From a virus (taxonomy: Duplodnaviria; Caudoviricetes), in IMG/VR virus record IMGVR_UViG_3300017903_002946, positions 16,570-80,569 of that record: DNA of 64,000 nucleotides. One strand, 5' to 3'. This document shows, piece after piece, positions 1 through 64,000 of the stretch; within the stretch, counting starts at the first letter, position 1; the number at the start of each line of letters is the position of its first letter. A program made the position numbers and the translations under genes. Below the pieces are notes generated by a model, which had not been told where the DNA came from, did not search any database, and saw only the letters and a program-made list of their open reading frames with translations.

Positions 1-1802
1 GTGCTTGTGCTGTCGCCTGGCTTGTAACTTCCACTGTAACTTAACTCCTTACGTAAAAATTCTAATGATCGATATAAGAACCCTGTCATATCAAGGTTCG
101 GGTCAGATGCCAAAGGCATGTCTGGCATTTGTGGATGTGGTAATTGATAAAAACTACCAAGAAGACTAATAAAGCTGTTAATACTGCTTTGGGTTTGCTG
201 GACCATTCTGAACGGAAATCCGCTTAGCATTGCGGCTCTTTCTTCGTCAGTTTTTCCGGGGAAAAGATACTTAAGAGCTTCAATAGAATCAACTCCTAAT
301 TCTTGAAGGTTGCGGACGACAATACTGTTGTTCAGAATGTCTTCAGTGCTTTCTTCAAAGACTTCACCCATCCATCTCCAGCTAACTTTTGTTGAGCCGT
401 CTGGAATAAGTCCAGTGACACTAGGAGGTATCTCACCTGAATCTAGTTTAACACGCATCTCATCATCACGTTTTTCAACGAATTTGCGGTAGTCTTTTTT
501 ATATTTTTCAGCAGCTTTCTTGTATAGTTCTTCATTTTGATACTCTTCAGGAAGAGGAAGTATAGGCTCTTCTAATCCAATTGCTACAGCAAATGATTCT
601 CTGAAGTTACGCTCTTCAGCATAAATCATCATTGCAAATAGACGGCATAAACCATAAGTAAATAATGATCGCGCCTTCTTTTCTGCAGTTGCAGCAACAC
701 GTCCGTATAAGGTTTTAATCTCATATGCGGTTGCGGCAGTATTGATATCAATATCATCAACTCCACCAAGTGCTAAACGTATTTCAGATCGATACTGTTT
801 TACATATAAATTTTGATCTCCAGACACGCTATCAGGTGTCATATATCCAACACGATCTGTTGGTTCAAGGTTTGCAATTACACGAGGTACTTTGATCTGT
901 CCATCAAGCGATGCGCCACCAAAAGGCTGACTTACACGAGTACTAGACCGTGAAGACGCACCAATGGGTGCAAATCCAGCTTGAGAGCTAATAGTCGGTC
1001 GGAAAGAGCTCTCATCACCACTTTCAACGATGTCATGCTTGGGCCTGCTAGAAATAAGAGTTGGGTTGCCGAAGAACTTCATGTTCTTTCGGATATTTCT
1101 TACTAATTCATCGTGATATAGAATTTGATGTGCTAACCAATTAAACTCACCGTTACCAGTAGCTTCTCCGGTGCAGTCCATGTGATTAAATACTTCAACC
1201 GCAGGTATAAATCCAAGACTATTAGTTAATACCTCAGTTTGCCCAGGGCTGCCTATAGGCATTGCACCCATTTGATTTGAAAACTCAATTTTCTCATCAG
1301 AAATTGTCTGTTCAATTCGATCTTTATAAACTTTTAGTTGAATATATTTTTTCTTTCCAGATTTACCATTTGAAAACGGGTAATTATCAGCTAATCCGTT
1401 GCTTTGCTGAATATTAAAAGAATACGTCAGCACAACTGATTCAAGTTCACCAGTTTGATCACGATATGCTCTATAACTATCTTGAGGAAAGTACAAAATC
1501 TGATAACTTTCACCAGATGGTCTGAAATAAAACAGACCTTGACCATCACATAGAAAATAATCGACAATACTGTCGTATTTCATTTCTAGCATGTTTTCTT
1601 CAACAACACGCGCTAAAAAATCTCTACGTTTACCAAAAGAATCTTGCTCTGAGAAGAATTCAATACCTCTTCGCAGCATGAAAGTACGCATTTGGGCAAG
1701 ATGAGAAGACACAATCATTGTGTCTACTGACAAATCCCCTCTACGTTCTTTAGCAGCTAAGAGAATTTGTTGAAAATCACCTTTAACGGCAGTGTTTGCC
1801 AT
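1..1802 (-). CDS. Probable portal protein (partial, runs off left edge)
   Basis: Hand-translated open frame from ATG at 1802 (MANTAVKGDFQQILL...) to the window edge with no stop, about 600 aa. It lies just downstream of terL. The portal call is from position and size. Confidence 0.6.
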   Translation of the reverse strand, partial: MANTAVKGDFQQILLAAKERRGDLSVDTMIVSSHLAQMRTFMLRRGIEFFSEQDSFGKRRDFLARVVEENMLEMKYDSIVDYFLCDGQGLFYFRPSGESYQILYFPQDSYRAYRDQTGELESVVLTYSFNIQQSNGLADNYPFSNGKSGKKKYIQLKVYKDRIEQTISDEKIEFSNQMGAMPIGSPGQTEVLTNSLGFIPAVEVFNHMDCTGEATGNGEFNWLAHQILYHDELVRNIRKNMKFFGNPTLISSRPKHDIVESGDESSFRPTISSQAGFAPIGASSRSSTRVSQPFGGASLDGQIKVPRVIANLEPTDRVGYMTPDSVSGDQNLYVKQYRSEIRLALGGVDDIDINTAATAYEIKTLYGRVAATAEKKARSLFTYGLCRLFAMMIYAEERNFRESFAVAIGLEEPILPLPEEYQNEELYKKAAEKYKKDYRKFVEKRDDEMRVKLDSGEIPPSVTGLIPDGSTKVSWRWMGEVFEESTEDILNNSIVVRNLQELGVDSIEALKYLFPGKTDEERAAMLSGFPFRMVQQTQSSINSFISLLGSFYQLPHPQMPDMPLASDPNLDMTGFLYRSLEFLRKELSYSGSYKPGDSTS

Positions 1803-1828
1803 ATTATTACTATTTACTTATTTATAGT

Positions 1829-2776
1829 TTAAATCTTTTTGATTCGATCCATAGAATCTTCGAAAATTTCTTTAGTTTTGTCTTTTACCGGAGGTGGAAT
1901 TTCTGGTAATTCAAAATTACCCATAAATGGATTTATTCCAAATAGGTTTTGATTACGTTCCTTGGACCGATTACGTGATTCTGTAATAGAATTATTTAGG
2001 CTACTTTCTAATTGATACATTCTTTCAGGATCATTCGCACCAAAATCACTGATCTTGCGTCTGTCAAAGCTCTTTTGCATATCTCTTTGACCAAGCATAT
2101 TAGAATCAATATACATATCTATAAATCTAGCTGCAGCAGCAGGGCTATCATCAGTATCGTAGAAACCGCCCATGGTAGCTTTACTTACGGGAGAGTCATA
2201 TAAGCTGCTTTCTCCACTACCACCTTGATAGTTGAAAATGCGATTACTACCGCCATAATAACGACGATTATCAGATTGATCTCTATTATCAATACGTTGA
2301 CTAATTGAGTTGTCTTGATTAACTTGATTGTTATTTCCTTCAATATCAATAGGATTATTTTGAGAAATAGGTGAAACAATTCCGCTATCGCCACCTCTTA
2401 CATTTCCAGTTTGCTGACTATTAGTTGGAATCGGCTCTGGAGTTGGAGTTGCTACAGGTGTAGGTGTTGGTTCATCAGGATTATTTTTTGGACGATTATC
2501 TATCAAATCTCTTAAATTATCTAATGCTCCTTCAGCTTTACCTCCCATTTTAGTTTCATCTTTATTACGATCAGCATATTTAAGAACTTGTTTTGCTGCT
2601 CTATATTTATTTAATCCAAAATCTTTGGCAGCATCATGTGCATAACGAATATCTAAACCACTGAATCGATCAGCATCTTTACCGGATCCAGCCCCCCTAG
2701 CTGTTCTATCGTAGTTGTTTAAATATTCAACATAAGCGGCCAAATTGCCTTCTCCTGCTTTCCGTGATTTAGACAT
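1829..2776 (-). CDS. Hypothetical virion/internal protein with PT linker and Asn/Gln-rich segment
   Basis: 315 aa ORF between terL and portal; N-terminal RKAGE; shares two segments with 23581..24165. Confidence 0.7.
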   Translation of the reverse strand: MSKSRKAGEGNLAAYVEYLNNYDRTARGAGSGKDADRFSGLDIRYAHDAAKDFGLNKYRAAKQVLKYADRNKDETKMGGKAEGALDNLRDLIDNRPKNNPDEPTPTPVATPTPEPIPTNSQQTGNVRGGDSGIVSPISQNNPIDIEGNNNQVNQDNSISQRIDNRDQSDNRRYYGGSNRIFNYQGGSGESSLYDSPVSKATMGGFYDTDDSPAAAARFIDMYIDSNMLGQRDMQKSFDRRKISDFGANDPERMYQLESSLNNSITESRNRSKERNQNLFGINPFMGNFELPEIPPPVKDKTKEIFEDSMDRIKKI

Positions 2777-2783
2777 TTAATAT

Positions 2784-4322
2784 TTATAAATTAAAGCTTT
2801 CACTATTGTAATCGATTTGTAAGTTTCCTCTTCTTAATAATCCTCCTATTGTTAATACCATTGAATCCACAGCATCATCATGAGATGAATGTCCAAAATT
2901 TAATAGCTCATCTTCTAATACATTCCATTTTCTCCATTTATTCCAAACTACTTTTTTATTTTCATATAATCCAAGAACACCTCTTAACCTGGCTAATTTA
3001 TCGCCTTTAAATCCTTTTACGGGAGATACTGACAAATTATATAATGCTCGTTGTTCAATTATTATTCTTTTAAAATCTCCCTCAAATGAGTTCTGATAAG
3101 CAATTGCTTCAGGCCATATTAAACACGGCGAAAGTGTTGGAAAATATTGACCATCATCGTTCTCAGCAAGGATGTTCCAATCTGCAAGCATTTCGCAGAG
3201 GAGGTCCATCTTTTCGAGATTGCCCATGGTGCGGGCACGACGTTGATCAATCATGTATATTTTGCCTTCTTTAATTCCTCCTAATGTCATTACGGTCCAA
3301 TCATTTTTTTCTCTAAGGCCAGCACTTAAATCAATACCTACACCTAAGCAGTCATAATCTTCAGGTACTTGACCTTTGATAATTAATTCTGGTGAAATGC
3401 CAACATCTGTAGACCTTACTGCTGTATTTAAGTATTGATATGCAAAAGCAACTCGATCTTCTAACTTTCGTTCATTTAAATATTTCATAGACCAAAACTC
3501 TGGCCAATATGAACGTTGCTTGCCGTCTGCGTCTGTTATGACCGCTTTTTGTACGATTTGTTTCCAGTTATTTTTGGGTATAAATAGAGTTGCGTGTATA
3601 TCGTCAAAATGGAATCGGGTGCCCAAACAGATGGCCCGTGCACCTTGGAACATAGTAGGTGCAATGACATTGGACCATGTTTGTTCCATCTCCCTTCTAA
3701 TGTCCGGATTATTGATGGATGCAGCGGATTTAATAGGGTCATCGATAAGCACCAATTGCGATCTTTTTGATGTAATTGCTCCCTTTAGACCTCCACATGC
3801 AATGGTAAAAGCTTCTTCACCAGCTGTATCAATACCCGCAAATTCATAATCGATACTCCAATACTCATCACTTCGTTTAATTTTAGATAGCCTTACCATT
3901 GGGAAAACTTCACGGTATTTAGGGCTGGTTAAGATACCTTTGATCGTTGCTGATTTTGCTCTACTAATATCGACCATATATGCGATATATAGGATACGAA
4001 GCATCTTTTTTGCATTAGTATGTCGGCCAATCATCCATGCTGCAAATAAACCAAGCACTGTACTTTTAGCAGAACCACGAGGTGCAAGAATTGCAGTGTT
4101 TGCTCCACCAATTCCTAATAAACACTCACTATCTAAACCTGTGCATAATTCTGCATGCCATTCCAGCATATGTTTTGCTGGAGGTTTTCCCATAAATTTG
4201 CAAAAGGCTTGAAAACTTTCTCTTGCTTCGAGCACCTCTGTACTGGGCGCTTTAACAGTTACCTTAGTCGCTGTCATTAATGCTGATCGTTTATAAGCTA
4301 ATGCAGGACTAGGTATTGCCAT
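2784..4322 (-). CDS. terL: Terminase large subunit
   Basis: Walker A APRGSAKST, Walker B LVLIDDP, nuclease motifs GIDLS and HDDAVDS; 512 aa. Confidence 0.95.
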   Translation of the reverse strand: MAIPSPALAYKRSALMTATKVTVKAPSTEVLEARESFQAFCKFMGKPPAKHMLEWHAELCTGLDSECLLGIGGANTAILAPRGSAKSTVLGLFAAWMIGRHTNAKKMLRILYIAYMVDISRAKSATIKGILTSPKYREVFPMVRLSKIKRSDEYWSIDYEFAGIDTAGEEAFTIACGGLKGAITSKRSQLVLIDDPIKSAASINNPDIRREMEQTWSNVIAPTMFQGARAICLGTRFHFDDIHATLFIPKNNWKQIVQKAVITDADGKQRSYWPEFWSMKYLNERKLEDRVAFAYQYLNTAVRSTDVGISPELIIKGQVPEDYDCLGVGIDLSAGLREKNDWTVMTLGGIKEGKIYMIDQRRARTMGNLEKMDLLCEMLADWNILAENDDGQYFPTLSPCLIWPEAIAYQNSFEGDFKRIIIEQRALYNLSVSPVKGFKGDKLARLRGVLGLYENKKVVWNKWRKWNVLEDELLNFGHSSHDDAVDSMVLTIGGLLRRGNLQIDYNSESFNL

Positions 4323-4355
4323 AAGTTAGACTTTTACCCCAAGTCTAACTAATAA

Positions 4356-4637
4356 TTACCTACGTTTAAGACCAAAGTTTTTAGCTTTCTGTTCGTTTTG
4401 CCGATTCTTTATTCTACGGATAGCTTTACTACGTGCAGCCAGTGCTTTTGATTCTGCAAATGCAATACCCATATCTCTTTTGAACTCTGCATCAGCTATT
4501 TGACGTGCTGAAGTTTTAGAACCAGCCTCATCTAATGCAGGAAGTGCTTTAGGCAAAGTATTTGCTAAACGTATTCCCGATATACCAGTATCTACTATTG
4601 CGGGAAGTTCTTTTAATTTAATATTACTAGCAGTCAT
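4356..4637 (-). CDS. Hypothetical protein
   Basis: 93 aa ORF coupled to the upstream gene by stop/start overlap. Confidence 0.6.
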   Translation of the reverse strand: MTASNIKLKELPAIVDTGISGIRLANTLPKALPALDEAGSKTSARQIADAEFKRDMGIAFAESKALAARSKAIRRIKNRQNEQKAKNFGLKRR

Positions 4638-5170
4638 TAATTTAGCTCACTATATATTTTTGCCCATACTGCATTCATTGCATTATCGATAGGTTCAGCA
4701 AAGTGTGGATCATCTTTGAAAATAGCAGTCATTTCACGCATCACACGATCAGCGCCAGCCAAAATTAATCCACGTTTATCTGTTGTTTTATTCATTCGAT
4801 CAGACGTTTCAATGTGCGAGCGTAATTCTTTTTCCAACGATGCCAGACGAGCCGCACCATCCGAGCCTTTGATTTCACCCGAGGTAATCGCCATTCGTAA
4901 GTCTTGTATATCGGAGTGCAAAGCAGCAATTTCGCTATTAAGTATCTCACGACGATTAAGCTTTTTAAACTTCATTTTGACCCAACGGGCCATATCATTA
5001 AATGTACCTGGATATTTCAATATTCCTGCATATACCCAAATTTCAATAACCGATGGAGTTACCTCAGCAAATTCTCTGAAGCTTTCTGACTCAGCAGCTG
5101 GTAAATTATCAAGCCATTGATCAACGTAAGTAACGTATACTTTGCCTGTTTTAGATTGAGCAACTGTCAT
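4637..5170 (-). CDS. Helical protein, possible terminase small subunit
   Basis: 177 aa, coiled-coil middle, two genes upstream of terL. Function inferred from position only. Confidence 0.45.
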   Translation of the reverse strand: MTVAQSKTGKVYVTYVDQWLDNLPAAESESFREFAEVTPSVIEIWVYAGILKYPGTFNDMARWVKMKFKKLNRREILNSEIAALHSDIQDLRMAITSGEIKGSDGAARLASLEKELRSHIETSDRMNKTTDKRGLILAGADRVMREMTAIFKDDPHFAEPIDNAMNAVWAKIYSELN

Positions 5171-5970
5171 TAAAATCCTCTTGCAAGACTATTAGAACGA
5201 TCTTGTGCTCTTTGCTCTTTACGCGAATCAATTCGATCTTGGAAGTCATAAGTTTTGCGATCTTGATCACCACGTGCAGCCACTCCTAGTCGATCTTGTT
5301 CGCCTTGAGTAATAGTGCCCAGACGGCTCTCAACACCTTGTGCTCTGTAGTTCTTACGAGTCTGCTCACCAGCTGCCTGCATAGTACCTACGTTTCTACC
5401 AAACTCACGATTTTGAAATTCATTTTGTAGTTCGAACTGCTTGTCCATGGCCCTCATGCCATATCCAAACTCATCAGCACGAGCATCACGTTGATTTCTC
5501 AATTCTAAGTCGGCACCAAATTTTGCAGTGTCTTTAAACAACCCACCCTGAAATTCAGCCATATCTTTTGTCAACTCATTATCAAAGCCTTTACCAATAA
5601 AATCACCTATTAGACCATATTTAATATCACGTCCTAAGTTATCATCTTTATCTTGAGATGTACCCATAAATTTATCCATTATCTGTTGAAATATATTTAA
5701 TCCCTGCCCTGTTTTATTAATAGATTGCTCTGGCGTAGGCGTTTCTTTTTGATTGCCAGATTCATTAGAAGTGGGTGCATTTTCTCTAGATTCGTCACCT
5801 TCATCTCTATCGTCAATGCCATTTTTATTGATATCCCGAAAATCCGCCGTTCTGGCCATCCCGTCCTCTGGTCTTGAAAAATAACGGTAATCGGGGGAGT
5901 TAGGATTGTAGACGTCTTTGCCCATCATTCCACCACCTCTCATCATCCTTCCACCAAAGTATGAATTCAT
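5170..5970 (-). CDS. Putative DNA pilot/ejection protein
   Basis: 266 aa; Gln/Arg-rich helical C-terminus; Ca-loop-like DINKNGIDDRD. Confidence 0.5.
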   Translation of the reverse strand: MNSYFGGRMMRGGGMMGKDVYNPNSPDYRYFSRPEDGMARTADFRDINKNGIDDRDEGDESRENAPTSNESGNQKETPTPEQSINKTGQGLNIFQQIMDKFMGTSQDKDDNLGRDIKYGLIGDFIGKGFDNELTKDMAEFQGGLFKDTAKFGADLELRNQRDARADEFGYGMRAMDKQFELQNEFQNREFGRNVGTMQAAGEQTRKNYRAQGVESRLGTITQGEQDRLGVAARGDQDRKTYDFQDRIDSRKEQRAQDRSNSLARGF

Positions 5971-6038
5971 GAGCCTTTTATTTCACTAATATAAATATTG
6001 TATCTAACTACAATAGATATATTAGGCGTAAATGTGTC

Positions 6039-7085
6039 ATGCAATTTAATTCAGTAAAAAGCGGTAATTTTTTGGCTAATGCTAAATCAGTTAATGATAA
6101 CGCTACTGAAATTTATGACACTGCTCGTCGGACAGGTTTTCAAGTTGATCGAGTTATTAAACAATCTAATGCAAGTAATGCTGTTAAAAAAGTAGCCGCC
6201 GCTCGCCGTAATAAAGCTATTGTTAATCAAGCTTCTGAAATTATTGGAGATGCTAAGACTGAAGATATAAAAACTAAAAGTAAAAAAGCTGTTAAAGATA
6301 TTCTACGGCCTGCTGTCCGTATGGAAGGTATTAATCGTATGGCAGGCAGTATTGCTGCAGGTGCTTACATTATGGATGAGAGTAAAAAGCTGCAGAAGGA
6401 GCAGGCTGAATTGAAGAGGCAGCGGCAGCTGATAAATCAGTCGCTGATTGACTTAAATAAACAAAAGGCAGAACAAGCTAAAACAAATGCTGAGTTCAAT
6501 AAAAAACTGCTTGAGCAATATGAAAGGGAGGGTGGTATGTTGCCTGATGATGAGACCACAGATTCTTCTTCAAATCAGACTTCTTCTCAAAAAGTTAGTG
6601 CAACTGGTCAGCCTGAAATTACCGCTTTAAATAACTCTTCTTACACTGGCTCATTAAATTCTTTAAGTCCTGAAGATAAGAAGTGGATTGCATTTGGAGT
6701 ATCTGGTGAATCTAAACCTAATACCGATGATGATTTCGGTGTTGCTAGCGTTATCCTTACAAGAATGAAAAACCGTAATCAGTCTGCTTATGATGTAGTT
6801 CATGCGCCTGGTCAATTTGCTGCAGTAGTAGGTACTCCAGGAAAACATGGTCCTACAGCTAAGCATGTTCCTGGATTAGTAGATAGATTATTTAGTCCTG
6901 AAGGTATGGCCAAAATTGAAGAGGCCACTAAAAAATTAGATGGTCGTGCTTACTTTAAAGGGCAGGAACTGCTGCGTAATCGCTCTAGTAGGGGTAACAA
7001 AGACTACAACAAAGACGGAAAACCAGATATGGATCCAATGTTCCATCCCTTAGGTAACTTCTATCACTATGGGCATCAAAGTTAA
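6039..7085 (+). CDS. Coiled-coil protein with C-terminal SleB-like (Hydrolase_2) cell wall hydrolase domain
   Basis: IAFGVSGES...GVASVILTRMKN...YDVVHAPGQF matches the SleB pattern (catalytic Glu; V..VilNR; Vv.qp.QF). Confidence 0.7.
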   Translation: MQFNSVKSGNFLANAKSVNDNATEIYDTARRTGFQVDRVIKQSNASNAVKKVAAARRNKAIVNQASEIIGDAKTEDIKTKSKKAVKDILRPAVRMEGINRMAGSIAAGAYIMDESKKLQKEQAELKRQRQLINQSLIDLNKQKAEQAKTNAEFNKKLLEQYEREGGMLPDDETTDSSSNQTSSQKVSATGQPEITALNNSSYTGSLNSLSPEDKKWIAFGVSGESKPNTDDDFGVASVILTRMKNRNQSAYDVVHAPGQFAAVVGTPGKHGPTAKHVPGLVDRLFSPEGMAKIEEATKKLDGRAYFKGQELLRNRSSRGNKDYNKDGKPDMDPMFHPLGNFYHYGHQS

Positions 7086-7903
7086 TACGCAAATGCGTTA
7101 CCCATGGATCGCATGCCTTCAACGATTTGCATAATTGCTTTCTGGCGATCAAGGCGGAAGTTACGAGCCTCTTGCATGTCAAGTCTGCGGTTCTCTAGTC
7201 CAAGCTGCATCTGTTGGATTTGGAATTCCTGAGCACGGTTTGCTTCAGTTTGTGCATCACGCCGCATTTGTTCACGCAGTGTGTCAGCTCTTAATCGCGA
7301 TTCTTTTGCATCCTGTCTTGCCCAGATTTTTTCTCGATCTTTAAGTGCAAGCCTTCGATCTTCTGCTTCATCCTCTCTCTGTACTCTTCTTTTATCCTGA
7401 CTAATCTCATAGTCAATTTGCGCAGGGGACATCGTAACAAGAGTACTGACATCCATACCCCTTGCTTTTGCAAGCTTTAGCTTCTCAACTCTTGCAAGTT
7501 CAGCATCTCTTCTATATCCAGCCGCTTTGCTGCTTTCACCCTGAGTTTTGTTTGGGCCGTCTTTATACTCAAATACCGATTTTTCGGGGGGCTTTAAGCC
7601 TAATGTTATATAATCTTGCCTTACTTTGCCATAGTCAGCAAGTAAGTCTTTATTGATTGCATCAATTGCGTTTTGCCTGGCCTGCGCTCTTACCTTACTT
7701 ACAGGGACACCTGTAGCCCAAGAACGTGCATGATCGCCAAAATCATCTACGTATGCATCAGGGTTGTCTAAGTCAAATTCCTCACTCCTCGCAATCGCTT
7801 CAGGTGTGTAACCGATTGACTGCTTTAAACCAGGAATTAAATCAATACCAGCTTTGGTTAACAGCCCGCCACCAGTAAGAATTGCACCTCCAGTTAATAA
7901 CAT
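7082..7903 (-). CDS. Putative internal virion/ejection protein
   Basis: 273 aa; Gly-rich N-terminus, charged helical C-terminus. Confidence 0.6.
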   Translation of the reverse strand: MLLTGGAILTGGGLLTKAGIDLIPGLKQSIGYTPEAIARSEEFDLDNPDAYVDDFGDHARSWATGVPVSKVRAQARQNAIDAINKDLLADYGKVRQDYITLGLKPPEKSVFEYKDGPNKTQGESSKAAGYRRDAELARVEKLKLAKARGMDVSTLVTMSPAQIDYEISQDKRRVQREDEAEDRRLALKDREKIWARQDAKESRLRADTLREQMRRDAQTEANRAQEFQIQQMQLGLENRRLDMQEARNFRLDRQKAIMQIVEGMRSMGNAFAY

Positions 7904-8430
7904 CAGATTAACCCTCGCTGTTGTAATAATTTGACTGCTTCTTCTAGTTTACGTTGTTCGGCAGACTTACCTCCGCCAAAAACAAACTGTGTGGCATCAC
8001 TTGCCATCTTTCCTAAGCCTGCACCAGTTGCAATGGCCAATGGATTACCCAGACCCACAATTCCGCCAATAGTTCCACCGATACCCATTGCGCTTGCATC
8101 CATAGCTTTGTTAGCAAGGCTGTCAGGACCGGCAACAACATCAGCTGCATCAAGAGCAACTAATGCTGTACTTAATCCAGGTACGGCACGAAGAATGTTT
8201 CTAGCTGCTTTTCCTCCAGCAAAGCGTGCTAAAGGTCTTACTTTAACTATCCCAGATTTTGCTCCCTTTGCTGCAGACTTACCATCAAAAATAAGATGAT
8301 CTCTTATTTTTTCCTGAGCACTATCAGCAAAGTTTTCACCGCTCAGAAAACGTAGAACGTCATTAACGTTCGTAGCGCCAATCTTTTTGGCTAACTCTTC
8401 TAAGCTCATTTGAGTGTGTCCAGTAACCAT
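7903..8430 (-). CDS. Gly-zipper putative ejection protein
   Basis: GIGGTIGGIVGLG...GAGLG; 175 aa. Confidence 0.6.
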   Translation of the reverse strand: MVTGHTQMSLEELAKKIGATNVNDVLRFLSGENFADSAQEKIRDHLIFDGKSAAKGAKSGIVKVRPLARFAGGKAARNILRAVPGLSTALVALDAADVVAGPDSLANKAMDASAMGIGGTIGGIVGLGNPLAIATGAGLGKMASDATQFVFGGGKSAEQRKLEEAVKLLQQRGLI

Positions 8431-8435
8431 GATGT

Positions 8436-8870
8436 TTAACCAAATAGTCCTCCAAGACTTTGACCAAGACGACCACCAATCATGCCACCTATTGGTCCGC
8501 CAATTGCGGCTCCTCCAATTGTACCAACAGCGCCTAATGCTGAGCTAAACATTGATTTACTTGCGTCTTTTCTGGCTGCTGCTTTTATGGCATCAGCTTG
8601 TTTTTTTGCATCTTGTGCATCTGCAAAACCAGCCAGTCCTCCTATCCGTGCACCAAGTTCTGCATCCTTAATTGCATTAAAAATATTTGCCTGTGAGGCA
8701 GTATTTTGAGCAACAATTCCTGCAAAATCAGGTGCTGCAGCGCGATTAGCTTTAAAAATTCTTGCAACATTAACCGCATTTCCTGCGGTTCCGTAATTAC
8801 TGGTAGGTCCTCCAGTAATAGTTGGGGGTGTTAAATTTAAGCTAGATCCAGAAAGCGAGAAACTTGCCAT
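8436..8870 (-). CDS. Gly-zipper putative ejection protein
   Basis: C-terminal GAVGTIGGAAIGGPIGGMIGGRLG; 144 aa. Confidence 0.6.
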   Translation of the reverse strand: MASFSLSGSSLNLTPPTITGGPTSNYGTAGNAVNVARIFKANRAAAPDFAGIVAQNTASQANIFNAIKDAELGARIGGLAGFADAQDAKKQADAIKAAARKDASKSMFSSALGAVGTIGGAAIGGPIGGMIGGRLGQSLGGLFG

Positions 8871-8898
8871 AACAGCGTATCAGCCTTTGTATAGTGTA

Positions 8899-9327
8899 TC
8901 AATTAAATAATTGTGGCAGCATGAAATTATTTCCAGGCCCTGCTCCAGTTTCTATTCCTAAATCATTTATTTCTCCTTGACTTAAATCAACTCCATACGT
9001 TTTACCTCCAATTTCTGCTGTTGGGCCGCCACCAAATCCACCCAGTGCGGCACTACGTCCAATACCCCCTACCAAATCCATAACAGTACCAAACATACCA
9101 GCATTTTGTGTTTGTTGTTGTGCATAAGCACCCGCATCACGTAGAAGATCTTTGCGTTTAGATTCTCCAAACAAATCAAGCCCTTTTCCTGCCAGACGTC
9201 CAGCTCTTTTTGCAGCACTTCCTTTCATATATGCATTAGCTCTATTACGTGCATTTACAGCCATTCCTGTATCGAAAGAATCGCCCATAAAGCTTGTTAC
9301 ATCAATGCCTGAATTTAAAAAGCTCAT
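8899..9327 (-). CDS. Gly-rich putative internal virion protein
   Basis: 142 aa ORF in the tandem late cluster. Confidence 0.6.
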   Translation of the reverse strand: MSFLNSGIDVTSFMGDSFDTGMAVNARNRANAYMKGSAAKRAGRLAGKGLDLFGESKRKDLLRDAGAYAQQQTQNAGMFGTVMDLVGGIGRSAALGGFGGGPTAEIGGKTYGVDLSQGEINDLGIETGAGPGNNFMLPQLFN

Positions 9328-9331
9328 TGTT

Positions 9332-10570
9332 TTAACTCAAATACTGCTCTGCATTACCGCCTTCTAATTGATTGGCAATAGAGTTACGGCGGCGTCTTTC
9401 TGATTCAATTATATTACCTGTTACATTACCTACGGTTAATCCGGCAAGTCCTCCTGTTAACCCGCCAATTGCAGCACGTCCTGATCGTGAACCATACTTA
9501 GCTCCCGCAACTCCACCAGCTAAAGCTCCTAGGTAAGGAACTACGCCTGTTGTAATCGGTAGACCTCTACCAAGAAACTGAACTTCTGGTCCATGAATGC
9601 CTTCATCTGTAAATTTTAAAGCACCTGCGCCAATTGTTATATCACCATCTAAAGGATTGTAGTCCTCACGTTTGTCATATTTAAAAGCTTGATATCGATT
9701 GTATTCTTCACGGCTAACATCAGGTCTTACTTTTTTAAACTCATCGTAGGGAAGCAATTGCCCTGTTCTACCCATTAAATATTTAAGACCTATTTCACCA
9801 ATAACGTTTTTAGTTTTACTTGGATCATCTTCATCAGGTATTGCGGCTTTATATCCTTCAGCTCCACCAAACGGGCTCATAAGTCCCAAACCAGTATTGA
9901 TTGCAATACCAGTGGGAATAGCTAACGACTGAACCATGCCAGGGCTGTAGTTCCGTTTCTGCAGATCACCACTTTCGTCAAAACTATAACCACGTGCTGC
10001 TGTCAGACGATCGTCAATCTGCTTTGCATATCCTCTGCGGAGCATCTCACCAATGGCTTGCTCATCCGCTCTGTTCAAATAACGTGGCTGTTTCCCTTCA
10101 CCAGACTTCTTGGTGAACGGAGTATCGGTGCTCTGTACACGAGACTTCTCATACAGCTCTGGAACGATCCTGGATAGGGTCTGTTCGTTAATTACTTCAC
10201 CTGTTGCCTGCAGTGCATTCAGAAGCCAGTAGATGCCTCTGGTGGTGTCCTGCGTCAAGTCATTGGCAATGCTTCCGCCAAACTGTCCGATCTTATGTGC
10301 AGTGCTGCCTCTCAAGCTCATGTCGAGCTCTTGTAAGGCTTGTGTCTTTTCAGGGCTTAACTTCCCAAGTGCTTCCTGTATACGGAATGCAGCAGGGTGT
10401 GTTCCCATCAATGCATCAAACTTTGTGGACTCTTCTGTCTGTCCTTTTAGCTTTCGATCACGCAGGAATGCATTACGTCTGTCCTCGCGTCCAAGCTGAT
10501 AGTCTGCGGAAAACCCAGCACCTAAGTCGTTCAAGATGTTTTTGATTTGTTCTCGCCTACTCTCAGCCAT
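9332..10570 (-). CDS. Putative internal virion protein with C-terminal Gly zipper
   Basis: 412 aa; GALAGGVAG...AAIGGLTGGLAG. Confidence 0.65.
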   Translation of the reverse strand: MAESRREQIKNILNDLGAGFSADYQLGREDRRNAFLRDRKLKGQTEESTKFDALMGTHPAAFRIQEALGKLSPEKTQALQELDMSLRGSTAHKIGQFGGSIANDLTQDTTRGIYWLLNALQATGEVINEQTLSRIVPELYEKSRVQSTDTPFTKKSGEGKQPRYLNRADEQAIGEMLRRGYAKQIDDRLTAARGYSFDESGDLQKRNYSPGMVQSLAIPTGIAINTGLGLMSPFGGAEGYKAAIPDEDDPSKTKNVIGEIGLKYLMGRTGQLLPYDEFKKVRPDVSREEYNRYQAFKYDKREDYNPLDGDITIGAGALKFTDEGIHGPEVQFLGRGLPITTGVVPYLGALAGGVAGAKYGSRSGRAAIGGLTGGLAGLTVGNVTGNIIESERRRRNSIANQLEGGNAEQYLS

Positions 10571-10580
10571 TAGTTTTGCC

Positions 10581-11084
10581 TCAACTAATTAATGCACTTT
10601 GCGTCGAAGCAGGGAGCAATCCAAGCTCAGCAAGGATGCGTCCGGTTTGGTCTTCACGAATTAACTGTTCAAGCTTCTGACGATCTTGTTCATTTAATCT
10701 TTCATAAGCTGTAAGGCCTTTGCCTCCTAAAAGCTTATCTTTGCCACGCTGTATTTGATCACCAACAGATCGACCGGCAAAGTCACCCAGAATAGAACCA
10801 CCAATATCAAGTCCTGTGCCTAATACTTGATTTTTTCCTCCAAGCCTTCCTAAACCAAGTCCACCCAACGAACCGCCTACTGCAGTTGAAGTTCCTGCAA
10901 TAAGTTTGTCTCCTATGTCTCCTGGTGTCATCGCTCCTTCTAATCCACCAAACAATATGTCAGGTAACAGACGCAGCGTAAGTTCGTCAGCTTTCATGAA
11001 TTGGTTTGTGCCAGGAACTTTAAATAAACTTTTTAATGCTTCTCCGGCAAACCTGCCGCCTTTACTTAGTAATTTAACCGACAT
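10581..11084 (-). CDS. Gly-zipper putative ejection protein
   Basis: Likely start ATG at 11084 (MSVKLLSKGGRFAGE), which minimises overlap with the upstream gene. Confidence 0.6.
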   Translation of the reverse strand: MSVKLLSKGGRFAGEALKSLFKVPGTNQFMKADELTLRLLPDILFGGLEGAMTPGDIGDKLIAGTSTAVGGSLGGLGLGRLGGKNQVLGTGLDIGGSILGDFAGRSVGDQIQRGKDKLLGGKGLTAYERLNEQDRQKLEQLIREDQTGRILAELGLLPASTQSALIS

Positions 11085-11397
11085 TATTATTATCCTCTTG
11101 ATTAATAGGTTTAACCGGCTTGCCCATATTATATCTAGCTTGATACCACTCTTGACCTTGGTTTGACTTTTCAAATGCGATCATAAAATCGTCAGTCCAC
11201 TTTTTGTTTTCAGGATCATTCATATATCGCTGCACACGAGCACGAGCTTGTATTTGTTGTTCAGGTCTATCTAAATCGCTTGCTTGTTTAATTTTGGTGG
11301 CACTGTTTATTGTGCCAGTACTTAAAGGCTTACGTTGTGCTTCTTGTTGTGTATCGCGACCCTGTTGGGTATTGCGTCTTAAATATGTAAGTTTCAT
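11074..11397 (-). CDS. Hypothetical protein
   Basis: 107 aa ORF filling the gap in the late operon. Confidence 0.55.
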   Translation of the reverse strand: MKLTYLRRNTQQGRDTQQEAQRKPLSTGTINSATKIKQASDLDRPEQQIQARARVQRYMNDPENKKWTDDFMIAFEKSNQGQEWYQARYNMGKPVKPINQEDNNNVG

Positions 11398-11399
11398 GA

Positions 11400-13439
11400 T
11401 TAGCGGCTCCGAGGGAAGGACGAACGACGAGCAATGGGCGGCAATGAACTAATGATCGTACTCATTGCATCAGCGCGACGCGCAAGGTCTTTATCAGCTC
11501 TGCGTTGAACTGCTTGAGCACCAATGATGTTTGCTTCATTACGCTTACGACGGATTGCAGCATCAGCTTTAGATTCACCTTTTTTGGCACGACTTTCACT
11601 TAAGCGTTCTAATGTTGCGCGGATTGCATCTGGATTAGTTTGTCCAGTTCGATTGTAGACAGGCTCCTGAAGCAGGGTTGCTTCCATGGGACCACGAACT
11701 GTTGATTGTGTTGGTCTGTCAGCAGGCATACCGATAAACGGTTTTTGAGCAGCAGCTCCTCCACGCTGTGCATCAAGACCAGCCATAGCAGAACGGATGT
11801 CCTGTTTGATTGGCTTACCTTTAGAGTCAGTACCAACACGGATACTGGAGCCACCGCCTTGTTGAGCGATTGGAATGCTTCCAAACCCTTCAGGCGGTGC
11901 ATTAAAGATTACGTCTTTAGTTGGTTCTCCTGTACGAGACAAGTAGGTGCCGGTAGGATTTTGGTTTACAGAAGAACGCTTAGCTGCGTCTAGCTGGAAC
12001 ATTGCATTAGCTAGCCGTTCCTCATCTCCACTAGTCATGCCTAACTTCTGCATCAGGCCGCTGACGACCTGAGTACCAGCAGGGATGTTTTTAGTTCTAC
12101 TCGTTTCGTCTGGGTTACGAATCATCAGTGTGTCGCCACGTTTTTCTAGTTCTTTTTGGATGAATTTGGCTACTGTTTCTATTTCATCAATATTTCTGAC
12201 GTTGTCTGAAATAGTAGGAGTATTAGGCAGCTCCATGCCAGCAAGAACGTTACGCACTCTGTTGGAAAAGTCAGTCGTTTCTTTGCTGATATTTGCTTGG
12301 GGATAGCGGGGAGGAGTGCTTCCGGTGTCTTGCGTCATGGCAGGGAGGTTGCTAGCTGCCCACTCCCGAGCGGTTTGGGGGTTCTGAGGCGCGTTGATCA
12401 ACTGAGCAGTGTCAGGAGTGTTGGCTCCTTGAGTTGCAAGGCTGATACCGAGCTCAGGGTCTAGAGCAATGGGCACCTTGGTTGCTGGATCGGCATATCC
12501 AACGACACGTCCAGTACCATCAACAATTTCTTCGGCTTGAGGGAACTGACTGGGAGCACCTTGACGGATAACAAGAGATTGCTCCATTGGTCCTAAAGCA
12601 CCAGCAGCTCCCATTCGTCTCATTTCGCCTATACGTCCAATTGCTTCATCAGCAAATGCACCAGCACCGCCCGTTAAGAAGGCCGTGCGAGCAATATTCT
12701 GTGCTTCAGCATCTGCACGGAATTGATTGGCTTCACGGACCTCAGGATTAAATCTTCTGCTGTCTTTGCGTGCAATTACTCTACCTATCCGTGCATCAGC
12801 GACCTTTTCATTCTGCAAATACTGCTTAAGAGCGTCCATTGCAGTAGATGTTTCGCTATCGACGCCAGATCCTCCAAAAACACGAGCAATAGATCCGCCA
12901 ACACCGCTTTTTTGTCGTGCAGCAGAGCGTTCAAGGTCCTTTAAAGCGTCAGAAATAACAGATTTGGGGGCCATTTTGACTTCTTCGCCCCGAGTTTCAT
13001 CAAAAGTCTCTCTTCGAAGCAGGCCAGTCTCCTCATCAGTCGTAAATCCACGGTCATCAGCACGATATGTCTGCTCATCGTCCTGCATTTGCCCGAATGC
13101 AGCAGCGTATTCATCATCTTCTTGGAATTTCAGCCCATCGAGCTCTGCACGGCCTACTTCATTTGTAGTAGTTTTATTGGCTTGGGCAATTTGGCGTAGA
13201 TATTGTTTGGAATCAAAGCCGTCACCTTTACGCTGTTGACGTCTTTGCTGCCGAGACACCATTGCAAGTGTTTCTTCAGGCGACATACCAAGCGTTCTAC
13301 CAGCGGCTTGGAACTCGGCAGACTTAATAAGTTCAGCATTTATGTCATGCGGAGTTTGTTGAGGATCACCACTTGCAGAAAAACGGCTTAATGCAACTTT
13401 ATTTGTATTATGCCTTGCTTGATTAGTTTCTAAGTACAC
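11400..13439 (-). CDS. Large low-complexity putative internal virion protein
   Basis: 679 aa, Ala/Gly/Gln/Arg-rich; no enzymatic motif recognised. Confidence 0.7.
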   Translation of the reverse strand: MYLETNQARHNTNKVALSRFSASGDPQQTPHDINAELIKSAEFQAAGRTLGMSPEETLAMVSRQQRRQQRKGDGFDSKQYLRQIAQANKTTTNEVGRAELDGLKFQEDDEYAAAFGQMQDDEQTYRADDRGFTTDEETGLLRRETFDETRGEEVKMAPKSVISDALKDLERSAARQKSGVGGSIARVFGGSGVDSETSTAMDALKQYLQNEKVADARIGRVIARKDSRRFNPEVREANQFRADAEAQNIARTAFLTGGAGAFADEAIGRIGEMRRMGAAGALGPMEQSLVIRQGAPSQFPQAEEIVDGTGRVVGYADPATKVPIALDPELGISLATQGANTPDTAQLINAPQNPQTAREWAASNLPAMTQDTGSTPPRYPQANISKETTDFSNRVRNVLAGMELPNTPTISDNVRNIDEIETVAKFIQKELEKRGDTLMIRNPDETSRTKNIPAGTQVVSGLMQKLGMTSGDEERLANAMFQLDAAKRSSVNQNPTGTYLSRTGEPTKDVIFNAPPEGFGSIPIAQQGGGSSIRVGTDSKGKPIKQDIRSAMAGLDAQRGGAAAQKPFIGMPADRPTQSTVRGPMEATLLQEPVYNRTGQTNPDAIRATLERLSESRAKKGESKADAAIRRKRNEANIIGAQAVQRRADKDLARRADAMSTIISSLPPIARRSSFPRSR

Positions 13440-13478
13440 TATTTCTACTGCAAAAACCTACAACTATTGTAGATAATT

Positions 13479-15011
13479 TTACTTTGTTAAATATTGGCCA
13501 GTTGCAATAAAGTTTTTCAAAAACTCTTGTGCGTTTTCAGCCTCTTCAGATTTATCTAATACTTCATTTAAAGTATTAATAGGAATTGGATTCTGTAATG
13601 TTGATCCATTTATTGATTCAACAACGCCTGGTGCATCTGGCTTGTCAAACCCTTCTGCTGTTTTATCCAGAATTTTTGGAGTTCCGTCAGTATTAAACGC
13701 TTTTTTCAAATACTCTTTTTGCGCCAAAGCGGGGTTAGCTTCAGCCCATAATTGGAGTGCTGTTTTTCCTGTATTCTTATACTCTGGTCCATCAGCATAC
13801 ATTGCTTGGATCTGATCCATATTATTAATGCCCGCATTAAACGCGGTTTTGAATTGTTCAGTTGCGTTTGGATCTAATTTTGGTCCACTGTCCGTAGGAG
13901 TAGGAGTAGGAGTAGGAGTAGGAGTAGGAGGCGCAATATTTTGTGTATTTAAAGGTATGTAAGCAGGTGCTTTAGAATCAATTGATTGAGATTGAGCTGC
14001 GTTGCCGCCTCCTGCATATTGCTTTCTTAATGCTGCTATTTCTGCTGCATGATAGCCAGTGTCATATCGTTTTCCGTTTATTTCAATGACTGTGCCTGAC
14101 GCTTTAGGTCGTTGAGATGCTGGAGATTGATTTAAGGGTTTGCCAGTTTCTGCGGATTTACCGGTTCTTGTCTCGTAATCTTGCATTGCTCGTTCATAAG
14201 CCTCTGGACTTTTATATCCCAATCGTTTCCATTTTGTTGTTCTATCTTCAGAGCCAGTCAAATTCAGCGCTAGGCCTGTCAACACTGGAGCGGCTACATA
14301 GGAGGCGGCTTCTAATCTTTCACCTAGATGGGCACCTGGGCGCACAACATTGTAGATATTTAATGCTTTTATAGTATTGCCAAGTAAGTTTTTGCCTAAA
14401 GCTTTTGCTAATGGCGGTTTAGCCTTTGGTTTAGGTGTACTTACAATTGCTGATACGTTGTTTGGCTTAGGTGTGGCTCCTGGATTGCCGTAACCACCGG
14501 GATTACCTGGCGTAGGAATACCTCCTCTTTCAATGTTTACTCTGGCTCCGCCCGGACGAGCACCACTTCCGCCTTGATATCCTGGGTTTTTTGTCAATCC
14601 CCCGCCTTTACTGGCAGGATTGCCCGTGTTTGTAGACGTCGGGGCGCTCTGTCTCACCAGATCTCCACGACTGTTAGCCCGTGCTAATGCTGAACTACGG
14701 CTAGATGAACTGGGGGGTGGAGAAGCAGAGCTAGGTGTAACCTTAGGCGTTGACTGTGAGTTTTCGCTAATCAATTTTAAGAGATTGTTTCTTGATTGAG
14801 TTATACCTTTTGAAGAGCCTTTACCTATATAGCCGTAGCCCTTTTGCAGCTCGTTACGTGCAGCATCTGTGATTAAAGCATTAGTTCGCGTTACGTCTAC
14901 CTTTCCAGATTGAAGAATGCTTTTTAGTTGCTTTAATTGACTTTCATCTAATCCAAATTTACTGTATTGCCGCATCATAGTCTCGATGCGTTCCGGGCGG
15001 AAATTTGTCAT
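13479..15011 (-). CDS. Low-complexity putative internal virion protein
   Basis: 510 aa; Ser/Pro/Gly-rich tracts, (PT)n encoded by GGAGTA repeats near 13895-13930. Confidence 0.7.
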   Translation of the reverse strand: MTNFRPERIETMMRQYSKFGLDESQLKQLKSILQSGKVDVTRTNALITDAARNELQKGYGYIGKGSSKGITQSRNNLLKLISENSQSTPKVTPSSASPPPSSSSRSSALARANSRGDLVRQSAPTSTNTGNPASKGGGLTKNPGYQGGSGARPGGARVNIERGGIPTPGNPGGYGNPGATPKPNNVSAIVSTPKPKAKPPLAKALGKNLLGNTIKALNIYNVVRPGAHLGERLEAASYVAAPVLTGLALNLTGSEDRTTKWKRLGYKSPEAYERAMQDYETRTGKSAETGKPLNQSPASQRPKASGTVIEINGKRYDTGYHAAEIAALRKQYAGGGNAAQSQSIDSKAPAYIPLNTQNIAPPTPTPTPTPTPTDSGPKLDPNATEQFKTAFNAGINNMDQIQAMYADGPEYKNTGKTALQLWAEANPALAQKEYLKKAFNTDGTPKILDKTAEGFDKPDAPGVVESINGSTLQNPIPINTLNEVLDKSEEAENAQEFLKNFIATGQYLTK

Positions 15012-15050
15012 TACGAATTTACACTTTTTCTCATTTTATCGAAACTGCAA

Positions 15051-15172
15051 AAGCTACGCTAACTACGCTGCTTTCTAATATTGTTTATTTGAAAAAGATA
15101 GAGAAGCAGGTAGCGAGTGAATTAAAAAGTAGATATATCAAAAACTAGCGTATTTTGCGTAGTTTGTAGTTT
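15051..15172. repeat. Iteron/AT-rich element copy A
   Basis: AAGCTACGCTAACTACGCT...AT-rich core...TTTGCGTAGTTTGTAG; homologous to 24171..24311 and, inverted, to 52299..52418. Confidence 0.85.
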
Positions 15173-15740
15173 GATTCCAAATCAGCAGCACATTACTGCT
15201 TGTTTATTTTGTGTTAATTAACACAAACACAGCCATATATAGTATGTACCATAAAATATCGTAGATATACCCAAATATTTTGGGATACGAGTCGTTGTTT
15301 TTAGTAAGGCACAAAAAAACGCTCTATAGGTTCCTAAAAATGCTACAAAATTTTTGACACGTCTAATCCCTGTTGTACCCGCCTACCCGGTGGAACAAAA
15401 AAAATACACTGAAGTTTTACTTGTGATTTACTTTTGTTCTAACAACAGATTCAAACTCAAGTTTCAATTCATAAGTTTACTTAAGTGTTTCCACATGTTA
15501 GTTGCTTATGTTGTAACAGTTGAGTTTCTACACAAGTTGCAATCGTCTAACTCAAGTCTTACTTTCGTTTAGATCAGATGTTGCAACGTATGTGTAATCA
15601 TTGATGTCACATGTATCTTGCGCCTACTGCATCACTGATGCGTAACGTATACGTGTAGTCATCAATCATCAATTCAATTGTAGAACACACTTCACGTCTA
15701 TCGACGTGTTTAGTTAGTTGTGTTCTTTATATATTTCACT

Positions 15741-15911
15741 ATGTTCAATCCTTATGTCACGCAGATTGCTGCTCAAACTGGCATGACTGAATACGAAGTG
15801 AACCGTGTTGCACGCAGGTCTCCAATCACATTGGAATATGCACAATCACGTGGCTTCGATTCAGTTGCTGAGTACGAGGAAGCACTGCACGAGTTTCTCA
15901 ACTCAAACTGA
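15741..15911 (+). CDS. Early hypothetical protein
   Basis: 56 aa from the ATG after hairpin 1. Confidence 0.6.
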   Translation: MFNPYVTQIAAQTGMTEYEVNRVARRSPITLEYAQSRGFDSVAEYEEALHEFLNSN

Positions 15912-15970
15912 ACACATGAGAGCCCGCCTATCGGCGGGTTTAGTTCATTGTGCTCTTATTGCATAATCAC

Positions 15971-16096
15971 ATGCGTTTGCAAGTTTTGATTCAACAGCAT
16001 CGTGCTCCTAGAACTAGGTTCACTGTGAAGATCAATGATCAGCATCGTGCTTTTAATACTTTTGCTGAAGTGAAGGATTTCCTTCTGTCTCAGTAA
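15971..16096 (+). CDS. Early small protein (41 aa)
   Basis: Hand-translated MRLQVLIQQHRAPRTRF...; flanked by hairpins. Confidence 0.5.
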   Translation: MRLQVLIQQHRAPRTRFTVKINDQHRAFNTFAEVKDFLLSQ

Positions 16097-16156
16097 TAAA
16101 CACTGGAGCCCGTCTATCGACGGGTTTCATACTCCGTGTTCTTTATATACCTTCCA

Positions 16157-16384
16157 ATGATTCCAGGTATGTGTCGTGTCTGGTTCCGTTTACGTGAACC
16201 TGACCCTTCCAATGAATGGAGCAACTGTTGGCAAGATATGCCATATGCTCCACGTAGTTACAACGATTGTGAAGACCTCGTTGATTACTACCAAAGTGAG
16301 TGGGGTAACTTATACAGCTATTGCATTCGCAGTGCTGCATGGGGTGCTTCCCCTTCACCAACTATGCCAGGTTGTCCTGGCTGA
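16157..16384 (+). CDS. Early hypothetical protein
   Basis: ORF between hairpins 3 and 4. Confidence 0.55.
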   Translation: MIPGMCRVWFRLREPDPSNEWSNCWQDMPYAPRSYNDCEDLVDYYQSEWGNLYSYCIRSAAWGASPSPTMPGCPG

Positions 16385-16447
16385 ACACACAAGGGCGTCA
16401 ATCGACGCCTTTATTTGTTTGTGTTCTTTTGATACTTAAGTATCTAC

Positions 16448-16771
16448 ATGCGTAAACTCGCTACTCTTACCAAGATGACTGCCAAAGGTCTGTCAACTTG
16501 GACATTCGCTCAGTGCGATGGTGTATATCTCGCATACGGTGGTATTACCAACCGTTGCCGAGTATTCCGCTCATACGCACAGCTTCAGGACTGCATGGTG
16601 AACTATGCATCCTATGGTTACGATTTGGAGCGTCACACGGCTAAACGCCGTTGGGACAAACCAACTCCAAAACCTGTAAAGAGTGTTGCTTCTATCCAGC
16701 AGGAACTTCCCCTGTATGAAGACACTCAAGCACCACGTCCTGCTGAGGATACTGTGGTTGCTCTCTATTGA
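16448..16771 (+). CDS. Early hypothetical protein
   Basis: 107 aa, ends VVALY. Confidence 0.65.
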   Translation: MRKLATLTKMTAKGLSTWTFAQCDGVYLAYGGITNRCRVFRSYAQLQDCMVNYASYGYDLERHTAKRRWDKPTPKPVKSVASIQQELPLYEDTQAPRPAEDTVVALY

Positions 16772-16851
16772 ACATCTTGCGATACGGCGCTTATCAGCGC
16801 CTTTCTCGCTTTTTGCCCGATTAGGGCTTATTCATTTATTCGTAATTACTT

Positions 16852-17100
16852 ATGCGTTTCAAAGTCCCTGGTCAAGATATCAACGTTCGCCTCTTCGAGC
16901 GCGTTGAGACTGTTGACAATCAGTACGACATCTTTGATGTTGGCATTGAACAAGCAGATGGTTCTATCGACAGCATGGTTGTCGGTGGTTCCTTCTCTTA
17001 TGCCAAGTCCCTTGTCAAAGCTATGGACACTAAGGCTGAAGAAGCTAAGGCTGCAAAAGCAGCTGAAGCTAATGAGCCTGAACTATCTGCAGTTGCTTGA
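16852..17100 (+). CDS. Early hypothetical protein
   Basis: 82 aa; codon style typical of highly expressed genes. Confidence 0.65.
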   Translation: MRFKVPGQDINVRLFERVETVDNQYDIFDVGIEQADGSIDSMVVGGSFSYAKSLVKAMDTKAEEAKAAKAAEANEPELSAVA

Positions 17101-17138
17101 CGCCTATGCGCCCTATCGGGCGCTTTATTTTTCGTTTT

Positions 17139-17576
17139 CTATCTATAGAATGCAGGAACGTTTCCTGGCTTTACTCCTTCGAAAAAGTTAGGAAACTTAG
17201 CCTTACTGGCTTCCATGTTATAACCAGCGGGAGCTGGAATACCTCCTTGAACAGGTGGCATCATCCCACGTATTTGATTTTGTTCTACTTCATGAGTCAT
17301 TCCATAGTCTCGTCTGGGATCGCCAGGAGCCAATTCATTTCCGTAAAGTCCAATAGGCTGGATCGTTGCATCATCTGCAACTCCAGGAATATCCATTTGA
17401 ACCCTACGGTTCAAACCCTGTTTAGGACCTTCAAGTATTGGCATAAGAACATTGGCAGCAAGTTCTGGACCTTCAAGTATTGGCATACGAACATTGGCAC
17501 CAAGTTCTGGACCTTGTCCACTTGTTCCTAAGTTATTGGCCATGTATGCCTGAAGGAAGTCGTTTGCTTGCATCAT
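17139..17576 (-). CDS. Antisense-oriented late-type hypothetical protein with 14-aa tandem repeat
   Basis: GPELGANVRMPILE/GPELAANVLMPILE; upstream AGATACAAT motif. Confidence 0.6.
   Translation of the reverse strand: MMQANDFLQAYMANNLGTSGQGPELGANVRMPILEGPELAANVLMPILEGPKQGLNRRVQMDIPGVADDATIQPIGLYGNELAPGDPRRDYGMTHEVEQNQIRGMMPPVQGGIPAPAGYNMEASKAKFPNFFEGVKPGNVPAFYR
17425..17515. repeat. 42-bp tandem repeat (2 full copies plus a partial)
   Basis: GGACCTT recurs at 17425, 17467 and 17509. Confidence 0.9.
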
Positions 17577-17605
17577 TCTATATCGCAATATTTATATTGT
17601 ATCTA

Positions 17606-17986
17606 TCACCTAAGTAAGATCTGTCCAGGCTCTTGTTGATCTGCTGGACCACCAAAGCTTGCGGCTAGATCTATTAGTCCTTTACCTGCGAGGGTTACAC
17701 CTGCTGCGGGAAGGACGTACTTAGGCACAGCATTAGCTGCAGGAAGTGCATACTCCATAGCATTCCGTGCTCCCCTCTGCATCTTTGTCTCAGGACCATA
17801 AACAAGATGCTCTACTTCACCTTTACGTAAGGACGGGTGTCCGCCTCCTGCTATTACAGCAGCAGTTCTTACAGCTGGATTACTACCCTCGTACATTTTG
17901 TTGATACGAGCGGTGTACGCATCGTCTACTCCACGAGCTCTTTCAAGTAATCCGCTTAAGAATTCACCGGCCTTACGTTTATCCAT
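17606..17986 (-). CDS. Antisense-oriented late-type hypothetical protein
   Basis: 126 aa, starts MDKRKAGE; upstream TACAAT motif. Confidence 0.65.
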   Translation of the reverse strand: MDKRKAGEFLSGLLERARGVDDAYTARINKMYEGSNPAVRTAAVIAGGGHPSLRKGEVEHLVYGPETKMQRGARNAMEYALPAANAVPKYVLPAAGVTLAGKGLIDLAASFGGPADQQEPGQILLR

Positions 17987-18160
17987 AACTTACATTGTTT
18001 CTTTAACCACATTGTATCTACAATGGCGGGTTAAGAACTGGTAAAATTGAATTGATGCTATATACCTTTTATGGCAAATACCTACGTCATCTTTTTATCT
18101 ATGTGGGCTATAGCCTCACTTGGATTGTTATTCAAAGTATTGTATTTCTAACATAAACTT

Positions 18161-18313
18161 ATGACTAAAGCTCATAAATATACTCAACTGTTGCGAAAAG
18201 CTCAACTTGCGACTACTAGAGAAGATGCTATCAAGATACTCGAAAAAGCTTGTAAATTAGAGCTTATTGAGAACGAATATCAATTAAATGCATTTCAGAT
18301 AGCTTGTAAATAA
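18161..18313 (+). CDS. Small hypothetical protein (50 aa)
   Basis: Hand-translated MTKAHKYTQLLRKAQ... Confidence 0.5.
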   Translation: MTKAHKYTQLLRKAQLATTREDAIKILEKACKLELIENEYQLNAFQIACK

Positions 18314-18405
18314 TCGGCATTTACTACTACATTTACCGTATATACCGATTGCTCTATTAGATACTTACTTAGTAAATTAATAGGGCCGGTATATATAAAC
18401 GAGCA

Positions 18406-18639
18406 ATGAGCTTTTTAAATTTGTACGACATTCAATCCTCATTTGATCCTTGGATTAGATATCAACGTCCATCTGTATATGTCATCTCTGACTCTCAATT
18501 GGCCGCTTATAAACGTGAACAAACACAGTCAGAAATTAACGAACTGAACAAGTTAATTGATAGCCATAAAGCTTCAATTGAACGATTGGAAGCACATGTT
18601 TCTGATTTGCAGAAACAACTTGAGCCAACTAAAGATTAA
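18406..18639 (+). CDS. Coiled-coil small protein
   Basis: 77 aa, VYVISDSQL followed by heptads. Confidence 0.65.
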   Translation: MSFLNLYDIQSSFDPWIRYQRPSVYVISDSQLAAYKREQTQSEINELNKLIDSHKASIERLEAHVSDLQKQLEPTKD

Positions 18640-18695
18640 AGCAATGCCGCATAACTGCGGCTTTCTGAATATTTGAATTAATTCAGAAATCACAC

Positions 18696-18821
18696 ATGAT
18701 TGTCTTTGATCAACAAACTATCATTCTGGCTATCATCGGAATGATTGGTTTGCTTTCTACAGCCATCGTTTTATCTACTGCATTCAAGCGTAACCGTACT
18801 GGTTCCGGTAAATGGCAATAA
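18696..18821 (+). CDS. Single-TM small protein (41 aa)
   Basis: MIVFDQQTIILAIIGMIGLLSTAIVLSTAFKR... Confidence 0.5.
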   Translation: MIVFDQQTIILAIIGMIGLLSTAIVLSTAFKRNRTGSGKWQ

Positions 18822-18934
18822 CACCTAACTGGCAAAAGCACAGCAAGAAAGAGGTTAAGTGCAAACTTAAACCTCAAGCTTTGCGTGCACGTAAGGCTGC
18901 ATTGAAAGCATTTAAACGAAAGTATGCCGCTTAA
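18812..18934 (+). CDS. Small basic protein (40 aa)
   Basis: MAITPNWQKHSKKE...KPQALRARK; the stop codon sits in a hairpin loop. Confidence 0.55.
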   Translation: MAITPNWQKHSKKEVKCKLKPQALRARKAALKAFKRKYAA

Positions 18935-18971
18935 CAGCGGCTTTTTTTGTATTGTCCTTTGACTAATAGTC

Positions 18972-19214
18972 ATGACTTTAATTTCCACCAAAGACATTCT
19001 TGCTGAGATGCCTTTGCCAAAAGCTATCGAAAAGAACGTGGATAGCGACTTTAAGTCTTTTCCTCCTGTTGATGACACTATTGTCTGGATCAAGCAGGTG
19101 GATTGGAATGAAGTTGGTATGCGCTGCAAAGGTGGCCTCAATAATGTGGGGCTTGTCCTTGCTGTGACTGGTGAAAAACTCTATGACTTTGGTTGTTGGT
19201 TAGCCAAAGTTTGA
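18972..19214 (+). CDS. Hypothetical protein
   Basis: 80 aa ORF between hairpins. Confidence 0.6.
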   Translation: MTLISTKDILAEMPLPKAIEKNVDSDFKSFPPVDDTIVWIKQVDWNEVGMRCKGGLNNVGLVLAVTGEKLYDFGCWLAKV

Positions 19215-19266
19215 AACTTTAGGCGCTTAACAGCGCCTTTTCTTTCTTGTACTCTTTGAAGATTAC

Positions 19267-19785
19267 ATGAAAGGTATAGCTCAATCCCACTTTGTCGGTA
19301 TTCAGCGTGTACAACCGCACAAGTCGCGGATTGTGCATGCGTTTGACTTGGACGACACTATTACTCAAAAGCCTGATGGCTTTGATAACCGTGGTATGTC
19401 CAAAAATGATTTCTTTGATGCATCCAGAGCATTCGGTCCTGATGACCGCATTGTGGATTTATTACGGATGATGCATCAATGGGGTGATTCAATTGCCATC
19501 TGTACGGCTCGTCCGTCCGATAGGCTTACTGAATCCTACAACTGGCTTCGCAAGTGGAACATCCCATTTGATGTCATCCTTGTGTCTACTGGCGTAGATA
19601 GCAGCGGTAATACAAAGCAGCACATGCTGAAGTATCTCCGCAAAAGCTATCGGATGGTGGGTACTCTCATTGATGACAGTCCCTACAACATAGAAGGCGC
19701 TCGCCTACAACGGATTAAACGCATCCATGTACTCAAGAACTGCGAGTACTGGGATGCACATCCAGAAGTGGTGGTCAAGGTTTGA
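19267..19785 (+). CDS. HAD-family phosphatase (PseT 3'-phosphatase-like)
   Basis: Motif I FDLDDT, motif II ICTAR, motif IV IDDSPYN. Confidence 0.8.
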   Translation: MKGIAQSHFVGIQRVQPHKSRIVHAFDLDDTITQKPDGFDNRGMSKNDFFDASRAFGPDDRIVDLLRMMHQWGDSIAICTARPSDRLTESYNWLRKWNIPFDVILVSTGVDSSGNTKQHMLKYLRKSYRMVGTLIDDSPYNIEGARLQRIKRIHVLKNCEYWDAHPEVVVKV

Positions 19786-19910
19786 TGAAGCTACTTCTCT
19801 ATATATTCCTTGCTCTCTACTTCAATGCAGATGCAAGATCTATCGGCTTATGCCTTCTACCACCTTTGTCTAGTACAGAGACAACTGATATTTGCTTTGA
19901 TGAGCAATAG
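19785..19910 (+). CDS. Small exported/membrane peptide (41 aa)
   Basis: ATG overlaps the upstream TGA; hydrophobic N-terminus. Confidence 0.35.
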   Translation: MKLLLYIFLALYFNADARSIGLCLLPPLSSTETTDICFDEQ

Positions 19911-19956
19911 CCGCCGATTGGCGGCTTTAGTTTCTTGTGTCCAGTACATGATCACA

Positions 19957-20079
19957 ATGACAGACCTTCAAGTACGTGCAGCAAAGCGCACTCGCGAAGA
20001 GTATCTCCGTCAAACCAAAGAGATGATGAGAGATCTTCTTTACCTTCGTAAAGCAGGTAAAACAGCCGTGATTGGTTGA
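19957..20079 (+). CDS. Small hypothetical protein (40 aa)
   Basis: MTDLQVRAAKR...; between hairpins. Confidence 0.5.
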   Translation: MTDLQVRAAKRTREEYLRQTKEMMRDLLYLRKAGKTAVIG

Positions 20080-20139
20080 AAACACACAAGGGCGCTTAAC
20101 TGCGCCTTTCTTTTTTAATGTTCTTTTTCTGAATGCTTA

Positions 20140-20349
20140 ATGGCAATCACCTATGACTTCCAGATTGTTGCTAGCAACATTCCAGGACTTAAGAAGGTGG
20201 TTCCTCAGAACGAAGATGCGTTCTGCTATCTCGTAGATGAAACCGAATACACCATCTTCTCAGATGGTTCTACCGCTCTATTTAACGAGCGTATTGATGA
20301 CTTCATCTCCGATGCAGGCCACGCACATATGTGCTGCAATATCGCTTGA
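20140..20349 (+). CDS. Hypothetical protein
   Basis: 69 aa ORF between hairpins. Confidence 0.6.
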   Translation: MAITYDFQIVASNIPGLKKVVPQNEDAFCYLVDETEYTIFSDGSTALFNERIDDFISDAGHAHMCCNIA

Positions 20350-20408
20350 GTTAACCACTTTTCCCGCTTAGCAGCGGGTTTCGTTCTTTTTGTAAATTCG
20401 AGATCTAT

Positions 20409-20786
20409 ATGACTCAATCATTCAACATTCCCGACAGCATCTCACCGGAGGTGCTTCAAAAGCACCTTAAAAATGCAGTAGTCGATGAACCTATCAATGA
20501 TTTGCCTGAAGATCTTTTTGATCAAGCAGAGCATTGGGTACAGCAAGCTTCATCCAACTCGGACAACCCCATGATTGTCCATAAGTTGATGATTATTGCT
20601 ATCGTCGATCGCATGATTCAGTTCCACGAAGGTATTGCTGAACGTATGGATGAAAAGGGTGATGGGAGACAAGCTGGAGTTTGGCTCAAAGATGCTGGTA
20701 AGTTCCAGGCCATTATGAACATTCTTCAGACGATCGAATGTGGCCCTGATGACCCTATTTGTACTTCTTGTAGTGGTCACCACTAA
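20409..20786 (+). CDS. Hypothetical protein
   Basis: 125 aa ORF between hairpins. Confidence 0.65.
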   Translation: MTQSFNIPDSISPEVLQKHLKNAVVDEPINDLPEDLFDQAEHWVQQASSNSDNPMIVHKLMIIAIVDRMIQFHEGIAERMDEKGDGRQAGVWLKDAGKFQAIMNILQTIECGPDDPICTSCSGHH

Positions 20787-20843
20787 ACACTTTGCCGCTT
20801 AACAGCGGCTTTCTTTTTTTATGTTCTTTATCAAAGTTTCACT

Positions 20844-21326
20844 TTGACTAACACTCAAACTCGCTACGCTCAGTTCAACGCTCTCACCGTCACTGGACGT
20901 ATTTTCAACGCTGAGATCGTGACGCAAGCTGACGGCAGCCAGTTTTTGGCTGTATCCGTTATCAGCACTGCTACCACTGATGGCGCAGACTTGGTGTATA
21001 ACTTCACCAACAACAACGGCCTTATGGGCCTTCACGAGAAGGGCTATTTCGGTAAGGGCCGTCAGGTGACTATCACTGGTCACATCAAAAATGTCAGTGA
21101 GGTCTACACCGACAAGTCTGGCCAAGTGCGTATGCGCAAGCGTCCCGAGATCAGCCTCATTGGAGTGACTGTTCTTGACGGTGGCCTTGGACCTATGCCT
21201 AAAGTTGAGAACAACGTACGTTCTGTTGCAGGCTCTGTTGTCACTCAAGTTGGCACTCCTGCTATTGATGACACTCCTGACTACAGTTCAGAGGCAGAGC
21301 AACAGGAAGAGGTTGCTCTTTATTGA
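20844..21326 (+). CDS. SSB-like OB-fold protein
   Basis: LTVTGRI...GKGRQVTITGHI pattern and an acidic C-terminal tail. Confidence 0.6.
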   Translation: MTNTQTRYAQFNALTVTGRIFNAEIVTQADGSQFLAVSVISTATTDGADLVYNFTNNNGLMGLHEKGYFGKGRQVTITGHIKNVSEVYTDKSGQVRMRKRPEISLIGVTVLDGGLGPMPKVENNVRSVAGSVVTQVGTPAIDDTPDYSSEAEQQEEVALY

Positions 21327-21423
21327 ATAAATTCCTGGCCGTGTATCCCACGGCTGGGATTTTTCTTTTTTCAAACTATAAACATTAATCAGAACCACGC
21401 AGCAGGATTATAAGTAGCAAGCT

Positions 21424-22509
21424 TTAAGCAAATCTGTTGCTCATTAGCTTGTTATATGCAAGACCCAGCTTCTCCATAGCCTTTTCTGTACCTGGACGTC
21501 TGACAACAGTGACTATTCCAGTCTTATCCCGTCCTTGTAAACCTTGTTTAAACAGCTCACGTTCTTTTCGTGCAGCAGCATTACGTGCATCCATTGCTTC
21601 ACGGCTAGATCTGATTTGATCAGTACCAATAACATTGGCTGCTGCTTGAACAGCATTTGTTGTACCGTAAGCAGCATTTGTCGCTGCATTTACGTGAGAT
21701 GGGTTAGTTAACTTGTTATGCCATGCAGCAACGGTACTACCACGACCAGTCGGGTGGTACATCGTACTTTTCAAGTCTTTAGCACTGACATTAAGAGCAG
21801 CATCTGCTGACAATATTGTCGCTAACTCTTTTAAAAATGGTAGATCTACTTCACCTGCAAAACGAGACATTCGCAATTGCGGCGTTACTTGATCAACTAA
21901 CGAATGAATAGCATCAGCATTACTAGTCCCAGGCAAAATAATATGTGCACCATGAGCACCTTCACCTTTGAAGAACTGACGATTAATCGGATCAAAGTGG
22001 GCAATGTTATGAGCTGGCGCAGAAAGAGGTATCAATCCGCTGTATGCCTGACTAGTAATGGGCAATTCCTTGCCAGCACCATATAACGTGTCACCCCAGT
22101 TTTCATATGACTGATTACCTGTAATAGTAGCAACTGACCCAGCAGGCACACCATGATGAATTTCACCTCCATGCCAACCCCTAATCATATTCATCTCAGA
22201 TGCAGTCTTATTTAAAGGGCCACGAACCAAACTAAGTGCCGTCTCAAACGGTACGTCCTTTAATTCAGGATTCTCCTTATACAACTGCTGGACTTTATTT
22301 AACACAGGTTCAAACAAAGCAGTAGATTCAGCATTCAATAAGTTGTTTGCTCTACTAATATCTTGACGAATTCGTGGGTTTAATGACCTGCCATCAGACA
22401 TTAGCTTCGATGCAAGTACGTTGTACAACATCACCTTTGACTGATAGTTAGGGTCGTTTGTAATTAACTTGTGATTAATAGCCTTATTACCTTGCCAAAG
22501 TTTTCCCAC
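21424..22509 (-). CDS. Antisense-oriented protein with possible HNH-like nuclease motif
   Basis: 361 aa; EIHHGVP...LIPLSAPAHNIAH. Confidence 0.55.
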   Translation of the reverse strand: MGKLWQGNKAINHKLITNDPNYQSKVMLYNVLASKLMSDGRSLNPRIRQDISRANNLLNAESTALFEPVLNKVQQLYKENPELKDVPFETALSLVRGPLNKTASEMNMIRGWHGGEIHHGVPAGSVATITGNQSYENWGDTLYGAGKELPITSQAYSGLIPLSAPAHNIAHFDPINRQFFKGEGAHGAHIILPGTSNADAIHSLVDQVTPQLRMSRFAGEVDLPFLKELATILSADAALNVSAKDLKSTMYHPTGRGSTVAAWHNKLTNPSHVNAATNAAYGTTNAVQAAANVIGTDQIRSSREAMDARNAAARKERELFKQGLQGRDKTGIVTVVRRPGTEKAMEKLGLAYNKLMSNRFA

Positions 22510-22629
22510 TCATATACATACCTATGTTTATTTAATTCGCATAAGTATCAACATCTACTATTTGATTGTATAAACTTTTGGGACGCTAATTAGCGTCTCT
22601 CGTTATTAACGTCCTTTCAACTATTTCTT

Positions 22630-22857
22630 ATGGACACGCAAATGGTTTTGATTGCTAAATCACAAGTTGAACAACTTCTTGTGCAACTTCAACGAGCAGA
22701 AGGATATTGTTTGAAGGCTCGTCCTGTTAGTTTTCCTATGTCTCGTGAAGATTTATTTGCAGAACCAACTGAGTTTTACTCAGGTGCATCTGGATATGCT
22801 CGGTCTACAATGCGTCAGGTAATTGACACTCTTGAATCACATCTTCAAGATGTTTGA
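22630..22857 (+). CDS. Hypothetical protein
   Basis: 75 aa after the hairpin at 22582. Confidence 0.6.
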   Translation: MDTQMVLIAKSQVEQLLVQLQRAEGYCLKARPVSFPMSREDLFAEPTEFYSGASGYARSTMRQVIDTLESHLQDV

Positions 22858-22865
22858 GCTAGGGT

Positions 22866-22946
22866 AATTACAGGCAGGAAGAAGAACGACGTCACTGCCT
22901 ACCCGATCGGGTTACAGGCATTTTTGTCGTTTCTGTCTGTGTAATT
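22866..22946 (+). ncRNA. Candidate long nested stem-loop RNA upstream of the tRNA cluster
   Basis: Nested pairings AATTA/TAATT, CAGGCAG/CTGTCTG, AACGAC/GTCGTT, TGCCT/AGGCA, ACCCGA/TCGGGT. Confidence 0.4.
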
Positions 22947-22981
22947 GAAAAGGCTGCCTCGTGGTGGCCTTTCCCCCAAAT

Positions 22982-23065
22982 GCCTAGGTGGCGGAATAGG
23001 TAGACGCATCGGACTTAAAATCCGCTGACATTTATGTCGTGCGAGTTCAAGTCTCGCTCTAGGTA
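22982..23065 (+). tRNA. tRNA-Leu(UAA)
   Basis: Cloverleaf GCCTAGG/TCTAGGT, anticodon loop CT-TAA-AA, long variable arm, GTTCAAG T-loop; no encoded CCA. Confidence 0.95.
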
Positions 23066-23104
23066 TTATTTAGTTAAAGTAATTATGTTGAAAGAAATAT
23101 ATAT

Positions 23105-23395
23105 GTGCCGTACAAAAATCCGTGCAAACGTAAACAAGCACGTAAAAAACATCGTCAACATATTAAAGATGAAATAAACAAACGCCTTACTCCATGTGCA
23201 CACTGCGGCGCTTTTGATGTAGCTTTTATGGATTGGCACCATACAGATCCATCTACTAAAGTAGCCTCAGTTAATAGGTTAAAACGTGATTCAACACTTG
23301 AAGCAGCATTAGCTGAATTAGAAAAGTGTATATGTCTTTGTTCTAATTGCCATCGTAAACTTCACTATTACGAGCAATCAAACAAGGTTCCGTAG
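23105..23395 (+). CDS. HNH endonuclease within tRNA cluster
   Basis: CAHC...DWHH...CICLCSNCHRKLH. Confidence 0.8.
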   Translation: MPYKNPCKRKQARKKHRQHIKDEINKRLTPCAHCGAFDVAFMDWHHTDPSTKVASVNRLKRDSTLEAALAELEKCICLCSNCHRKLHYYEQSNKVP

Positions 23396-23459
23396 CTCAG
23401 TTGGATAGAGCATCGCTCTTCTAAAGCGTCGGTCGTTGGTTCGAATCCAACCGGAATCG
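23386..23459 (+). tRNA. tRNA-Arg(UCU)
   Basis: GGTTCCG/CGGAATC acceptor stem, anticodon CT-TCT-AA, TTCGAAT T-loop. Confidence 0.93.
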
Positions 23460-23461
23460 TT

Positions 23462-23534
23462 GCTTCGTTAGCAATCTGGTGAATGCAGCAAACTCATAAT
23501 TTGCCTAAGGCTGGTTCAATCCCAGCACGAAGCA
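23462..23534 (+). tRNA. tRNA with CAU anticodon (Met or Ile2)
   Basis: GCTTCGT/ACGAAGC acceptor stem, GCAAA-CTCATAA-TTTGC anticodon arm. Confidence 0.9.
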
Positions 23535-23580
23535 TATGTATGTTCTATGTACAATTGATAAAGAATCAATTTATCAATAA

Positions 23581-24165
23581 ATGTCTTATCATCAATCTGA
23601 TCACTATAACCCACGTTTTGGTTTTGGTAGACTTGGACGTGTAAATAAAGATGATTTTAGTATTGACGGAAAATCTTGGGAATATCGAAATCCTACAAAC
23701 TATAATGATGATGATGACGGATGGTCTAACTATAACTACAAATACAATAACAATGCCAGTGCAGTAACAAATCCTTTATACGACTATGATTATGGAACTG
23801 TTCGAGATGCTGCAAAAAAACTTGGCATTGGCAACGTTGATGAAAAAGCAGAAGTAGATCAATTACTAAAATATATTCAAGAAGGACCTGAAAAAGAGAC
23901 CAAAGTTAAACAATCTAAAAAAGATAAAAATAAGCCAAAAGCGCAAGAATTTAAAGACGAATACGTAGATAAAATAATTAAAGAAACTAAACCTGAATTA
24001 AGCCAAACTGTTGGTGACGTGACAGGTGGAGATAACAGTATTGTTTCTCCTATAAATCAAGCAAATCCTATTTCAATTAAAGGAGATAGCAATACTGTCT
24101 CACAAGATAGCTCTATTAAGCAAATGATGGACAATTTGACGCAATCCTTACGGTTAGCTTATTAA
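23581..24165 (+). CDS. Hypothetical protein, partial paralog of 1829..2776
   Basis: Shared DAAK..G...Q.LKY and G.V.GGD..IVSPI.Q.NPI.I.G..N.V.QD.SI.Q segments. Confidence 0.7.
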   Translation: MSYHQSDHYNPRFGFGRLGRVNKDDFSIDGKSWEYRNPTNYNDDDDGWSNYNYKYNNNASAVTNPLYDYDYGTVRDAAKKLGIGNVDEKAEVDQLLKYIQEGPEKETKVKQSKKDKNKPKAQEFKDEYVDKIIKETKPELSQTVGDVTGGDNSIVSPINQANPISIKGDSNTVSQDSSIKQMMDNLTQSLRLAY

Positions 24166-24170
24166 AAAGT

Positions 24171-24311
24171 TACGATAAGCTACGATAAGCTACGCTAACT
24201 ACGCTAGCTTCTATATACTGTTTTTAAAAATAAGAGAAGAGAATAATGAGCAGTTCTAATAAAAAAAGACATATATAAAGAACTACTGTAGTTTGCGTAG
24301 TTTTTTGTAGC
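24171..24311. repeat. Iteron/AT-rich element copy B
   Basis: TACGATAAGC x2 then TACGCTAAC TACGCTAGC; 19 nt identical to copy A; inverted CGTAG repeats at the right end. Confidence 0.85.
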
Positions 24312-24489
24312 TTTTAATGTACCCCAATAATTGTTGAAAGCCAGTAAATACAGGCATATTCGAGCAAAAAACCGCTTGTAAAACTTGCTACCCGTAAAAC
24401 AGTAAAACTGTAGATCCACAAAACTATATGACCACAAGTAGCAAGACGTAAACCACTGGTATTATTTATCACCATCTTACAGCGGTCAC

Positions 24490-24630
24490 ATGAAACGAGT
24501 AACAGTTGTGTTTCCGCCTGATCTACACAAGCTTCTCAAGCTCAAGAGTGTCAACGAAGATAGAACAATGAACGACCTCATACTTACAGCTGTACGTAAG
24601 TACATCAGTAAATCTAGTTCAGATATATAA
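24490..24630 (+). CDS. Ribbon-helix-helix (CopG/ParG-like) regulator, 46 aa
   Basis: Hand-translated MKRVTVVFPPDLHKLLKLKSVNEDRTMNDLILTAVRKYI; classic RHH pattern. Confidence 0.75.
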   Translation: MKRVTVVFPPDLHKLLKLKSVNEDRTMNDLILTAVRKYISKSSSDI

Positions 24631-24720
24631 ATATTCCTGCTGAGTTGAACTAGGCGAAATAGGTTTGATGGGCCGCTTACCAGCGGCTTTCACAACGAGT
24701 GTCCAATATATGCATTCAAA

Positions 24721-25662
24721 ATGCCCGCAAATTTCACATCTGGCTGGCTCGGCAACGGCGAACGTGCTTGGCACGGAATGGGTGTCGTCACTGACGGAAC
24801 CTTGCCAGCGCGAGAAGCGTTTGAAACAGCAGACGCACTCTTTACTGTCGAGAAGCGACCACTTTTCTACAACTGCGCAGACGAAGCAGACGGAGTACTT
24901 GAATCGGACGCATTTGCTGTCGTCCGTACCGATTCCGAACGCTTGCTCGGTGTTGTCTCCCGTCAATACGAGATCGTGCAGAACGATTCGCTCCTTCGGA
25001 TGGCCGAGTTCATCCGAGAAGAGGTTGACATGGACTGCGTCATCGTTTTATCGGATGGTGCCAAGGTCTGTTTTACCGCCACACTCCGTGGTGCGGCGAC
25101 GGACATCGTCCCTGGTGACACAGTAAAGCGTCGCATTGTTGGCTACCTCGGTCACGACGGCAAGACTGGCTGTGGCGCTAAGTTCACCAACATCCGTGTT
25201 GTCTGTCAAAACACACTGACTGCAGCACTCGGTGAATCTGGTGCACACAGCAGCATCACTCACAAGAACGGTGCTAACAACAACTTCGATGCTCTTATCA
25301 ATAGCATTGATGTAGCACGTCAGGACTTTGTTACTGAGTGTGAGCTGATGCGTGAGTTCTCGCAGTTTGCTATTACTAGCGCTCAGTTCAATGACTTTGT
25401 TGACCAGGTCTACAATATTGATGAAGGTCAAGTGTTCCGTAAGCGTGACAAAATCACTGCTGCTATGAACCGTGGCTATGGGGTTGAGTACAACCCTGGC
25501 ACTCTGTGGACTGCAGTTAATGCAATCACACAGATCGAGACAAGCACTCGTGGCACTACTGCTGCTAAGGGTCGTGCTCAGTTTGCACGTGGCACCTTCG
25601 GTGTCGGCGCTCAAATCAGCAAGAAAGCATTTGCTGTTGCACGTGAATTAGTATCTGCATAA
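24721..25662 (+). CDS. DUF932 / TIGR03299 phage-plasmid protein
   Basis: AWHGMG...TVEKRP...YEIVQN...TNIRVVCQNTL...GTLWTAVNA. Confidence 0.85.
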   Translation: MPANFTSGWLGNGERAWHGMGVVTDGTLPAREAFETADALFTVEKRPLFYNCADEADGVLESDAFAVVRTDSERLLGVVSRQYEIVQNDSLLRMAEFIREEVDMDCVIVLSDGAKVCFTATLRGAATDIVPGDTVKRRIVGYLGHDGKTGCGAKFTNIRVVCQNTLTAALGESGAHSSITHKNGANNNFDALINSIDVARQDFVTECELMREFSQFAITSAQFNDFVDQVYNIDEGQVFRKRDKITAAMNRGYGVEYNPGTLWTAVNAITQIETSTRGTTAAKGRAQFARGTFGVGAQISKKAFAVARELVSA

Positions 25663-25820
25663 TGACTTGTAAAGAAGCGTTGAATGCTCGTTATAGCGTT
25701 CGAGGTACAAAATCAAATGGTATTAGCGAGTATGCGGTTTCATTGAATTTCTTTGAAGCACAACGCTTCTTTAATTCATTAGTTAGGCGTGGATTTAAAG
25801 CTATTGCTACTCCTCACTAA
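25662..25820 (+). CDS. Small hypothetical protein (52 aa)
   Basis: TAATG coupling to DUF932. Confidence 0.45.
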   Translation: MTCKEALNARYSVRGTKSNGISEYAVSLNFFEAQRFFNSLVRRGFKAIATPH

Positions 25821-25863
25821 TTATTACTTTTGTTATACATTAGTAACTGTTAATTATGAATAA

Positions 25864-26205
25864 ATGCTTAAGCGTATTATTAGCAGTGTCTTTATTGCTG
25901 CTGCCTGTTTCAACACAAGCGCATCCAGTGCAGGAACAATGTTGGCTTCCTGGTATGGTCCGTATTTCCACGGAAGGCTCACAGCCAACGGCGAAATTTA
26001 CAATATGTACGGAATTACCGCCGCACATAAGACCTTACCTTTCGGTACAAAATTACGTGTTTGCTACCAAGGATGCGTGGATGTACGTATCAATGATCGC
26101 GGCCCTTACATTGGGCAGCGTGAGCTTGATTTATCTTACGGGGCAGCAAAAGCCATCGGCTTGATTGAGCCTGGTGTAGCAACTGTCGAGATTACATATA
26201 TTTAA
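25864..26205 (+). CDS. rlpA: RlpA-like lytic transglycosylase (DPBB) with signal peptide
   Basis: ASWYG...TANGE...TAAHKTLPFGT...RINDRGPY...DLSYGAA. Confidence 0.9.
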   Translation: MLKRIISSVFIAAACFNTSASSAGTMLASWYGPYFHGRLTANGEIYNMYGITAAHKTLPFGTKLRVCYQGCVDVRINDRGPYIGQRELDLSYGAAKAIGLIEPGVATVEITYI

Positions 26206-26300
26206 TAACCAGGGCACACAATTGTGTTAAGTCCCTGATATATTAAGAACAAGTTAGGAGTAAACCTAACGCTCCTAACTGTTGTTACTAGGAGATTGAA

Positions 26301-26453
26301 ATGAGTAAAACTATTCGAAACGAAAAGACGCGTGGCTATCTTGATAAGTTGCAAAAGCAACGCGAAACACGCAAGCAAATTCGTGACCTTAAATCATTTG
26401 ATTGGTTGGCTGATATTTTTCCTGACGAACAGCTGATTACAGCTGAAATTTGA
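26301..26453 (+). CDS. Small hypothetical protein (50 aa)
   Basis: GGAG RBS upstream; MSKTIRNEK... Confidence 0.5.
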   Translation: MSKTIRNEKTRGYLDKLQKQRETRKQIRDLKSFDWLADIFPDEQLITAEI

Positions 26454-26549
26454 GCAAATATACCCTGCCTTTGTCAGGGTTTTCTAATTTACAATACTTA
26501 ATGTAGGCTTAACCGCCGAGTAATAACCCGAAACATCGTCTTTTTTAAA

Positions 26550-27635
26550 ATGGCAACTAGCATCATTTCGGGTGCCCAGTCCCGCAAAACAAACTGGGAA
26601 TATTTTTGTGAATGGGTCACTAGTACAAACAATCGCCTCTATGTAGGTTGGTTTGGCGTACTAATGATTCCTACTCTTCTCGCAGCAACTATTTGTTTTA
26701 TTACTGCGTTTGTAGCAGCACCACCTGTCGATATTGATGGAATTCGTGAACCTGTAGCTGGATCTCTGCTTTATGGAAACAACATTATCTCCGGTGCCGT
26801 TGTACCATCCAGCAATGCAATCGGCTTACACTTTTATCCGATCTGGGAAGCAGCAACACTCGACGAGTGGCTGTATAACGGGGGACCTTTCCAACTCACG
26901 GTCTTTCACTTCCTTATCGGTATCTACGCTTACTTGGGACGAGAGTGGGAACTTAGTTACCGACTAGGAATGCGTCCTTGGATTTTCGTAGCATACAGCG
27001 CACCTGTTGCTGCAGCTTCTGCTGTTTTTCTTGTATATCCATTTGGCCAAGGATCTTTCTCTGATGCAATGCCCCTCGGCATCTCCGGAACATTCAACTA
27101 TATGTTTGTCTTCCAGGCTGAACACAATATCCTCATGCATCCCTTCCATATGCTCGGCGTTGCTGGGGTATTTGGTGGCAGTTTGTTTAGTGCTATGCAC
27201 GGAAGTCTGGTTACTTCTTCTCTTATTAGAGAAACGACTGAAGAAGTGAGCCAAAACTATGGCTATAAGTTTGGCCAAGAGGAAGAGACCTACAACATCG
27301 TGGCTGCCCATGGTTACTTTGGTCGCTTGATCTTCCAATACGCCTCCTTCAACAACAGCCGTAGCCTCCACTTCTTCTTGGCTGCCTGGCCTGTTATTGG
27401 CATTTGGTTTACCGCCTTGGGAGTGTCAACCATGGCCTTTAACTTGAACGGTTTCAACTTTAATCAGTCTATTCAATCATCTAAAGGACATGTTATTGAT
27501 ACATGGGCTGATATTTTGAATCGTGCAAGCCTTGGCATGGAAGTAATGCATGAGCGAAATGCTCATAACTTCCCTCTTGATCTTGCTACTGCAGATATTA
27601 CTCCTGTTGCGCTAATTGCACCATCTATTGGTTAA
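26550..27635 (+). CDS. psbA: Photosystem II D1 protein
   Basis: Full-length D1 with the Mn-cluster ligand region intact ([27 protein letters not shown]); RETTEEVSQ fits the viral-type PEST motif. Confidence 0.99.
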
Positions 27636-27658
27636 TCATAATGATTAAATTATTTATT

Positions 27659-27685
27659 GCCTCGCTTTCCTGCGGGGCTTTTTTA
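27659..27685 (+). terminator. Probable intrinsic terminator after psbA
   Basis: GCCTCGC-TTTCCT-GCGGGGC followed by TTTTT. Confidence 0.6.
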
Positions 27686-27879
27686 TTAACATCCTGCACT
27701 TTTACATTAAATTCTAATGAGCTTATTACCAGTTGCATCGCTGGGTTTGTTGAGACTTCGTCAGGTAAGGGTACGCTTGATTTCTTCACGTTCACTAAAT
27801 TCTCGCCTAAGATTCATAGTCTTGAAAACGTTAGCATCAAAACAGCAAAAACAATTACTAAACAAATAGGTGTTTGTTA

Positions 27880-28131
27880 ATGAATGAGCTAAATAGAGAG
27901 CAACTTAGAGATTTGATGCATGCTGTAAGACATTATCAATATCACCACATAAGCATTAATAATCCTCGTTATGACGAGTTTTCACATATATTAAATGTAT
28001 TAGAACAAAATTTACCTAATGAAGATATTTCTAGACACAGCAAACACTTCAACAGTGAAGAGATTGTTTTCGACAGGTCTGATAGACGGAGTTACAACGA
28101 ATCCATCATTGATCCGGAAATCTGGAGCTAA
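27880..28131 (+). CDS. Hypothetical protein overlapping the talC start
   Basis: 83 aa ORF overlapping talC by 113 nt in another frame. Confidence 0.4.
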   Translation: MNELNREQLRDLMHAVRHYQYHHISINNPRYDEFSHILNVLEQNLPNEDISRHSKHFNSEEIVFDRSDRRSYNESIIDPEIWS

Positions 28132-28672
28132 TCCACTTGATGTGTATGCTGAAATGCAATCTTTTGGAGTACCTGATATTAGTATGGAAGTTTCTGGTAC
28201 TGCAGATGAAATGTATGATGAAGCTCAAAGTTTATCTAGTCAATTTGGGGATGTAGCGACGATTAAACTTCCAATGACAGTTGATGGGTTAAATGTTACT
28301 CGTCAATTAAGCCAACAAAATATTCGCACTAATGTTACTTTAGTTTTTACTATTCCTCAAGCAATTCTTGCGGCAAAAGCAGGTGCTACGTATGTATCTC
28401 CTTTTGTTGGACGTTTAGATGATCAACAAATTGCAGGCCTTGAAGTTGTTCGAGGTATTGCAAGTCTTTATCAAATGAAAAACGTTCGCACTAAAGTATT
28501 AGCAGCATCTATTCGAGATGTACATCGTGCTGTACGTTCTTTTTACAATGGAGCTGATGTAGTTACTATGCCTCCAACTGTATTTGAAAGAATGTCAGAT
28601 CATATTCTTACTGATGCAGGATTAGAAATTTTTAATGCAGATATTGCCGCAATAGCTCAAAATAATCACTAA
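28019..28672 (+). CDS. talC: Transaldolase (TalC family)
   Basis: MKIFLDTA, GVTTNPSL, IKLP (Schiff-base Lys), NVTLVF, YVSPFVGRLDD. Confidence 0.97.
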   Translation: MKIFLDTANTSTVKRLFSTGLIDGVTTNPSLIRKSGANPLDVYAEMQSFGVPDISMEVSGTADEMYDEAQSLSSQFGDVATIKLPMTVDGLNVTRQLSQQNIRTNVTLVFTIPQAILAAKAGATYVSPFVGRLDDQQIAGLEVVRGIASLYQMKNVRTKVLAASIRDVHRAVRSFYNGADVVTMPPTVFERMSDHILTDAGLEIFNADIAAIAQNNH

Positions 28673-28697
28673 ACTTAATAAAGTTATTATATTTACT

Positions 28698-28889
28698 ATG
28701 ACTGTTACTAATGAAGATGGCGGACGCCAAAACGTATTCGCTAAAGAACCAAAAATGAATGTGATGGATGTCACTGTTACGCATAACGAAAAAGCAGAAA
28801 TGTTAAATGGAAGGCTCGCAATGCTTGGCATTATTGCTGCCCTTGGTGCTTACGCAACTACTGGACAAGTCATCCCCGGTATTTTTTAA
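28698..28889 (+). CDS. hli: High-light inducible protein
   Basis: AEMLNGRLAMLG chlorophyll-binding motif, TGQVIPGIF C-terminus. Confidence 0.95.
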   Translation: MTVTNEDGGRQNVFAKEPKMNVMDVTVTHNEKAEMLNGRLAMLGIIAALGAYATTGQVIPGIF

Positions 28890-29004
28890 TTGGAGTAATG
28901 GATTTTATTCAGGACCTTCAATAATGATTAAAGTTGCAAAATGGTAATACTCAACTAAAGAGTTATATAGTTATGATTAAAGCAACGTTATTCGATACTA
29001 AATT

Positions 29005-29157
29005 ATGTCTTTAGGAGATGAAGCTGCAGCTGCCTCAACACGATATACTCGTCGCCCTATTGTAGGCAATTCACCAGCAAAAGTAGAAGAAACTCCAGTT
29101 GTAGAAGAAACTGTAGTAGAAACTCCTGTTGAAACTGCTAATACTGACCAACAATAA
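29005..29157 (+). CDS. Small acidic protein (50 aa)
   Basis: Hand-translated MSLGDEAAAAS...VEETPVVEETVVETPVET. Confidence 0.5.
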   Translation: MSLGDEAAAASTRYTRRPIVGNSPAKVEETPVVEETVVETPVETANTDQQ

Positions 29158-29205
29158 ATACCACAAACATTGTTAAACTAAAGACATATTTGCATTTAAT
29201 CAACT

Positions 29206-30009
29206 ATGTCTGCTGCCGAAGAAAACACTCGTAAAAGTGGTAGCCGAATGGCTGCTAAACGAGGCACACGAATTAACAATACTAATAAAGTAGATTTTAG
29301 CGGCGCTAAAATTGGTGCTTTTAATTCGGGCAACAGTACATCTACTTCTAAATCTACTTCTAATTCCTCTGCTGGAATGAGCAGTAGCAGTTCTAGTAAA
29401 CCAGGTAAAAAACCATTTACACAGCCAGGTAGTTCTAGTAAAAATCAAAAAAAAGCAGATCGTGAAAAACGCGCCGAAAAGCGCATGATGCGAATCAAAT
29501 CTTTGCGTATGCAAAGAAGGAAAGCAAGGCAAAGCGGTGATAAAAAGCTTGCTAAGAAACTTTCTATGCGAATTATGAGAATTCGTAGAATGTCTTCACA
29601 ACAGGCTCAAAGACGCATGATGCGAATCAAATCTTTGCGTAATCAAAGAAAGGCAGCAAAGCAAAGCGGTAATACAAAGCTTGCTAAGAAACTTTCTATG
29701 CGAATTATGAGAATTCGTAGAAAGTCTTCGCAACAGACTAAAAAGCGCACTAATAATAGACTTACTAAGCGAATTATGAGAATTCGTAGAAAGTCTTCAC
29801 AACGGGCTCAAAGACGCATGATGCGAATCAAATCTTTGCGTAATCAAAGAAAGGCAGCAAAGCAAAGCGGTAATAAAAAGCTTGTTATGAAACTTTCTAT
29901 GCGAATTATGAGAATTCGTAGAAAGTCTTCACAACAGGCTCAAAGACGCATGATGCGAATCAAATCTTTGCGTAATCGAAAAAAAAAACTAAAGAGCGCA
30001 AGAAAGTAA
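29206..30009 (+). CDS. Protamine/histone-like Arg-Lys-Met-rich repeat protein, part 1
   Basis: 44-aa (132-bp) repeat units starting at 29482, 29614, 29815 and 29947; almost no acidic residues. Confidence 0.75.
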   Translation: MSAAEENTRKSGSRMAAKRGTRINNTNKVDFSGAKIGAFNSGNSTSTSKSTSNSSAGMSSSSSSKPGKKPFTQPGSSSKNQKKADREKRAEKRMMRIKSLRMQRRKARQSGDKKLAKKLSMRIMRIRRMSSQQAQRRMMRIKSLRNQRKAAKQSGNTKLAKKLSMRIMRIRRKSSQQTKKRTNNRLTKRIMRIRRKSSQRAQRRMMRIKSLRNQRKAAKQSGNKKLVMKLSMRIMRIRRKSSQQAQRRMMRIKSLRNRKKKLKSARK

Positions 30010-30017
30010 TCAGCTCT

Positions 30018-30344
30018 TTGCGTAATCAAAGAAAGAAAGCAAGGCAAACCGGTAATAAAAAGCTTGCTAAGAAGCTTTCTATGCGAATTATGAAAGTTCG
30101 TATGAAGGATAGACCACGTCCGATGAGATCTATTCGTCAGGTTATGAGAGCTAAGCGTCAAGCTATGAGAGCTATTCGTCAGGCTATGAAGCTTAGGCGT
30201 CGAGCTATGAGGCTTAGGCGTCAGGCTATGGGATCTACGCCTCGGGTTATGAGAGCTATTCGTCAAGCTATCAGAGCTAAGCGTCGAGCTATAAGAGCTA
30301 AGCGTCGGGCTATGAGACTTCGACGTCGGGCTATGAGACGCTAG
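30018..30344 (+). CDS. Basic repeat protein, part 2 (probably fused to part 1 by a -1 shift at A10, 29979-29988)
   Basis: Continues the same repeat, then 7-aa RAIRQAM-type heptads; its frame is open back into the A run. Confidence 0.65.
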   Translation: MRNQRKKARQTGNKKLAKKLSMRIMKVRMKDRPRPMRSIRQVMRAKRQAMRAIRQAMKLRRRAMRLRRQAMGSTPRVMRAIRQAIRAKRRAIRAKRRAMRLRRRAMRR

Positions 30345-30407
30345 AAGTAGAGTTAACCGTAAAAAAAGAAAGTAAACTTTCTTAAGTGTCACTAATAAAC
30401 TAACCAT

Positions 30408-30425
30408 AGCCGCCAAAAGGCGGCT
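30408..30425 (+). terminator. Hairpin downstream of the basic protein
   Basis: AGCCGCC-AAAA-GGCGGCT. Confidence 0.5.
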
Positions 30426-30471
30426 ATATTTATGTCATGGGTTAATCGCCCATGTTTTAAATTTGCAACGA

Positions 30472-30642
30472 ATGCATATATCAAATCAACAATCCAAAGA
30501 ACTCACTGAGATTATTGAAGATACAATTGAATATTTTTGCGATAAAGAAAAAGTGTCTGGGCAACTAGCTTGGACCTGTATTGAATGTTTAGCAACTTCA
30601 AAACTTGCTGAATTAAATGGTGAACTTACATCTTTTGTGTAA
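30472..30642 (+). CDS. Small hypothetical protein (56 aa)
   Basis: Hand-translated MHISNQQSKELTEIIEDTIEYFC... Confidence 0.5.
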   Translation: MHISNQQSKELTEIIEDTIEYFCDKEKVSGQLAWTCIECLATSKLAELNGELTSFV

Positions 30643-30806
30643 TGGTATATACATCCAAAAAAATTGCACAGGCATGTGTAGACTATGTCGTTCCCATGTG
30701 CAATACTCACCATACAAATCGACTTGAAGTTCTTGAAACTATGGCAGTTTTAATTGCTAAAGAGATTTCACATCTTAAAAGCATAGATCCTGTTAGAAAT
30801 CGATAA
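30642..30806 (+). CDS. Small hypothetical protein (54 aa)
   Basis: TAATG coupling to the upstream ORF. Confidence 0.45.
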   Translation: MVYTSKKIAQACVDYVVPMCNTHHTNRLEVLETMAVLIAKEISHLKSIDPVRNR

Positions 30807-30876
30807 AATAAATGCCGCTTAACAGCGGCTTTAGTTCTTAATGCCTTTAAGGCATCTGTCAAACAAATACATTTCC

Positions 30877-31527
30877 ATGACTATTCTCCAAGACAACACA
30901 GCTATTGTTTCAGATTTGATTGCTGGTGGTCAGCAATCTGATGTCAGCATGATGATTGGTGTCGGTGTCAATAAAGATAGCGATGCAGTATTTTTCATGT
31001 ATCGCGGTGATGATCAAGAGCCAGTTGCACTTACTATTCCAACTTCGGGTAAACCTTTGACTCGCCTTGGCAATGTCAAAGTGACTGGTATCAATATTGC
31101 TGAAGATATTGGCTCATTTAAGTCCACCAAGCTCAATCTTTTTTTGACTACTAACACAGGTACAGTTATTCTTGTTACTTCTGGATTGACAACTCTCTGG
31201 TCCCAATGTGTCTTGACTGGCTTAATGGGAGCATTCAATACTGGCAATCTTGAATTTGCTTTGACTTTGGATACCTGGAAAGGTAATTCCAAAATGAAGC
31301 CATGCTTTGCCGCTATCCGTTCTGGCGATCTTAAAATGTCTGATACTGATTTGTATGAGCAACTTAAAGAAGCCCGATCTGATCGTGATAATAAAAAAGT
31401 AGAAACTATTTTGCGTGATTGTGTTTCAATTCTCAGTCATTCAATCTCACCTTCAGACGAAAAAGATCTTAAAGTATTGAATGTGAATATTCACCATAAC
31501 AACGACAATAACGAGGAGCTTTTCTGA
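30877..31527 (+). CDS. Hypothetical protein
   Basis: Likely start MTILQDN after the hairpin at 30814. Confidence 0.7.
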   Translation: MTILQDNTAIVSDLIAGGQQSDVSMMIGVGVNKDSDAVFFMYRGDDQEPVALTIPTSGKPLTRLGNVKVTGINIAEDIGSFKSTKLNLFLTTNTGTVILVTSGLTTLWSQCVLTGLMGAFNTGNLEFALTLDTWKGNSKMKPCFAAIRSGDLKMSDTDLYEQLKEARSDRDNKKVETILRDCVSILSHSISPSDEKDLKVLNVNIHHNNDNNEELF

Positions 31528-32060
31528 TGGGTTCACAGTCTGAACGCCGTAATCTCTATTACGAAGAAAATGATCAATATGATCCTTTGATTTCAGTAGA
31601 TATCAACGAATATCTTATTGAAAGTTGGCCTACTTTAACATTAAAACAACGTACTTCTGTTTGGACTCTTTGTCAAAATGATGAAGAATTTGATTACACC
31701 AGTATTTACGATCAGATTGATGATTATGTATATAAACTTGCTGAAAGTGATTCTGAAGTATATTTGGGTGATGATTCTTCTGATTATGAAGAATATGATG
31801 ACGATGAAAATGACGATGACACTGATGATGAAGACGAAAGTCTTGATGGTTATCTAATTGTCGATGTTGTCACTTATTTGTCAGATAAATATCCAAATAT
31901 TACTGAAGAACAACTTTTTGAAATTTCAGACCATATGAATAGCGACGAAGCATTTAGCTGGGATGCTCTTTATACCTATATGGATTTTTACGTCAAGCAA
32001 TATGCATGCGAAGTAGATAATACTATTAATTTAGAAGAATCTTCAGATGAAGCTGAATGA
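31527..32060 (+). CDS. Very acidic two-repeat protein
   Basis: 177 aa; two similar ~55-aa halves joined by a D/E tract. Confidence 0.7.
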   Translation: MGSQSERRNLYYEENDQYDPLISVDINEYLIESWPTLTLKQRTSVWTLCQNDEEFDYTSIYDQIDDYVYKLAESDSEVYLGDDSSDYEEYDDDENDDDTDDEDESLDGYLIVDVVTYLSDKYPNITEEQLFEISDHMNSDEAFSWDALYTYMDFYVKQYACEVDNTINLEESSDEAE

Positions 32061-33593
32061 GTATTGACTCAATTGCTGAACTTCAAACTACACGTAGATA
32101 TTTAACTTCTATTTTGTTAAATCTACCAATACAAACAAATGATATAAGTGTGGCAAGCCTTCTTGTCATGCTTGATCATTTTGTAGCCAATCCAAAAGAT
32201 TATCTTGAACTTATTAAATGTCAAGAACAGTAATTATCAATGACTACGATGCACTCGATGTCGTATTGCTGTGTCACGCAGCACTGGCCCAGGACTCACC
32301 AGAAACTCCTACGTTCTATTTCAACCAAATACTCAATCTTATGTTTGGTTATCTCAATACTGCTCAACGAAAAGAAGTCGAAGAGTATCTTGCTGAGAAG
32401 AAGTATCTGCCTGAGGTAAAAATCGAACTAAGTAAATGAAACTAACCAAAGAAAATCAGGAGTTTCTTGACACACTGTTTGACAATTTAATGAAACATAC
32501 AGACAGTAACATGATTGATTTGCACGATGATGACTCGTGTTGTGACCACATTGAATTCGAAAAGCTAGTTGACAATGATTGATTACGATATTAAATACAT
32601 TGATAAAGAAGGTGACCAGCAAGACTTTGTAATCACTTCAATTGATGCAAGGACGGCAATGAACAATTTGTTTGAGCTGTGTCCAGATGCTAAGCGAATT
32701 GTTCGCTGCACACCCAAACCAATGTTTGAGGACTAATGGAATTAAATTCTGAAGCTATTGAACATTTCAAAGACTACCTTGTTGAATCAATGAATGATGA
32801 TGTTTATTATCAACTAAAAGATTGGCTTAATCAAGTACTTGGTGAAGATCAGGATTTTGATGAAGCAATCAATTTCTTTGTGGATAATCTCCATGGCTCA
32901 CTTCAATGGATTGACTAATGTTCAAAACACAAACTGAAATGGAAGCTATTGCAGTTTCCAAGCCAACAATCCGGACTGTGTTTAATCCACAAACGCTAAA
33001 CGAAGATGAGCATCTTGGTTATGACGCAGAGGTGCAATACAAACGCAAAGAAAATACTGTGCGTTTGATTATATGTAGCCAGCTAGATACAGTACGAGTT
33101 GGTGAACCTGTGATGATTTCATATCATTCAGGAATGAGATGTTATCAACATAGCCGCCACGTTGTAACATCTAATGAGGAGAATTGCATTGGCGGTTTCT
33201 ACTTTACTGACGGTAAAAAAGCATGAATGATTTAGACATACTCACAGCTCGTGAGCAATTGATGGAAGACATTGATTCTATCATTGAGACAACATTTAAT
33301 GAGGTGTTCCCACATACAAAAGAATATAAGGAACTACAAGATGATCTCGTTATAACCTTATGTGACGCTGTCTGTACAAACTTATCTGCTAACCACAGTA
33401 CAAAAGCATGAATCAACTTGTTTTTGATTATTTATGTGATCTTGCAAACAATAAAACTGTTGACGGCTTAGTTGACGACAACGTCTGGGAAGCAAGTACA
33501 TATATTATTGAAAATTTTAATTATCAAGATATCTACAATCAAATAGATAATCTTCTTGAAAATTATTTAGTGCAACACAGCACAGAAGATTGA
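32057..33593 (+). other. Cluster of about eight short, mostly acidic ORFs
   Basis: Includes 32057..32233, 32218..32439, 32736..32918, 32918..33226, 33223..33411 and 33408..33593, mostly with overlapping start/stop codons. Confidence 0.6.
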
Positions 33594-33662
33594 ACACTTT
33601 ACAAAACAGCAAATCATTGGAGATAAAGAGCATATGGACTACGAACCCATTGACGTAATTTA

Positions 33663-34010
33663 ATGATGAAACATTACAAACTCTATGTTTTTACCCAAGA
33701 CGCTTGTCCTCCTTGCGCACGGCTCAAGAACTATGTCGAAACTCTCTCAGAAGATGAAAGGGCTGAGCTTGATTTTGTCCCACTTAAGACGGCCTCTGGT
33801 CAGCGTACGGCGCTTGCAGAGGAGCTTGCGGTGGATCTTACACCAACACTCGTTGTCTGCCACGAGACTATCTCTTGTGAGATTGCTAGTGACGACGAAG
33901 AATACTGCGAGTTGGAAGAAGAATCTGTAGAGCGCTTTGTTGGTGCTGCTGCAATTATTGAAAACCTCGACAGTCTACTTGACGCATATACATACGCACA
34001 TCCTGAATGA
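33663..34010 (+). CDS. Thioredoxin/glutaredoxin-like protein
   Basis: CPPC redox motif and LTPTLVV cis-Pro loop. Confidence 0.8.
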   Translation: MMKHYKLYVFTQDACPPCARLKNYVETLSEDERAELDFVPLKTASGQRTALAEELAVDLTPTLVVCHETISCEIASDDEEYCELEEESVERFVGAAAIIENLDSLLDAYTYAHPE

Positions 34011-34015
34011 TTTAA

Positions 34016-34243
34016 ATGTCGAAGAAAAGTAACATAATTGAAGCGAAAGGCACTATTTTTAAAGAAAGTGGCAACGGATATTTCAACGTAGAACTTGAAG
34101 AACCTAAAGGTCATAATTGTCTGTGCCGTGCCTCAGGTCGCTTGATCACTCGCAAGATTCAATTGCTTGTGGGTGATCGAGTTACTGTTGAATTGTCACC
34201 ATATGATCTTGATCGTGGACGTATAACACTCCGCGAAAAATGA
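34016..34243 (+). CDS. infA: Translation initiation factor IF-1 homolog
   Basis: IEAKGTI...FNVELE...SG...I.LLVGDRVTVELSPYDLDRGRIT; 75 aa. Confidence 0.88.
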   Translation: MSKKSNIIEAKGTIFKESGNGYFNVELEEPKGHNCLCRASGRLITRKIQLLVGDRVTVELSPYDLDRGRITLREK

Positions 34244-34725
34244 ACAAAACAACTATAAACTGGTATAACGCAATTAAAAAACAAATGACATTAGGAGATC
34301 AAGCACGAGTATTTCGCAAAACGTTTAATCAAGAAATACTTGATAATATTTCCCGCTACGGTTTCGTTAAGAAGCAATTGTGGGACATGCAAGTGGGACT
34401 TATTAACGAAGAATCTTGTGAGTTTCTTGAAGCTGCTGAGGAACTATATGCAGATCCTGAAGATCAAGACCTTCGTCAATCACTTGTTAAAGAGTTAAGT
34501 GATTTAGTCTTTGTCTGCTATCAATTTGCAGCTGCTTTTAATATTGATTTAGACAGGGCAATGACCCTTATTTTTGAATCTAATATGAGTAAACTAGATG
34601 CACAAGGCATGCCAATCTATCGAGAAGATGGCAAGGTTTTAAAGGGTCCTAACTATAAAGCTCCAGATCTTTCTTCGTGTTTGCCATTGCCCCTACTTTC
34701 TTATGACGAATCCCATGGAAAATAA
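34240..34725 (+). CDS. MazG-like/all-alpha NTP pyrophosphohydrolase
   Basis: LINEESCEF...KELSDL...ESNMSKL...REDGKVLKGPNY. Confidence 0.85.
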   Translation: MNKTTINWYNAIKKQMTLGDQARVFRKTFNQEILDNISRYGFVKKQLWDMQVGLINEESCEFLEAAEELYADPEDQDLRQSLVKELSDLVFVCYQFAAAFNIDLDRAMTLIFESNMSKLDAQGMPIYREDGKVLKGPNYKAPDLSSCLPLPLLSYDESHGK

Positions 34726-36142
34726 TCAAATGATTGCTCGTACTGGTCGAGTTCAATCCTGGATGGATGATCAAACCAGTCGGTTGCCTGTGTCGTGCAC
34801 AGTCTTTGTTGTTGATGACTCGATGGAAGGTCCTAATGGTATCGAAGCAAGCTGGCGTTTTGTCTCTCATGCACTTCGTAATGGCGCTGGAGTCGCGGTC
34901 CACCTTTCAAAACTACGCGCTAGAGGAAGCGATAATGGCAAGGGACTTGTTGCATCTGGTCCTTGCTCGTTTGGACAAATATATTCAATGCTCAACCAAA
35001 CTCTCAGACGAGGAGGTATCTATAAAAACGGAGCAGTAGTTCTTCATCTAGATATCAATCATCCTGATATCCTAGAATTTGTTCAAATGCAGCGTAACGA
35101 AATTCCTTGGGCTAAACGTTGCGTTAATGTCACAACTACATTTTGGAATGAAGCTACACGTGAAGTTAAAGATGCAATCATTGCTGGCATCAAACGTGGA
35201 GACATCTGGCTTGCAAAAATGCGCACTGATCAATACGGTCGGCGTATCTATGCAAACGTTTGTCTAGAAGTCTTTTTACGCTCACGTGGCACTTGTTTGT
35301 TGGAACACATTAACTTGGGTGCATGCACACCTGAAGAAATTCCTCAAGCTTTTGTAGATGGCATGGAAGAACTTATTGAATTGCACTCCAAAACTGGTGT
35401 AGAAAATACTGGTGAGTATTTAACCCAAGATGAAGATCGACAAGTTGGTCTTGGAATGCTTGGATTAGCTAATTTGTTGGCACTTGAAAAAGTTACTTAT
35501 GCACAATTTGCTGAAGCTTTAGAAGAATGCCTTTGGCCTGAAAGAAGCTATATCGTGACTCCTCCTGCCCGTAAAATTGTAAAAGCACTTAAGCGAGGCA
35601 TTGATGCCGCAGCAGCTGTAGCACGCCTGTCCAACATGGATCGTGCGTTTGCAATTGCTCCAACTGCATCATGCAGCTATCGCTACACTGATCGAGCAGG
35701 CTATACAACGGCCCCTGAATTGGCTCCGCCAATCGGGCGCACAGTTGATAGGGACAGCTCTACATTTGGGGTTCAATCCTTTGACTACGGTCTAGTTGAA
35801 ACAGCTGAAGAAGTCGGCTGGAATGACTACAAACGTACTGTTGATGGAATTATGGAACTTCTTAACCGCACTGGCCTTGCACACGGTTATAGTTTTAATT
35901 CTTGGAGTGATGTCGTAATTTACGACGATCAGTTTATTGATTCGTGGCTTGCATCTCCACAAACAAGTTTGTATTATTCATTGCAAGTCATGCAGAATAC
36001 CCAAGATAAAACTGATGCAATGGCTGCATTAGGCGGCAATTTCGAATCTATTTTTGGATTTGATGAATTAGATGCTGATGACAACGATGTGTCATTGACA
36101 ATGTTCAATGATCCTGCAGCCTGTGTAGGTTGCGCAGAATAA
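34703..36142 (+). CDS. nrdA: Ribonucleotide reductase alpha subunit, cyanophage P60/P-SSP7 type
   Basis: PVSCTV, NVCLEV, RQVGLGMLGL, AIAPTASCSY. Confidence 0.9.
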   Translation: MTNPMENNQMIARTGRVQSWMDDQTSRLPVSCTVFVVDDSMEGPNGIEASWRFVSHALRNGAGVAVHLSKLRARGSDNGKGLVASGPCSFGQIYSMLNQTLRRGGIYKNGAVVLHLDINHPDILEFVQMQRNEIPWAKRCVNVTTTFWNEATREVKDAIIAGIKRGDIWLAKMRTDQYGRRIYANVCLEVFLRSRGTCLLEHINLGACTPEEIPQAFVDGMEELIELHSKTGVENTGEYLTQDEDRQVGLGMLGLANLLALEKVTYAQFAEALEECLWPERSYIVTPPARKIVKALKRGIDAAAAVARLSNMDRAFAIAPTASCSYRYTDRAGYTTAPELAPPIGRTVDRDSSTFGVQSFDYGLVETAEEVGWNDYKRTVDGIMELLNRTGLAHGYSFNSWSDVVIYDDQFIDSWLASPQTSLYYSLQVMQNTQDKTDAMAALGGNFESIFGFDELDADDNDVSLTMFNDPAACVGCAE

Positions 36143-36201
36143 CCAAGCCTTTAATAAGAAAATCTCTTATTAAAAGAAACCAACTAACCTTTAATAAGAT
36201 A

Positions 36202-36933
36202 ATGAAAGCAGAAACTCCTTACATCCAACTTCATCAGCGTAAACGTACATGGACACCTGTTCAAGTATCGTCTGGCCAACTTCTCGAAGGAGGCGAAGAA
36301 GTCATTCAACGTGCCCTTTCTTTGCGTTGCTTAGAAATTCCAGTTGGTGATTTTATTCAAGATGCTATGAAAGGTGACTTGCCTGATGTCAAAGGCTGCA
36401 AAGAACTTCTTGAAAGTAATGTACAAGACGAAATTAAACACGATATTGCACTCAACTATGCAGCTAAAGTCCATAAAATTCCTAAACAATTTGAAAAAGA
36501 AGCTGCGCATATTTGTAAAACATGGCTTGAACTTGATCGACATCCAGTCCTTAAAGCCGTTGTATTGGAAAGATCCGTCTTCTTTGTTCTCTTACCAATC
36601 TTTCGATTCCTTGGAGACACGGGATTGCGCACGACAAGTGCCGACATCTCACGAGATGAACAGACCCATGTTGCTGCCAACACGCTTGTCTGTGAGGCGC
36701 TTGGACTTACCTCTGACAAAACCCTCAACAATCTCCGCCGCGCTACGATCGCATGGTGCCTTCAATCCCTCCAAGGCAAATCTGATCACAAACATCTCTC
36801 GGCAAACTTCTGGCTTACAAGTTCAGATTCTTTGTATTCAAGAGGCAAAGCGGAAGGGTTGATGGAAACAAGAGCTTCACGTATGCCGGCTTTCTTTGAA
36901 ACTAGCAGTGTTAATCTTCCTCAATATGCTTAA
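36202..36933 (+). CDS. nrdB: Ribonucleotide reductase beta subunit (ferritin-like)
   Basis: Carboxylate/His motifs LEIP, DEIKH, LERS, DEQTH; directly downstream of alpha. Confidence 0.8.
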   Translation: MKAETPYIQLHQRKRTWTPVQVSSGQLLEGGEEVIQRALSLRCLEIPVGDFIQDAMKGDLPDVKGCKELLESNVQDEIKHDIALNYAAKVHKIPKQFEKEAAHICKTWLELDRHPVLKAVVLERSVFFVLLPIFRFLGDTGLRTTSADISRDEQTHVAANTLVCEALGLTSDKTLNNLRRATIAWCLQSLQGKSDHKHLSANFWLTSSDSLYSRGKAEGLMETRASRMPAFFETSSVNLPQYA

Positions 36934-36942
36934 TTAATTTAT

Positions 36943-37200
36943 ATGCCTTCCAAAATTGAAGTTGTTGCTGAAAAAATTTGTCTAGATACATTTGATGATC
37001 ATTCACTACCAACTGATGTCCATGTAATTACTTTTACAAAAGATGGTGAACGTCAGTTTGATGCTGTTCGAGCTTATTCTAAGGTTGATATTTTTAATGA
37101 GTATTATGACAAATTAGGCAAAGATAATCCAATTCATTCTATTGAATCTGGATATGGACGAATCAAACCTCGAATATACGGTAAAATTTCTGGAGATTAA
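36943..37200 (+). CDS. Hypothetical protein
   Basis: 85 aa ORF. Confidence 0.6.
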   Translation: MPSKIEVVAEKICLDTFDDHSLPTDVHVITFTKDGERQFDAVRAYSKVDIFNEYYDKLGKDNPIHSIESGYGRIKPRIYGKISGD

Positions 37201-37201
37201 T

Positions 37202-37402
37202 ATGAATAGTGAATATGGTTCTGTTGAACACTATGCTCAACAGTTTTCTGATTGGTTAGCTGATATTCAGGCTGATGAACCACATTATGGAGATAATCTA
37301 ATTGCTGGTCTTAAGCTTGCATTAGCTGATTGGAAAAATTATTATCAAAAACAAGTTGCTGAATGTGATCGTATCGAAAAATTATTTGATGAAGAAATCT
37401 GA
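37202..37402 (+). CDS. Hypothetical protein
   Basis: 66 aa from MNSEYG. Confidence 0.55.
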   Translation: MNSEYGSVEHYAQQFSDWLADIQADEPHYGDNLIAGLKLALADWKNYYQKQVAECDRIEKLFDEEI

Positions 37403-37485
37403 TTATCAGCAGCAGCTTTTATTGCTTGTTAAAAAGTATACCCAACAACTTACTATTAAGCAACTTAAACAATTAATTGCTAAAC

Positions 37486-38109
37486 ATGCATAATGCTAAA
37501 CTTGTTTGGATAACTCCAGACGCAGAAAAACTTATTGGCAAAATTGCAAGAGTTTCAAATCCTAAAAACGAAGACAATCCTAATGTCGAAAAACTCATCC
37601 GATATCTTATCAAACACAAACACTGGAGCCCATTTGAAATGGCGTCCATGTGCGTCGAGATTAAGACTACACGCGCTATTGCTCCGCAAATATTACGCCA
37701 CAGATCCTTCTCATTTCAAGAGTTCAGTCAACGCTATGCAATCCCAACTGAATTAGTTGTTCCTGATCTTCGTCGTCAAGATTTGAAAAATAGACAAAAT
37801 AGTATTGATGATTTACCTAAAGAAACAGTCGAATTGCTTCAACACCAAATCAATAATCATTATCGAAGCTCTTTAGATATTTATAATAGTATGTTGGACT
37901 ATGGTGTAGCTAAAGAGTGTGCGCGTTCTGTTCTCCCTCTTAATACAGCAACACGTTTATATATGTCCGGTACTATTAGAAGTTGGCTTCATTATGTTGA
38001 TCTTCGAGCTGATAATGGCACACAACATGAGCACATGATAATTGCCAGATCAATTGGAGAATTACTTGCCGATCAAGTTCCTACTATTGCTCGCGCAATG
38101 TGGGACTGA
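37486..38109 (+). CDS. thyX: FAD-dependent thymidylate synthase
   Basis: HWSPFE, QILRHRSFSFQEFSQRY. Confidence 0.95.
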   Translation: MHNAKLVWITPDAEKLIGKIARVSNPKNEDNPNVEKLIRYLIKHKHWSPFEMASMCVEIKTTRAIAPQILRHRSFSFQEFSQRYAIPTELVVPDLRRQDLKNRQNSIDDLPKETVELLQHQINNHYRSSLDIYNSMLDYGVAKECARSVLPLNTATRLYMSGTIRSWLHYVDLRADNGTQHEHMIIARSIGELLADQVPTIARAMWD

Positions 38110-38145
38110 CCTTTAATATAAAGACTGAAAAACTAAACAGTCATA

Positions 38146-38805
38146 ATGAATTTTATTGCTGCAACAATTGAATTACGATCCTTTATTTCAGATCCGATCA
38201 ATGCTTATGGTCTTGATTATCGTGGCGCTGATGCTGTTGTGCCCAGTGGTAGTGGCGCTTCAGAGGTTAAACTTAGAGTCCTCTGTTATGACCGTGAAGG
38301 GCCGAAGCTTTCTCTTTTTAAAGAATGGAAGCCAAATACAAGAGCTTTGATTACTGGTAATCTTGTTTTTTCTGATGATACAAGTAAACCACTTGATCTC
38401 ATTGTTACAACAATTGAACCGGGTATTCCTGATTCTGTGTATTGCAATCAAGTTGTATTAGGCAATGCTTTCTTCGGCGCAGATGAAATTAAAGAACGTA
38501 AAAATAATCAAGTAGCAGTGAAAATTGGTACGTCTCTCGACAACTCTGACATTGTGACTTGGCTTTTCCTAGAAACTCATGAATCAAGAAAGAAAAAACT
38601 TACAGATCGAATCCGCAAAGGACGGCCTATCTGCGTTCAAGGCTACCTCCGCGAATATCGCAAGGATGACAGTGACAGCCCTTATCGTGCCATTGTTGCA
38701 TCTGACTTCACGACTCGAAAAGATCGAGAAAAATCTAGCAGGAATCCACAAACGAATGGTTCAGCAGCGGGTTACACAGAAGTTGATCCAACGCCGGATT
38801 ATTGA
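38146..38805 (+). CDS. Tandem OB-fold SSB-like protein
   Basis: RIRKGRPICVQGYL pattern; acidic/aromatic tail EVDPTPDY. Confidence 0.55.
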   Translation: MNFIAATIELRSFISDPINAYGLDYRGADAVVPSGSGASEVKLRVLCYDREGPKLSLFKEWKPNTRALITGNLVFSDDTSKPLDLIVTTIEPGIPDSVYCNQVVLGNAFFGADEIKERKNNQVAVKIGTSLDNSDIVTWLFLETHESRKKKLTDRIRKGRPICVQGYLREYRKDDSDSPYRAIVASDFTTRKDREKSSRNPQTNGSAAGYTEVDPTPDY

Positions 38806-38849
38806 ACGTAAGATTCACCTAGCTCGAAATCTTTCGGGCTGGGATTATC

Positions 38850-39311
38850 CTATTTACCAATATTTCCAATAGGATACATTTTATTCATGCGTTTAATTTC
38901 CTCAGGTGTAAAATCTCCAAAAGTTGGATTATAGTTTCCATCGAAATCAGCAATACCATGAGTCATGCCGTGGTTATAGCCTTTATGGTAAGGCTGCAAG
39001 GATCTTTCATTGAACGGTAAATCTTTATCTTCAGGATAATATGGCATTTGCATATATCCACCATCACCTTGCCCAGGATAGTAAGGCATTTTTTTCACAC
39101 CAGATTTATCTCCGGGTCTTAAAAGAAAGTCAGTTAAACCCCCATCTAATCCTGACGTTTTCATTCCTGTAATTGCACCAAGCAATCCACCATCAGTAAG
39201 GTTTACTCCTGTAGCTGAACCAACTAATCCACCTTTCATAACCATATCAGTAAGGTCAATGCCAGTTAAAGCACCAACTAAACCTTTACCAAAGACATCT
39301 GCAAAACGCAT
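38850..39311 (-). CDS. Antisense-oriented Gly-rich late-type protein
   Basis: Repeats GL.GA.TG..LTD x3 and MPYYP x2; upstream TACAAT. Confidence 0.6.
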   Translation of the reverse strand: MRFADVFGKGLVGALTGIDLTDMVMKGGLVGSATGVNLTDGGLLGAITGMKTSGLDGGLTDFLLRPGDKSGVKKMPYYPGQGDGGYMQMPYYPEDKDLPFNERSLQPYHKGYNHGMTHGIADFDGNYNPTFGDFTPEEIKRMNKMYPIGNIGK

Positions 39312-39374
39312 AATACATAACCTCACATTTTAATATTGTACAACTTATAGTTGTTATGTCTTAGATATTTAGAT

Positions 39375-40112
39375 ATGACACTGCAAGTTTTACCACCTGA
39401 ATTACTCGAACAAAGTCAAGAAAAAATTGAAACTAAAGAACCTCAACCTTATTGGAAACCAAGCAGTCTTAAAGATGGAGAAAGCGAAGAATTTCGACTT
39501 CTGGGCTGTTATGAAACAGGTCATGCAATCATGGGTTGGCAGTACGCTTCCGAAGCAGCAGGTCCAGACGGTGAACTCAAATTCAATGGGTACATTGTTA
39601 CTCGCACTCACCCTGGTACTCCTAGCGATCTTGCTCGTGAAACTGACTGGTCCAAACCAGATCGACCAAAAATTGATGGCTCCTACGTCAAACCACGTAG
39701 GTTTTTAGCTTGGGTAGGTACATCAGCTACTCGTGGTCGTCTTGAAGTACTGTTTATTGAACAAAAATCTTTACGCGATCAACTTACTGAAATTCTGCAA
39801 GAAGTTGAAGATTACACATGGACTGAAGATGGCCTTGCTAATTTTTCGATTAAGATCTCTCGTAAGGGAGCTGGTTTGGAAACTTCATACAGCATCTTAC
39901 CGAAGGTGCGAAAAGTTCCACAGAAAATTGTTGATCAATGGGCATCTAACAAAGATTCAATCTGGCTTCCTAACTTCTTTGAAGGGAAAGATCCTTTTGA
40001 TGGAAAGCAAGTTGACCAAAAAGGTTTACCTGCTGGTGGAATAGACAAACGAGGCAGCACTGTGCTTACTACAAAAGCTGCTAAAAATAACGAACCTGAA
40101 ACTGAATTTTAA
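39375..40112 (+). CDS. gp32-like ssDNA-binding protein
   Basis: YWKPSSL...FRLLG...FIEQKSL...SIKISRKGAGLETSYSILP. Confidence 0.55.
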   Translation: MTLQVLPPELLEQSQEKIETKEPQPYWKPSSLKDGESEEFRLLGCYETGHAIMGWQYASEAAGPDGELKFNGYIVTRTHPGTPSDLARETDWSKPDRPKIDGSYVKPRRFLAWVGTSATRGRLEVLFIEQKSLRDQLTEILQEVEDYTWTEDGLANFSIKISRKGAGLETSYSILPKVRKVPQKIVDQWASNKDSIWLPNFFEGKDPFDGKQVDQKGLPAGGIDKRGSTVLTTKAAKNNEPETEF

Positions 40113-40414
40113 TGACTAACTCACTTCAAAATTTGCCTCCTGAAATGCAAGAGCGCATTAATCAACTTATTACAGGAGCTAAAACTGCTCAAGCACCTGC
40201 TCCTATTACACGACCGCCTTCGCTAATGGATCATACTATTGCACTTCGCCAGGAAGTTGCACAGTTGTCTAATCAAGTAGTAGCGATGGGTCAAGTAATG
40301 GAGGGTGTAGGTCAACTAGTTGGAGAGCTATACCAACTTTTTCAGACGCAAACCGCAACTACAGATTACAGCTCAACTTATCAAGAGAACCAGGAACTAG
40401 AGAGTGACTACTGA
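40112..40414 (+). CDS. Hypothetical coiled-coil protein
   Basis: 100 aa, translationally coupled. Confidence 0.6.
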   Translation: MTNSLQNLPPEMQERINQLITGAKTAQAPAPITRPPSLMDHTIALRQEVAQLSNQVVAMGQVMEGVGQLVGELYQLFQTQTATTDYSSTYQENQELESDY

Positions 40415-41174
40415 TAAACCTTATAGAATTCAAACTTCTGCCGGACATAGAAAATATCTATGCTCCGGCATTTATATGCCAAGTGTAACCACTGTATTAT
40501 CTGCCACTGAATCAGAAAAATCTAAAGCAGGTTTACGTACATGGCAAAAGAATAATCCGGGTGCGCTAGAGGAGGCATCTACTCGCGGCTCTGCTATTCA
40601 TCTTGGTTGTGAAAACTATATTCGTGGATTGGATCCCAATATTCCTGATGAATTTCAAGAATTTTGGAATGGTATTTCGACATACCTAGATTGGTTTGAT
40701 ACAATTCATTGGTCAGAGCGTCCTTTACGTCCTGATTGGAATCACCTTAGAAGTGATGACAAAGAAGTTGCTTACGTTTGGAGTACAGAACATCGATATG
40801 CTGGTTGTCCAGATTTAATCGGTGAAATTGGCGGTGTACGAGTTATTGCTGATTTTAAAACAAGCAATACTCCTTACTGCTCAACTTTTCCTGAACGTGG
40901 TGACCGTATGGGTTTTGGCGGTTATCGCAAATATACTAAGTGTGCTCAACAAATGGCTGCTTATCGGTATGCCTTAAATGAGCGGACAGGGTTTCTTTGT
41001 GATGTTGCCCTTATCATTGTTTCTACACCGGAAACAACACAAGGAATATTTATTGATGGAGATCAACTAGCTCTTCACGAATCGCGTTTTTTAAAACGTT
41101 GTCAACAATTTCATGAGATAGATAATGAAACTAAGGATTGCAGTCAACAAGAATTGCAAGAACAAACTAACTAA
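40404..41174 (+). CDS. PD-(D/E)xK exonuclease
   Basis: PSVTTVL, RGSAIH, AGCPDL, ADFKTS, QMAAY. Confidence 0.88.
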   Translation: MTTDKPYRIQTSAGHRKYLCSGIYMPSVTTVLSATESEKSKAGLRTWQKNNPGALEEASTRGSAIHLGCENYIRGLDPNIPDEFQEFWNGISTYLDWFDTIHWSERPLRPDWNHLRSDDKEVAYVWSTEHRYAGCPDLIGEIGGVRVIADFKTSNTPYCSTFPERGDRMGFGGYRKYTKCAQQMAAYRYALNERTGFLCDVALIIVSTPETTQGIFIDGDQLALHESRFLKRCQQFHEIDNETKDCSQQELQEQTN

Positions 41175-43347
41175 ACCTGCACATGATTGGCAAAATATTA
41201 ACGAAGATATTGAATGGTTACTTGGTTGGGTTCAGCAAGGTTATGGCTGGTGCGCAACTCATTTTCATAACAGGCATCGTAAATCTGATAATTCAGTAGG
41301 TTCAAATGTCATTGTTATTGATTTTGATGGAGATACTTCGCTTGCACGTTTTTGGTCAACTGACACTGCTCGACATTGGTGTGCTGCTACTTATACGTCT
41401 GCAAGCCACAGTGAACAAGAACATCGGTTTCGAGCTCTTTTTCCACTAGCTCGATTGCTTAATAGCTCTGCAGAACATCGTGGTGCCTACTGGCTTATTG
41501 TTAATCGATTACTTGCTGAGTTAGAGCTTGAAGGGCTCGCTGACAATTGCGGTCAAAAACCTGAACGGCTTTGGTTTGGAAATTCAAATACTGAAATTCA
41601 ATCAAATAAAGAATGTGAACCTGTACCTGAGTTCTTGCTAGAAGATATTGCTTATGAAGAAGCCTCAAACTTTAATAGTTCAGACATTACTGATATAGAT
41701 ATTAAACGCTGTCAGTGGCTTCTAGAATCCTTTTTACGCCCTTCTGAAGATGGTGAGTATGAAACCTATTATGTGCCTGTCATGGCTGCTTGTGCAGGCA
41801 TTGGTGAACCTATGTTCGATTCATGGGTTACATGGGTATTAAATGGCCATCACGGAGAAAAGCAAGAAAATATTCAACCATTTAAGTGGCGAGGTCTCGG
41901 TAATTATTCAGGTCATACTACACTTTATTCGCTTGCTAAAAAGCAAGATCCAGATTGGGCTAAAAAACTTCCTGTTAATCTAAGATTTGGTGCTCTTGGA
42001 GCTGCCGGAGGTTATACCGAGTTTGATCCTATTCATAACTTTGATAAGTACATAAATACAATGGAATTAAGCGCACAACAAAATGACATTGACATCGAAC
42101 CAATTCCTGATTCACAGCAAGTAAAACGTAGAGGGCGTCCAAAAAAATCATCTGATGATCTTGCAAAAGAACGTGAAAGCGATGTTACTAAGGTAAAAGA
42201 TATTCTTCACGATTTACGTAAAAATGAACTAACAAGTGCAATTGAGTACACTGACAACCAAGGTCAAACTATTGCTTTGCAAGGTAACGACCTTGATCTA
42301 ATGACTGTTAAAGTTGCATGTGAAAATGGTATTTTTATTCCAGAAGCACGTATTAAAAGCGCGATTCAATATGCAGCATCTAAAAATTTATACTGCCCAA
42401 TCAAAAAGTATCTAGAGAAGTGTGCTGCAACTTGTGCACCACATACTGATTGGAATCGTGTAGGAAAAATATTTCTTGGCAACAGTTATGCAATTGCTAC
42501 AACTGCAATGCAACGCATGATGATTGGTGCTGTAGCACGTGCATTTAATCCTGGATGTTCTATGTCTTGGCTTCCGATTTTAGTAGGTCCTCAAGGAGCT
42601 GGTAAATCTATGTTTGCTCGGTGCCTTGTACCCCAAAACCTTTTTTCAGAAATTACTACACCACTAGAAACTCTGATGAAAGAGCAATATCGATTGCATG
42701 TTGCATGGCTTTTAGAGCTTCCTGAAATTGATAACTATTTTAATTCACGTAACATTGAAAACTTTAAAAATCTTGTTACTACAAGAGTAGATGAAGTTAG
42801 ATTTCCTTATGCATCTTTACCAAGCAAATTGGCTCGTAGGTTTGTTCTGATTGGAACGACTAATAGAAATCAATTTTTGGTTGATAGTACTGGCAATAGA
42901 CGCTTTGTACCACTTGAAATTGGTCCTAACTTTCAAATCCCTTGGAAGGAGCTTAATATTCAACGAGATTATCTTTGGTCAGCAGCTGTTCACGCATATA
43001 GAAATGGAGAAGGTTACGAATTTAATAGTGGCGAAATTGCTGCTATTGCTGATTACATCCAAGAGTTTGGTGATCCAGATCCTTGGCTTGACAAAGTTGC
43101 ATCTTATGTAGCTATTCGTGATGAAGTAAGTGCTGCGGAAGTTTTAACTAACGCACTAGAGCTTGATCCTCGCAGTCAAGGCAGAAGAGAAGGACGAAGA
43201 GTTGCAGATATTCTCCAGTCAATGGGATGGAGACGTCTTGTCACTTCACGAAAAGATCCACTTACAAACAAATCAAAATCTGTTCGTATTTGGCAGCGTC
43301 CTAGCAATGATCCTCTTATTGAAGATCACATATTGAACGACTTTTAA
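41125..43347 (+). CDS. AEP-type primase fused to VirE/VapE-family helicase-ATPase
   Basis: N-terminal VIDFDG and YTSASH...RFRALF; C-terminal GPQGAGKS, LELPEID, GTTN...TGNRRF. Confidence 0.88.
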   Translation: MKLRIAVNKNCKNKLTKPAHDWQNINEDIEWLLGWVQQGYGWCATHFHNRHRKSDNSVGSNVIVIDFDGDTSLARFWSTDTARHWCAATYTSASHSEQEHRFRALFPLARLLNSSAEHRGAYWLIVNRLLAELELEGLADNCGQKPERLWFGNSNTEIQSNKECEPVPEFLLEDIAYEEASNFNSSDITDIDIKRCQWLLESFLRPSEDGEYETYYVPVMAACAGIGEPMFDSWVTWVLNGHHGEKQENIQPFKWRGLGNYSGHTTLYSLAKKQDPDWAKKLPVNLRFGALGAAGGYTEFDPIHNFDKYINTMELSAQQNDIDIEPIPDSQQVKRRGRPKKSSDDLAKERESDVTKVKDILHDLRKNELTSAIEYTDNQGQTIALQGNDLDLMTVKVACENGIFIPEARIKSAIQYAASKNLYCPIKKYLEKCAATCAPHTDWNRVGKIFLGNSYAIATTAMQRMMIGAVARAFNPGCSMSWLPILVGPQGAGKSMFARCLVPQNLFSEITTPLETLMKEQYRLHVAWLLELPEIDNYFNSRNIENFKNLVTTRVDEVRFPYASLPSKLARRFVLIGTTNRNQFLVDSTGNRRFVPLEIGPNFQIPWKELNIQRDYLWSAAVHAYRNGEGYEFNSGEIAAIADYIQEFGDPDPWLDKVASYVAIRDEVSAAEVLTNALELDPRSQGRREGRRVADILQSMGWRRLVTSRKDPLTNKSKSVRIWQRPSNDPLIEDHILNDF

Positions 43348-43386
43348 TTACACTAAAGTTACTAAAACATATATTATTCAGATACA

Positions 43387-43623
43387 ATGAAAGCCAAAGA
43401 TATTAAAATCGGACAACGTGTTGTTACTTCTCCAGGAGAACGTATTGCACTTGTAGTTGGTAAACCTGAATTTTATACTCCACGTGCCCAACTCGTAAGA
43501 ATTAAGTACGAAAATAGCACTCGTTACGAGTATAAAATGAATCATCAGCTAGAGCTTCTTCCTATTGAACAACAATATGAAGTACATGGTGGTCATCATA
43601 TTAAACCTGATAGTGATTTTTGA
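43387..43623 (+). CDS. Small beta-rich (SH3/KOW-like) protein
   Basis: 78 aa; DIKIGQRVV...LVRIKY. Confidence 0.55.
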   Translation: MKAKDIKIGQRVVTSPGERIALVVGKPEFYTPRAQLVRIKYENSTRYEYKMNHQLELLPIEQQYEVHGGHHIKPDSDF

Positions 43624-44417
43624 TGTCTGAATCAACTCCTAATCGTAAAGTTGGTGGTCATGCTTACGGTAGACGCAACTTAAACCTTTCAAATACTGCA
43701 GAAGAAGGAACATTATGTATTTACAGCGGCCATTCTATTGGCCGTTTTAGTGCTACTTCAATGCGTTTTGATAGTCATCAAGCGTGTGTTCGATGTGTGG
43801 CTGCAGCAAGAGAAGGTAGAATGTCTTTTGACATTAATCGACTGCTTAAGAAAGAACGCAAACGTGCTCTTAAGTTTTGGTCTAAAGTTGATATTGATCA
43901 ACCTGACGAATGCTGGGAGTGGCAGGGTTATAAAGCTCCTGGCAATGGAATGCCGCAGTTTCCTTGGAGACGGCCTGGAATTAGCAGTAGCACTCAACAT
44001 CATCCTCAGCGCGTAGCTATGTGGTATACGTGGGGAGATCTTGGTTATACCGGTGTAAAAACTACTTGCGGTAATAAATATTGCTGCAATCCATTTCATT
44101 TAATTCCTCAAAAAATTGGTGTTTTTGTTGATCAAGATTCTTATCTTGAAAGCTTTGAACTTGCCTGTGAACTGCATACACTTAAGCAGCAAGTAGCTGA
44201 ATATGCTGTTGAACAAGCTTTAAAAGAGCAAGAAATGATTACTAATGCTCAAGAACTTGACGACCGTGCAAATCTAACGTTTGCTCCAAATTCTGAATTT
44301 GCTGACCGTTGGGAAGCAGTTGTAGAAGATATTATTAATGGTAGACACTCTAGTCAATTCAATTCGTCTCAACTAAATAGTGAGGATGAAGAAAATAATA
44401 CCACAAATAATGAATAA
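43623..44417 (+). CDS. HNH-derived protein with apparent loss of the catalytic His
   Basis: FWSKVD...CWEWQG...QRVAMW...VKTTCGNKYCCNPFHL; canonical V.H.CDN has T in place of H. Confidence 0.65.
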   Translation: MSESTPNRKVGGHAYGRRNLNLSNTAEEGTLCIYSGHSIGRFSATSMRFDSHQACVRCVAAAREGRMSFDINRLLKKERKRALKFWSKVDIDQPDECWEWQGYKAPGNGMPQFPWRRPGISSSTQHHPQRVAMWYTWGDLGYTGVKTTCGNKYCCNPFHLIPQKIGVFVDQDSYLESFELACELHTLKQQVAEYAVEQALKEQEMITNAQELDDRANLTFAPNSEFADRWEAVVEDIINGRHSSQFNSSQLNSEDEENNTTNNE

Positions 44418-44449
44418 TTAATTTATCCTAAATAGAGAGTCATTCTATT

Positions 44450-44869
44450 ATGTCTAGACGCAACGATCTGATTCAGCAATTAATTGCTTCAGAAAAATTT
44501 GGTCCTGAAAAAGAACAAGAGCAGAAGTTTCTCATGGCTACTGCAGAATTGATCCTTTCAGATCTTATTAATATTGCTCTTAACGGCGTAGAAAAGCATG
44601 GTCCAGGTTCACTTGTGATTAACTTATTGAATGATTCAACTACTTTCATGTGGGCAGAATCAATTGAAATTGATCTTCAAATTTCTGAACGTGAAAACGA
44701 TACAGATGTGAACGAGTTTTTACGAAAACTTTTACAGGAGATTAATGAAAATGATTGGTCGCAAAACGTGCTTATTACATTAATTAGTGATGCTGGAACA
44801 AGAACATTTGCAGTCGAAGCAGGTCGGAGCCAAGAAAGCTTTAGAGCGCTCGCAGAAGAATTTATCTGA
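44450..44869 (+). CDS. Hypothetical protein
   Basis: 139 aa ORF. Confidence 0.65.
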   Translation: MSRRNDLIQQLIASEKFGPEKEQEQKFLMATAELILSDLINIALNGVEKHGPGSLVINLLNDSTTFMWAESIEIDLQISERENDTDVNEFLRKLLQEINENDWSQNVLITLISDAGTRTFAVEAGRSQESFRALAEEFI

Positions 44870-45458
44870 TAAACTTGCTTCTAAAGGTTTAAAGCTTCCT
44901 CTCTATCCAACGCCTCAACTCATTGATAGAGCAAGGCAAGTCATGGGTAGCATTGACTTTGACCCAACATCTGATCCTGTGCAGCAAGTACTTGTTGAAG
45001 CTACTTCAGTTCCTACTATTGATGTTAATCCACTTCAAGAACATTGGCATGGTAACGTTTGGATTGCACCTAAAGGTGCTGTAAAAAACTGCCGTATTTG
45101 GCTAAACAAAACTATTAATGAATATCGCAATGGTCATATTAATAGTTTTATTTTTTTTAGTAGTGCTTCTGAATTACTACGTGCTGCACCAATTGTGTGG
45201 GATTATCCCATTTGTATTCCTTTCAAAAGAGTTAAACAACTCCGAGCAACGTCAACAGGATTTGAATCTGTATGTCCATCTACATGGAATTTAATTGTCT
45301 ATGGTCCTCCTATTCATCAAGCATTAACTGATATTGATAAAGTTTCTTTGTTTTATAACAACTTTAGAGATATTGGTCGTGTTATTTATAGCGAATATGC
45401 AGGTGATGGGTGGCAAAAGGATCTTGAGTATTACGAAGAAAATAAAGGTAATATCTAA
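44787..45458 (+). CDS. DNA N6-adenine methyltransferase-like protein with degenerate motif IV
   Basis: LYPTPQ...GSIDFDPTS...WHGNVWIAPKG; NPPY is replaced by APKG. Confidence 0.65.
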   Translation: MMLEQEHLQSKQVGAKKALERSQKNLSDKLASKGLKLPLYPTPQLIDRARQVMGSIDFDPTSDPVQQVLVEATSVPTIDVNPLQEHWHGNVWIAPKGAVKNCRIWLNKTINEYRNGHINSFIFFSSASELLRAAPIVWDYPICIPFKRVKQLRATSTGFESVCPSTWNLIVYGPPIHQALTDIDKVSLFYNNFRDIGRVIYSEYAGDGWQKDLEYYEENKGNI

Positions 45459-45871
45459 TGAGTAAACATATTGCTCAAGATTATTTTTATGTGCTTCCTT
45501 CCGAGAGCAAAGTCCATCCTTGCCGTCTCATTACAAAAGATGGAACTTTAATGTGGAAGCACGCTTTGCTTTATCAAAACTCTCAATTATTTTTACCCAT
45601 TTCTGAGGCTCACGAACAACACATAATAAAAACTGCTCAGCGCTTAGAAGAGCTGAACAGTTGGGTGTCACAAGGACTTGAGCCTTGGGAATGTTTTTCA
45701 ATTAAAGCGTGGTATCAACCTAACGAATCTGAGTTATCTGAAGGTATCTCTGCTTACTTCACTCATACAACTCATGACCTTACTTTTACTTATACAAACT
45801 TATTGCCACACATCCAAGATCATGAGAATTTTGAACTACGTGACAAATATCTATTCTTTCGTCGCTGTTGA
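45458..45871 (+). CDS. Possible peptidase M15-derived protein lacking Zn ligands
   Basis: TAQRLEEL...SIKAWYQP...SELSEGISAY against M15 LA..LE.vR...ITSwYR...SxH..GxAxD. Confidence 0.4.
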   Translation: MSKHIAQDYFYVLPSESKVHPCRLITKDGTLMWKHALLYQNSQLFLPISEAHEQHIIKTAQRLEELNSWVSQGLEPWECFSIKAWYQPNESELSEGISAYFTHTTHDLTFTYTNLLPHIQDHENFELRDKYLFFRRC

Positions 45872-45898
45872 CAACAAGGCCGCATATCTGCGGCTTTA

Positions 45899-46186
45899 TT
45901 AGTCTAGCGAATTAATTAATCTAGTAAGATACCATTGCGCTTTTTCAGCATCTTCTTTACTTTTCTTTTTATGCCAAAGTCTAATCATATATTTTAAAAC
46001 TTGGCCTTGAAGAAAACCTAGCATTGGAGATGGCGCACTATTGATTGAATCTTCAATTACATCTATAGCTTCTACACGTCCTTGTGTGTAATGTTTAGGA
46101 TTGTGCACCATACTATAATTAACGTCATTACTTTCAAACAACTTTTTATTTTCTGAATTCATTATTCTCACATCTAAATCAGTCAC
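45899..46186 (-). CDS. DUF3310 (T7 gp1.7-like) protein
   Basis: VHNPKHY...EAIDVI...GQVLKY..R...K...ED.EKA.WYL. Confidence 0.85.
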   Translation of the reverse strand: MTDLDVRIMNSENKKLFESNDVNYSMVHNPKHYTQGRVEAIDVIEDSINSAPSPMLGFLQGQVLKYMIRLWHKKKSKEDAEKAQWYLTRLINSLD

Positions 46187-46216
46187 TTCCTAATATAGAG
46201 TCAATGAATTACTGAT

Positions 46217-46768
46217 GTGGATATGCCCAGCCCTAAAGGTGACCCAACTTTTATTAAAAATAAAGAGAAATATTTTATAAATGTTGCACAAACTATTGCA
46301 CAAGCCTCAACACATCCAAAATCTCCTGGAGGATGTATTATTGTGCGTGATCGAGAAATTATTGGAAATGGCAGAAGTTTATTAACTGACAGTAAAGTTG
46401 AAGTTGATTGCATTTCATATGCAGTAGCTGCTGCTGCTAAAGCTGGTACTCCAGCTATTGGCGCAGTTATATACAGCACTAGATATCCATTTTCTATATC
46501 TATTTTTCAAGCACATATGATGGGTATTCGTAAAATTGTGATACTTGCTCATGAGTGGGAGCCGTATTATCGAGAAGAATTTAGACGTGCCGGTCGTTTA
46601 GCAAGAGAATTACAAGTAGCAATTGAACCTATATTTCTAGATGAAGACCCAAGATTTACACAAAATACAAATGACAGAAACATTGATCCAGTTCTCTTCC
46701 CAGAAGCGAACCCGTTCACGCCAGATGAATATGATCCAGATAATGCAAAAGACACCTTCGATGAATGA
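46217..46768 (+). CDS. dCMP-deaminase-fold protein lacking HAE and PCxxC
   Basis: YFINVAQ..A..S...GCIIV.D..IIGNG; VDC and YPFSIS occupy the Zn-site positions. Confidence 0.65.
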   Translation: MDMPSPKGDPTFIKNKEKYFINVAQTIAQASTHPKSPGGCIIVRDREIIGNGRSLLTDSKVEVDCISYAVAAAAKAGTPAIGAVIYSTRYPFSISIFQAHMMGIRKIVILAHEWEPYYREEFRRAGRLARELQVAIEPIFLDEDPRFTQNTNDRNIDPVLFPEANPFTPDEYDPDNAKDTFDE

Positions 46769-47285
46769 ACAAATTATTTTTGACCTTGAATCCACTGGTT
46801 TATTACGACAAGGATCCCGTATTCACTGCATTGTTATGCGAAACGGTAACGATGGCGGCACTTCTGTGTTTGACCATCGTCCTGAGCAATCAATCATACA
46901 AGGAGTAAAAGAACTAGAACAGGCGGATGTATTGATTGGCCATAACATTATTGGCTATGACATCCCATTGATCAAAGAGCAGTTTCCTGAATTCAAGCCT
47001 CAAGGCCAGGCCATTGATACTCTTGTTCTGAGCCGTCTTTTTTATCCACATATTGCAGATAGAGACTACGAACGTCGTCCACACGGAATGCCACAAAGGC
47101 TGTACGGACGACATAGCCTTGAGGCCTGGGGTTATCGCCTTAAGTGCTTTAAAGGTGACTTTGGCAAGCACGAAGGCAACTGGTCTGTTTATACACCTGA
47201 GATGCTTGACTACTGCATCCAAGACACCGAAGTAACGCTCAAACTTTGGGCACTAATGAAACGTCGTATGGAAGATTACTCATGA
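46761..47285 (+). CDS. 3'-5' exonuclease half of a split family A DNA polymerase
   Basis: ExoI FDLES, ExoII GHNIIGYD, ExoIII YCIQD. Confidence 0.9.
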   Translation: MNEQIIFDLESTGLLRQGSRIHCIVMRNGNDGGTSVFDHRPEQSIIQGVKELEQADVLIGHNIIGYDIPLIKEQFPEFKPQGQAIDTLVLSRLFYPHIADRDYERRPHGMPQRLYGRHSLEAWGYRLKCFKGDFGKHEGNWSVYTPEMLDYCIQDTEVTLKLWALMKRRMEDYS

Positions 47286-48589
47286 CTATGAATGATTGTG
47301 TCTTGCTTGAAATGCAGATGGCAGAAATCATGTCACAACAAGAAGCCAGTGGCTTCCGTTTTGATGTAGCTGCTGCAGAGAGAGTGCGTGGTGAACTCCA
47401 AGAAGAAGTTACCCAACTTGAGCAATCAATTCAATCACGTTATATTTATGTACCAGGAAAAGTTTATACACCTAAACGGGCAAACAAGACTAAGGGATAT
47501 GTAGCCGGTGCTCCTTTGACGAAGCTGTTGGACTTCAACCCAACATCACGTCAACATATTGCCTGGGCATTGCAGAACTTCCGTGGAGCTCGCTTCACCA
47601 AAGTCACAGACACCGGTAAGCCCAAGGTTGATGAAGCAACCCTTTCTGAGATGCGTGACCTCGCTTTGTCTCAAGGCAACAAGCTCCTGCATGAGGAGTG
47701 TGAAATGTTCATCCGTCTGTTGACCTTACAGAAATGGTTGGGCCAGCTGTCTGAGGGGACAAATTCCTGGTTTAACACAATTGAAGATGACGGGTGTATT
47801 CACCACAGCTGCACTCTTGCGACCCAAACCGGGCGTAATGCGCACCGTGGTCCCAACCTTGGACAAGTGGTGTCCGCACCTTGGGCACGTCAGTTGTTTG
47901 TTCCACATCCTGGTCATGTCATGGTCGGGGCTGACTTGGAAGGCTTAGAGCTCAGATGCCTAGGACATTATCTATCTGTTTATGATGAAGGCTCATTTGC
48001 TGACGTTGTACTGAATGGTGATATTCACCAGCAGAATGCTGACCGTGTTGGTTGCAGTCGTAAAGAAGTAAAAACTATTACCTATGCATTCATCTATGGG
48101 GCGGGCGACCAGAAGCTCGGTCATAGCTTGCATCCTGAGCTTAGCGATGCTCAAAAAAAGCAACTAGGCAGCGAACTACGCCGTAAATTTCTTGATGCAA
48201 TTCCTGGATTGGAGCCACTTATTGATGCAGTTAAACATAAGGTTCGTGGAAGCGGTCGTCTTAGGGGGCTTGATGGGCGTCCTATATTCTGCCGTGCTGA
48301 GCACGCCGCCCTCAACTACTTACTTCAATCAGCAGGAGCCGTTTTATCAAAGCGATGGGTGGTAATTTCTCAGCAAATGCTTGATAGCGCAGGTCTTACC
48401 TACAACATTGACTACACCCGTTGTGCATACGTGCACGATGAACAGCAGCTCTCGGTTGTACCCCAAGAAGTTGATAGGATCAAAATGTTGCTAGAAAATT
48501 CGGCACCTGAAGCAGGACGTTACTATAACTTTCGTGTTCCAATCACTGCTTCTGCAGATCATGGAGAAAATTGGGCAAATACTCATTAA
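47282..48589 (+). CDS. polA: Family A DNA polymerase, polymerase half (T7 gp5-like)
   Basis: Motif A ADLEGLELR, motif B RKEVKTITYAFIYG (Tyr at the E. coli 762 position), motif C YVHDE. Confidence 0.93.
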   Translation: MTMNDCVLLEMQMAEIMSQQEASGFRFDVAAAERVRGELQEEVTQLEQSIQSRYIYVPGKVYTPKRANKTKGYVAGAPLTKLLDFNPTSRQHIAWALQNFRGARFTKVTDTGKPKVDEATLSEMRDLALSQGNKLLHEECEMFIRLLTLQKWLGQLSEGTNSWFNTIEDDGCIHHSCTLATQTGRNAHRGPNLGQVVSAPWARQLFVPHPGHVMVGADLEGLELRCLGHYLSVYDEGSFADVVLNGDIHQQNADRVGCSRKEVKTITYAFIYGAGDQKLGHSLHPELSDAQKKQLGSELRRKFLDAIPGLEPLIDAVKHKVRGSGRLRGLDGRPIFCRAEHAALNYLLQSAGAVLSKRWVVISQQMLDSAGLTYNIDYTRCAYVHDEQQLSVVPQEVDRIKMLLENSAPEAGRYYNFRVPITASADHGENWANTH

Positions 48590-48607
48590 TGTTCGCCGTA
48601 AACAACA

Positions 48608-48622
48608 GTATTTATTTATACT
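48608..48622 (+). promoter_or_regulatory. NtcA-like box overlapping a -10 hexamer
   Basis: GTA-TTTATTTA-TAC at 48608-48621; TATACT at 48617-48622. Confidence 0.5.
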
Positions 48623-48633
48623 AAAAGTAAGTG

Positions 48634-48683
48634 CGTTGAAAGTCTTTGACTTCGCAAGTAAGCCTTGAGGGCTGAAGCAACGG
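48634..48683 (+). ncRNA. Glutamine-I (glnA) riboswitch
   Basis: CGTTG/CAACG P1, AAGTC/GACTT P2, CGCAAGTA...GAAG E-loop, AGCC/GGCT P3; matches the glnA motif architecture. Confidence 0.88.
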
Positions 48684-48712
48684 AAATTCATTCACACTTA
48701 TTGGAGTACATT

Positions 48713-48883
48713 ATGTCTAACCTGACTGTACAGGGCTTACTTTCTGCCCGCCGTAAAGAGCTGCGCAATCAAGCTGAGCGTCAGCATCACATCAACAACG
48801 AACTGCAAACTATGACTTGGACTAAACAAGACAAGTCTGGAAAGTGCTACACCTATCGTGGTGTGCAGTACTGCTACAACTGA
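48713..48883 (+). CDS. Small DUF4278-like protein (56 aa)
   Basis: YTYRGVQY motif; directly downstream of the riboswitch. Confidence 0.75.
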   Translation: MSNLTVQGLLSARRKELRNQAERQHHINNELQTMTWTKQDKSGKCYTYRGVQYCYN

Positions 48884-48895
48884 ATAATATTTAAG

Positions 48896-48920
48896 GCCCG
48901 CATTATGCGGGTCTTTTTTT
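48896..48920 (+). terminator. Intrinsic terminator
   Basis: GCCCGCA-TTA-TGCGGGT followed by C and T7. Confidence 0.75.
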
Positions 48921-48961
48921 GTAATTTCCTACAATAGATAGATGGTAAATATATTAAATAG

Positions 48962-49642
48962 ATGCGTAAAGCTGGTGAACTTATCGCGCAATATTTAAGA
49001 GAAGGAAAGCTTGCAGCAAATCGCAGTGATCCAATTGGATCTGGTGGCAATGCTGTTGTCTTCGCTTCTGATATTCCTGGAAATGTAATGAAGCAATTGA
49101 GCTATCCAGATCAAGGAAAGTTTGGATTGCCGGGAGATGCTCCAAAGGTCATTGAAGAGGCCGATTTGCAAGCTGTGGCAGCTGAGATTGGACTTGCTCC
49201 CAAAGTTGCTGGTGTAGAGACGTTTCGCGGCGGTATAGGTAATCGCATTGAAATGCAAGATGTACGACCTAACTTTGAAACTCATGGTCGACGTGCTCGT
49301 GAATTCCCTTCTGGTAGAGATGCTGTACGAGTTAATCAACAGCTTGGGCAGCTTGCGTTAAAAGGCATTCGTCTAGAAGACAGGCATAATGCCAACGTTT
49401 TGTATAACAAAATGACCGGCCGTCCTATGCAGCTTGACTTTGGTATTGCCGATAAAGTTGAAGGTTCTGAACAAGTAGCAACTCTTGCTATGGCTACAGC
49501 AGAAGGCTTTGAGGCTGCTGGCTTAGATGATATTGCAAGTATTTATCGATCTACGGTTATGGACTTATTAGAGGGTGGCGATGTAGCTGAAGCTATGGAT
49601 GTAGCTAAGCAAGGCTTCAGTCGTTTACAGAAGATTAAATAA
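48962..49642 (+). CDS. Protein kinase-like protein
   Basis: GSGGNAVV loop, VMKQ Lys, EEADLQ, catalytic EDRHNAN, DFG. Confidence 0.8.
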   Translation: MRKAGELIAQYLREGKLAANRSDPIGSGGNAVVFASDIPGNVMKQLSYPDQGKFGLPGDAPKVIEEADLQAVAAEIGLAPKVAGVETFRGGIGNRIEMQDVRPNFETHGRRAREFPSGRDAVRVNQQLGQLALKGIRLEDRHNANVLYNKMTGRPMQLDFGIADKVEGSEQVATLAMATAEGFEAAGLDDIASIYRSTVMDLLEGGDVAEAMDVAKQGFSRLQKIK

Positions 49643-49644
49643 AT

Positions 49645-49935
49645 CTAGTCTTGCTGGTTAGCAGTTCGAATTTTGTTTAAAATACTTGCTTGAATCTCAG
49701 TTTCAGGTCTCAATGATTCAGCTCGTTCACGATCATATTGTTTTTGATAATTACGCATAATTTGAGTTTCAAGCCCAGACCCAAATCCACCCGTACCTGG
49801 TGCTCTTTCTGTTCTAAATGGCTCTGCTTGCCTTCTATATCTATAAGCAGCAGCCCGTTGTTTTGCTAAAGCAGGGCCACGAAAGTTTGGCGTATATGAA
49901 TCTCCTTTCCGTAATCGGCGTCGATCTACAGCCAC
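49645..49935 (-). CDS. Basic hypothetical protein
   Basis: 96 aa, convergent with the kinase. Confidence 0.55.
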   Translation of the reverse strand: MAVDRRRLRKGDSYTPNFRGPALAKQRAAAYRYRRQAEPFRTERAPGTGGFGSGLETQIMRNYQKQYDRERAESLRPETEIQASILNKIRTANQQD

Positions 49936-49955
49936 TATAAATTCCTTATCTTTAC

Positions 49956-50138
49956 TTATATATTATAAATCGCTGTTTGAGGATTAGATTCATTTTCAGC
50001 TTCAAAACAAATTATCCAATCAGCATTTTTGTCTAATAGCTCTGGATCAATGGCATCTTGTAGCATATTAACTGCAGCAATATGATGTGGTGAATTTGAA
50101 AATGCTTTGAAAAATCTAAGTAAATTCACCTTTGCCAT
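49956..50138 (-). CDS. Stand-alone homolog of the endolysin N-terminal domain
   Basis: FFKAF..SPHHIAAV.MLQ..I.PELL...ADW resembles the first ~50 aa of 55797..56546. Confidence 0.6.
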   Translation of the reverse strand: MAKVNLLRFFKAFSNSPHHIAAVNMLQDAIDPELLDKNADWIICFEAENESNPQTAIYNI

Positions 50139-50362
50139 TACAATCCAACTTGCTGATTCAACGTCTTCACTGCTTTGGCTAATGGAATGACAGTAGTCAT
50201 TACTTTTTTAGGCAGCTCTGCTTCTCGTAATTCAATATCTTTTTTTACAAGTTCAATTTCTTGATAAGTACTAGATATACGTTCTTCTAACTTCTTTGCT
50301 TTCCAATTTGTAAACTTTAATGCCAATAATAAACTAATTATTGGTGCTGCAATATATTCCAT
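50138..50362 (-). CDS. Membrane-anchored coiled-coil protein
   Basis: 74 aa, hydrophobic N-terminus. Confidence 0.55.
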   Translation of the reverse strand: MEYIAAPIISLLLALKFTNWKAKKLEERISSTYQEIELVKKDIELREAELPKKVMTTVIPLAKAVKTLNQQVGL

Positions 50363-50396
50363 GTGTATGTTTTAGTTACACAAAGTCTAACTCCAT

Positions 50397-50732
50397 TTAT
50401 ACAAAGGTGAGACCATCGTCTTCTAAATCATCATCTTCCCATCCTTCATCCATGATGTCAGTGGGTAATTCTTCAGAGTTTTCAACATTTAATTCAAGCA
50501 ATTCACAAAATGTTTCTTCAGAAATTATTTCAGGAAGCCCACTTTGCTGCTCATCAATTTTAAAAATGATGCCATTAGACATTAGTGTTTCTTGAACACC
50601 ATTTTTTTGTTCCATTCTTGATTTAAGCAGCCGTAAAGCTGTCTTCTCTAACGCTGGTCGGCTCATTCTCATAACTTCGTATCTCGCTCTCGTAAGAGCA
50701 AAACGTTGCTCGATTGTTAACTGTGCATTCAT
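50397..50732 (-). CDS. nblA: NblA-like protein with acidic C-terminal extension
   Basis: LTIEQRF...V..MS...L...QETL aligns without gaps to the NblA pattern LSLEQQF...V..MS...L...QELL (recalled). Confidence 0.6.
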   Translation of the reverse strand: MNAQLTIEQRFALTRARYEVMRMSRPALEKTALRLLKSRMEQKNGVQETLMSNGIIFKIDEQQSGLPEIISEETFCELLELNVENSEELPTDIMDEGWEDDDLEDDGLTFV

Positions 50733-51075
50733 CTAGTTCTTCCTCAATAAATCTTTTGTTTAAAATCCATTCTTCAATTAATTCTTTGGCAGTTTCGTTG
50801 TAAAACACTTGCCGTTCAAACCATATTAACCATGATTCTGAACCTTTTGAGTGGTTGCATGTTTGACAGCAAGGAATAAGGTTGCTTCTAAGACTGCTAC
50901 CCCCTTTTGATTTTGGTTTTATGTGATCCAGTGTTGTTGCTCGATTAGAGCGACAATATGCACATAAGCCGCCCCAGCCGTATTTAATTGACTTGCGGAA
51001 CTTACGCTTAGCAGAGCCTTTAGAAAGGCAATCTAGGTTGAACATTAAGTCAGCCCAGTCTTCAGCGATACCCAT
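50623..51075 (-). CDS. HNH endonuclease
   Basis: CAYC...LDHIKPKSKGG...NLIPCCQTCNHSK. Confidence 0.88.
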   Translation of the reverse strand: MGIAEDWADLMFNLDCLSKGSAKRKFRKSIKYGWGGLCAYCRSNRATTLDHIKPKSKGGSSLRSNLIPCCQTCNHSKGSESWLIWFERQVFYNETAKELIEEWILNKRFIEEELDECTVNNRATFCSYESEIRSYENEPTSVREDSFTAA

Positions 51076-51146
51076 TCGTTCTTATTTAAGGAACTTACTA
51101 AGAATGTAACGTAGCTCCGTTCTTTTTATGTACTTAAGTAATATTT

Positions 51147-51383
51147 TTAGCGAGTCTGACTTATAACAAGTTCATCTAATTTTTCTTCAATTCGAATCAT
51201 ATGACCTTCTACACGCTCTAGTGTTTTTTCAAAATCATTTTTTGTCACATAATTTTGTGCCATGCTTAATTCAACTCCATCAATTCTTTTGTCTAAATTA
51301 TCTAATTTAGAGCTTAGTTTTGATGTAAGCACAAAACCACCAGTAACTACAGCTATAGTAGCACTAATAATCGACTCAATCAT
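51147..51383 (-). CDS. TM plus coiled-coil protein (possible lysis accessory)
   Basis: 78 aa. Confidence 0.55.
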   Translation of the reverse strand: MIESIISATIAVVTGGFVLTSKLSSKLDNLDKRIDGVELSMAQNYVTKNDFEKTLERVEGHMIRIEEKLDELVISQTR

Positions 51384-51470
51384 GATTTAAATGAATATGA
51401 GGCCTTTTCTTAATTGTATCTCATATAAATACTTATTTTTTTCTAGAATACTTTCAAAGCAATCTTATTC

Positions 51471-51872
51471 ATGAATTTAGAACTTGACGAGCTATATTGT
51501 CATCCCGCTCTTTATATTGCTAGATCTGATACACATCGTTGGGGTGTGTTTACATCTGACGATATTGAAATGCATGATGTTTTACAAGAATCTCCTTACT
51601 GTACGTTTCCGTACAAAGAGCTTTCTAAAAAATCAGATATACTTGTCCGCTATACATACGATTCAGCTGATAATAACCAGACTGACGAATCAATATTAGG
51701 TTTCGGATTCGCTGGATTATACAATCACTCAGTTGATTATAATGCAGCTTACGAACTTGATACAGTCAATGAAGTCATGCGTCATTATGCAACAGAAGAT
51801 ATTCCTGCTGGATCTGAAATTTTTATTAATTATGGATATGAAGAAGATGAAGAAGACTTTGGTGACTACTGA
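51471..51872 (+). CDS. SET-domain protein-lysine methyltransferase
   Basis: WGVF...I...QESP, GLYNHS..YN, ATEDIPAGSEIFINYG. Confidence 0.88.
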   Translation: MNLELDELYCHPALYIARSDTHRWGVFTSDDIEMHDVLQESPYCTFPYKELSKKSDILVRYTYDSADNNQTDESILGFGFAGLYNHSVDYNAAYELDTVNEVMRHYATEDIPAGSEIFINYGYEEDEEDFGDY

Positions 51873-52116
51873 TCTTTTTTGACTGATTTATGGCGGTATG
51901 AGATAGTCCATCCATCTTCACCAAATATGCCTGTTTCTTTCGATTCCCAAGGATCCTCAGAAACTAATTGTGCATCGAGCCACTCTTGTTCTGCTCTGTC
52001 TAGTTTACTAGGCAAGGTTGCATAAAACTTTTGCTCATTTATTGCACGACGAAGTTTTTCGGTTGGACTTCTAGTGTCAAACCGATAAATCCATTTACCG
52101 TCATGCGGTATGTTGC

Positions 52117-52260
52117 TTAAGCCTTTTTTCCAGGCTTAATTGCATTGATTGCAGAAAGCACCAACTGAACAACACTGTTTGACTTCAAAGGAGTTAAAGC
52201 AATAATTTCAGAAGCTGCTGCAACTACAATCCAAAAAATTGGAGATTCGATAATACCCAT
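52117..52260 (-). CDS. Small membrane protein, possible holin (47 aa)
   Basis: Hand-translated MGIIESPIFWIVVAAASEIIALTPLKSNSVVQLVL... Confidence 0.5.
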   Translation of the reverse strand: MGIIESPIFWIVVAAASEIIALTPLKSNSVVQLVLSAINAIKPGKKA

Positions 52261-52298
52261 TTCTCTATTTATAGGTTTGTCATTATTCTAACTACTTT

Positions 52299-52418
52299 GC
52301 TACACAAACTACGCCTATATTTTATATATCTAGTTATTTATTAGCTACTACTGCCTATATACATTTTTAGAAAACAGTATATAAGCAGTAACGTAGTTAG
52401 CGTAGTTTCTGTAGTTGC
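52299..52418. repeat. Iteron/AT-rich element copy C (inverted), overlapping the recombinase stop codon
   Basis: Reverse complement reads CTACGCTAACTACG...TATATACTGTTTT...CTAATAAA...ATATATAAA...GCGTAGTTTGTGTAGC. Confidence 0.85.
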
Positions 52419-53164
52419 TTTGCGATATCTTCAAGTAGCACATCGCCGTAGCTTGCTGTCATACCAGATGGTTTGTGTCCTACTACAGCCATTGCAATAC
52501 TGTATTCAATCCCTGCTTGCCGCATACGAGTGATAAACGAGTGTCGAATACCATGAGCTGATATACCTGTGTGTTTTTTTAGCTTGCGACTGAAGTAGTC
52601 ACCTGCGTTGGGATTCGTTGTAAAAGGGAATTTTTCAATATATTTAAAATACTCAGGGTGTATTGGCACCTTCCTCTGCGTGTATTCGTTTTTACATTTA
52701 CGAATATGATTGTGCTCAATGTTGATATACGGTTGTTCAGCATCTGTCACAAAGTCTTCAGGCAACAAGCATGCCACTTCACTGATCCTGAAGCCGTGTA
52801 ACCACACCGCCATAAACAATGGATCATCATGGAACTGGTGGAAGTGATCAAACTTTTTATGTGGATACTTTTTCTTAGAACGACCTAATCCCTTGAGCAT
52901 TCCACGCCAGGGATTCCATTTAAGAATTCCCATTTCTACCCCGCGTTCCCACATCGAACCGAGGTAACCAAGCTGTGTTCGAACATAACCTTCTGTGTAG
53001 TCACACTCAAGGAGTTCGCACCTGTGATCAACGCAGAACTCCCTATCAATTTTGGAAGTGTCTACATTCTCAAAATGCCTTGAAGAGTGCCTCCATCCGT
53101 ATTGGGTTGACTCCGACAAACGCTTGAATGACAGCGTCCGTTTACAAAGTTTTGAAACCAACAT
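52397..53164 (-). CDS. Compact tyrosine recombinase
   Basis: HGFRISE (R), KCK (K), HGIRH (HxxR), VGH, ASYG (Y); 255 aa, no arm-binding domain evident. Confidence 0.9.
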   Translation of the reverse strand: MLVSKLCKRTLSFKRLSESTQYGWRHSSRHFENVDTSKIDREFCVDHRCELLECDYTEGYVRTQLGYLGSMWERGVEMGILKWNPWRGMLKGLGRSKKKYPHKKFDHFHQFHDDPLFMAVWLHGFRISEVACLLPEDFVTDAEQPYINIEHNHIRKCKNEYTQRKVPIHPEYFKYIEKFPFTTNPNAGDYFSRKLKKHTGISAHGIRHSFITRMRQAGIEYSIAMAVVGHKPSGMTASYGDVLLEDIAKQLQKLR

Positions 53165-53321
53165 TGATTTGATATAAGCATCGCCAATGCAAATCTACCG
53201 TTGACAAACGAACCGTGTGGGCTCTACCTTATGGGATGGCCCATGCGGGTGTTGTGTAATGGTAAGACCACTGCACTGGCGTGGATGCTCAGTATATCAA
53301 GCCTCAAGCCTTATCACACAC

Positions 53322-53699
53322 TTAGCTGACTGCTGTAATAGCTGCTCCACGCAAAGGTACTTGATAATCAGTACCAGTCTTTAAAGACGCATCAGTTGTT
53401 ACAAAGATCCGAGTTACGTACTTTCGTTTCTTATCTCCGTCAAACGTATAAGCAGATCCATTCCATTCGACTTTTAGGTGTGGGTTATTTTCAGTACAAG
53501 CGATATAAATTTGATCATTGTTGTCACTATTATTTAAGCGAACACAGCCTTCATAAACTGTGTTATCGCCATTCCACCACCAACGTGGCACCCACCAGTA
53601 GTTCACAGGCCGATCAGTTAAATCAGGGCTAACTAATGTTAGATCTCCTGATTGATCTTTGAATGTTTCAAGTCCTGTAATTGTAATCGAACCAGCCAT
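53322..53699 (-). CDS. Hypothetical (probably structural) protein
   Basis: 125 aa, beta-rich. Confidence 0.6.
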   Translation of the reverse strand: MAGSITITGLETFKDQSGDLTLVSPDLTDRPVNYWWVPRWWWNGDNTVYEGCVRLNNSDNNDQIYIACTENNPHLKVEWNGSAYTFDGDKKRKYVTRIFVTTDASLKTGTDYQVPLRGAAITAVS

Positions 53700-53848
53700 C
53701 AGCCACGTCTCCGCTGCATGACCTCACTCATTTTTTTATCTTTGAATTTTTGAGCTTCTGGTTCTTGAGCAGCTTCTTTCATTGGCTCTTGTTTGTCGCC
53801 ATCACCATCTATATCAAGGAAGTCAGGCTTCATGTTATGTCCAGGCAT
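53699..53848 (-). CDS. Small protein with DxDxDG Ca-loop (49 aa)
   Basis: Hand-translated MPGHNMKPDFLDIDGDGDKQEPMK... Confidence 0.6.
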   Translation of the reverse strand: MPGHNMKPDFLDIDGDGDKQEPMKEAAQEPEAQKFKDKKMSEVMQRRRG

Positions 53849-54084
53849 TAGTCTTTATTGATAATGTTTTTATAGAAGGTAGCCTTCTTCTTCATTTTAG
53901 ACGATGCATCTGGATCTTTTAAAACTGCATTCGCATATGACTTACGACCTTCAGGTGTGTCGGGATAACCAGCTTTTGTCGCTGCTGCGGTAAAGGTTCC
54001 TTTTGTTCCACCTTTCTTACGATGCGACATTTTTTGAAATGCCTTAGCTAAACTTTTAGCTTTAGAGCGTTTTGCTTTAGACAT
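53848..54084 (-). CDS. Small basic protein
   Basis: 78 aa, Lys-rich; KKGGTKGTFTAAA. Confidence 0.65.
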   Translation of the reverse strand: MSKAKRSKAKSLAKAFQKMSHRKKGGTKGTFTAAATKAGYPDTPEGRKSYANAVLKDPDASSKMKKKATFYKNIINKD

Positions 54085-54338
54085 TATTTACGATAGCGAG
54101 CTGTTTTTGATGCAACGTCTTTAGGCTGTTTACTAAATTGCTGACCTTTACGAGCAGCGGCGCGTTTTTTAGCTGTAGAGCGAGCGTACTCTTCATCAGT
54201 CAAAGCCTCACGTGCTTTGCGAGGCAGGTAACGCTCACCAGTAGCGTTTTTACCTTGAGTCGAGTTCTTACCAGACTTGGTGCCCCACTCTTCTTTGGTC
54301 CAACTGTCTAAGGACTTTTGTGATTCTTTCTTAGGCAT
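54084..54338 (-). CDS. Small basic protein
   Basis: 84 aa; SLDSWTKEEW...GERYLP...KQFSKQP-like. Confidence 0.7.
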   Translation of the reverse strand: MPKKESQKSLDSWTKEEWGTKSGKNSTQGKNATGERYLPRKAREALTDEEYARSTAKKRAAARKGQQFSKQPKDVASKTARYRK

Positions 54339-54802
54339 TAACGCATACCACTTACTGAACCTGGCATAAATGTGCCTGAGACTCCTGCATCCATCTGAGC
54401 TTTCTGCCTTGTTAAAAATGCTTCTGTTTCAGGATCTGTTACAAAAGGAGTTAATTGATTCTCAATAGCGTCAGCATCTGGCTTATACAAATGATATTTG
54501 TAAGTTTTAGGTGCATCGGTTTCTACTAATGAAGGAGCTGCTTTATAGCCGTGCTTTTCAGTTACCCCTTTAAGAGTCCCATCTGCCATTGCCTGGGGGA
54601 AAATTAATTCTGAAAGAAGTAGACTTAGAGGATTTCCTTGAAGTATCGCTCCGGCCTTTCGAACATCTCCTAAAACTTCTCGTCCAACAGGATTACTAAC
54701 TGCACCTCCTAAAACTTCTCGTCCAATAGGACTGTTAACAAATGAACGAGCTGGATTAAGAATGTCTGGACCGCGTTGTGTAACTGAAATTAAATTAGGC
54801 AT
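54338..54802 (-). CDS. Hypothetical late protein
   Basis: 154 aa; internal duplication P.GREVLG x2; RKAGA. Confidence 0.6.
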   Translation of the reverse strand: MPNLISVTQRGPDILNPARSFVNSPIGREVLGGAVSNPVGREVLGDVRKAGAILQGNPLSLLLSELIFPQAMADGTLKGVTEKHGYKAAPSLVETDAPKTYKYHLYKPDADAIENQLTPFVTDPETEAFLTRQKAQMDAGVSGTFMPGSVSGMR

Positions 54803-55011
54803 TAGTCTTTGTAACCTCCTCCTTTTGCTTTGTATTCTTTAGCCATCATCTGAGCTTTACGCGCAGACCACTGACCAGGCTTACCACCTTTACTGCCAGC
54901 CTTGATACGCTCAAAGATGCGTTTACGTAAACCTGGCTTTGTATAGTTACCAGCTTCATTGACACGAGATTTGGCTTTATCTTTAGCTTTACTACGAGAT
55001 TCTTGTGACAT
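54802..55011 (-). CDS. Small basic protein
   Basis: YTKPGLRKRIF...GGKPGQWSARKAQ...YK..GGGY. Confidence 0.7.
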   Translation of the reverse strand: MSQESRSKAKDKAKSRVNEAGNYTKPGLRKRIFERIKAGSKGGKPGQWSARKAQMMAKEYKAKGGGYKD

Positions 55012-55013
55012 GA

Positions 55014-55310
55014 TCAGCAATTCCAACGTTTACGGGCAGCGAGGCCACGTTCACTCTTCCAGCCGCGTGAACGAGCGCAAAAAGATTTGCGGCGGGCTGC
55101 ATCCTTTTTAGTTTTTGGATTAGGAGCAGGCGCTTGTAAATTAGAACCAGTCTCACGATTAATTTTATCGCGACCTTTTTTGGATAAGCCGCCACCTTGA
55201 GCAACAGAAAGTTTACCGCCACTTTTAACAGTGACTCCTTTCATTGCTCCTTTTTTCTTACTTTTTTTGTAAGTTTGCGCTTTTGATTTTGCACTTGATC
55301 TGTTTGCCAT
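55014..55310 (-). CDS. Small basic protein
   Basis: GGLSKKGR...GSNLQAP...RRKSFCARS...KRWNC. Confidence 0.7.
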   Translation of the reverse strand: MANRSSAKSKAQTYKKSKKKGAMKGVTVKSGGKLSVAQGGGLSKKGRDKINRETGSNLQAPAPNPKTKKDAARRKSFCARSRGWKSERGLAARKRWNC

Positions 55311-55331
55311 ACACTATCAAAAGCACTAATA

Positions 55332-55469
55332 TTATTCTAACGATTCTAATGGATCTCGTTTTCCATCAACAATTGCACAGGCACGCTTGTAAAACATATT
55401 GTCAGTAGTGCCTTTTTCTTCCATGACATCTTTGATTTTTTGCCAATTGGCTTTCTCGTCTTTAGTCAT
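55332..55469 (-). CDS. Small hypothetical protein (45 aa)
   Basis: Hand-translated MTKDEKANWQKIK...FYKRA. Confidence 0.55.
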   Translation of the reverse strand: MTKDEKANWQKIKDVMEEKGTTDNMFYKRACAIVDGKRDPLESLE

Positions 55470-55738
55470 TGATTCGTAGCTAAATGGTTCATTTCTGCAT
55501 GCATAAGATCGCTTAAGTTAGCTACCTGAGCACAGCAATTCATAATTAATCCACGTTGATTTGGAGTTAAATTATCTGCATCAATAGCATCTTCTGAAAG
55601 AACAACTGCAACATCACCTAATGCCATAACAATGGCAGGCATGCCCCACTTTTCAACAAGTCCAGACATTACAGAAAGCAGAGGATTATCACCACTTTCA
55701 ACCATATTCCAAAATTGTTGACGTTCTTCTGTAGTCAT
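55466..55738 (-). CDS. Hypothetical protein
   Basis: Likely start MTTEERQ. Confidence 0.55.
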   Translation of the reverse strand: MTTEERQQFWNMVESGDNPLLSVMSGLVEKWGMPAIVMALGDVAVVLSEDAIDADNLTPNQRGLIMNCCAQVANLSDLMHAEMNHLATNQ

Positions 55739-55796
55739 AATAAAAGCACTAAGTACTTCTATTCTAGATAGAATATTGCTAAATATATCTGATATT

Positions 55797-56546
55797 ATGG
55801 CACAGTTAACCGTAGAACAGTTCAAAAACTTTTTTAAGTATTACAAACCAGAAGATCATCAAGAATTAGCTATTGAGCTTCTTTACGATAATTTGCCTCA
55901 AGATTTATTGAATGATAATACTAATTGGATCCGTCAATATCGCAATCAAGCTTTAAAACAAAAGGAAGAGACAAAGCAGTGGCCCATCACTAAAGAGCAA
56001 ATGGGTTTAATCATGAATTGTTCTACTGAAAGCATTTCTGATTCTTTGATGGATGATTTTGCTCATTGTTGTGAATTATTTGAATTTGATCAAATAAATA
56101 TTGCTTATTTTTTAGGTCAGTGCGGACATGAATCAGCAGGACTTCGTTATCCTGTTGAAATTCACGATGGATCTAATTATGAGTTTAGAAAAGACTTAAA
56201 TAATATTTATCCAGGTGATGGTGTTAAATTTGCTGGTACTGGTTGGATTCAAGTGACTGGACGTGCAAATCATCAGTCTTTTTCTGATTACTTGCAAAAG
56301 AAAGGTCAATATGATCCTAAAGTTATGGAAGTAGGTAAGACCTATTCAAGCGAAAAATATCCTTGGTCAATTTCAGGTTTTTGGTGGATGAACCGTGGCA
56401 TGATTAGCCACTGTCAAAAACGTCCAGGTGTTGATGACGTTGGCGCTAAAGTAAATGGACGTTATCTTCCTAATGGATATGAAGACCGCAGACATTACTC
56501 ACGTAAAGCTTTTGATGTCTTAGGTCTTCCTTATCCAGGCAATTAG
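55797..56546 (+). CDS. GH19-family endolysin
   Basis: AYFLGQCGHES...DG.KF.GTGWIQVTGR.N...NG..DR..Y. Confidence 0.9.
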   Translation: MAQLTVEQFKNFFKYYKPEDHQELAIELLYDNLPQDLLNDNTNWIRQYRNQALKQKEETKQWPITKEQMGLIMNCSTESISDSLMDDFAHCCELFEFDQINIAYFLGQCGHESAGLRYPVEIHDGSNYEFRKDLNNIYPGDGVKFAGTGWIQVTGRANHQSFSDYLQKKGQYDPKVMEVGKTYSSEKYPWSISGFWWMNRGMISHCQKRPGVDDVGAKVNGRYLPNGYEDRRHYSRKAFDVLGLPYPGN

Positions 56547-57170
56547 TTATTCAAAGCTTAAAGTATCTTCACCGGCAGATCCAATAATGCCATCATTAAA
56601 GGTAATACCAGCTGAAGCAGTGCCACCACTTAAGATTATAGTATCTTGACTTTCTCCATCATCAATAGTTTCAGGTGCAGGAAGAGTTACAGGAACTTCA
56701 GGGACTGCTTCAAAACTTCCGTAATCAGCGGAAGTAATATAAGCAGCTAACTCATCTGTAGTGGTCGTTGCTTCAATAGCTTGTTCGTACTCATTACAGT
56801 AGCTACGGATTTCACTTCTACGTTCAAGTACATCAGCAGGGACTTCAACTCCAGTTTCACTGTTCCGTACGATGTACCAATCAGTAGGAGCAAGTAGAGT
56901 ACCTGCAGAATATTTGGTATTAGAAATCCACAAAGTTTTTAGACCAGTTGTGGTGTTGCCTTCTTCATCAGTAATATCCTCAAGCTGCTTAGGATTATCA
57001 ACACCCCAGTAAAAACGCTGATCGTAATACGGAGGGTTAGGAACCTCAGTAATACCAATAGCAGACTTTTCTTCCCATGAAGATAATCTTAGCCAGTTGG
57101 CGGGATATTGAATTCCTTCGTGTGTAAAAGCGCGGTCATAAGAGAGTGGCTTACCGTCTAACAAAAGCAT
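56547..57170 (-). CDS. Tail fibre assembly/accessory protein
   Basis: QYPANWLRL...DQRFYW...LLAPTDWY; follows the tail fibres. Confidence 0.65.
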   Translation of the reverse strand: MLLLDGKPLSYDRAFTHEGIQYPANWLRLSSWEEKSAIGITEVPNPPYYDQRFYWGVDNPKQLEDITDEEGNTTTGLKTLWISNTKYSAGTLLAPTDWYIVRNSETGVEVPADVLERRSEIRSYCNEYEQAIEATTTTDELAAYITSADYGSFEAVPEVPVTLPAPETIDDGESQDTIILSGGTASAGITFNDGIIGSAGEDTLSFE

Positions 57171-57202
57171 GATTTTCTTGTCTTAATACTATAATTTTAG
57201 CG

Positions 57203-60200
57203 TTATCTAGCACGAGCGGTTTTGAAAGGATTTTCAGCAAAGGCGGCATATATATAAGTTTGACTACTTACTCCGTTCACCTCTGTACCGTTATATCTAA
57301 TCTTAAAACCGTTTGAAAGAATATCTAACCATGTTCCAGCAGTTCCAGATCCCACACCGCGAGTACCTTCAATACTAGCCTTATTTGCAAATAAACCTGC
57401 ATCAGACACGTTGTAAGTATCTCTTTCGGAGTCAACTATCAACCAAGAAGCATATGTCATATCGCCAGCGTTAGACGAGGCTTTAATCATAATAAATTTA
57501 GGGCGCATACCAGTAAACACAAACGGACCATCTGCGCTGCCGTTGGCGGTGTAGCTGCCGAAACTAGAGTACCCATCTACTGGGGCAAAGCAGTAATAAA
57601 TTACGTCGGCGTTAGTGTTTGCATGTAAATACCCAGGGTCAGCACTTATGACTAAAGAAGTAGGCTCAGAAACATTCCAAGTGTTGTCAGTTGCTTTTGC
57701 ATTGGTTCCATTTAAGCGAAGGTAACTGCCGCTCATGTCACCCAGCCCGGAATGATGCACATACCAAGGCGATGCAGCACTTATATTTTTTTCAATGATC
57801 ATTTCTGGCTTAGCATTCAGCCCATGACCTACGGTATCTCCGTCTGCGTCAGCATCTGCGGTTACAGAAACAATTGAAAACCCAGCAGCCGGATTGGCGC
57901 GGACGGTTGAAGCGATTGACGGGACATTTGGTACAGTTGTCCCTGTGTCAACAAGAGTTTGATTGCCAATTTGAACTCTGACTGGTAGATAGTCGCCTGT
58001 AATTTCTACACTCGCAACACTTGAACTCCAGTTGAATCCAGTATCCTGCATTTCCTGCCCATTGCCTGTCCAAGGAAGACTGAATGTTCCAAGAGTTGTC
58101 CCGTAGGAATCCTTAAAGGTGATTCCAAGAGTAAGGGTCGTATTGTTGGCTAAATAAACGCGACCTGACAAGTTTGAATAGGCCGCGTCAGTAGTTGTCC
58201 AAGTGCAAGTGCCTGTGTAAGAACCATAGCCGTAGGTCCAGTCAAACATCTTGCCCTGGTTGGCAAGGCTAGTTGCCGACAGGTCACTACTCCAGGTTCT
58301 GCTTGAAGCGTAAATAGAGCTATTCAGGCTGCCAGCAGTAATCGTCGTGGTGGCATTACCTGCGTCCCAGGCCCAGGCGACATAAGTTTTGGAGGACTCA
58401 TCAAACCAAAGGCGGCCGCTTCCGCTTTGCTCCCAAGTAATAGAAGAAGCTGCGGTGCTCTTTATACGACCAGCATCTGAGGTTCCTAAATAGTCTGTAA
58501 TTAAAGCATTGGATGCACCGAATCCTCTTACACTGTCAAAGAGAATATTATGATAGGCGTGGTTTCTAGTTTTTGACCAAACCAAATCAGGCGCATCAGA
58601 GAGATTTAGACCAGTAATTGTTTTATCTCCAGAGCCACCAGCACCGGACCACGTAACTATATCAAACGCCGTCGAACCATCGGCAATCGTTGGGTCCGAT
58701 AAATTCGTTGTGCAGAGTGCTTTGTAACCGCTGGGGGCGGTGTAGGTGAAGGGACGTTGTCCAAAGTTGTAAGAATCAGCACCTATTTGGTTGTACAGCC
58801 AGTGTGTTGGACTTATATTTTTACCTGTTAGACCAGAAGTAGCTTGCCCAAGGCTTGTACCATCCTTGTAAAAAGTAAGCGTCCCATTATCCATGTCGAG
58901 AGCAACACCAATAACTGATCCAGACGCAGACGTGTCTCCATTCGTGTAAGAAATTGTGTTACTAGCGTTGTAGACCTTTCCGTCATAAGGATAAAAGCCG
59001 ACGAATTCATCACTATTACTCGCCCAGTTATTGCTACCACTTGCCATCTGATACACATCTGTGCAAATGCCAATCGTTGAGTATTCATCATTCCCAAGGG
59101 TGACTTCCCAATACCATTTACCAGAAGACACAAACATTGTGCTTCGGTACATAGCCCACGCAGAAGGGGTTTGCTTAATATCTAAGTTGCCATTAGAAAG
59201 CTCTCCATTGCTCGATTGACGGTCAAGCGGGTTTAACGTCGCATAGTTACCACGTACTTCACCACCCGCGCCAGTGTCATTGCCGTAGTTCGTCGGCGTG
59301 TCTACAAGGCTGTCGTTGTCAGAAATGTAAACAATCTGACCATCTACTTCTATTGCTGAGACGCCAAACGCACCAAAGCTATTTGTTGTACGAGTCCAGT
59401 CAATTCTTGTAAAGGGGGATCCTATGCTTGTGAAGTCATACCATCCCGTATATGTAGCAAACGTAGGAGTTACATTCGTCGTACCCCCCGTGAAACGAAA
59501 GACGGTCCCACCAAATCTATCCATGTCCGCATGAGTCGTTATATAGCACCTAAGAGAAGACGTAAAAGGTATTGAAAATATGGCAGCGCAGCTTTGGCCG
59601 TTTTGGCACGTTGCAAATGTAGATGTATCGTTGTCAAACAACTGTGAAGCCGGTGTGTTGAATGATCCTGTAGTGGAGTAACTTGGGCCAACTACTGTTG
59701 TGATGCCAAAGTTATTAACAGTCCAATCATTCCCATTCCCACTAGTGTCCGTCCCTAATGCGGCGATGGTGCTGTTATCGCTGAAAGGAAGGTGGAAGCC
59801 ATTTACGCCTGCAGTATTCGTCGAATCAACTAAAACACTTCCATCAACCTCAATTGCATAAATAGCAGCCATATAGCCAGCACCAATTCCATTCAGTGAA
59901 ATTGAAGATAGTGTTCCACTGCCAGACAACACGGTGTACCATTTTTTGTTAGTGCTACCAAGACCTACATTATCTGTGACTCCAGTGATACTTGTGTTGT
60001 TTGCTTTAATGTCAGGATTTGGTGTAGAACGCGTGTCAAAATCAGCGTAAATTCTTACCGAGTTAGAATAAGAAATAGGATTTGCAAACGTGTAAACACT
60101 ATACACTGCGTTGGCTCCACCTGCGAGTGTAGCATTACTTAGAGATGCGCTGGAGCCATAAACCCCATCGAACATACCTGTGGTCGGATAGGAGGAGTTT

Positions 60201-60898
60201 TCGTTTGTTATTGTCTGGTTAGAGTAAACTGTACCTGCAGTTGTGTTATAGTTTCCAGTAAACTTCTTCGGTTGCCATACATTGTTATCGTCAAACTCAC
60301 CGAAGCTGGTGGGGTCTAACGCTTGACCGTCGATGAAGTGAACGTCGGCTAGATAGCCGTCAAAATAGGCTGTGAAATTAGGACTGTAGGAAATACCATG
60401 TGCTTCTGTTGAGTTAATACGAAAGTCAAAATTTTGAGAAGGGTAAGTTGCTGTTCCAAAAGAATCTAATTGTTGTCCATTTACGTATAACTTTACTCGA
60501 TCAGATGAAGTGCTTTGTGTGCTATCGACACTCAGAACAATATGATACCAAGCTGAAATGTCTCGAAAAACAGCACTCGATATTAAATTAAATTGAACGG
60601 AAGAAGAACCATTATTTCCTTGAAATATCAAATTATCGCTAGTACCAAAAAATAAACTTGCATAATTATCTCCAGCAACATTAGAAGTAGCAAATAAGTA
60701 TTGATTAGTGCTATTGCCGGGCTTGCTCCGCTTGCACCAACCTGACCAAGTGAAAGTCCGGCGATTACCTACAGACGACGGAGTTCTACTTAGATATGCA
60801 CTGTCAGCGCTATTAAAACGCAAGCTGCGTTCAATTTCGTAACCGGCACCTCCTTGTCCAGAAGCGCCTGCGAGAATATTACTTCCTACGAAACTCAT
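57203..60898 (-). CDS. Tail fibre with LamG/ConA-like and SPRY-like domains
   Basis: 1231 aa; SLRFNSADSAYL...WYHIV; SSGKWYWE...IGVALDMD. Confidence 0.85.
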   Translation of the reverse strand: MSFVGSNILAGASGQGGAGYEIERSLRFNSADSAYLSRTPSSVGNRRTFTWSGWCKRSKPGNSTNQYLFATSNVAGDNYASLFFGTSDNLIFQGNNGSSSVQFNLISSAVFRDISAWYHIVLSVDSTQSTSSDRVKLYVNGQQLDSFGTATYPSQNFDFRINSTEAHGISYSPNFTAYFDGYLADVHFIDGQALDPTSFGEFDDNNVWQPKKFTGNYNTTAGTVYSNQTITNENSSYPTTGMFDGVYGSSASLSNATLAGGANAVYSVYTFANPISYSNSVRIYADFDTRSTPNPDIKANNTSITGVTDNVGLGSTNKKWYTVLSGSGTLSSISLNGIGAGYMAAIYAIEVDGSVLVDSTNTAGVNGFHLPFSDNSTIAALGTDTSGNGNDWTVNNFGITTVVGPSYSTTGSFNTPASQLFDNDTSTFATCQNGQSCAAIFSIPFTSSLRCYITTHADMDRFGGTVFRFTGGTTNVTPTFATYTGWYDFTSIGSPFTRIDWTRTTNSFGAFGVSAIEVDGQIVYISDNDSLVDTPTNYGNDTGAGGEVRGNYATLNPLDRQSSNGELSNGNLDIKQTPSAWAMYRSTMFVSSGKWYWEVTLGNDEYSTIGICTDVYQMASGSNNWASNSDEFVGFYPYDGKVYNASNTISYTNGDTSASGSVIGVALDMDNGTLTFYKDGTSLGQATSGLTGKNISPTHWLYNQIGADSYNFGQRPFTYTAPSGYKALCTTNLSDPTIADGSTAFDIVTWSGAGGSGDKTITGLNLSDAPDLVWSKTRNHAYHNILFDSVRGFGASNALITDYLGTSDAGRIKSTAASSITWEQSGSGRLWFDESSKTYVAWAWDAGNATTTITAGSLNSSIYASSRTWSSDLSATSLANQGKMFDWTYGYGSYTGTCTWTTTDAAYSNLSGRVYLANNTTLTLGITFKDSYGTTLGTFSLPWTGNGQEMQDTGFNWSSSVASVEITGDYLPVRVQIGNQTLVDTGTTVPNVPSIASTVRANPAAGFSIVSVTADADADGDTVGHGLNAKPEMIIEKNISAASPWYVHHSGLGDMSGSYLRLNGTNAKATDNTWNVSEPTSLVISADPGYLHANTNADVIYYCFAPVDGYSSFGSYTANGSADGPFVFTGMRPKFIMIKASSNAGDMTYASWLIVDSERDTYNVSDAGLFANKASIEGTRGVGSGTAGTWLDILSNGFKIRYNGTEVNGVSSQTYIYAAFAENPFKTARAR

Positions 60899-61602
60899 GA
60901 GTAGTTTAGGGTAGCGACTGCGTGAATAGATGTAGCACTACGAACGACATAGTCGATCCGATCAATTTGACTAGCACCCGTGGATAAAACTGGTGCGCTT
61001 CCGCTTACCCAGTCCCAATAAGACCCCCAATTCAAGGTTCTTGAACCAGAACTATCTTGCGAAATAAAAATAGAGCCTGATTGACCAGCAGTAATATTGC
61101 TGGGATTTGCAATTGTTCTATTACCTCCCAATGTTACAGAAAAATTATTTGAATCATTTAAATCTGGAGTAATAGTAGCTCCATCAGTTAAAACTGTAAT
61201 TTCAGCCCGTTGGCCTGCAGTCCAAGTGTTTGCAACTGAAAGAGAAACTCCGCCAGATGGGCTGCTCCACGATAAAACACCACTGCCATTAGTCGTTAGA
61301 AACTGATTATTAGTACCTGTATTATTTGGCAGAGTTAATGTATATGTAGCACCTGCACTATGTGGAGGACCTTTGATTTTTACTCCGTGAGAATTATTCT
61401 CACAATTTAGAGTTAGTTCGCCTGATCCATTGGTTGTATCACCTTTAACAACAACAGCTCCATCAAAGTTAACATCACCTGTAAAGGTCGCACCAGTAAG
61501 CTGCGCATAACCTGTGAGGCTAAGTGAATTTACTGCTAGTTCAACATCACTTCCGCTATTGTCATAAACCAAAGTATCGACTTTAATTTTCCCGTAAGCC
61601 AT
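60895..61602 (-). CDS. Tail fibre/tail accessory protein
   Basis: 235 aa; ends with the TIANPSN...SGSIF..QD..GSRTL.W module. Confidence 0.7.
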   Translation of the reverse strand: MAYGKIKVDTLVYDNSGSDVELAVNSLSLTGYAQLTGATFTGDVNFDGAVVVKGDTTNGSGELTLNCENNSHGVKIKGPPHSAGATYTLTLPNNTGTNNQFLTTNGSGVLSWSSPSGGVSLSVANTWTAGQRAEITVLTDGATITPDLNDSNNFSVTLGGNRTIANPSNITAGQSGSIFISQDSSGSRTLNWGSYWDWVSGSAPVLSTGASQIDRIDYVVRSATSIHAVATLNYS

Positions 61603-61671
61603 AATCAGTTACTAGGCATCAATCTCTAGATCTATTGTAGTGGATATTAATTGTATGATGTAATTTAAATG

Positions 61672-64000
61672 TTACCGCGCACGGGCGTTGCTGGCGAAGG
61701 GATGTTCAGCGAATGCGGCGTAAACGACTGTTCCTGAGCTTGGGTTGATGTTGGGATTTGAACCGCCTGCAGCACGCACTTTGAATCCATTTGAAAGAAT
61801 ATCAATCTTGTTGTTTGGCTCTGCTGTGTCTCCGTTAGCTAAACCAGGATATAACGCTGTTTCCGCAGCGTTATAGGTGGACCGAGCAGTGTCATGAATC
61901 ATGAAATACGTTCCTCCGGTGCTTTTTAATAAAATCCACCTCGGCCTAAACCCGGTATACACGAACGGACCATCTGCGCTGCCGTTGGCGGTGTAGCTGC
62001 CGAAGGCGCTGTAGCCCTCTACTGGGGCAAAGCAGTAGGCGACGTAAGTAGCTCCAGATATGTTTGATCCGCTGATGTACGGAGTAGAAAACACTGTGCT
62101 TGTTGGTGCAACCATCGTGCCACCACCGCTTCCTGAGATATTGCTTGCAGCATTAGTTGTGTTTAGGCGCAACCAATTCCCGGTGCCGGCAGAAGCGTGC
62201 CAAACAAACCAGTTACCAGTATCAATACCTCCGTTATCCCTTGACTTTCCAATAACAAGCTGCGGAGCGACACCCAAACCGTGGCCAACGGTAGGCAATG
62301 GAGATGGAGGTGAACCTGAAATCGTGCCGGAATAGCTAACCACACTAAACCCCGCACTAGGATTCGCCCTAACCGTAGAAGTGATGCTGCCATCTGTGTT
62401 GGTGACTGTTGATGACCCTGCGTCCCAGGTCCAGGCGACGTAGGCGGCCCCACTCCCGTTAGTTGTATAGTAAGTTGTACCATCAACACCAAAACCGTCG
62501 GAATTAAAGCTAGTCAAGTAATTATTTGTTATCTCACTATTAGTCCCATCGCTAAACAAGGTTTTATTTAGGCCACGAACAGTATCTTGGAGTATGTGTG
62601 AGGTCACGGCGGGGTTGGCCGTGCGCTGTTTAATCCAAACAAAATCAGGACTGAAGTCAAGCCCGCTAATGGTCTGGGTTGAACCATTACCCGTATAAGT
62701 CACAACATCCATCGCCGTCGAACCGTCGGCAATCGTTGGGTCGGGGAGATTGGCTGTACAGAGTGCTTTGTAGCCGCTGGGGGCGGTGTATGCAAAGGGG
62801 CGTTGGCCTGCGTTTAATCTCATCTGTTTAGTGCCCGTACCTCCCCCATTAATGCTAGGAAAAACACCACTTCTCAGGTCTTCCCAATTTGAATAATTGA
62901 GAGCAATACTATACTGCTGAACTCCATTCTTGTAGAACTTAACATTATTGCCGTCAATGTCAAGCGCAACGCCTATGGTATCACTATAGGAAAAAGAGGC
63001 TCCCCCTGATAGGGAGCCGCCTACACCAGAGTAAATAGGACCAGCACTCCAGTAACCATAGGAATCTGACCCGGAACCACTTATAGAGCCGGTATAGCCA
63101 ACGCCGTCCATTCCTGTAATTCCTACATATGCACTAGAATTAACTTCCCAATACCACTTGCCTGAAGACAAGAATATAGTTGCAACTAAGTTTCCGGCAT
63201 TATTGGTAGTTACATCCAAATTGCCGTTGGACAACGTGTGGGCACTTGTCTTTGTCAACGGGTTCCACGTCGCATAATTCCCCCGCACCTCACCACCAGC
63301 ACCAGTGTCTGTCTGCGTGCCATTAGTGGGGGAGTCTACGACGGAGTCGTTACCAGCTAGGTTCTGATATATCTTAAAAGTACCTACCCCTAAATAGTCA
63401 TTAGTAGGTAGCCTAATTCTTATGTATTGATAACTAGTACCTACAGTAAACTCTTGATTACTTGTCGTATTTGTGCATGTTCCAATTGAAGTGTAGGCCG
63501 AATCATCGTTAGATCCTTCAACAATTGCTCCATTGATATATCTAGCATCCCAGGTTCCATCCGCGATACCACTGTCGCCATATCCCACAACAACAGAGGC
63601 TACATGTAGAGAGCTTCCTAAATTATTTTTTATGAACGCATTTAAATTTTGATCTGTTCCCACGCCTGTATTAGGATCGTTGTCATGAAAATTACTATCA
63701 TTAGCCGCACCAGAACCTGCATAAAGAGTTGATGTTGTATAAGAACCACCAGTAACTAATACTGGGTCGAAAATTCCAATGTTATTAACCGTCCAATCAT
63801 TTCCATTCCCACTAGTGTCCGTCCCAGGCCCGGCGGCGGTGCTGGTATCGGAGAAGTCGAGGTGGAAACTATTGCTAGAAACGCTTGCGCCGTTATCAAC
63901 AAGTCGCTTCCCGTCAATCTCAAATCCATAGATAAGCATTCCCGAAGCATCACTTGATGTTTTAGTGATGACTATGGAAGTAACCGTGCCACTAAAAGAA
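61672..64000 (-). CDS. Second tail fibre paralog (partial, runs off right edge)
   Basis: Frame is open from the window end; SPRY-like domain and C-terminal YAAFAE.PF..ARAR shared with 57203..60898. Confidence 0.85.
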   Translation of the reverse strand, partial: SFSGTVTSIVITKTSSDASGMLIYGFEIDGKRLVDNGASVSSNSFHLDFSDTSTAAGPGTDTSGNGNDWTVNNIGIFDPVLVTGGSYTTSTLYAGSGAANDSNFHDNDPNTGVGTDQNLNAFIKNNLGSSLHVASVVVGYGDSGIADGTWDARYINGAIVEGSNDDSAYTSIGTCTNTTSNQEFTVGTSYQYIRIRLPTNDYLGVGTFKIYQNLAGNDSVVDSPTNGTQTDTGAGGEVRGNYATWNPLTKTSAHTLSNGNLDVTTNNAGNLVATIFLSSGKWYWEVNSSAYVGITGMDGVGYTGSISGSGSDSYGYWSAGPIYSGVGGSLSGGASFSYSDTIGVALDIDGNNVKFYKNGVQQYSIALNYSNWEDLRSGVFPSINGGGTGTKQMRLNAGQRPFAYTAPSGYKALCTANLPDPTIADGSTAMDVVTYTGNGSTQTISGLDFSPDFVWIKQRTANPAVTSHILQDTVRGLNKTLFSDGTNSEITNNYLTSFNSDGFGVDGTTYYTTNGSGAAYVAWTWDAGSSTVTNTDGSITSTVRANPSAGFSVVSYSGTISGSPPSPLPTVGHGLGVAPQLVIGKSRDNGGIDTGNWFVWHASAGTGNWLRLNTTNAASNISGSGGGTMVAPTSTVFSTPYISGSNISGATYVAYCFAPVEGYSAFGSYTANGSADGPFVYTGFRPRWILLKSTGGTYFMIHDTARSTYNAAETALYPGLANGDTAEPNNKIDILSNGFKVRAAGGSNPNINPSSGTVVYAAFAEHPFASNARAR

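What the first reader, a model, noticed from the sequence alone, without database searches (positions are those of the whole stretch)
50397..51075. NblA-like gene whose core is overprinted on an HNH gene, with an acidic tail
Seen: the first ~47 aa align without gaps to the NblA pattern, the first 110 nt overlap the HNH ORF out of frame, and a ~60-aa D/E-rich extension follows. Known: NblA is the Clp adaptor for phycobilisome degradation and occurs in some cyanophages. Inference: late antenna dismantling alongside D1/HLIP maintenance, which implies a phycobilisome-bearing (Synechococcus) host. The tail may be a new regulatory feature.
Basis: partly seen in the sequence, partly recalled or inferred. 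Interest (0 to 1): 0.7.

Follow-up and report, generated by a model that had tools for sequence, protein, structure and literature searches.

The report
Known cyanophage NblA variant, acidic tail
This is a real but already published second, divergent copy of the phage antenna-degradation gene nblA; its conserved acidic tail is still unexplained, and its overlap with the neighbouring HNH nuclease gene is mostly the nuclease reading frame drifting into nblA, not the reverse.

Summary
A 111-aa minus-strand ORF (50397-50732) overlaps the 3' end of a 150-aa HNH ORF (50623-51075) by 110 nt. It has an NblA-like core at residues 4-51 and a 60-residue tail with 20 D/E.

NblA homology is supported by Pfam (sub-threshold but full length), by a family profile that hits PDB 3CS5, and by a predicted hairpin whose three best PDB matches are the three NblA structures.

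It is not new. The genome belongs to the uncultured cyanophage lineage of Flores-Uribe et al. The protein closely matches (about 95% by my reading of the alignment) 'gene_3b' in the published alignment of Nadel et al. Its orthologue G1b failed to restore bleaching in a S. elongatus nblA knockout. The functional a-type nblA is also in this genome, outside the window.

'Overprinting' runs the other way. The nblA frame is under purifying selection. The HNH tail frame evolves like a passenger, and its stop moves (38-182 nt) with synonymous nblA codons. One relative keeps nblA but only a remnant of HNH.

The tail is conserved, mostly disordered in prediction, and absent from the papers searched. 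Its function is unknown. A Synechococcus host is not implied.

The parts
50397..50732 (-). b-type nblA-like gene, 111 aa plus stop
   Evidence: ORF. It closely matches gene_3b of Nadel et al. (about 95% by my reading, not computed). There are 1772 database relatives of about 111 aa.
50580..50723 (-). NblA core, residues 4-51: a basic two-helix hairpin (pI 10.9 for residues 1-51)
   Evidence: PF04485 model positions 1-48 of 50. Family profile against 3CS5, E=1.2e-5. AF2 helices 7-22 and 25-52, pLDDT 74-89. 1OJH, 2Q8V and 3CS5 are the top three structural matches, Z 6.1, 5.7 and 5.2.
50487..50576 (-). Conserved middle module, residues 53-82 (NGIxFKIDEQQxGLPEIISEETFxxLL)
   Evidence: Invariant or near-invariant G54, I55, F57, K58, E61, P67, E68, I69, I70, S71, E72, T74, F75, L78, L79. 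pN 0.20 against pS 0.84. AF2 gives only one confident short helix, at 72-81.
50400..50486 (-). Variable linker plus acidic C-terminal peptide, residues 83-111 (lPtDImDEGWEDDDLeDDGL followed by a hydrophobic end)
   Evidence: 13 D/E in the last 30 residues. I93, D95, E99, D102, D106 and L108 are conserved. pN 0.25 against pS 0.77. Low pLDDT.
50722..51075 (-). HNH endonuclease gene, conserved part (residues 1-118)
   Evidence: PF01844, 41.2 bits against a cut-off of 21.4. phrog_2214 covers residues 6-116. pN 0.20 against pS 0.75. The aligned conservation ends at ...KRFIEEELD.
50623..50732 (-). Overlap: the HNH tail (about residues 115-150 plus stop) read out of frame over nblA codons 1-37
   Evidence: The tail is poorly conserved and its stop wanders. 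The HNH-frame dN/dS proxy is about 3.
50737..50745 (-). Shine-Dalgarno-like GAGGAAGAA, 4 nt upstream of the nblA ATG and inside the HNH codons for IEEE. A TAG closes the nblA frame directly before the ATG.
   Evidence: Sequence. A purine-rich GAGGA-type motif is present in most of 50 distinct upstream sequences.

Best explanation
The ORF is a genuine but divergent nblA homologue. [quoted passage not shown] Shown here: an NblA-type two-helix core at residues 4-51, joined to a 60-residue acidic extension that is specific to this family. The extension is under purifying selection. It is predicted to be mostly disordered, with one short amphipathic helix and an acidic peptide bearing an aromatic residue, ending in hydrophobic residues. 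Inferred: the core acts like NblA. It would dimerise, with itself, with the phage a-type NblA or with a host NblA, and would mark host light-harvesting or other proteins for Clp-dependent degradation. The tail would supply a second docking contact or mask the charge of the unusually basic core, changing target or partner specificity. That would explain why the G1b orthologue did nothing in freshwater S. elongatus. The overlap with HNH is largely a by-product. The HNH gene has no stop of its own before the nblA start, so its frame runs out of frame into nblA until a synonymous nblA codon happens to create a stop. The nblA ribosome-binding site lies inside the last conserved HNH codons. nblA is kept when HNH decays.
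For: NblA homology. Identity with published gene_3b/G1b: and 10.1101/494369 and 10.1101/325100. Tail conservation and selection. Predicted tail disorder. Opposite charges of core and tail. An a-type copy is in the same genome and in all 13 near-complete relatives that carry the b-type. On the overlap: HNH and nblA-b overlap in the same relative frame in all but three of the roughly 100 loci that carry both; in those three one of the ORFs is truncated or frameshifted. The stop position varies and is explained by TAT|GAA, CTT|AAR, GCT|AGG and CTT|AGT junctions. pN and pS by frame are. L164 keeps nblA-b intact but only a 3' remnant of HNH. Published precedent: T7-like cyanophage nblA overlaps the upstream exonuclease gene by up to 110 nt, and clade R nblA lies downstream of an HNH gene (PMC12695635).
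Against: The orthologue G1b did not restore bleaching in a S. elongatus nblA knockout and did not dock as a homodimer in silico (10.1101/494369). Adaptor activity is therefore unproven for this type. This protein is below the Pfam gathering score (21.7 against 25 bits). The structural Z-scores of 5-6 are modest for a helical hairpin. No partner of the tail was identified. Monomer AF2 says nothing about dimers or complexes. The first roughly 12 nblA codons avoid stop-creating synonymous codons: Ile7 is never ATT in 54 sequences, against 63% ATT downstream. So a short part of the HNH extension may be selected and the overlap is not wholly neutral.
Confidence: 0.5

Rival explanations
1. The b-type protein is not a degradation adaptor in its own right but a modulator. 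It would heterodimerise with the phage a-type NblA or with host NblAs, as NblA1 and NblA2 do in Synechocystis. The acidic tail would then retarget, activate or inhibit the partner.
For: The a-type accompanies the b-type in all 13 near-complete relatives and in this genome. G1b was inactive alone, and its authors suggested it needs another NblA as partner (10.1101/494369). The very basic core and very acidic tail suit regulated electrostatic interactions.
Against: In-silico docking in that paper did not give a G1/G1b heterodimer. The a-type and b-type share no detectable similarity by hhalign. No complex prediction could be run here.
Confidence: 0.25
2. The overlap is functional dual coding. 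Both the HNH C-terminal tail and the NblA N-terminus would be needed, or HNH translation through the nblA start would regulate nblA expression by coupling or occlusion.
For: The overlap is present, in the same frame, in all but three of the roughly 100 loci with both genes, and is never shorter than 38 nt where both ORFs are intact. Stop-creating codons are avoided in the first roughly 12 nblA codons, and T-ending codons are generally depleted in the overlap (0.27 against 0.46). The nblA SD-like motif lies in conserved HNH codons.
Against: The HNH tail frame has pN well above pS, and its length varies from 126 to 174 aa. nblA synonymous change is not reduced in the overlap (pS 0.79-0.83 against 0.77-0.90 elsewhere). 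L164 has lost HNH but kept nblA. In L107 HNH is truncated while nblA-b is intact.
Confidence: 0.15
3. The protein merely shares a helical-hairpin shape with NblA and does something unrelated, for instance a basic nucleic-acid-binding hairpin with an autoinhibitory acidic tail, or a DNA mimic.
For: The Pfam score is below the cut-off. The orthologue failed complementation. The core pI of 10.9 is atypical, since the aligned 3CS5 segment is about neutral by my count. Helical hairpins match many folds at Z 4-5.
Against: A full-length, gap-free profile match to NblA is the only significant one. All three NblA structures rank first among 48,161 chains. The conserved LxxEQxF and MSxxxLE motifs align. 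The gene sits in a cyanophage alongside psbA.
Confidence: 0.08

Closest known systems
[quoted passage not shown] 2019, 10.1101/325100; Nadel et al. 2018/2019, 10.1101/494369)
   Same: It is the same gene family. gene_3b differs from this protein at only a few residues (about 95% by my reading, not computed), and the whole tail is included. The genome type is the same: about 80-86 kb, terminal repeats, integrase, split DNA polymerase, psbA, and a second a-type nblA.
   Different: Nothing material. The papers do not discuss the C-terminal extension or the HNH overlap: 'HNH' has no occurrence in 10.1101/325100, and the extension is not mentioned in the text read.
Canonical cyanobacterial NblA (PF04485; PDB 1OJH, 2Q8V, 3CS5)
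   Same: A roughly 50-residue helix-turn-helix core. The profile match is E=1.2e-5 and 21-25% of aligned residues are identical.
   Different: This protein is twice as long. It has a conserved 60-residue acidic extension and a strongly basic core. It scores below the Pfam gathering score. The orthologue did not complement a S. elongatus nblA mutant.
NblA of T7-like cyanophages such as S-TIP37 (PMC12695635)
   Same: A phage nblA whose 5' part overlaps the upstream gene: 94 nt in S-TIP37 and up to 110 nt elsewhere. One clade (R) has nblA downstream of an HNH gene.
   Different: The phage lineage and the NblA clade are different. tblastn of this protein against 50,697 phage records found nothing. 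No acidic extension is reported for those proteins. S-TIP37 NblA has been shown to speed infection and drive phycobilisome loss.
Synechococcus phage S-EIV1 hypothetical protein AHV82245.1 (KJ410740, 73902-74222)
   Same: An NblA-like core followed by an extension of about 45 residues, with an acidic run and a hydrophobic C-terminus. hhalign to this family gives probability 71% and E=3.6e-5 over residues 4-61.
   Different: The tail sequence itself does not align. The gene follows a lysozyme gene and has no HNH neighbour. The host is a freshwater polar Synechococcus.
Two-part protease adaptors with a C-terminal tethering peptide, such as SspB for ClpX (from general knowledge, not tested)
   Same: The layout is similar: a folded substrate-binding part, a flexible linker and a short conserved terminal peptide.
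   Different: There is no sequence relationship. The partner of the tail is unknown. This is an analogy only.

Membership tests
NblA (PF04485) | Significant sequence match to the NblA profile over its full length | tested here: inconclusive
   This protein scores 21.7 bits, E=2.9e-4, below the curated 25 bits, but covers model positions 1-48 of 50. 31 of 34 family members hit PF04485 and nothing else, best E 5.2e-7. The family profile against NblA 3CS5 gives E=1.2e-5, with the next hit at E=0.2. Homology is supported; the curated cut-off is not reached by this sequence.
NblA (PF04485) | Helix-turn-helix hairpin of about 50 residues, a short helix followed by a long helix | tested here: met
   AF2 gives helices 7-22 and 25-52 with pLDDT 74-89. 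1OJH (Z 6.1, 52 of 52 aligned), 2Q8V (Z 5.7) and 3CS5 (Z 5.2) are ranks 1-3 of 48,161 chains.
NblA (PF04485) | Small single-domain protein of about 60 aa | tested here: not met
   The protein is 111 aa. A conserved 60-residue extension is present in all full-length family members examined, which are 107-114 aa.
NblA (PF04485) | Dimer formation | not testable with these tools
   Only monomer prediction was available. Published docking did not give a G1b homodimer (10.1101/494369).
NblA (PF04485) | Binds phycobiliproteins and ClpC and causes bleaching | not testable with these tools
   This needs an experiment. The orthologue G1b did not restore bleaching in a S. elongatus nblA knockout, while a-type G1 did.
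HNH endonuclease (PF01844), for the upstream ORF | HNH profile match above the cut-off, with the Cys/His motif region | tested here: met
   PF01844 gives 41.2 bits against 21.4, over residues 38-80. The CxxC...DHxxP...N...CxxCNxxK pattern is conserved across loci.
Overprinted (de novo) gene | The newer frame lacks homologues outside the overlap lineage and the older frame carries the constraint | tested here: not met
   This was tested for nblA as the supposed new frame. nblA has homologues in cyanobacteria and carries the constraint. It is the HNH tail that fits the 'new, unconstrained frame' description.

The most novel reading that the evidence does not exclude
The conserved acidic extension would be a new functional module on an NblA scaffold. 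It would be a docking or charge-masking peptide that retargets the adaptor, for example to phycoerythrin rods or to non-phycobilisome proteins of marine picocyanobacteria, or that controls pairing with the co-encoded a-type NblA. This would define a two-NblA system in an abundant uncultured cyanophage lineage. An analogous extended NblA in phage S-EIV1 would make it a recurrent solution.
Probability: 0.3. Interest if true: 0.55.

Novelty: already known. Interest (0 to 1): 0.3.

Why it matters
Viral NblA has been shown to speed cyanophage infection and reduce light harvesting by ocean picocyanobacteria (PMC12695635). The b-type copy studied here is abundant in marine metagenomes, with 1772 relatives. 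It always accompanies an a-type copy in the near-complete genomes checked. It failed the only functional test done so far. Knowing what its conserved acidic tail binds would show whether these phages run a two-component or retargeted antenna-degradation system. The overlap analysis is a small cautionary case: a long, lineage-wide gene overlap can be mostly a neutral run-on of the upstream frame.

Tried and rejected
- blastn of the region and tblastn of the protein against 50,697 phage records found no match.
- PHROGs gave no family for the protein.
- Foldseek against the PDB gave nothing below E=3. The wide VIA-align search was needed to see NblA.
- The ESM Atlas search with the tail gave no usable hit.
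- A word-index search for the tail on proteins longer than 195 aa found none.
- I considered the tail as a shuffled module, because P0153 and P0154 carry it on other N-termini. The N-terminal part of P0154 belongs to another phage protein family that lacks the tail. Its tail matches an ordinary b-type nblA (L164). It is therefore probably a chimeric contig or a rare recombinant. P0153 was not followed up. I do not use either as evidence.
- A scan of 185,579 species genomes found only four short contigs in non-cyanobacterial MAG bins. These are probably mis-binned phage fragments. No cyanobacterial genome matched, so there is no host clue.
- An HNH-NblA fusion by frameshifting was considered. 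In most sequences a TAG closes the nblA frame directly before its ATG. No slippery site was looked for, and I did not pursue this.
Context came from IMG/VR loci instead.
- The promoter and terminator scan of 49500-52500 found fewer sites than in shuffled sequence, so it says nothing about timing of expression.

Full report
**What is there.** On the minus strand, an ATG-initiated ORF of 111 aa (50397-50732) starts 110 nt before the end of a 150-aa ORF (50623-51075) and lies in the +1 frame relative to it. The upstream ORF is an HNH endonuclease: PF01844 gives 41.2 bits against a cut-off of 21.4, and phrog_2214 covers residues 6-116. A GAGGAAGAA motif sits 4 nt upstream of the downstream ATG, inside the HNH codons for IEEE. 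A TAG closes the downstream frame directly before that ATG. The two genes sit in a tightly packed minus-strand run of small genes from 51383 down to 49645. No convincing promoter or terminator lies inside that run.

**Is it NblA?**
- Pfam NblA matches residues 4-51 to model positions 1-48 of 50. The score is 21.7 bits (E=2.9e-4), below the curated 25 bits.
- I collected 54 related loci from IMG/VR and three more distant proteins, and built a 34-sequence alignment, A1.
- 31 of its 34 members hit PF04485 and no other Pfam family, best E 5.2e-7.
- The A1 profile, searched against all PDB sequences, finds S. elongatus NblA (3CS5) at E=1.2e-5. The alignment is gap-free, residues 4-51 against 9-56. 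The next hit is at E=0.2.
- AlphaFold2 on A1 gives two helices, 7-22 and 25-52, with pLDDT 74-89.
- Foldseek found nothing. An all-against-representatives structural search ranked the three solved NblA structures first, second and third of 48,161 chains: 1OJH Z 6.1, 2Q8V Z 5.7, 3CS5 Z 5.2. Each was aligned over its whole length.
- The Z values are modest for a helical hairpin. The agreement of profile and fold evidence makes homology to NblA secure.

**It is already published.**
- The window lies in an 80,569-bp IMG/VR virus record with direct terminal repeats. The window carries an integrase-like ORF, a DNA polymerase split into two ORFs, and psbA.
- That is the uncultured marine cyanophage lineage of Flores-Uribe et al. 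Its genomes carry nblA, and three of the four original genomes carry two different copies (10.1101/325100).
- The supplementary alignment of Nadel et al. contains 'gene_3b'. It differs from this protein at only a few residues (about 95% by my reading, not computed), tail included. 'gene_1b' and 'gene_4b' belong to the same type.
- Nadel et al. expressed G1 (a-type, about 75 aa) and G1b in a S. elongatus nblA knockout. G1 restored phycocyanin loss. G1b did not, and it did not dock as a homodimer. The authors suggested it may need another NblA as partner.
- The a-type copy is present in this genome too, at G000:C1:4888-5082, outside the window (51% identity to G1). It is also present in all 13 near-complete relatives that carry the b-type. 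By hhalign the two types show no detectable similarity to each other.

**The overlap.**
- Across about 100 IMG/VR loci, found through either protein, every HNH homologue of at least 54% identity is followed by the b-type nblA wherever the contig continues (L103 ends before it). The overlap is present in the same relative frame in all but three, where one of the ORFs is truncated or frameshifted.
- The position of the HNH stop is not conserved. Among 60 distinct nblA sequences, overlaps of 38, 50, 53, 56, 89, 107, 110, 116, 158, 164 and 182 nt occur. One further sequence (L107) has a truncated HNH and no overlap.
- Each stop is made by a T-ending synonymous nblA codon followed by AA, AG or GA: TAT|GAA at Tyr18-Glu19, CTT|AAR at Leu36-Lys37, GCT|AGG at Ala16-Arg17, and CTT|AGT at Leu13-Ser14.
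- HNH amino-acid conservation ends at ...KRFIEEELD, just where nblA starts. The tail beyond that varies at almost every position.
- Pooled pairwise Nei-Gojobori proportions for the overlap are pS 0.79 and pN 0.14 in the nblA frame, against pS 0.13 and pN 0.34 in the HNH frame. nblA synonymous change in the overlap (0.79-0.83) is not lower than elsewhere in the gene (0.77-0.90). Synonymous sites are saturated, so the ratios are only indicative. The direction is unambiguous.
- One relative, L164, has an intact b-type nblA preceded only by a 3' remnant of HNH (residues 69-108, 68% identity) downstream of a different gene. In L107 HNH is truncated while nblA is intact.
- So nblA is the older and selected frame, HNH is dispensable, and most of the HNH tail is a run-on.
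- One qualification: no stop occurs in the first 12 nblA codons. Ile7, which is followed by GAR, is ATC or ATA in 54 sequences and never ATT. ATT makes up 63% of Ile codons downstream of the HNH stop. T-ending codons are also generally rarer in the overlap, 0.27 against 0.46. This points to some selection to keep the first few residues of the extension, or to some other constraint near the nblA start. I did not correct for relatedness.
- A similar arrangement is described for T7-like cyanophages. There nblA overlaps the upstream exonuclease gene by 94 to 110 nt, and in clade R it lies downstream of an HNH gene (PMC12695635).

**The tail.**
- Residues 52-111 hold 20 D/E and one K/R, with pI 4.05. 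The core is strongly basic, with 10 K/R, 5 D/E and pI 10.9.
- The tail is not low-complexity filler. NGIxFKIDEQQxGLPEIISEETFxxLL (residues 53-82) is nearly invariant. A short variable linker follows, and then lPtDImDEGWEDDDLeDDGL with a hydrophobic end is conserved in pattern.
- pN is 0.20-0.25 against pS of about 0.8, comparable with the HNH core.
- AlphaFold2 gives no compact fold, either in the whole protein or for the tail alone. Mean pLDDT of the tail alone is 65 and pTM is 0.30. Only the helix at 72-81 is fairly confident.
- No Pfam, PHROG, Atlas or long-protein match was found for the tail.
- An exhaustive HMMER search of 1.84 billion representatives found only 42 hits. Those I examined were family members, fragments or fusion forms.
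- The one other example of an NblA-like protein with an acidic C-terminal extension that I found is AHV82245.1 of Synechococcus phage S-EIV1, which is listed in the Nadel alignment. hhalign to A1 gives probability 71% and E=3.6e-5 over residues 4-61. The acidic parts do not align.
- The papers read do not discuss the extension. 'C-terminal', 'extension' and 'acidic' give no relevant passage in PMC12695635, and the text of 10.1101/494369 read does not mention it.

**Mechanism.** Shown: an NblA-fold core, a conserved acidic and largely disordered tail, and co-occurrence with an a-type NblA. Inferred: the core works as an NblA-type adaptor, and the tail gives a second contact or masks the basic core, changing partner or target. 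This would account for the failure of G1b in a freshwater host that lacks phycoerythrin and the phage a-type protein. I put this at about 0.5. The modulator or heterodimer variant is about 0.25. The remainder is split between a functional overlap and a non-NblA function.

**Host and timing.** psbA is present at window 26550-27635. A probable HLIP signal lies near window 28770-28850 (19 bits, below the 22.3 cut-off). A Synechococcus host does not follow from nblA. nblA-carrying T7-like phages infect Prochlorococcus, and low-light Prochlorococcus themselves encode nblA (PMC12695635). No cyanobacterial genome among 185,579 species genomes carries the b-type gene. 'Late' expression could not be assessed.

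**Verdict.** The gene is a known, published phage NblA variant. The direction of 'overprinting' is reversed. The conserved acidic tail is the only open point of interest.

Noticed in passing
outside the window: G000:C1:4888-5082 (-) = L057:1477-1695 (-): A second, a-type nblA of 72 aa, 51% identical to the experimentally active G1 of Nadel et al. It is missed by PF04485 even at E<=10. It lies just downstream of a 457-aa ORF.
   Followed up: partly
L164:2295-2407 (IMGVR_UViG_3300025141_001009): A relative in which HNH is reduced to a 3' remnant (residues 69-108). The b-type nblA is intact and follows a 209-aa ORF that I did not identify. The integrase, SET and the 78-aa upstream gene are absent from this locus.
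   Followed up: partly
window 50712-50714 (nblA codon 7) and the whole overlap 50623-50732: Ile7 is never ATT in 54 distinct sequences, although ATT is 63% of Ile codons later in the gene. T-ending codons are depleted throughout the overlap (0.27 against 0.46). Possible weak selection on the HNH frame or near the nblA start; not corrected for phylogeny.
   Followed up: partly
L174:2468-2788 (+) = KJ410740 73902-74222, Synechococcus phage S-EIV1: A 'hypothetical protein' with an NblA-like core plus an acidic extension (DQDDEDDDDDDIDDL...APF), downstream of a lysozyme gene. It has the same architecture as the b-type but a different tail sequence.
   Followed up: partly
window 49956-50362 (-) and 51147-51383 (-): Small genes flank the HNH-nblA pair: a 78-aa protein (phrog_12220, N-terminal hydrophobic segment plus coiled coil), a 74-aa protein with an N-terminal hydrophobic segment, and a 60-aa protein with a weak endolysin-PHROG hit (E=5.8e-4). 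All are syntenic across the lineage. Function unknown.
   Followed up: no
protein P0130 (108 aa), metagenomic: A natural variant in which a hydrophobic segment and a charged stretch (an unidentified N-terminus) replace NblA-b residues 1-39. The rest of the core and the whole tail are retained. It may be a deletion fusion or an assembly artefact.
   Followed up: no
window 51471-51872 (+): The SET-domain gene next to this cluster is present in only some of the related loci, as expected for an optional cargo gene.
   Followed up: no
window 28770-28850 (+): The probable HLIP gene scores below the Pfam Chloroa_b-bind cut-off (19 against 22.3 bits, E=8.9e-5).
   Followed up: no
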